NCBI RefSeq assembly: GCF_017355265.1 | Contig: NZ_JADIJQ010000010.1 | Location: 28,001 to 52,000 of the forward strand | Direction: 5' to 3' | Length of the DNA: 24,000 nucleotides | Source of the DNA: Tessaracoccus sp. SD287 | Lineage (GTDB): Bacteria > Actinomycetota > Actinomycetes > Propionibacteriales > Propionibacteriaceae | Shown here: in pieces, positions 1-24,000 of the stretch | How the letters are laid out: each line of letters opens with the position of its first letter | Position numbering within the stretch: position 1 is the first letter of the stretch | Made by a program: the position numbers and the translations under genes | Notes under the pieces: model-generated | Database searches by the model: none | The model's input: the letters and a program-made list of their open reading frames with translations, nothing else | Told to the model about the DNA's origin: nothing

Positions 1-2830
1 CGGTAAATGTGAGTTTCTCAAGGGTTCGCCGATCAAGGCGGTGGTAGTTGAGGATTGCCGAGAACCCGTCCTTCCGACCATCCCAGATATGCCACAGGAA
101 CGGTCGGTTGTCGAAGACCTTCACATGCTGGGCGAAAAACGAGTCGCGGAGCCAGTCCTCCAGCCGCCCGTTCTTGCCGCCGGCCTCGACGACAAGCCTT
201 CTCTCGGTAGCACTAGACCACTCCGCGCCATATGCAACTGCGAGTAGCTCCCGGAGTCGAGTCGTAAGATCCGACTCTCCCGGAAGCGCCTGCAAAGACG
301 CAATGCCGTCATGGTCAATGAACTGATCTAGTCCATCAGGCTCTTGAGCAGGCCAGTGATAACCCAGGAGGCGGGCGATTCCGACTTGAAGAGGATACGA
401 CGAGCCAAGAATGACCCCGTCAAAAAGCCATTCGGATGGTTCACGCGAGAATGGCTCCGGAAGGAACGCCACCGCGTCCCCTGCTGGCTGCCAGCGCTCT
501 GGATCGAACACAACTTTCCCGAGCGTTGCGTTCGTCACCTTGATCGAGTCATCGAGTTCGCGGACGTCCTCCGCAAAGTTCGGGCTCGAGCAATATGCCC
601 AAATAGCTTCCAGTGAGGATTCGTCCCTCGGAACCAGAACCGCAACGTTCTGGTCTGTCATGGCACCGGTCGACAGGGTGGCACGAAGCTCACTCATTAG
701 GTGCACGACGACACCAGGTCGGCCCCAGAGGTGTTGGCTGCGTATTTCTACGCCCGGGCGAACCTCGGGCTCAGTCATATCTCGAAACCGCAGCACGTCG
801 GAGCATCCTGAGTACAGACCTGGAACAGTCGGAGTTGACTGCAGACGCGCAAGATCGTCGGATAAGGCGGGATACTCCCAGTGTGCGCGGCGGTAGCGAG
901 GATCGTCCCCCGTGGTGTTTCCCTTGATGGGCTGGCAGTTGCCCTCCAGCAGCATTCCCGAAGTCAATCGAGACAGAGTAATTCGACTGTCTGGATTGGA
1001 GAGTTGTTCCGATTGACGTGGCCGTAATAGGTGGCCACTCGCAAGAGCTTCAGCTTTCGCTTCAACGCCAGTCGTACGGTGCGCCAACATGCCCATGATG
1101 GCATGGCTAGACTCGGCCCGCTCGCCACTAGCGATGGATAAACAGACTTTGACAACCTCGCCGGTAATCTGTCGGAATGCGCCACCACCCAGGCGAACAA
1201 TCGCGTCGATTCGCCGCTCTTTCAGAAGCTTTGTTCTGAATTTCTTGAAGGAAGTAAGCATGAGCCAGTTCTGAGGCGACACCGTCGCAACCGTTCCTGT
1301 TGCGCCCACGAATGACAGGCTTCGCTCGATGAAAGCGGTCGCGATATCGGCGCGCGCATCGGAGTGGTAACGGTCCAAATAGGCTTGCAGCTCGGCGTCC
1401 ATTGAAGCCCGCTTCAGGTAAGGCGGATTCGTGGCTACGAGCGTGTAGCGACGCGAAAGAAGCTCGGCCGAATTCACGATGTCTTGGGCCGCATTTCCGA
1501 GGACTGTCTGGTCAACCTTCTCCCCTCGAAAGGCGAGCGCGACAGCCCCTTGAACCGCGTCCCACGCGACCCCAACGCTTCCATCAGAACCGAATAGGGC
1601 ATCCTCCGAGTCGACTTCACGAGGCTGAATTAGCGACCCAAGAACATCCGCCTGCCCGAACAGGCCGTGCAGTCGCGAAAGCACCTTCCGCAGTTCACCG
1701 TCTTCTCCAGCGATCGCTTCCCAGTCGTTTCGGGACGCTCGAACGGGGACGCCGGTGCAGGCGATTCGCGGCGTGGGCAAGTTGCGGAATCCACCCTGCT
1801 TCCAGGCTTCGAGCGCGACGTTGAAGGTGGCGATCTGAGTACAGCGCGAGTCGAGTTCGAGACCGTGGAGATTGTCGCGGAGGACGGCATCTTGCGCCTC
1901 CGCCGGTGTGAGGCCCTCCTCTTCGGCACGCATGCGCCAGAGCATCCCAAACATTGCGACGAGAAAGTGACCGGAGCCACAGCACGGGTCCATCATCGTC
2001 ACATCGGCGGCGCGGTCGGGCCATTCGTTGAACGAGCCCGCCACAGGGGCGCCGTCTTCGGTACGGCGGAAGTACTCCCAGCCTGCGGTGAGCGAAGAGT
2101 CGGGATGACGTGCGGCCCACCATGCTCCGAGCGAGTTCTCCAACAGGAATCGAACCATATAGTTCTCGGTGAACAGCTGCGTGACGGGCGAGAGGTCGGC
2201 CCCGCCGATTTTGACGCCAGACTCGTTGACGCGCTTCTTCTCGGCCGTCTGCCAAAACTGATACACCCATCCGAGCGCATCCTCCGTCGTGAAGACCTCG
2301 GAAGGAATGTCGAGGAGGAGACGCTCCAGCGCGTCTCGGTGTTCGGCTGCGAACCGGACTTGTACCGCGGGGTCGGTGAGGCGGAACACGCCCGGCAGGA
2401 TCTCCGACGCGAACCGCGCGGCAACGGCCCAGGCGTCCGGCTCGCCAAGGTCAGACGCGAGATCGCCACAGTCTTCCAATGACAACGGGATATCGCGGTA
2501 ATCCGGATGCCGGAGCAGGCCATTGACTTCCAGGAAGCGCGCGAACAGCAAGCAATGCCACTGCTCGTAGGCGACATCGTGCACAAGGTTGGTAAGCGCT
2601 GCACCCGCTCGTGCATTGTCATCGCCGAGCTGCCGTGCCTTGTCGCGGAGCGCAAGCCGGAGTCTGTTCTGCTCGTCACTCAAGTAGCCCGGACGGCTCG
2701 GCTCTGCGACCGCGAGAGCGCGCAGGGCATCGTCGGCAGCGCGTTGTGCAGCGGCGCGGGCGCGCTGCGTTTGGGCGTCCAGAAAGCGTCGTTGGTCGGA
2801 GTTGAGGACTTTCGTCGTTTCCGTCGTCAT
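1..2830 (-). CDS. pglX: BREX type 1 N6-adenine DNA methyltransferase PglX (N-terminal ~943 codons; 3' end lies beyond the left edge)
   Basis: Absent from the ORF track because there is no stop in the window. My manual minus-strand translation from ATG 2830-2828 stays open to nt 2 (MTTETTKVLNSDQRRFLDAQTQRARAAAQ...). It has SAM-binding motif I DPCCGSGHF (nt 1964-1990) and catalytic motif IV NPPY (nt 1418-1429). A later segment, FFAQHVKVFDNRPFLWHIW, is typical of PglX. The start lies 1 nt after the brxC stop, which is the expected BREX-1 gene order. Confidence 0.9.
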   Translation of the reverse strand, partial: MTTETTKVLNSDQRRFLDAQTQRARAAAQRAADDALRALAVAEPSRPGYLSDEQNRLRLALRDKARQLGDDNARAGAALTNLVHDVAYEQWHCLLFARFLEVNGLLRHPDYRDIPLSLEDCGDLASDLGEPDAWAVAARFASEILPGVFRLTDPAVQVRFAAEHRDALERLLLDIPSEVFTTEDALGWVYQFWQTAEKKRVNESGVKIGGADLSPVTQLFTENYMVRFLLENSLGAWWAARHPDSSLTAGWEYFRRTEDGAPVAGSFNEWPDRAADVTMMDPCCGSGHFLVAMFGMLWRMRAEEEGLTPAEAQDAVLRDNLHGLELDSRCTQIATFNVALEAWKQGGFRNLPTPRIACTGVPVRASRNDWEAIAGEDGELRKVLSRLHGLFGQADVLGSLIQPREVDSEDALFGSDGSVGVAWDAVQGAVALAFRGEKVDQTVLGNAAQDIVNSAELLSRRYTLVATNPPYLKRASMDAELQAYLDRYHSDARADIATAFIERSLSFVGATGTVATVSPQNWLMLTSFKKFRTKLLKERRIDAIVRLGGGAFRQITGEVVKVCLSIASGERAESSHAIMGMLAHRTTGVEAKAEALASGHLLRPRQSEQLSNPDSRITLSRLTSGMLLEGNCQPIKGNTTGDDPRYRRAHWEYPALSDDLARLQSTPTVPGLYSGCSDVLRFRDMTEPEVRPGVEIRSQHLWGRPGVVVHLMSELRATLSTGAMTDQNVAVLVPRDESSLEAIWAYCSSPNFAEDVRELDDSIKVTNATLGKVVFDPERWQPAGDAVAFLPEPFSREPSEWLFDGVILGSSYPLQVGIARLLGYHWPAQEPDGLDQFIDHDGIASLQALPGESDLTTRLRELLAVAYGAEWSSATERRLVVEAGGKNGRLEDWLRDSFFAQHVKVFDNRPFLWHIWDGRKDGFSAILNYHRLDRRTLEKLTFT

Positions 2831-2831
2831 G

Positions 2832-5800
2832 TCAGCCCTTCACCATCACAGTGTCGCTACCGCTGTTCAGGGCGTCGAGAAGCTGCGTCCGAAGGGCCTC
2901 GATATAGCGCTCAACCTCGTCGGCACTGCTCAGGTTCGCCGTCGCGACCCTCACCGTGGTCATCTTCGCCGCAGGTGTTGTGAGCTGAATAGCCGCTTCC
3001 AGCACCCGCGAGGCCCGCTGCGGGATGGCGTCGAGTTCAGCGGTCCATCCCTGGAGCGGTCGAGCCTGCGCCGCCTTCAGCACGGCTGCCGCATCTGCAA
3101 GGTTGGGGGCCGCCTCGGTGCCGAGATGATGTTCCATGAGGAGAGCCTCGCGCTTCGCATCGTCGAGAGCCGTCCATGCTGGCTGCTGTTCGAGGCCTGC
3201 TACAGCCGTTGCGCGGGCGTCGCGCAGCGCAACGGCTGCTTCGTGGATGGCATCGCGGAGGGCCTCCGCGAGTTCCTTGACGATCGGGGCGACTGGATCG
3301 GCGTCGGCGAGGAGATCGCGGCTCGCGGCCAGCGCGTCGAGCCGTCCACGGGCCGCCGACGCGGGCTCCAGCCCCGTGGTCGCGGATGCAAGCGAATGCG
3401 CCAGTTCGAGCGAAGGCGTGCGGCTCTTGAATCTGCGTTCCAGGTCTCCGAGTTGGTCGTTGAAGCTCGTGAGGTCACTCTTCGCTGCCAGCAGGGCGTG
3501 CACGCGGTCGTTGCCAGACGCACTCACGATCACCTGGATGTTGCCTGGCACGGTGATGTCAGGGAGCGGAGCAGGCCCACTCACGCCCCTCGCGCGGTCG
3601 ACGAGCGACTTGACGGCCTGTTCGACAGCCGACACGAGTCGGTCGTTGTCGGTCGGGAAGCCGAGGTTGCTCAGCACTTGGCGTGCCTGGATTTTCTCGG
3701 CGGGCTTGAGCACAGTGACCTCGCGGCGGAGTTGCACGTTGCCGAGGCGGGTCTGCTTGAGTACATCTGCCGTGGTCGCGTCACTACCGTTGAGCGTCGC
3801 GCGGATCACGCCGGTGTCGAGGAGCACGCCGAGCGAGGCCATGAGCGCGTCGCGCGGCCAGCCGAGCGGCTTCGATGTCACGGCCTTCTCGACGTCACTC
3901 GCGGACGTGCCTGCCGGGCCGACGTGGCTGAGAATTTCTTTGACAACGGGATGCTGCTCAGGGTCGGCATCGAACTGGAGGGCCTTCAGCGCATCGGCTG
4001 CCGACCCGTTCTTCACTCGATCCCTAACCACCGACCACCGGGTGTCGTCAGCTTCGGAGAACCGTGGGAACAGGCGGGTCGCGGCGGACTGTGCGCCGGC
4101 CTCGATGTGTTCGCGCAGTGAGAGCCCGTTCGGAGCTGTACCGCCCCCGAGGAGCACGTTCGCCTTGGAGATCACGTCACGGACATGGGCATTCGCCTGG
4201 TCCGTCGCGCGGTTGAGGCGGGTTTGCATCGCGCTTCGTGCCTGCTTGCCCTCGTCGTCCTGCGGGATTCCCTGCTGGTCGATCACGCGCTGCGCAGCGA
4301 TCCTGTTGCGGACCGCTGCCGCGAACGCCGGAGCCTGGACACGAGGAAGGTGGATGAGGACGATCGGCGACTCGATGCCGAGGCTGCGCGCGGCCTCGTC
4401 GAACTGCTTCGCCGTGATTCCCTCGTCCCACTCCGAGCGGAGCCAGACCGGGATCGCATCGGAGGCCGGCGGGAGCGAGGCGTCGGCGTGCAGCGCAAGC
4501 TTGCGCGATTCCTTGGCGTGACCCTGCTGGATCGTCGCGGGCAGAGCCCGGTTGACCTCCGCTAGCAACAGCGAGTCGCGCTCCGTGCTCACCTCGCTGT
4601 CGGTCACCTGCGCGTGGTGCCTGCGCAGTGCCTCGTCCCACTCACGACCGGCCTTCGTCTGAAGACGGAACTCTTCGCCGTCCTGCTGGAGTATGCCCTC
4701 TTCGGCGAGTTCTTGGAGCGCTGCGGGGACTTGCTGCCGGAGCCGGTCGCCGTCGTGGGCGAGGTCCTCGACGAGCAGATCCACGAGATGGTCTGCCGAG
4801 GTGCGGACACCGATGTCGCCGTGACCCGATGTCGGGAGCAGACCGATGAGGTGGATGAGCCCGAGAATGCGGCCGCGCAGAGTGTCCTTCTGCCCCTGCT
4901 CGTGGATGAGTGTCTGCGTCTCCTTGAGGAGCAAACCCGCGCCGTTGAGGTCTTCGTTCTTTTGGGAGTAAAGGAAGTCCGATCCAACGACAGTGCCCAC
5001 CGACTCGGGGGCGACTCTGCGGTTCGCCTCGTGCACGATGCGAAGCTGGGAGCGCAACTGACCAGCGCGGCCGGCATCGGCCTGGCGAAGCACACTCTCC
5101 CAGAACCGACGGCGTACCGGGAGCAGCGGGTAGTCCTCAGCGAGGTCCTTGTCATCCACCGCGGTGTGCTGAATCTTGCTGCCGATGAGTTGGCGGGAAA
5201 TCTGCCCGGCGACCGAAGAGAGCGTACTGTCAAGCCCGGGCTTCTTGGCGGGCTCCTTGCTCAGCAGCACGCGGCGGACGACGGCATCGACGTCCTGGTT
5301 CTTGAGTACGACCTTGACGGTGAAGCGGTCCTGGATCTTCTGGAGCGTGGAATCGGCCGTCAGCTCCTGCTGGCCGGTGGCGACGAGTAGCACCCGACCG
5401 TTGAGTTCGCGCGACACCGACTCGACGAGGTTCTGCACCTCCATCGCCCGGCCGCCGTCGCCGCTGATGTACTGCTGCACCTCGTCGAGGACGATCAGCG
5501 ACGGCGGGAGCTGGCCATCACCTACGTACTCAAGGATCTTCTTGAGCAGCGCGATCGTCTCGTCGGTGGAGAACGAGCGGGTGTCCGGTGGGAACTGGTT
5601 GCGGAGCGCAGCGCGCACGTCCTTGGCCGATGCCGCAAACTCCGGATCGGAGGCGAGAATGGCATTCGCCAACAGTGTGCTGAGGTTGTACTCGGCGAGT
5701 TCCTCGTTGAGGTCGCCTCCATTGGCCGTGACATGCTCACGGACCGTGTCGAGGTGCCCGTTGCCTGCGAGCCATAGCGCCACTTGGGCGGGCGCAACGC

Positions 5801-6290
5801 GGGTGGGCAGTCCAGCCGCGCCGAGGACGATCGAGAGGAATACTGAGTTGAGCGTGTCGCCGCTGCGATCAAGTGCACCTGCCGCTGCCCACGGTGCGGC
5901 ACTATCCCGACGGCCGAGCGTTGTCAGTTCCGTCAACTGGTCCTGGATGCCCTGCGGAATATTGGTCAGTCCCCGGGCGGTCGCACCGTTCGGGAACTTC
6001 GTGTCGGCCCACAGGTGCTGAAGCACGCGAACAAGGTGAGACTTGCCGCTGCCGTAGAAGCCTGAGACCCACACCGCGGGCTGCGTCGTCCGGTTCCGAT
6101 GACCAGTGTACGAGTCGAGGATGCGCTGCAGACCGTGCTCGTACTCGCCCTCGCACACGAAGCTCTGCAGCTCGTACTTGAGGACGTCCCACTGGTTGGA
6201 GTCCTCGGGACGGTCGACATTGGTCACGCCGTCGTTCGGAATCTCAAAGCTCAGCGGATGCCGGATGAACAGGTCGTTGTTGATCGTCAC
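2832..6290 (-). CDS. brxC: BREX ATPase BrxC/PglY (1152 aa, P-loop NTPase)
   Basis: Length is typical for BrxC. Walker A GFYGSGKSH lies at aa 77-85 (nt 6036-6062), and a Walker B-like LIVLDEVQQY follows downstream. It sits between brxB and pglX, and its ATG overlaps the brxB stop (ATGA at 6287-6290). Confidence 0.93.
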   Translation of the reverse strand: MTINNDLFIRHPLSFEIPNDGVTNVDRPEDSNQWDVLKYELQSFVCEGEYEHGLQRILDSYTGHRNRTTQPAVWVSGFYGSGKSHLVRVLQHLWADTKFPNGATARGLTNIPQGIQDQLTELTTLGRRDSAAPWAAAGALDRSGDTLNSVFLSIVLGAAGLPTRVAPAQVALWLAGNGHLDTVREHVTANGGDLNEELAEYNLSTLLANAILASDPEFAASAKDVRAALRNQFPPDTRSFSTDETIALLKKILEYVGDGQLPPSLIVLDEVQQYISGDGGRAMEVQNLVESVSRELNGRVLLVATGQQELTADSTLQKIQDRFTVKVVLKNQDVDAVVRRVLLSKEPAKKPGLDSTLSSVAGQISRQLIGSKIQHTAVDDKDLAEDYPLLPVRRRFWESVLRQADAGRAGQLRSQLRIVHEANRRVAPESVGTVVGSDFLYSQKNEDLNGAGLLLKETQTLIHEQGQKDTLRGRILGLIHLIGLLPTSGHGDIGVRTSADHLVDLLVEDLAHDGDRLRQQVPAALQELAEEGILQQDGEEFRLQTKAGREWDEALRRHHAQVTDSEVSTERDSLLLAEVNRALPATIQQGHAKESRKLALHADASLPPASDAIPVWLRSEWDEGITAKQFDEAARSLGIESPIVLIHLPRVQAPAFAAAVRNRIAAQRVIDQQGIPQDDEGKQARSAMQTRLNRATDQANAHVRDVISKANVLLGGGTAPNGLSLREHIEAGAQSAATRLFPRFSEADDTRWSVVRDRVKNGSAADALKALQFDADPEQHPVVKEILSHVGPAGTSASDVEKAVTSKPLGWPRDALMASLGVLLDTGVIRATLNGSDATTADVLKQTRLGNVQLRREVTVLKPAEKIQARQVLSNLGFPTDNDRLVSAVEQAVKSLVDRARGVSGPAPLPDITVPGNIQVIVSASGNDRVHALLAAKSDLTSFNDQLGDLERRFKSRTPSLELAHSLASATTGLEPASAARGRLDALAASRDLLADADPVAPIVKELAEALRDAIHEAAVALRDARATAVAGLEQQPAWTALDDAKREALLMEHHLGTEAAPNLADAAAVLKAAQARPLQGWTAELDAIPQRASRVLEAAIQLTTPAAKMTTVRVATANLSSADEVERYIEALRTQLLDALNSGSDTVMVKG

Positions 6291-6844
6291 GCGAGGTCCT
6301 TCTGCGGGTCGATGACGCGGGCGCGGTAATTGAATCCGTCGCGCGCGTCGAGTAAGCGGAATGAATGAGTCTCCGGGTCGTGAAGCCCGGGGAAAAGCAC
6401 GAGGAGGCGGCCAGTCACGGCTGAATCGACGGACTTGATCACGCTCGACGCTCGCAGGAACGGGAAGATTGAGCCGATACCGACGAGCGTCACGACTGCG
6501 TTCGCGGGAGCCGCTTCGAGGGCTTCGCGAATGCGGGTGACCAGCGTCGTCTCGAACTGGTCGAGAATCGATTGCGTCAAGTCGCTAGGCTCCTCGTAGA
6601 ACGCCTCAGCGTGACGGTGCGACGACAGCCAGCGTCCGAAGTCATCAGTGACGTCGATGACCACCCAGCCGCGGCTCGCTTGGGCAGTCGCCAACTCCAT
6701 GCTCGGGAGCGCGTGGCGGATCTGGCGTTCAAGGTCCGGTGGGTAGACGAGCATCCACACCCGCTCCCCACCTGAGACGGTGTCCTTCCAGGTCAGGGAT
6801 AACTCGGCCTTATAGGCGTTAATGAGATCGGAGACGCGGCTCAT
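6287..6844 (-). CDS. brxB: BREX protein BrxB (DUF1788 family), 185 aa
   Basis: The listed ORF 6287..6979 is trimmed to the internal ATG at 6844-6842 (MSRVSDLINAYKAEL...), which overlaps the brxA stop as ATGA (6841-6844). The upstream 45 codons are Arg/Pro-rich and overlap brxA. The C-terminal RLLVLFPG...FRLLDARDGFNYRA pattern and the operon position fit BrxB. Confidence 0.88.
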   Translation of the reverse strand: MSRVSDLINAYKAELSLTWKDTVSGGERVWMLVYPPDLERQIRHALPSMELATAQASRGWVVIDVTDDFGRWLSSHRHAEAFYEEPSDLTQSILDQFETTLVTRIREALEAAPANAVVTLVGIGSIFPFLRASSVIKSVDSAVTGRLLVLFPGLHDPETHSFRLLDARDGFNYRARVIDPQKDLA

Positions 6845-7596
6845 GCGCCACCCCCGAAGGCTGGGAACGCTACGTCCACGACATTGCCCGCCACGAGCAG
6901 GTCGAGGAGTCCTTGGGTGTGCGCAGCGCGCAATGCCTCCAAGGAGCGGCCGGGTGCGAGCCCGAGGATCTGCGTCCACGGGTTGTCAAGGACACCAAGG
7001 CCCCGGCCGCCAGCGAGGTGTCCTAGGTACGCCGCATATGCGATAGCCACCGGACGTGCTTCCACATCGGTACGAACCTTCTTCGCGCGCCCTGCCAGAT
7101 GGCCGGTCTGGGTCCAGCAGGCGCCCGTGTTGCGACCGGTCTTGCCGAGCGTCGACTCGGACATCTCGCTGCCGAATTGTGCGGCCACGGCAGTGGTTAG
7201 GTCTGCCGATGTCACGCTTGAACCCGCAGGCAGTGCGGCAATCGCGGCGAATGAAGCACGGAGCACCTCGTCGCGGGTGAAGGCCAGTTGTCCCGCCAAG
7301 AGCGGGCGTGACGAGGGGTCGATTTCCCAGAAGTACCGCAGCGCCGCGAACTCCGGGCGCTGCGGGTCGAGAAAGTAGAGTTCGCGCAGGTGACGGAACG
7401 AGCGCTGCCTACCGGCCTGGGTTGGTCGGCCCAGAATATTGCCGTCGACTACCGCCTCGCGGTACTGCTCGGCGGGCGCATCAGCCGGCACCTCGCGCAA
7501 AAGCTCCACCAGGTGGGGAATGCCGATCGTGTGGCTGGCGGTCGTCCGCAACGTTCCGAGGGTGAAATCGCTCTCAACAGCTTGGGGGCTCGTCAT
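6841..7596 (-). CDS. brxA: BREX protein BrxA (DUF1819 family), 251 aa
   Basis: The listed ORF 6841..7707 is trimmed to ATG 7596-7594 (MTSPQAVESDF...). This start is preceded on the minus strand by GGGAGGAGG, a strong Shine-Dalgarno. It is the first gene of the cassette and has a DUF1819-like sequence (VVDGNILGRPTQAGRQRSFRHLRELYFL). Confidence 0.85.
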   Translation of the reverse strand: MTSPQAVESDFTLGTLRTTASHTIGIPHLVELLREVPADAPAEQYREAVVDGNILGRPTQAGRQRSFRHLRELYFLDPQRPEFAALRYFWEIDPSSRPLLAGQLAFTRDEVLRASFAAIAALPAGSSVTSADLTTAVAAQFGSEMSESTLGKTGRNTGACWTQTGHLAGRAKKVRTDVEARPVAIAYAAYLGHLAGGRGLGVLDNPWTQILGLAPGRSLEALRAAHTQGLLDLLVAGNVVDVAFPAFGGGA

Positions 7597-7911
7597 TTCT
7601 CGGTTGGCCTCCTCCCGACACGCACATCTGTCCACCTCGTCCACATCGCTGCACTTCGACTCTGCTCCGCCATGGACTCCGTCGAGAAACAAGTTCACCT
7701 GAGGCACGGTGGCCTGATCGTATCTCGCCCCTCTGGTGCCGATGCAAGTGCCACGCTGATTGCCTGGGTGGTGGGCCGCTCCTCGTGCTCACCCAGGGAC
7801 ACGAACCCGACCAGTCGGGCAACATCTCCGCCTTCTGGTTGTGGTCGCAACGACCGTCCTGGCCGTTGCCTCTCGTAGGCGAAGGGTCAGTCGTCGATGA
7901 TATTTTTTGTG

Positions 7912-8460
7912 ATGTATCCGGACTGGACTGTTGTAGGTCCTCGTGTATACGCCTCACGGGCGCACAGTTCGAGCGCGTGCTCGAATACTCAGAGTTGTCG
8001 GTGCCGTGATCTGCGACGACGAGTTTGCCGGCCTGTTGGCGCTGGAGAAGCCCATCCGGGAAATTCTGCGCGAGATCAAGATCAACCACGACCAGACGTG
8101 AACTCTTCGCCGCGCTGCTTGTCGTGTTCCCGACCCGCTATGGAACAGGGATGAGTCACGACGCTGTCACAGCACGCCTCACGCTCCACATGGTCAGCGC
8201 GACCGCAGCCTGCCCGATCCTCACCGGAAAGAGAGTCATTGCCCACGTCCTGGGGCACACCGCAGTCATGCGGCTGCTCAACGCCAGGATCGACAACACC
8301 GTCATCCCGCTCTTGGGCAAGACCACTCAGGCCTACCTCCACGCCATATCAAGACCAAGGAAGACGCCCTCGCACGGACACCACCCACCGGCGCCCATGC
8401 CGGGCGCTACACCGTCACTGACGACACCCTCCGGGCCAGGCCTTCCTCGACGGCCCTGAT
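7912..8460 (+). pseudogene. 5'-truncated, frameshifted tyrosine recombinase (phage-integrase family) remnant
   Basis: Piecing frames together gives IRTGLL*VLVYTPHG... (in-frame TAG at 7934-7936). Next comes PIREILREIKINHDQT*, then ELFAALLVVFPTRYGTGMSHDAVTARL...KRVIAHVLGHTAVMRLLNARIDNTVIPLLGKTTQAYLHA. A shift near 8346 then gives IKTKEDALARTPPTGAHAGRYTVTDDTLRA. This matches the catalytic C-terminal half of integrases (TGLR..., HxLRHTxAxxLLxAGxD, LGH...TTxxYLHA) with substitutions, a deletion and at least 3 frame changes. The N-terminal half is missing. Confidence 0.6.
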
Positions 8461-8517
8461 CATGCCGACATCCCAGCTGCCTCATCCCACCCCACAACCG
8501 CCTCGAACTGCCCACAT

Positions 8518-8555
8518 CGGCATAACCAGGACGTCGTCACAGCAGGGTTATGCCG
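8518..8555. repeat. Perfect 10-bp inverted repeat (CGGCATAACC ... GGTTATGCCG) with an 18-nt spacer
   Basis: Read directly: 8518-8527 cggcataacc and 8546-8555 ggttatgccg are exact reverse complements. The repeat sits exactly between the integrase remnant and the ISL3 remnant. Its function is unknown. Confidence 0.7.
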
Positions 8556-8559
8556 GGCT

Positions 8560-9085
8560 CGGCATCATCCGTTCCAACGTCGGGGCCCTGGTCGCGGACA
8601 AGGCCACCCGCTGAGAGCAACGCGTCCAGCAGGAACGCTGGGCCACCGCGGCCGCTCCGATGACCCGATCTTCCGCGTCGCCCGCACGCGCGCCAGCCTC
8701 ACCGACAACCAGCAGCACCGCTTGGCGAAGGTCCTGGCCGATGAGCGCCATGTCGCCTTCGAGGTCACCTGGAGCGTCTACCAGGACGTCATCGACGCCT
8801 ACCAAGCCACCGAACCGGCCGAGGGGAGACGATCATGACAAGGCTGATCACCAGCCTCCGGAGCGGGTCCCGGCAGGCCTGGAGGAGCTGCGCTCGCTCG
8901 GGCAGACCCTGAAGAGGCGCCGCGAGGACACCCTTGCGTTCTTCGACCCTCCCGGCAGCTCGAACGGGCCCACCGAAGCCATCCACGGATTGCTTGAACA
9001 CCTGCGAGGCACCGCCGAAGGGTTCCGCAATACCGTCAACTACATCGCCAGACGCCTACTCGACGCGGGCGGTTCCGACCCCTGA
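8560..9085 (+). pseudogene. ISL3-family transposase remnant (C-terminal ~170 codons only, multiple frameshifts and one in-frame stop)
   Basis: The fragments read HPFQ / VGALVADKATR*EQRVQQE / TLGHRGRSDDPIFRVARTRASLTDNQQHRLAKVLADERHVAFEVTWSVYQDVIDAYQ / MTRLITSLRSG / VPAGLEELRSLGQTLKRRREDTLAFFDPPGSSNGPTEAIHGLLEHLRGTAEGFRNTVNYIARRLLDAGGSDP*. This follows the conserved ISL3 C-terminus (DPFHVV...RVQQETLGHRGRKxDPLY...TNGPTEAxNGRLEHLRGxALGFRNLxNYIARSLLExGGF). All three reading frames are used across 8560-9085. Confidence 0.75.
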
Positions 9086-9222
9086 TCCATCGCCTTCTGT
9101 GATGAGCCACTTGAACAGGGTAGATGGGCCCATGTGGGTACGCGGATCATGACCAAGAGCGGAGTGCCCACGACTGCTCGCCATGTAGGCTCGATCCAAT
9201 ACGGTATTAGAGGGAGGCATTT

Positions 9223-11754
9223 GTGGTTCGAGCGGAGAACGGGACCCTCGCAGGTGTTCTGGAGGGCAAGAAGCAGTACCAGGTTCCGCTCTACCAACGC
9301 GTGTACTCGTGGGGCAAGAAGCAGCTCGGTCAGCTCTGGTCAGACATTGTCGAGCTCGAGCGCACCCTTGCCGAGGACCCGAAGGCCTCGCACTTCATCG
9401 GCTCCCTCGTTCTGGCAAGCAGCCCTGACTTCGGGGCCATCGGTGTCAACAAGTTCCTTGTCGTCGACGGTCAACAGCGCCTGACCACCCTCACACTCCT
9501 GCTAGCGGCGCTCCGGGATCACTTGATCGAGACCGGGGAAGCCGAACGGGCGAACGGCATCGACGCTCAATATTTGATCAATGTCTTTGACAACGGAAAG
9601 CCGCTCAAGGTCATGCCGACTCAGACAGATCGACCTGCCTACAAGGCGGTGCTCAACCGCACGCCCCAGGCTGGTGGGGAAGACGCTGTTGGAGATGCGT
9701 ATCGGTTCTTCCGGTCGAAGATCGCCGCGAGCGACGATCCGGATGATCCGCATGACCTCGAGCTACTCGAGGCCGCCATCGTACGTGGTCTCGCGCTCGT
9801 TGTCGTCACAGCCGAGCCGTCCGACAACGCGCACCGCATCTTCGAGTCACTCAACAACACTGGTCTTCGTCTGACGCAGAGTGACTTGCTCAAGAACTAC
9901 TTATTCATGCGTCTTGGAGACCGCGCAGAGGCAGTCTATGACACCGTCTGGCTTCCCTTGGAGAAGAAGCTCGACGCTGAAAACCTTGAGTTGCTATTTT
10001 GGCTCGACCTAGCTCAGCGCGATGACCGTGCGAAACAGTCGGATACCTACATCGGACAGCAGCATCGGCTTGAGAGGCTCACGACTATCGATGAGTTGGA
10101 GGCTGAGGTGATTCGTATTGCCAAGCTGGGCGATGTGCTCGCGACGATTCTCAAGCCTGCGACGGAGCAAGACGTAGAGATAAGCCGCCGTCTCACCAGG
10201 ATCAGGGCTTGGGGATCCACGACTGCGTATCCGGTGGTCATGCGGATCCTCGACAGGCGCGCAGCGGGCACTGCTACCGATGATGAAGTTGTGCGTGCTC
10301 TCACGTACCTCGAGTCGTACTTCGTTCGGCGCGTCGTGATCGGACGCGCCACCGCAAATCTCAATCGCACACTCCTCCAGGCAGTTGGATCGATCAGTGA
10401 TGCGGATCATATTGACGTCGCACTGCGCGAATACCTCTCCCGCGGCCGCAAGTACTTCGCGACCGACGAACAGGTTCGCGAGGCCGCTCAGACGGTTGCC
10501 TTCTACTGGCAGGGGCGTGGAACGCAAAAGAAGCTCATACTCCAATGGCTCGAAGAAGCCTACCGAGCGAAGGAGATCGTCCACCTCGACCCCAAGCACC
10601 TGACAATCGAACACGTCCTGCCCCAAACGATGACCGACTCCGTGCGTGAGACGTTCGCGGAGGGTTTCGGCGCCGACGCCGACATCGCCTACGAACATGA
10701 GCGTGTCGTGCACACCCTCGGCAACCTCACCCTTAGCGGTTACAACAGCGAACTCAGCAACAAGCCATTCGTCGAGAAGCGTGAGCTGCTGGCCAAGAGT
10801 GGCGTGTCGATGAACCAGGCGATCGCTGCCCACGCCACGTGGGGAGTCTACGAAATCAACACCCGCAGCACTGAACTGGCAGAAAAAGTCATCGAACTGT
10901 GGCCAGGTCCGGACGAAAGCGTCATCGCTGTTGGCGACGAACCCTCTGCGCTCCGCAGCCAAGTCGCCGCGATCGTCGCCGAGATCCCGGCAGGGCGCTG
11001 GACTTCGTACGGCGAGGTCGCAATCGTGGCCGGCACCTGGGCCCAACCGTTGGCCGCAATTATCGCGAATTTCCCGATGACCAACGCGTGGAGAGTCCTA
11101 CAGATCGGCGGGACGATCTCGGCTGGTTTCCGGTGGAGCGAGCCCGGCCGCACCGATGACCCGCGAGTGGTCCTCGAGGGTGAGGGACTCGTGTTCGATG
11201 CACAAGGTCACGCTAATCCTGAACAGTACATCCGAGCGGAAGAACTTGCGGAAGCCGCTGGTCTTGACCTCGATCCGGAGGCGATAGGTGCGCGCCGCAG
11301 CAAGACCACGCCTAGACTCAGGCCCGCAAGGCGCATGTCTGTGAAGGATGCCCAGCTTGAATTCTTCGAGCGGGTACGGGGCTATGGCAAAGTGCATGCG
11401 ACCAACATCACTACTTGGCGCAAGCCCTTCCCTCAACACTGGTATGACGTGAGCCTCGGAGACTCTCGTGGGCAGATCTCCCTACAGGTAAATTCCCAGA
11501 AGAAGCTTGTCACCGCTCTCTTCTGGATTCACAACGACAAGGACCTTTACGGGAAGTTGCTCGCCCAGCGTGACGTCATAGAAGCAGAGCTTGGCTTCGT
11601 CCTCCAGTGGGATGATAAACCTGACCGCAAGGCGTCCAAGCTCGTCGTCTCTCGTTCCGGCGATTTCCTAGAAGCGGGCCAATCGCAAGAACTTGTCCAC
11701 TGGCTCGTGACTATGGGCGACACATTTGCACGAGTCTTGCCCAAGTATCTGTGA
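9223..11754 (+). CDS. GmrSD/BrxU-like type IV (modification-dependent) restriction endonuclease with extra C-terminal modules: DUF262 + DUF1524 (His-Me finger) + MGMT/ATL-like DNA-binding domain + DUF4268-like domain; 843 aa
   Basis: GTG start at 9223 with AGGGAGG 6 nt upstream. DUF262 signature: YQRVYSW and DGQQRLTT (DGQQR at nt 9466-9480). DUF1524 signature: LTIEHVLPQ (aa ~460), HTLGNLTL (aa ~497), NSELSNKPF. Aa ~577-680 read IPAGRWTSYGEVAIVAG...PLAAIIANFPMTNAWRVLQ..G.ISAGF, resembling the MGMT DNA-binding fold with NAWRV in place of PCHRV. Aa ~707-843 (LEFFERV...LFWIHNDKDLYGKLLAQRDVIEAELGFVLQWDDKPDRKASKL) resemble DUF4268. The whole protein contains no cysteine. Confidence 0.88.
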   Translation: MVRAENGTLAGVLEGKKQYQVPLYQRVYSWGKKQLGQLWSDIVELERTLAEDPKASHFIGSLVLASSPDFGAIGVNKFLVVDGQQRLTTLTLLLAALRDHLIETGEAERANGIDAQYLINVFDNGKPLKVMPTQTDRPAYKAVLNRTPQAGGEDAVGDAYRFFRSKIAASDDPDDPHDLELLEAAIVRGLALVVVTAEPSDNAHRIFESLNNTGLRLTQSDLLKNYLFMRLGDRAEAVYDTVWLPLEKKLDAENLELLFWLDLAQRDDRAKQSDTYIGQQHRLERLTTIDELEAEVIRIAKLGDVLATILKPATEQDVEISRRLTRIRAWGSTTAYPVVMRILDRRAAGTATDDEVVRALTYLESYFVRRVVIGRATANLNRTLLQAVGSISDADHIDVALREYLSRGRKYFATDEQVREAAQTVAFYWQGRGTQKKLILQWLEEAYRAKEIVHLDPKHLTIEHVLPQTMTDSVRETFAEGFGADADIAYEHERVVHTLGNLTLSGYNSELSNKPFVEKRELLAKSGVSMNQAIAAHATWGVYEINTRSTELAEKVIELWPGPDESVIAVGDEPSALRSQVAAIVAEIPAGRWTSYGEVAIVAGTWAQPLAAIIANFPMTNAWRVLQIGGTISAGFRWSEPGRTDDPRVVLEGEGLVFDAQGHANPEQYIRAEELAEAAGLDLDPEAIGARRSKTTPRLRPARRMSVKDAQLEFFERVRGYGKVHATNITTWRKPFPQHWYDVSLGDSRGQISLQVNSQKKLVTALFWIHNDKDLYGKLLAQRDVIEAELGFVLQWDDKPDRKASKLVVSRSGDFLEAGQSQELVHWLVTMGDTFARVLPKYL

Positions 11755-11824
11755 CGACTCGCGCGGACTGTCGCGGTATTCATCGGATTCCGTGTGTCGA
11801 TGACAACTGACACTCCATGTGAAC

Positions 11825-12529
11825 CTACACACCCAGCGCGTTCCAACGCCCGGGCTCCTCGAGCTCCGCCATCCGCACCTCGACTTCGCCCTCCCCCACC
11901 GACGCCACACCGACCAACAGCGACAACGTCGGATAACCATGGACCCGGTTGTCACGGATGATCGCCCGGTCATCCAGCGGACCGACCTCCGTCGACCTGG
12001 CCAACACCGACAGCCAGTCGTCCCACCAGCGCCCGTCCGCATCCACATCAGTCGACGCAGCAGTGAACTCCCCCAGCCAGGCGGCAATCCGAGCGGTCGT
12101 CGGGTCGTCCACGTCGTCGTGGGCGACCATGTGCGTCCCGGGCGCCAACTCCACGACCCGAGGCACGCCACCATCCCACGAGGTGACCCGGGCACCCTCG
12201 GCGGTGACCTGCACCAGGTTGAACCCCAGCGTCGTCAGCGGATCGGGCAGCCGACGTCCCGCCACGGTGTCCAGCACCAGCGACCCGCGTGAGGTGAAGA
12301 CCGGCCCGTTCGTCCCCCCGCCACGGTTCAGCAGCACCGCCAGCGTCGAGTCGTCCGCCGCCATCCACGCCCCGCCGGCGAGTTCGTCCATGACCCCGTG
12401 CACCGCGGGCAGGTCCGGCCACCACGCACCCCAGGGACGCCACCGCCGCTGCGGGTCCTCGTCGCGGACGGCCAACATCCGGACCGGCCCGGTGCCCGGC
12501 TCGGGCACGCGAATCACGACGGTGCACAT
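11825..12529 (-). CDS. NRDE-family protein (TANGO2-like, former DUF833), 234 aa
   Basis: The N-terminus MCTVVIRV places Cys at position 2, as is typical for this family. The size fits, and there is an LLNRGGG-type segment. ATG at 12529-12527. The gene is divergent from coaBC across a 47-bp gap. Confidence 0.8.
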   Translation of the reverse strand: MCTVVIRVPEPGTGPVRMLAVRDEDPQRRWRPWGAWWPDLPAVHGVMDELAGGAWMAADDSTLAVLLNRGGGTNGPVFTSRGSLVLDTVAGRRLPDPLTTLGFNLVQVTAEGARVTSWDGGVPRVVELAPGTHMVAHDDVDDPTTARIAAWLGEFTAASTDVDADGRWWDDWLSVLARSTEVGPLDDRAIIRDNRVHGYPTLSLLVGVASVGEGEVEVRMAELEEPGRWNALGV

Positions 12530-12576
12530 GGACAGGCAGGTTACCGGTCCGAGCCGGCGGTGCGAGAATCTGACCC

Positions 12577-13782
12577 ATGGTCATCGTCGTTGGTGTCACG
12601 GGCGGTATCGCCGCCTACAAGGCCGTCCACCTGGTCCGGCTGTTCATCGGAGACGGCCACGAGGTGCACGTCGTCCCGACCGAGGACGCGCTGCGCTTCG
12701 TGGGGCGGCCCACGTGGGAGGCGATCTCGCGGAACCCGGTCACCACGTCGGTGCACGACGACGTCCCGCAGGTCCGCCACGTTGCGCTGGGCCAGCGGGC
12801 CGACCTGGTGGTGGTGGCCCCGGCCACGGCGAACACCATCGCCGCCATGGCCGCCGGACTGGCCGGCGACCTGCTCGGGACGACGCTGCTGGCCACCACC
12901 GCCCCCATCCTGATCGCGCCGGCCATGCACACCGAGATGTGGAACCACCATGCCACCCGCGCGAACATGGCGACCCTGCGATCCCGCGGCGTCCACGTCA
13001 TCGGCCCCGACGACGGGCCGCTCACTGGTGGCGACTCCGGTCCCGGACGGATGAGCGAGCCAGAGGCCATCCACGAAGCCGCGCTCGCCATCATCAACGC
13101 CCGCCATGACCTGGCCGGACTCACCATTGCCGTGTCCGCGGGCGGCACCCGCGAGCCCATCGACCCCGTCCGTTACCTGGGCAACCGCTCCAGCGGCCGC
13201 CAGGGCGTGGCGCTCGCGGTCGCGGCCGCCGAGCGGGGCGCCAGGGTGCTGCTGGCCGCCGCCACCATCGACGGCGACATCCTGCGCGACGCCCAACGAC
13301 CCGGCATCCACATCGCCACCGTGGGTTCAGCGGCGGACCTGTCGATCGTCATGCGCCAGGCGGCCGAGCAGGCGGACGTCATCATCATGGCCGCCGCCGT
13401 CGCCGACTACCGGGTGGCCGAGATGTCCCAGGACAAGCTGACCAAGGAGGACGGCACGCCGCCCACCCTCACCCTGGTCGAGAACGAGGACATCGTCGCC
13501 GGTCTGGCCGTGCGTCGGCGCCCCGGCCAGACCATCGTCGCCTTCGCCGCCGAGACCGCCACCGGCGACGAACTGCTCGAGCGTGGACGACGCAAGCGAC
13601 GCCGCAAGGGTGTCGATCTGCTGGCCGTGAACGAGGTTGGCTGGGACAAGGGTTTCGAGACCCCCGACAACCGGCTCACCATCCTCGACGCCACCGACGA
13701 GGTCGTGGCGCAGAGCGCCGGGACGAAGCGGCAGGTCGCCGATGCGCTGCTGGACGCCGTCCTGGACGCGCGTCGACACTGA
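12577..13782 (+). CDS. coaBC: Bifunctional phosphopantothenoylcysteine decarboxylase / phosphopantothenate-cysteine ligase (CoaBC/Dfp), 401 aa
   Basis: N-terminal flavoprotein motif VGVTGGIAAYKA, then VAPATANTIAAMAAGLAGDLL and PAMHTEMW. The C-terminal CoaB half has VSAGGTREPIDPVRYLGNRSSGRQG and AAAVADYR. Length is typical. Confidence 0.95.
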   Translation: MVIVVGVTGGIAAYKAVHLVRLFIGDGHEVHVVPTEDALRFVGRPTWEAISRNPVTTSVHDDVPQVRHVALGQRADLVVVAPATANTIAAMAAGLAGDLLGTTLLATTAPILIAPAMHTEMWNHHATRANMATLRSRGVHVIGPDDGPLTGGDSGPGRMSEPEAIHEAALAIINARHDLAGLTIAVSAGGTREPIDPVRYLGNRSSGRQGVALAVAAAERGARVLLAAATIDGDILRDAQRPGIHIATVGSAADLSIVMRQAAEQADVIIMAAAVADYRVAEMSQDKLTKEDGTPPTLTLVENEDIVAGLAVRRRPGQTIVAFAAETATGDELLERGRRKRRRKGVDLLAVNEVGWDKGFETPDNRLTILDATDEVVAQSAGTKRQVADALLDAVLDARRH

Positions 13783-13817
13783 GCACCTCGCGCCGATCGT
13801 CGCCGGGCGCAAGGTCC

Positions 13818-14480
13818 TCAGCCCGCCCCCGCGACCCGCGTGAAGGTGACGTGAATCGTGCCGCTCTCGGCCACCTCGCTCGTGACGGTGTGGGTGAGGT
13901 CCAGGCCGCGCAGGTCGTCCCACAGCCGGATGCCCCCACCCAGCAGGATCGGGGCGATACCCACGTGCAGACGGTCGACCAGACCGGCGCGCAGGAAGTC
14001 CCGGGCGGTGCCGGCGCCGCCGCCGATCCGCACGTCCAGCCCGCCGGCGGCCTCGGCGGCCTCGGCGAGCACGTCTCGCAGCGGCGCGTCGCGGAAATGG
14101 AAGGTCGTCCCGCCCTGCATGGCGATCGACGCCCGCGGAGCCGTGTGGGTCAGGACGTAGACCGGGGCGCCGAACGGCGGCTCATCACCCCACCAGCCCT
14201 TCCAGTCCGGGTCGTCGGGGTAGGAGTGCAGGCCGAACATGCCGGCCCCCATGATCTCGGCGCCGACGCCCTCGAAGTAGGCCGCCGCGTAGGTGTCGTC
14301 GACGCCGGTGGTGCCGGCGCCGCTGGTGTCGCCCAGGACGCGCTGGCGGAAGGTGCGGGTGGCGGCATAGGCCGCGGTCAGGCGCCCCCAGTCCTTGCCC
14401 ATCGGGTTGTCGGGGCTCGGGTCGGGCGCCGAGGCGTAACCGTCAAGGGAGGTGTTCAGGTCAATGCGAACGCGCGTCAT
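13818..14480 (-). CDS. Dihydrofolate reductase-family protein (RibD C-terminal domain type), 220 aa
   Basis: The listed ORF 13818..14534 is trimmed to ATG 14480-14478 (MTRVRIDLNTSLDGY...), which has GAAGGAA upstream on the minus strand. The pattern of an N-terminal beta strand, then LDG, then a C-terminal GGGAGTARDFLRAGLVDRLHVGIAPILLGGGIRLW is characteristic of the RibD_C/DHFR-like family. Confidence 0.82.
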   Translation of the reverse strand: MTRVRIDLNTSLDGYASAPDPSPDNPMGKDWGRLTAAYAATRTFRQRVLGDTSGAGTTGVDDTYAAAYFEGVGAEIMGAGMFGLHSYPDDPDWKGWWGDEPPFGAPVYVLTHTAPRASIAMQGGTTFHFRDAPLRDVLAEAAEAAGGLDVRIGGGAGTARDFLRAGLVDRLHVGIAPILLGGGIRLWDDLRGLDLTHTVTSEVAESGTIHVTFTRVAGAG

Positions 14481-14591
14481 GTCCGGTTCCTTCGGAGGGG
14501 TCGGGCCATGGGTGATCTGCGCTGAGTTCGCCACACTGCGTCCTCATCGGCCCGGGATTCCCCTCAACTGTGGGTCACGGACGCGGCGGCG

Positions 14592-15422
14592 TCAACGGGT
14601 CAGCGCCCACCCGTGGTCGGTCAACTCGACCAGACCCATCTCCTGGAACTTCTCCAGCCAGCCACCCATCGGGTACCAGCCCCACCGGGCATGGAACAGG
14701 TTGGCGTTGGTGACGATGTCGGCCACGTGCTGGACCGGCGGACTGCTGGTGGGGTGCCACTGGTGGAAGACCCCGGCCCGCGCGGTCCACCACATGCCGC
14801 CCCCGGCGGCCGCCACCCGCTGACCGAAGTCAGTGTCCTCGCCCCCGTAGCCGACGTAGGAATCGTCGAAGCCCCCCACCGCATCCCAGTCGCCGAGGGT
14901 CATCGCGAGGTTCAGCGACCACATCATCGTCGGGTCGCCCGGGACGAGCGGCTCAGTGGGGACGATCCGCGCTGGATGGTCCCGGCCCAGGAGTTCCAGA
15001 CGCTCGGGGGTGTAGTCGGCCTCGGTCATTCCTTCGGGCAGGTAGCGCACCCGTCCGGAGATGACCGCCGGCCCGCCATCGGGGACCTGGCTGAGCAACG
15101 ACGTGTAGTCGCCCACCAGGCCCGGTTCGGGGATGCAGTCGACATCCAGCAGGGCCACGGCGGACGCGCCCAGTTGCGCTGCTCGGGCGACCCCGGCGTT
15201 GCGGGCACGTGCCAGCGGCAACTTCTCGCTGGCGTCCAGCCAGACCAGGTCGGTGTGCAGTCCGGGTTCCTCGGCCAGCACCGCGGCGATGGCGGGGTCC
15301 CCCATGCTGACGACCACATGGACCACCGGCGCCCGGGTGCCGGCGAGCAGCCCCAGCCGTTGGCGGCGCAGGTGCTGGTGGCGCCCGTGGGCGACGGTGA
15401 CGACGGCAAGGTCACTGGTCAT
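14592..15422 (-). CDS. Glycosyltransferase family 2 protein, 276 aa
   Basis: The listed ORF 14592..15914 is trimmed to ATG 15422-15420 (MTSDLAVVTVAHGRHQHL...). Everything upstream is Arg/Pro-rich and overlaps the preceding gene out of frame. It has a GT-A fold signature: VVTVAHGR, a DxD-like LLDVDCIP, and the C-terminal GFDDSYVGYGGEDTDFGQR. The start overlaps the upstream gene's stop by 11 nt. Confidence 0.85.
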   Translation of the reverse strand: MTSDLAVVTVAHGRHQHLRRQRLGLLAGTRAPVVHVVVSMGDPAIAAVLAEEPGLHTDLVWLDASEKLPLARARNAGVARAAQLGASAVALLDVDCIPEPGLVGDYTSLLSQVPDGGPAVISGRVRYLPEGMTEADYTPERLELLGRDHPARIVPTEPLVPGDPTMMWSLNLAMTLGDWDAVGGFDDSYVGYGGEDTDFGQRVAAAGGGMWWTARAGVFHQWHPTSSPPVQHVADIVTNANLFHARWGWYPMGGWLEKFQEMGLVELTDHGWALTR

Positions 15423-16437
15423 GGTCGGCCTTCCGGCTGAGTCGGTCCAGGGCGTCGGCGGCACGGGCGGCCCCGTCGCCGGGGTTCCAGCGGCCCCAGC
15501 CGGAGCCTCCGATGCCGACGGCCTGGTCCAACAACCCGGGCCACCGCTCGGGTGTCGGCCACTGCTCCACGGTGACCGCCAGCCCGGCGCGAGCCAGCGC
15601 GTCGGCGGTGTGGTGCTGTTCGTGGAAGGGACGCGATTGGGGCAGCACGATCGCCGGACGCCGTGCCGCGGCCACTTCGGCGACGGTGTTGTTGCCGCCA
15701 TGGCACACGACCACGTCGCAGTCCAGCAACTCAGCCCACAGGTCCGGTGAGGGCTCGGTGGGCGAGCGCCACAGCCACTTCCATCCGGGGGTGGCGCGTC
15801 GCGCGGATGCGAGCGCGTCGTCCGGCAGGTCCCTGCCACCGCCGCCCCAGACGGCCAGGACCCGCCGCGGGCGGGTGCCGCCGGAATCCGCAGGGCCCGC
15901 CGTCGCCGGATCAAGGTGGTCGAACCGGGACAGGGCGCCGACGAAGGCCGTCTTGGACATCCACGCCGTCGGCCACCATGGCTCGGGGAACTCGGACGCC
16001 CAGGGCGCCAGCAGTGCGGTGGCGGCGTCGTAGGCCGCGGCGTGGGGACGGTCGTCGCGCAGCCCGCGCATGGCCACCACGACGGTGGGAACCCCGAACA
16101 GTCGGGCCAGCAGGGCCACCTCGACCGAGACGTCGACCACCATCAGGTCCAGCGAGGCCAGCCGTCGAGCGATCAGGGACATGCGCTCGCCCATGCCCTC
16201 GTGACCGAGCGGCGCCCAGTGCAGCACACCGCCCGCGGTCGCGTCCAGGGGGGCTGCCACGGCGCCGGGCGGCAGCGTGTCCAGGGGCAGGTCCACCCAT
16301 TCCCCCGGCCATTGGTCGGGGCGGGTCAGGCTGCTGAAGCCCACCACCTCGTGGCCGCGCGAGGCCAACTGGGCGCAGATCTGGCGGGCGCGGGCCAGAT
16401 GGCCCAGTCCGTGGTGGTGGACGTAGTAGCCGATCAC
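15412..16437 (-). CDS. Glycosyltransferase, MurG/GT28-like GT-B fold, 341 aa
   Basis: GTG start at 16437-16435 overlaps the upstream stop (GTGA). The N-terminus IGYYVHHHGLGHLARA and the C-terminal VVCHGGNNTVAEVAAARRPAIVLPQSRPFHEQ resemble the nucleotide-sugar-binding C-terminal domain of the GT28/UDP-glycosyltransferase family. Confidence 0.7.
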   Translation of the reverse strand: MIGYYVHHHGLGHLARARQICAQLASRGHEVVGFSSLTRPDQWPGEWVDLPLDTLPPGAVAAPLDATAGGVLHWAPLGHEGMGERMSLIARRLASLDLMVVDVSVEVALLARLFGVPTVVVAMRGLRDDRPHAAAYDAATALLAPWASEFPEPWWPTAWMSKTAFVGALSRFDHLDPATAGPADSGGTRPRRVLAVWGGGGRDLPDDALASARRATPGWKWLWRSPTEPSPDLWAELLDCDVVVCHGGNNTVAEVAAARRPAIVLPQSRPFHEQHHTADALARAGLAVTVEQWPTPERWPGLLDQAVGIGGSGWGRWNPGDGAARAADALDRLSRKADHDQ

Positions 16438-17498
16438 GCCGACGCCAGCTCCTCGTAGAAGGCGATGTAGCGATCGACGACGGCGGCCAGGTCGAACCGG
16501 GTCTCGGCGTAGCGACGCACCTCGCGCCGGGGCAGGGCCTCGGCCCTCGACAGCGCCTCGGCGAGCGCGTCGACGGTCTGCTGCTCATCACCCGACGCCG
16601 ACACCAGCACCCCGCCGGGTGGTGCCACGATCTCGACCAGTCCGCCGCGAGCCAGTGCCACCACCGGCGTGCCGCAGGCCATCGCTTCGGGAGCAACCAG
16701 CCCGAAGGGCTCCTCCCACATCGGGGTCACCAGGTTCACCGCGCTCGATCCGACCAGTGTCATCAGCTCCCCGGGGTGCAGGTGGCCCACGTAGGTGATC
16801 CTGTCGTCCAGCAGTGGACGGAGCACGTCCTCGAAGTAGGCCACGTCGGACAGCGGACCGGCTATCCGCAGCCTGCGGTTGGCCAGTCGTGCCGCCATCG
16901 CCGCCAGGTGGGGGGCCTTTTCGGGGACGACCCGGCCGACCCAGACCAGGTCGCTGCCGCCCTCGCCGTAGGTCCACTTCGTCAGGTCGACCCCGTTGTG
17001 GATGACCCGCGGCGTCACGATTCCCTCCCACTGCTTGGCGACCGCCGCGCTGACGGCCACCACGTGGGCGGCGTCACCGAGTTCGCGCAGCGGTGGTTCG
17101 ATCCACGGGGTCGGTGGGGTGTGGAGGTTGGTCAGCACCGGAACGGGCAGCAGTTCGCTGAGGGCGATCGGCAGGTAGTGCAGGGAGTTGTTGTGGACGA
17201 TGTCGATGTCGCCACGCCGGGCGATCTGCTGCATGCAGCCCAGGTAGGCGAAGGTGCCCTGGACGACCCTCTCGGCCGGCATCGAGACGTCGGCGCGGGC
17301 CAGGGTGCTCAGCTGCACCGGATCCACCCGCAGTTCCTCGACGCCGAGGCTCGGGTCGCTGCCCGGACCGGCGAAAACGGTCACGTCCAGTCCGCGGAGA
17401 CGCAACCCGCGGGTCAGGTGCCAGACGAAGGACTCCAGTCCGCCTGCGAAGGGTTCGGCGATGGGGTGCCTGTCGTGGGCAATGATCGCGACCCTCAT
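16434..17498 (-). CDS. Glycosyltransferase family 4 (GT-B, Glycos_transf_1 type), 354 aa
   Basis: It has the N-terminal MRVAIIAHDRHPIAEPFAGGLESFVWHLTRGL and the C-terminal EEPFGLVAPEAMACGTPVVALARGGLVEIV (EX7E-type motif). The ATG overlaps the upstream stop (ATGA at 17495-17498). Confidence 0.9.
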   Translation of the reverse strand: MRVAIIAHDRHPIAEPFAGGLESFVWHLTRGLRLRGLDVTVFAGPGSDPSLGVEELRVDPVQLSTLARADVSMPAERVVQGTFAYLGCMQQIARRGDIDIVHNNSLHYLPIALSELLPVPVLTNLHTPPTPWIEPPLRELGDAAHVVAVSAAVAKQWEGIVTPRVIHNGVDLTKWTYGEGGSDLVWVGRVVPEKAPHLAAMAARLANRRLRIAGPLSDVAYFEDVLRPLLDDRITYVGHLHPGELMTLVGSSAVNLVTPMWEEPFGLVAPEAMACGTPVVALARGGLVEIVAPPGGVLVSASGDEQQTVDALAEALSRAEALPRREVRRYAETRFDLAAVVDRYIAFYEELASA

Positions 17499-18553
17499 CC
17501 GGCACCCCCGGCGCGCACGGACTCATAGATCGCCTCGTGGGCTGCGGCCAGCACCTCCCGCTGGGTGCGGCGCCACCCGATGTCGGCCTGCCACGGCACC
17601 CGCGCGGCGACCTCGTCCAGGGCCACGGCCACGTCGCCCGCAACCGGGTGGCCGTCCTCGCGCAGGCGGTAGCCCAGCACGCCGGGCTCCTGGTCGTGGT
17701 AATAGCCGATCCGGGGCGCCAGCACGCGGGTGCCCAGGTCGAAGCACGCCTCCAGCCACCCCGAATGGGTGCCGAACCGGTAGGGCAGCACCGAGACGTC
17801 GAGGCCGCGGAAGTAGTCCCACAGGTCGTCGTCGCTGTAGTAGTCGTGCACGTGCACCTGCACGTGCGAGCTGCGGTCCAGCCCCTGGAGCAGTTCGACG
17901 ACGTCCGCGGAATAGTTGCGCATGCCCGGGGTGACGACATCGGTGTGGGCGTCAATGACCAGGTCCATGTCGCGTTCACCAGTGAGTTCGGCCAGTACCG
18001 GCAGCATCGGCAGCGGATTCATGTTGGGACGCAGGCTCTTCAGATGGACGCCGACGCGAAGGCGCTCATTGCGGGGTCGCGGCACAGCCATGTCGGTGAA
18101 CGGCACGATGTGGGGGTGCGGCAGGATGTGGGCGTAGCGTCCCCACCGTCGCCAGACCTCGTCCGCCGCCCCACGGGTGAGGGTGATCAGCGCGGACGCC
18201 TCCCTGACCAGGACGTCCAGGGCGGCCTGGTGCAGACCCGGGTCGGTGTGGTGCGGGTTCAGCAGGTCATGGACGGTGTACACCAGCGGCTTGTCGGCTT
18301 CCCGCAGTTCGCCGAAGACGCGCTCCAGGTCCTCGGGGCTCAGCGCGTCGAAGCCGAAGTGGACGTGCATGACGTCGAAGTCCTCGGCATTGTCGCGGAT
18401 CCAGCCCGGCTGGAGCATCACCGGTGGCCACCACTGCTGCTCGCTGGACGCCTCTGGCGGTCGGGGATCGGCGAGTCGGGTGACTCCCCCGCCGTCGAGG
18501 CGCGCCAGGTGCCTGATGTAGGAATGCCCGGACGGAACAGACGCCACTCTCAT
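17495..18553 (-). CDS. Divergent glycosyltransferase-like protein (first gene of the four-gene operon), 352 aa
   Basis: ATG at 18553-18551 is preceded on the minus strand by GAGGGAGAG. The coding-like composition is consistent with real translation. Segments HVHFGFD and VYTVHDLLNPHH and the overall length suggest a GT-B-like protein, but I see no clean EX7E motif, so the function is uncertain. Confidence 0.55.
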   Translation of the reverse strand: MRVASVPSGHSYIRHLARLDGGGVTRLADPRPPEASSEQQWWPPVMLQPGWIRDNAEDFDVMHVHFGFDALSPEDLERVFGELREADKPLVYTVHDLLNPHHTDPGLHQAALDVLVREASALITLTRGAADEVWRRWGRYAHILPHPHIVPFTDMAVPRPRNERLRVGVHLKSLRPNMNPLPMLPVLAELTGERDMDLVIDAHTDVVTPGMRNYSADVVELLQGLDRSSHVQVHVHDYYSDDDLWDYFRGLDVSVLPYRFGTHSGWLEACFDLGTRVLAPRIGYYHDQEPGVLGYRLREDGHPVAGDVAVALDEVAARVPWQADIGWRRTQREVLAAAHEAIYESVRAGGAG

Positions 18554-18750
18554 GAGAACTCTCCCTCGCAGAACGCCGACTCACCGGGGTCGGGCCAGCA
18601 GCCCGGACATCCTTCAGTTGTCAGCATCACAACATATCGCGCGGGACGGGTGCCCCGCGGCGGTTCTCATGCGGGTGGGCACCCGTTCGGGTGAGGTCCC
18701 TCGGCGCCGATGAGTGCGTCTGTGCAGGTGCCGATCGTCCGGGGCGCGGC

Positions 18751-19239
18751 TCACAGGACCAGGTACTGCTGTCCGTCCAGGAGTTCCCTGGCCGCGTCCA
18801 GGTGCCCAGCGTGGGTGGCCGTCTCCACGATGACGTGCTGCATCACCGAGCGCAGGTCAGCAAACCGGTTCTCGGGCCACTGCGGCTCACGTCGGCGTGG
18901 CGCCTCGTCCAGGGACATGGCGGTGATCACAGCATCCGAGGCCTCGATGGCGGCTCGGTAGGCCGCGAGCACGTCCTCAGCCGACTCGTCCTGCCCCACC
19001 AGCCAGTCGCCGTTCTCAGCCGTCGGCCACCAGTCCAGCGATCCGCCTGCCATCACCACCTCGAACCAGTAGCGCTCGTCGGAGAGCGTCAGGTGTCGCA
19101 CCAACCCCAGACAGTGCCAGCCGGACGGCAGCACCGGGCGACGCAGGTCGGCGTCGGTGAGCCCCTCGAGTTGTGCCAGCACGTGCGACCGGACGCCGTG
19201 CAGTGCTGCTGTCAGTGAGTCCCGTTCGCGATTGGCCAT
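18751..19239 (-). CDS. DinB-family / mycothiol-transferase-like (DUF664) protein, ~162 aa
   Basis: It shows a four-helix-bundle DinB pattern: LHGVRSHVLAQLEGLTDADLRRPVLPSGWHCLGLVRHL ... MQHVIVETATHAGHLDAARELLDG. I chose ATG 19239-19237 (MANRERDSL); the track's upstream start at 19275 is also possible. Confidence 0.78.
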   Translation of the reverse strand: MANRERDSLTAALHGVRSHVLAQLEGLTDADLRRPVLPSGWHCLGLVRHLTLSDERYWFEVVMAGGSLDWWPTAENGDWLVGQDESAEDVLAAYRAAIEASDAVITAMSLDEAPRRREPQWPENRFADLRSVMQHVIVETATHAGHLDAARELLDGQQYLVL

Positions 19240-19307
19240 GGCCGCGATGCTACGCGTCGATGCCAGCGCCTCCACGAGGGCCGGGGACTCCTCCTACACT
19301 CGGCACC

Positions 19308-19826
19308 ATGCCGAAGATCACCGCCCTCCTCGGCGACATCACCACCCTCGAGGTTGACGCCGTCGTCAACGCCGCGAACAACCGGATGCGCGGGGGTGGC
19401 GGGGTCGACGGGGCGATCCACCGCGCCGGCGGGCCCGCGGTCCTGGCCGACTGCATCGCCCGCTTCCCCCACGGCCTGGCCACCGGGGACGCCGGCTGGA
19501 CCACCGCCGGTGACCTGCCTGCCCGTTGGGTCATCCATACCGTCGGCCCCAATTACGCCGCAGGCCAACGAGACCGTGCCCTGCTGGAGTCCTGCTACCG
19601 CCGATCCCTCGAGGTGGCTGACGATCTGGGCGCAGCCTCGGTCGCCTTCCCTCTGATCAGCGCCGGCATCTACGGCTGGCCCAAGGACGACGCCATCGAC
19701 GTCGCCATCGCCACGATCGACGCGGCCGGCTCTGATGTCGACGAGGTCTTCCTGGTGGCGTTCGACCAGACCACCTACGACCAGATCACCCGGCAGCTGT
19801 CGGGTCGGGGCACTCCCGACAACTGA
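19308..19826 (+). CDS. Macro-domain protein (O-acetyl-ADP-ribose deacetylase / ADP-ribose hydrolase, YmdB-like), 172 aa
   Basis: The listed ORF 19173..19826 is trimmed to ATG 19308 (MPKITALLGDITTLEVDAVVNAANNRMRGGGGVDGAIHRAGG...). This is the canonical macro-domain N-terminal motif, followed by HTVGP and FPLISAGIYGWP. Confidence 0.9.
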   Translation: MPKITALLGDITTLEVDAVVNAANNRMRGGGGVDGAIHRAGGPAVLADCIARFPHGLATGDAGWTTAGDLPARWVIHTVGPNYAAGQRDRALLESCYRRSLEVADDLGAASVAFPLISAGIYGWPKDDAIDVAIATIDAAGSDVDEVFLVAFDQTTYDQITRQLSGRGTPDN

Positions 19827-19909
19827 CCCTGGCTCACGGCCATCGACGCCCGCCGGAAATGTCGGAGCCCCTCCGTAGCCTCGAAGTGTCAGCACGAGAA
19901 GGGTCGAAG

Positions 19910-21046
19910 ATGAGCACTGTGGAACGCACCGAGCCGCCCGGGTCACGCGGCGCCGGCCTCGACGAGCAGATGGACGCCGACTGGCGGGCCTTCCGGGCCC
20001 GGCTCGCCGACGGACTGGCCGGACTCGCCGACGGCGGACTCGCCCTCATCCGCCCCGCCGAGGAGATGCTGGTCGACGGCGACTCGCTGTGGACCAGCGT
20101 GCGGCGGCACCGGCGCGAACTGTTGGTCACCATCCCCAGCAACACTTATCTGCCGGACACACTGAGGTTGTCAGCACCGGCGATGCGGACGCTTCGCGAG
20201 ATGGGGCTGCGGCGCCGCCACGGCAGCGCCGACTATGAGATCGTCCTGCCGCTCAGTCACGTCGACCAGGCCGCCGCGATCATTTGTGGCGCCCTGCGCG
20301 ACTGCTACGCGGTGCTGCACCCCACCTGGCTGGAGGTCACCGGCGTCGACGGCTGCACGTCGGCCGCGCCTGTCGAGGTCTCCCCGCTGCCACTGGCCGT
20401 CCTGGCCGAGGACCACGACCATCTGCGACGGCTGCTCGACGACACGGTCGGGCGGGTCACCGAGCCGCCGCACCGGGCCAGCGACGACGAGTACATGTTC
20501 TGGACCGAGGCCGCCGTGGTGATGGTCTCGCTGCACCCCGAGTCCCCCGTGGTCGTCCTGCGCTCGATGGCGCTGCGCGGGGTCGAGCACCGGCGCGCCG
20601 CCCGGGTGGCGGTCAACGAGCTCAACCGGGAGCGGCGCGGGGTCACGTTCATGCTGGAGCGCGGCAACATCGTCACCGAGATGCATGTACTGGCCGCGCC
20701 CTTCTCGGCCCAGAACGTCGTCTTCGCGCTCCATCAGATGATTCGCGTCACCCAGGAGGCGGCGCAGCGGCTGCGGCCGACGGTAGGCGGCGAGTCCTAC
20801 GCCAGCATCGCCGACGACGCGAGGTCGCGCACCGAGGTGCTGGCCCGCAGTCTGGTGACCATGCTGGCCGACGGTCCGGTGAGCATCCGGCAGGTGGCCG
20901 GGGTCTGCGACCAGGACCCGGACCTGATCAGCGACCTCATCGACTACGTCGTCGACGGCCAGGCCGACTGGCAGGGGCTGGAGCCACACGCCGACAGGGC
21001 ACTGCGCCTGTTGCGCCGTGCCCTGCGGCTGGTGCAGACGGAGTAG
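19910..21046 (+). CDS. Hypothetical protein, possibly YbjN/TY-Chap-like (type III secretion chaperone-like fold), ~378 aa
   Basis: Long ORF with coding-like composition, starting 33-84 nt after the macro gene. ATG 19910 has GAAGGG upstream; the track's start at 19859 is also possible. The N-terminal WRAFRARLADGL...YEIVLP..HVDQAAAIICGALRDCYAVLHP and the central MVSLHPESPVVVLRSMALRGVE...ELNRERRGVTFMLERGNIVTEMHVLA recall YbjN-like sensory/chaperone domains. That assignment is from memory only. Confidence 0.55.
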   Translation: MSTVERTEPPGSRGAGLDEQMDADWRAFRARLADGLAGLADGGLALIRPAEEMLVDGDSLWTSVRRHRRELLVTIPSNTYLPDTLRLSAPAMRTLREMGLRRRHGSADYEIVLPLSHVDQAAAIICGALRDCYAVLHPTWLEVTGVDGCTSAAPVEVSPLPLAVLAEDHDHLRRLLDDTVGRVTEPPHRASDDEYMFWTEAAVVMVSLHPESPVVVLRSMALRGVEHRRAARVAVNELNRERRGVTFMLERGNIVTEMHVLAAPFSAQNVVFALHQMIRVTQEAAQRLRPTVGGESYASIADDARSRTEVLARSLVTMLADGPVSIRQVAGVCDQDPDLISDLIDYVVDGQADWQGLEPHADRALRLLRRALRLVQTE

Positions 21047-21053
21047 GACCGGG

Positions 21054-21290
21054 CTACTCGGTGTCGATTTGGGCGGCGAGGGTGGCGACGTCGGCCTCTC
21101 GACTCAGCAGCGCGATGGCCAGGTGGGCGATGAGTTCGCGCTCACTCGCCCGACTGGCCAGCGCCTCCAGGACCGGACCGCTCTTCAGGTTGCCGACCCG
21201 GGCGACGTCCCGGGCGTCAAAGGCATGACCGTCCACGTCGACGGTGACAATGCCGGTGCTGTCGTCATAGCTGTAGCCGATGCTCGTCAT
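21054..21290 (-). CDS. Small hypothetical protein, 78 aa
   Basis: Its ATG lies 9 nt downstream of the MFS stop on the same strand. Codons are GC3-rich and the composition is acidic rather than Arg/Pro-biased. I recognise no Shine-Dalgarno and no domain. Confidence 0.45.
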   Translation of the reverse strand: MTSIGYSYDDSTGIVTVDVDGHAFDARDVARVGNLKSGPVLEALASRASERELIAHLAIALLSREADVATLAAQIDTE

Positions 21291-21299
21291 GGCGACAGG

Positions 21300-22586
21300 C
21301 TACGACTCCGCGACCGCAGCGTCGAGGGTCCCCGACCCCGACGCCGCCGGCGAGACGCGACGGCGCGGCAACAACACCATGCTCGCCAGTACGCACAGGG
21401 CCGTCGCCGCCACCAGAATGCGGTAGTCGAGCACCGCCAGCACTGCGGCACCGCCGAGCGTGAACACCGTCTGTGGCAGGTTGAACGCCACGTTCACCGC
21501 GGCCGAGGTGCGTCCTTGCATCCGCGGAGCCGTGAGCCGCTGCCGCAGCGTCACGAACGCCACCACCGACCACGTCACCGACCCCCCGACCAGTGCGAGT
21601 CCCAGCACCACCGCGACCAGGCTGGTGCCCATGAACGGCAGCGTTCCCAACGCCAGCCCCACCATGCCCATGCCGAACACACGGGTCTCGCCCCACCGCC
21701 TCATGGCCCTGGCAGCCGTCAACCCGGCGAGAACGGCGCCAACGCCCTGGACACTGACCAGCGGCCCGAGGGCGGCGGCGGGAAGGTGCAGCCCTCGCTC
21801 AATGGCAGGCAGGGCGGCGACATTGATCAGCCCGGTGGCACCGAAGCCAACCGCTGCCACCAGCGTGAGACGTCCCAGCACCGGGTGGGCGAACACGTGC
21901 CGGAAGCCGGCGGTCACCTCGTTCCAGTAGCTGCCCCGCTGGTCGGCGGTCTCGGGCGGGGACTCGACCAGACGCAGCATCGCCAGCAGTCCCGCGGCAA
22001 CCAGGAACGAGGCAGCGGTCAGCACGATCACCGACCCCGGCCCGAATGCCGCGTACAGGGCCGCCCCCAGCAGTGGCGAGACCAGGCGCAGGGACTGGTC
22101 GATGGTGGTGAGCAGGCCATTGCCGGAGCCCAGGTGCTCGTCGGGCAGCAGGTCACGCACCAGTCCTGACTGGGCCGCGGCCGTCAGGTAGGCGACCGTC
22201 GCGTAGACCAGCATCACGACGTAGACCAGCCACAGCCCCGCCGGGGAGTCGACCAGCAGCAGCAGCGCAACCACCACTGCCACCACGGCATAGGAGCCCA
22301 CCAGCAACCACTTGCGCGACAACCGGTCGGCGACCTGGCCCAGGAAGGGGGCCAGGAGTGAGGGAATGCCGAGCATGGCGAAGACCAGGGCGGCAGCGCT
22401 GTCCGAGCCGGTGAGTTCCTTGACCCACACCGCGACCATCAGGAACAGGGCGCTGTCAGCGAGGTTGGTGAAGACCCACGCCCCGCACAGTTGGCGAAAT
22501 CCTCGGTACTGCCAAGCAGTGGGCAGGCGACGCCCCGCACCGTTCGGCCGGGTCGTGGTGGTGGTGGTGGTCAGCACATCAGTCAT
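21300..22586 (-). CDS. MFS transporter (EntS/MFS_3-like efflux type), 428 aa
   Basis: There are about 12 predicted hydrophobic spans. The N-terminal FRQLCGAWVFTNLADSALFLMVAVWV and the GQVADRLSRKWLL loop motif between TM2 and TM3 are typical of MFS. The start overlaps the ArsR stop by 8 nt. Confidence 0.9.
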   Translation of the reverse strand: MTDVLTTTTTTTRPNGAGRRLPTAWQYRGFRQLCGAWVFTNLADSALFLMVAVWVKELTGSDSAAALVFAMLGIPSLLAPFLGQVADRLSRKWLLVGSYAVVAVVVALLLLVDSPAGLWLVYVVMLVYATVAYLTAAAQSGLVRDLLPDEHLGSGNGLLTTIDQSLRLVSPLLGAALYAAFGPGSVIVLTAASFLVAAGLLAMLRLVESPPETADQRGSYWNEVTAGFRHVFAHPVLGRLTLVAAVGFGATGLINVAALPAIERGLHLPAAALGPLVSVQGVGAVLAGLTAARAMRRWGETRVFGMGMVGLALGTLPFMGTSLVAVVLGLALVGGSVTWSVVAFVTLRQRLTAPRMQGRTSAAVNVAFNLPQTVFTLGGAAVLAVLDYRILVAATALCVLASMVLLPRRRVSPAASGSGTLDAAVAES

Positions 22587-23208
22587 CAGGGTCTCCGTCA
22601 GGGGCGGCAGTCGTGGTGGGTGGCGCCGGCACCGGGTCGGGGTTGATGACCCCGAACAGGTGCGCGCGGCGGGCGCCCTCGGGGCGCTTGGTCGGGTCGC
22701 TGCGGTCGGCGAACCGGGTGACCAGGTCGCGGACGTCGTCGCCCAGTTGTCGCAATTCGTCGGCGGTGGCCCAGAACGACGACTGGTTGACCGAGGATGC
22801 CTCGATCCACTCGTGCTCGACCTCGTGGGCCTGGTGCAGGAACTGCTGGATGCGCTCAGCTTCGCGCAGCACCTGGAGCAGGGCGACCTGGGCGACGGCC
22901 GCGTAGGAGCCCGGTTGCTCGGGAACGGGCTGCAACTCCAGGCCCTGGCGCACCACCCGCCACGGCTTCTCGCGGCCGCGGCGTTCTCCGCGCTCGATGA
23001 ATCCGTACTTCTCGAGCATCCGCAGGTGGAAGGAGCAACTGGCGACCGACTCCCCCACCCGTTCGGCGCACTCGGTGGCCGTGGCTTGGTCGACGTTGCG
23101 CAGGTGGTCGAGCAGGTCCAGTCGCAGCGGATGGGCCAGTGCGCGGATCCGTTCGGGGCTGCTGATGGCCTCGTCCCTGCCGGGGGTGGCCTCGTCGTGC
23201 GGTGTCAT
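22579..23208 (-). CDS. ArsR-family winged-helix transcriptional regulator, 209 aa
   Basis: The listed ORF 22579..23313 is trimmed to ATG 23208-23206 (MTPHDEATPG...). The HTH region RIRALAHPLRLDLLDHLRNVDQATATECAERVGESVASCSFHLRMLEKYGFIER is a classic ArsR/SmtB-type wHTH. Confidence 0.85.
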   Translation of the reverse strand: MTPHDEATPGRDEAISSPERIRALAHPLRLDLLDHLRNVDQATATECAERVGESVASCSFHLRMLEKYGFIERGERRGREKPWRVVRQGLELQPVPEQPGSYAAVAQVALLQVLREAERIQQFLHQAHEVEHEWIEASSVNQSSFWATADELRQLGDDVRDLVTRFADRSDPTKRPEGARRAHLFGVINPDPVPAPPTTTAAPDGDPDD

Positions 23209-23225
23209 GCACCGAGCATAAATTC

Positions 23226-23255
23226 CTAAAGACTCGTTGCGCAAGGGTTCTTTAG
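23226..23255. promoter_or_regulatory. Candidate operator: 7-bp inverted repeat CTAAAGA-N16-TCTTTAG in the divergent ArsR / aldo-keto reductase intergenic region
   Basis: Read directly: 23226-23232 ctaaaga and 23249-23255 tctttag are exact reverse complements. The region is locally AT-rich and lies 18 nt upstream of the ArsR start. The operator role is inferred only. Confidence 0.35.
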
Positions 23256-23303
23256 CATGAATCTCGTGTCCCACCCGATGCGACCGTGCGGCACCATGGA
23301 CCC

Positions 23304-24000
23304 ATGACGACATCCCTGCCCCTTCCCGGTGGTGCCCACCTGCCCGTGATCGGTGTGGGCACCTGGCCCCTGGACGACGACCAGGTCGCCAGCATGCTGG
23401 CGGTCGCCTTCGAGGTCGGCTACCGACTGGTCGACACCGCCGAGAACTACCGCAACGAGGTCGGCGTCGGGCGGGCGGTGCGTGCCAGCGGCCTGGACCG
23501 CAGCGAGATCTTCATCACCACCAAGTTCAACAAGTTCTGGCACGCCGACCCGGTCGCCGGCGTCCAGGCCAGCCTGGACCGGCTCGGCCTCGACCAGGTC
23601 GACCTGGTGCTGATCCACTGGCCCAACCCCGACCAGGACCTCTACGTCCGGGCGTGGCAGGGACTTGTCCAGGCCCGTGAGCAGGGCCTGACCCGTGCCA
23701 TCGGCACGTCCAACTTCCTGCCCGAGCACCTGGATCGCCTGATCCAGGCCACCGGGGTGGCCCCCGAGGTGAACCAACTGCAGTGCAATCCCTTCACCGA
23801 CCGCATCCGCGAGCGGGACTACCACGTCGAGCACGGCATCGTCACCGAGTCCTGGGCGCCCCTGGGTGCCGGCAACGGGCTGGTGGACCACCCCGTCGTG
23901 CAGGACATCGCCGAGCAGCGCGGCGCGACCGGCGCCCAGGTGGTGCTGGCCTGGCACCTGCAGCAGGGGCTGGTGCCGATTCCGAAGTCCGCCAACCCCG
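23304..24000 (+). CDS. Aldo/keto reductase (2,5-diketo-D-gluconate reductase-like), N-terminal 232 codons; runs off the right edge
   Basis: Absent from the ORF track because there is no stop in the window. My manual translation from ATG 23304 reads MTTSLPLPGGAHLPVIGVGTWPLDDDQVASMLAVAFEVGYRLVDTAENYRNEVGVGRAV...IFITTKF...LDQVDLVLIHWP...IGTSNF...NQLQCNP...WAPLG. These are the canonical AKR motifs, including the catalytic D/Y/K/H context. Confidence 0.9.
   Translation, partial: MTTSLPLPGGAHLPVIGVGTWPLDDDQVASMLAVAFEVGYRLVDTAENYRNEVGVGRAVRASGLDRSEIFITTKFNKFWHADPVAGVQASLDRLGLDQVDLVLIHWPNPDQDLYVRAWQGLVQAREQGLTRAIGTSNFLPEHLDRLIQATGVAPEVNQLQCNPFTDRIRERDYHVEHGIVTESWAPLGAGNGLVDHPVVQDIAEQRGATGAQVVLAWHLQQGLVPIPKSANP

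Follow-up and report, generated by a model that had tools for sequence, protein, structure and literature searches.

A predicted GmrSD-family Type IV restriction endonuclease with alkyltransferase-like and DUF4268 C-terminal domains in a defence island of Tessaracoccus sp. SD287

Results

Nuclease gene and GmrSD core

Analysis of a 24,000-nucleotide stretch of the Tessaracoccus sp. SD287 genome (contig NZ_JADIJQ010000010.1, positions 28,001 to 52,000, hereafter the window) identified a gene for a predicted single-chain Type IV restriction endonuclease of the GmrSD family with two accessory domains at its C-terminus, one resembling the alkyltransferase-like (ATL) proteins and the other being DUF4268 (Table 1). 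It is suggested here, with moderate confidence, that the enzyme targets or reads DNA through these two domains. Judged from its sequence, the protein is a real variant of the GmrSD kind.

Table 1. Features of the nuclease gene and its surroundings, in window coordinates.
Feature	Coordinates	Strand	Evidence
pglX, type 1 BREX, runs off window start	2..2839	-	PADLOC PglX E=0
brxC, type 1 BREX	2832..6290	-	PADLOC BrxC E=0
brxB, type 1 BREX	6287..6979	-	PADLOC BrxB 5e-49; Pfam BrxB
brxA, type 1 BREX	6841..7707	-	PADLOC BrxA 4e-66
ISL3-family transposase C-terminal remnant, between BREX and nuclease gene	8660..9085	+	Pfam DDE_Tnp_ISL3 E 1.4e-10
Shine-Dalgarno-like GGGAGG, 5 nt upstream of GTG start	9212..9217	+	Sequence inspection
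Whole gene, 843-aa single-chain GmrSD-family Type IV restriction endonuclease (predicted) with two C-terminal accessory domains	9223..11754	+	ORF, Pfam, PADLOC, homologues
GmrSD_N / DUF262 ParB-like NTPase domain, aa 11-228	9253..9906	+	Pfam E 9.6e-36
GmrSD_C / DUF1524 His-Me finger nuclease domain, aa 414-554	10462..10884	+	Pfam E 5.3e-23
WPGPDE hinge, nuclease core to accessory module, aa 560-565	10900..10917	+	Homologue alignment
ATL-like domain, aa ~577-692: AGT C-terminal-domain fold, helix-turn-helix, without cysteine, two extra C-terminal helices	10951..11298	+	Profile, AF2, Foldseek
Gln608, position of AGT/ATL arginine finger (Atl1 Arg39, hAGT Arg128)	11044..11046	+	HMMER alignments to 2kif, 3gva, 4zyd
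NAWRV, aa 621-625, counterpart of PCHRV active-site motif	11083..11097	+	Alignments
GFRW, aa 635-638, clade-specific motif in loop matching ATL lesion-binding loop	11125..11136	+	Alignments
DUF4268 domain, aa 707-843, alpha-beta3-alpha2-beta2-alpha fold	11341..11751	+	Pfam, PADLOC, AF2, Foldseek

The ORF begins with a GTG codon and is considered a real gene because more than 100 full-length homologues exist (identity 57-99%). NCBIfam held no model for the 843-aa protein, and no notable tRNA, promoter or terminator feature was seen near the gene. A preliminary description of this DNA had been attached to 10951..11754, which spans aa 577-843 and the stop codon, and had proposed a four-module architecture for the whole protein. 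This architecture is real, with GmrSD_N, GmrSD_C and DUF4268 found by Pfam and the ATL-like domain by a family profile and an AlphaFold2 (AF2) model.

The Pfam profile of GmrSD_N was covered in full and that of GmrSD_C at positions 3-137 of 138. Within GmrSD_N the motifs VDGQQRLTTL (aa 80-89) and DNAxRIFESLN (aa 201-211) are at least 97% conserved in 116 homologues, and the GmrSD_C motifs LTIEHVLPQ (H464) and HTxGNLTLxGYNSExSN (N501, N508, N513) are conserved in the same set. Both domains and the catalytic motifs place the protein in the GmrSD family, and from this membership NTP-stimulated cleavage specific to modified DNA is predicted. The PADLOC profiles matching aa 1-560 were Orf5, HEC-06 and mREase_IV; the latter two, together with Eco94GmrSD and BrxU, have the same DUF262 and DUF1524 core with the DGQQR and H...N...N motifs. 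Sequence similarity to the solved GmrSD members is low. The closest solved structures for GmrSD_N were 9jfl_B (E 5e-15) and SspE (6jiv, E 1e-7), and no BrxU-named chain was among the six PDB matches at E<=1e-3 obtained with aa 1-561. SspE has a homologous DUF262 N-terminal domain (PADLOC SspE E 1e-25); it differs in that it senses PT with the SspABCD phosphorothioate system and in its C-terminal parts, which are unrelated to the nuclease described here. No ssp genes were found at the nuclease locus.

The preliminary description had the core complete well before the C-terminus, and its end does lie at about aa 555-560, followed by some 280 extra residues; BrxU and Eco94GmrSD have neither a C-terminal ATL-like domain nor DUF4268. 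The passage from core to accessory module is marked by the WPGPDE hinge, in which W560, P561, P563 and E565 are invariant, G562 is kept in 115 of 116 homologues and position 564 is D or N.

Identity of the ATL-like domain

The single sequence gave a Pfam match to DNA_binding_1 (PF01035) over aa 578-638 which was sub-threshold (E 7e-5, with 23 bits where the gathering score is 27). More weight attaches to a profile of the family: built from 26 sequences (aa 566-692) and compared with the PDB, it matched nearly the full length of the Vibrio ATL (2kif, E 9.4e-7) and Schizosaccharomyces pombe Atl1 (3gva, E 1.1e-5), whereas active AGTs were reached only at E 0.2-0.7. The AF2 model of the domain (pLDDT 88.9) retrieved ATL or AGT structures for all of the top 41 Foldseek matches in the PDB, with 2kif and 3gva first, at a modest E of 8e-4. 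PF01035 was also found at E<=1e-3 in 56 of 66 distant relatives (best 7e-13). The ATL call, although weak for the single sequence, is solid because of the family profile and the AlphaFold model. The earlier proposal of an ATL/MGMT fold, made for aa ~577-680, was borne out for the C-terminal-domain fold at aa 577-690 by the AlphaFold and Foldseek check which it had itself put forward, and profile and Foldseek both placed the domain nearer to ATLs than to active alkyltransferases.

A canonical ATL is a stand-alone protein of about 110 aa which binds O6-alkylguanine and hands the lesion to nucleotide excision repair. The domain described here is instead internal to an 843-aa nuclease with defence-gene neighbours. 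It is like S. pombe Atl1 (3gva), Vibrio parahaemolyticus ATL (2kif) and Escherichia coli YbaZ in three retained features, namely the helix-turn-helix, the tyrosine of base flipping (Y596) and R-V in the active-site motif, and in lacking both an acceptor cysteine and the AGT N-terminal domain. It differs from them by Gln608, by Trp and Ala at the His and Cys positions, by the GFRW loop and by two extra helices.

In ATLs the Cys of PCHRV is replaced by Trp, or Ala. In the gapless alignment to SsOGT (4zyd), the Cys of that motif is matched by Ala622 and the His by Trp623. A gapped HMMER alignment which set W623 on the ATL Trp was rejected in favour of NAWRV = PCHRV, because the SsOGT alignment is gapless and because among 148 representative domains of the clade position 622 is Ala in 116 and position 623 is His in 66 (Trp in 48, Tyr in 28); position 624 is Arg in 143. 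The replacement of PCHRV by NAWRV, as claimed previously, is upheld by this reading. The whole protein contains no cysteine, again as claimed, and the ATL region is cysteine-free in 111 of 116 homologues. With Ala in place of the acceptor and Trp at the His position, where an active AGT has a nucleophilic Cys with activating His and Glu, alkyl transfer is therefore not possible.

Further positions were identified by combining HMMER alignments with the Atl1 residues Y25, R39 and W56. Y596 is kept in 116/116 homologues and 140/148 representatives. The same holds for F636 and W638 of the GFRW motif, each present in 116/116 homologues and in 144/148 and 143/148 representatives, respectively. In AGTs and ATLs the arginine finger, which opens the recognition helix, is conserved and important for base flipping (PMC10779285). 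Its position is Gln608 here, with Gln in 112 of 116 close homologues and V, Q, R and M in 55, 41, 18 and 9 of the 148 representatives. As the arginine finger is replaced, the domain is not a canonical ATL, and it may not flip bases at all. Mean pairwise identity among homologues was 68% for the ATL-like domain, 70% for the nuclease domain and 45% for DUF4268. This puts the ATL-like domain on a par with the nuclease domain and shows strong purifying selection on it.

The DUF4268 tail

The DUF4268 assignment made previously was confirmed by Pfam (PF14088) over aa 711-842, well covering the profile (positions 2-139 of 140; E 1.2e-16, 61.4 bits against a cut-off of 27), and the tail also matched PADLOC PDC-S11 (E 3e-21). 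Its AF2 model (pLDDT 94.1) matched ExsC (3kxy) in Foldseek at a modest E of 7e-4, as well as YbjN (6vu7) and AmyR (5fr7), with TM of about 0.5. The modelled fold resembles type III secretion chaperones and YbjN at the level of fold only, with 8-13% identity. Among PDB sequences the DUF4268 profile found no more than a chance match (E 0.27), and the model had no match among viral structures at E<=1e-3.

The tail had been described as having no known function, but leads do exist, as the domain is also part of MdgA and MdgB, two nucleases with tested modification dependence. These protect against T4 but not against T4-GT7, modified T4 DNA is degraded by purified MdgA, and DUF4268 is put forward by the authors as a motif that recognises the substrate (bioRxiv 10.1101/2025.02.28.640651). 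A sequence-based server also predicted DUF4268 to be DNA-binding (PMC5714182). MdgA, MdgB and PDC-S11 have DUF4268 in common with the protein described here and are modification-dependent defence nucleases, tested or predicted. According to the same paper MdgA has no conserved nuclease or accessory domains in common with PD-T4-3; GmrSD appears in its reference list only, and DUF262 and an ATL-like domain are unmentioned (bioRxiv 10.1101/2025.02.28.640651). It is by this description, and not by their sequences, that MdgA and MdgB are set apart from the GmrSD-ATL-DUF4268 protein.

Genomic neighbourhood

The BREX genes (2..7707) lie on the minus strand, divergent from the nuclease gene and 1.5 kb from its start. 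Truncation of this BREX locus after brxC was ruled out, with the 946-codon minus-strand open frame at 2839..2 being PglX. The ISL3 remnant covers only positions 181-239 of 240 of the DDE_Tnp_ISL3 profile. The brxU gene is indicated to adjoin BREX genes in PMC8565348. Adjacency to BREX is common to both, but the gene here is divergent, has an IS remnant between and is not embedded in the operon. It sits in a low-GC island and its distribution is patchy; the nuclease gene is part of a horizontally acquired, low-GC defence island.

The preliminary description had asked how widespread the architecture is and whether it clusters in defence islands. Besides the more than 100 homologues already mentioned, their neighbours were found to include genes for type I R-M, SRA_ScoMcrA, CBASS SMODS, SIR2 and PLD-helicase proteins as well as mobile elements. 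No conserved partner gene was found beside the homologues. A contig scan with the C-terminal 284 aa gave 16 loci, with the source genome not included; this number is not a census because the search works by exact peptide patterns.

Distribution of the ATL-like clade

An exhaustive profile search with the ATL-like domain gave 1182 representative proteins at E<=1e-3, of which 360 were at E<=1e-10. GmrSD_C was present in 46 of 66 long matches, others being of the types Mrr_N+ATL+AAA_5 (McrB-like), Mrr_N+ATL+HEPN-like and GmrSD+RAMA+ATL. For two of the McrB-like proteins, a McrC gene comes directly after that of the protein with the ATL-like domain. It is established knowledge, as also indicated in PMC3424535, that the N-terminal region is the DNA-recognition module in McrB, and the clade's domain, being N-terminal in McrB homologues, thus lies in the region which serves DNA recognition there. 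The recurrence of the clade in Type IV proteins (GmrSD, McrB with McrC, Mrr_N/RAMA) supports a role in DNA targeting or reading.

Most GmrSD+ATL relatives do not have DUF4268 but another tail, so that the ATL-like domain and DUF4268 are no obligate pair. This alternative tail of ~150 aa was considered as a divergent DUF4268 and ruled out, with hhalign probability below 1% in both runs.

The preliminary description knew of no characterised defence enzyme of this architecture. The parts are not new to the record: a survey had already listed DUF4268 and PF01035 among the domains added on to GmrSD homologues (Machnicka et al. 2015, PMC4619093), and homologues already carry the JGI name "alkylated DNA nucleotide flippase Atl1". 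The claim stands in so far as a literature search for GmrSD, DUF262/DUF1524 or McrB with alkyltransferase-like, PF01035 or methylguanine returned only the survey listing of Machnicka 2015.

Discussion

Proposed function and alternatives

The N-terminal 560 aa make up a complete core of a DUF262 NTPase followed by the DUF1524 His-Me nuclease. In the mechanism proposed here, the ATL-like domain would dock on DNA in the manner of AGTs and ATLs and inspect a nucleotide in a remodelled aromatic pocket which has gained the GFRW loop, while DUF4268 may provide a second contact to the DNA or its modification, or a dimerisation element. Engagement of modified foreign DNA would then license the NTP-dependent His-Me nuclease to cut. 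The discrimination of modified from unmodified DNA by the ATL-like domain, base flipping and the choice of modification to be read are inferred. Such a design would be similar to that of McrBC (McrB-N) and the SRA enzymes (MspJI family, ScoMcrA), in which a modified-base reader is joined to a nuclease or motor; the putative reader here is of the AGT C-terminal type, whereas McrB-N, SRA and PUA-like readers have other folds. Of the base-flipping sensor suggested in the preliminary description, the DNA-targeting or reader role is supported by the clade's Type IV fusions, but flipping in the style of ATLs is not established because this protein and most of the clade have no arginine finger. That alkylated or bulky purines would be the target is pure conjecture.

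It should also be noted that BrxU and Eco94GmrSD pick modified cytosines without accessory domains (PMC12409352), so that such a module is dispensable for modification dependence in GmrSD enzymes. This speaks against a reader module and for a generic helix-turn-helix DNA clamp which would raise affinity or processivity, with sensing left to the GmrSD core as in BrxU. A clamp would also agree with the loss of the arginine finger and with the non-specific, minor-groove contacts of the AGT helix-turn-helix (PMC10779285). It is nevertheless considered unlikely, as the pocket and loop residues Y596, aromatic 623, R624, F636 and W638 are nearly invariant in a diverse clade, suggesting a constraint beyond the need of a simple anchor, and as McrB homologues have the domain in their N-terminal region.

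The ATL-like domain, being under strong purifying selection, is also hard to see as a spacer, regulatory or autoinhibitory element beside DUF4268 as the true modification reader. That reading draws on the presence of DUF4268 in MdgA, MdgB and the PADLOC candidate PDC-S11, on the server prediction of DNA binding and on DUF4268 evolving more quickly than all else in the protein, which would suit a specificity element. With a fold like dimeric protein-binding chaperones and YbjN, unlike known nucleic-acid readers, and with DUF4268 missing from most GmrSD+ATL relatives, it is regarded as quite improbable.

A repair enzyme, in which the ATL-like domain finds alkylated guanines of the host and the fused nuclease incises beside them, has a parallel in the archaeal ATL-EndoV and AGT-EndoV, where an AGT C-terminal-type domain is likewise joined to an endonuclease (PMC10779285), and ATLs do bind O6-alkylguanine without repairing it. 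The EndoV fusions are repair enzymes with canonical lesion-binding residues, however, whereas here a GmrSD/HEC-06-type nuclease core is found in a low-GC island of patchy distribution. The neighbours are BREX, R-M, CBASS, SIR2 and mobile elements with no repair genes, the arginine finger is lost and the clade also has fusions to McrB with McrC, which makes repair very improbable. Equally improbable is a C-terminal module, especially DUF4268, which binds a phage protein such as an anti-restriction factor or oligomerises to gate the nuclease and reads no DNA: the likeness to the peptide-binding dimeric chaperones ExsC, CesT, SchA and Spa15 and to YbjN/AmyR, the rapid divergence of DUF4268 and the targeting of GmrSD enzymes by phage inhibitors such as IPI* (PMC12409352) fit it, but that likeness is one of fold only, no conserved partner gene is present and the conserved ATL-like domain is left unexplained.

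The reading of the ATL-like domain and DUF4268 as the DNA-targeting or reader module could be carried further, though this is speculative and considered doubtful: ATL-derived domains without the arginine finger (NA[H/W/Y]RVL plus GFRW) may be a new family of modified-base readers, repeatedly recruited to Type IV systems (GmrSD, McrBC, Mrr_N/RAMA) and reading phage purine hypermodification. Purines come into question because the domain descends from a guanine-lesion pocket, and candidate ligands would be 7-deazaguanine derivatives, 2-aminoadenine and N6-adducts.

Implications for Type IV restriction

Recognition of modified DNA by GmrSD enzymes is not yet understood, and every member characterised so far acts on modified cytosine (PMC12409352). 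A subfamily with a dedicated, strongly conserved domain whose ancestor bound lesions by base flipping gives a tangible means of studying how specificity arises, and the presence of the ATL-like domain in McrB homologues gives it relevance beyond GmrSD. If the domain is only a DNA anchor, the protein would be an ordinary GmrSD variant. If it reads one modification, the known range of Type IV targets would be wider, and if purine reading holds, these would be the first purine-directed GmrSD and McrBC enzymes. A true reader could also serve as a compact protein reagent to detect that modification and might account for the resistance of Actinomycetota to phages whose DNA is hypermodified.

Domain organization of the nuclease

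Translation of the nuclease gene gave a protein containing no cysteine, in which the motif NAWRV occupies aa 621–625. The segment on which the preliminary description had focused (10951..11754) corresponds to aa 577–843 plus the stop codon, and all of the elements it described were present where it had placed them, as judged by the open reading frame, Pfam and PADLOC matches and the cysteine count. The PADLOC profiles Orf5, HEC-06, mREase_IV and SspE, which describe GmrSD-type defence nucleases, span aa 1–560 end to end (best E 7e-134), with the top match over aa 12–560 being to PDLC02693, a profile named only 'Orf5', and a candidate-system profile, PDC-S11, spans aa 704–842. No NCBIfam model was returned for the 843-aa protein. 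The core motifs are each conserved at 97% or above across the family: VDGQQRLTTL and DNAxRIFESLN in DUF262, and LTIEHVLPQ (H464) and HTxGNLTLxGYNSExSN (N501, N508, N513) in the His-Me finger. Among solved structures, the core is closest to 9jfl_B, a DUF262 protein (E 5e-15), and to SspE (6jiv, E 1e-7), with no chain named BrxU among the PDB matches at E≤1e-3. The domain assignments and the predicted role in defence are regarded as near certain.

Features of the window and of homologous loci (L-numbers, contigs of homologues)
Feature	Position	Strand	Remarks
pglX	2839..2	-	946-codon open frame off window start; PglX BREX methyltransferase, PADLOC E=0
brxC	2832..6290	-	type 1 BREX
brxB	6287..6979	-	type 1 BREX
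brxA	6841..7707	-	type 1 BREX, upstream of nuclease gene
ISL3-family transposase remnant	8660..9085	+	between BREX and nuclease gene; last ~60 residues only
Ribosome-binding site	9212-9217	+	GGGAGG, 5' of nuclease ORF
Nuclease ORF	9223..11754	+	GTG start, 843 aa
GmrSD_N (DUF262)	aa 11-228		Pfam E 1e-35
GmrSD_C (DUF1524)	aa 414-554		Pfam E 5e-23
DNA_binding_1 (PF01035)	aa 578-638		Pfam E 7e-5, 23 bits, below gathering score of 27
DUF4268	aa 711-842		Pfam E 1e-16, exceeds cut-off
TANGO2-like gene	11825..12529	-	downstream of nuclease gene, first on high-GC side
coaBC	12577..13782	+	downstream, high-GC side
McrB homologue, L010	6001..9364		(Mrr_N +) ATL-like + AAA_5 + McrB_lid; McrC directly next
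McrB homologue, L011	3854..7217		(Mrr_N +) ATL-like + AAA_5 + McrB_lid; McrC directly next
McrB homologue, L029	5001..7982		(Mrr_N +) ATL-like + AAA_5 + McrB_lid; McrC directly next
Stand-alone DUF4268 protein, L029	10009..10866	-	285 aa

Genomic setting

The nuclease gene lies divergent from BREX genes in the order brxA-brxB-brxC-pglX (2..7707, minus strand), of which pglZ and brxL would be located beyond the window start; truncation of the BREX set after brxC is ruled out by the pglX open frame. The ORF-poor stretch separating the two (7710..9220) looks like a decayed insertion sequence. The GC content is 58–67% up to about 12 kb and 70–72% beyond. The step, from ~60% to ~72%, falls immediately after the nuclease gene (~11800–12600) and resembles the right-hand border of an island gained by horizontal transfer. 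A tRNA gene was not found in the window.

The neighbourhoods of six homologues on long contigs were also examined. Type I restriction-modification genes lie directly downstream in L004, which also carries SRA_ScoMcrA, NERD and NUDIX genes, and in L005, together with an integrase and a TrwC relaxase. A PLD-helicase with DUF3427 is present in L003, SMODS, GmrSD_N+HNH, EcoRI methylase, SIR2 and PDDEXK genes in L009, UvrD helicases and a DUF4011/MTES helicase in L008, and a HigBA-like toxin-antitoxin pair and an IS110 element in the sixth, L001. The clustering in defence islands raised in the preliminary description is seen both in these loci, five of the six having genes of defence systems or mobile elements no more than 10 kb away, and in the BREX genes of the window. 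A rival reading is that the protein is a repair nuclease comparable to ATL-EndoV. No partner gene is conserved among the six neighbourhoods, and the protein is accordingly regarded as a stand-alone system.

The ATL-like domain

From the single sequence, support for an alkyltransferase-like (ATL) domain is marginal, with a sub-threshold Pfam match and phmmer matches in the PDB to 2kif (E 0.026) and 3gva (E 1.5). For the family the assignment is solid. Full-length homologues (115, at 57–99% identity) were gathered and aligned, and a profile of aa 566–692 built from 26 sequences (A1) matched the Vibrio parahaemolyticus ATL 2kif (E 9.4e-7, residues 7–95 of 108) and Schizosaccharomyces pombe Atl1 3gva (E 1.1e-5), with active alkyltransferases reaching E 0.2–0.7 only. 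A confident AlphaFold2 model from A1 (pLDDT 88.9, pTM 0.81) returned ATL or AGT structures as all of its top 41 Foldseek matches in the PDB, led by 2kif (E 8e-4) and 3gva (E 4.5e-3) with TM scores on the target of 0.64–0.68. PF01035 was also matched at E≤1e-3 by 56 of 66 more distant proteins bearing the domain (best 7e-13). The MGMT/ATL-like fold proposed earlier is thus upheld by profile and structure searches alike.

The tyrosine at the base-flipping position (Y596) and the R-V of the active-site motif are invariant in the aligned homologues. When the domain is aligned by HMMER with 2kif, 3gva and the archaeal OGT 4zyd, Gln608 falls at the arginine-finger position in all three, and we take it to be the counterpart of R128 in hAGT and R39 in Atl1. 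The arginine finger is highly conserved in AGT and ATL proteins and is important for base flipping (review, PMC10779285). Gln is found at residue 608 in 112 of 116 close homologues; in the wider clade, sampled by 148 representative domains, the counts are V55/Q41/R18/M9. Judged from the sequences, the gapless alignment of NAWRV to PCHRV is the correct one; in the same 148 domains the Cys position (622) is Ala in 116, the His position (623) is H66/W48/Y28 and residue 624 is Arg in 143. A clade-specific GFRW sits in the loop equivalent to the ATL lesion-binding loop (F636 in 144 and W638 in 143 of the 148). Because of the changed motif residues and the lack of cysteine in the domain, also seen in 111 of 116 homologues, alkyl transfer is excluded, as had been proposed. 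The earlier identification as an ATL holds for the fold, but the domain is no canonical member: it lacks the arginine finger, its pocket is remodelled and it forms a clade of its own. Pairs of homologues are on average 68% identical in this domain and 70% identical in the nuclease domain, indicating purifying selection of equal strength on both; the averages are 45% for DUF4268 and 31% for the linker after the ATL-like domain.

Distribution of the ATL-like clade

A1 was searched exhaustively with HMMER against 1.84 billion representative proteins and matched 1182 of them at E≤1e-3, of which 360 reached E≤1e-10. Pfam scans of 66 longer matches detected GmrSD_C in 46 and DUF4268 in only three. 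Other architectures combined the domain with Mrr_N and AAA_5, a McrB-type AAA+ domain (P0197, P0287), with AAA_5 and no Mrr_N match (P0204), with Mrr_N and a HEPN-like domain (P0201), and with GmrSD and RAMA (P0239, P0291). In McrBC systems, DNA is recognized through the N-terminal part of McrB. A McrC gene (PF10117) directly follows P0204 (L010, L011) and P0197 (L029), the two of the three McrB-like proteins for which adjacency could be read, the contig of the third being too short. This N-terminal position in McrB and the occurrence on several unrelated Type IV chassis are the strongest evidence for a DNA-targeting or reader module. The chances of a reader role are put at roughly even, and a purine target is conjecture. 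One competing possibility is that the domain acts as a generic DNA clamp.

Several further observations were made on these relatives. In L010, a MmeI-type methyltransferase and a SNF2 helicase lie upstream of the McrB homologue. Precomputed annotation of P0287 (L028 12..2126) gives PF28530 (DUF8426), which the local Pfam scan does not. The 84% identical P0021 is recorded from 'Burkholderia sp. RS01', with the other close relatives all from Micrococcales, and this host label could reflect contamination or recent transfer. N-terminal extensions of 28–164 residues annotated in P0011, P0024 (1007 aa), P0014 and P0018 (871 aa) are probably different start-codon calls and not extra domains.

DUF4268 and the alternative tail

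DUF4268 is not an obligate partner of the ATL-like domain. A different C-terminal tail of ~150 aa was found in 31 representative clusters (155 sequences examined locally), with the consensus ...ETSCFL...IWP..YP..G.VEVVFQ.L..RPPFDD..LR.ELR.RLN...GIDLP.AKL.LRPSFP... (alignment A4). This conserved tail replaces DUF4268 in most GmrSD+ATL-like relatives (e.g., P0163, P0181, P0186, P0188, P0193, and P0263). It gave no PDB or Pfam match, and a relationship to DUF4268 was ruled out by the lack of profile similarity. In L029 the gene for the stand-alone DUF4268 protein lies beside a TrwC relaxase gene, 2 kb downstream of McrC, so that DUF4268 can also accompany the ATL-like domain on a gene of its own.

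The DUF4268 model is very confident (pLDDT 94.1) and runs from a helix through three strands, a pair of helices and two more strands to a long final helix. No solved structure in the PDB was matched by sequence, and nothing significant was found among viral structures with the model. Its best fold matches were the type III secretion chaperone ExsC (3kxy, E 7e-4), YbjN (6vu7) and AmyR (5fr7), followed by other secretion chaperones (TM about 0.45–0.54, identity 8–13%). A further rival explanation makes the C-terminal module a protein-sensing or oligomerization tail. DNA binding by DUF4268 has been predicted from sequence (Jablonska et al., 2017; PMC5714182). Two nucleases containing it, MdgA and MdgB, guard Escherichia coli against T4 and not against unmodified T4-GT7; the purified MdgA enzyme breaks down modified T4 DNA, and DUF4268 was suggested as a substrate-recognition motif (2025 preprint, bioRxiv 10.1101/2025.02.28.640651). 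Another rival explanation is that DUF4268 is the real reader.

The best-supported reading is that the protein would be a single-chain Type IV restriction endonuclease with a C-terminal module for target recognition. The architecture had been noticed before: DUF4268 and PF01035 were catalogued among the additional domains of GmrSD homologues by Machnicka et al. (2015; PMC4619093), and public annotation of homologues already reads Atl1-like or DUF4268 protein. The literature searched contained nothing on the domain as an ATL-type restriction reader, on loss of the arginine finger or on its occurrence in McrB homologues. We regard the protein as a good lead for experiments on how GmrSD enzymes recognize modifications, and not as a system of a new category.
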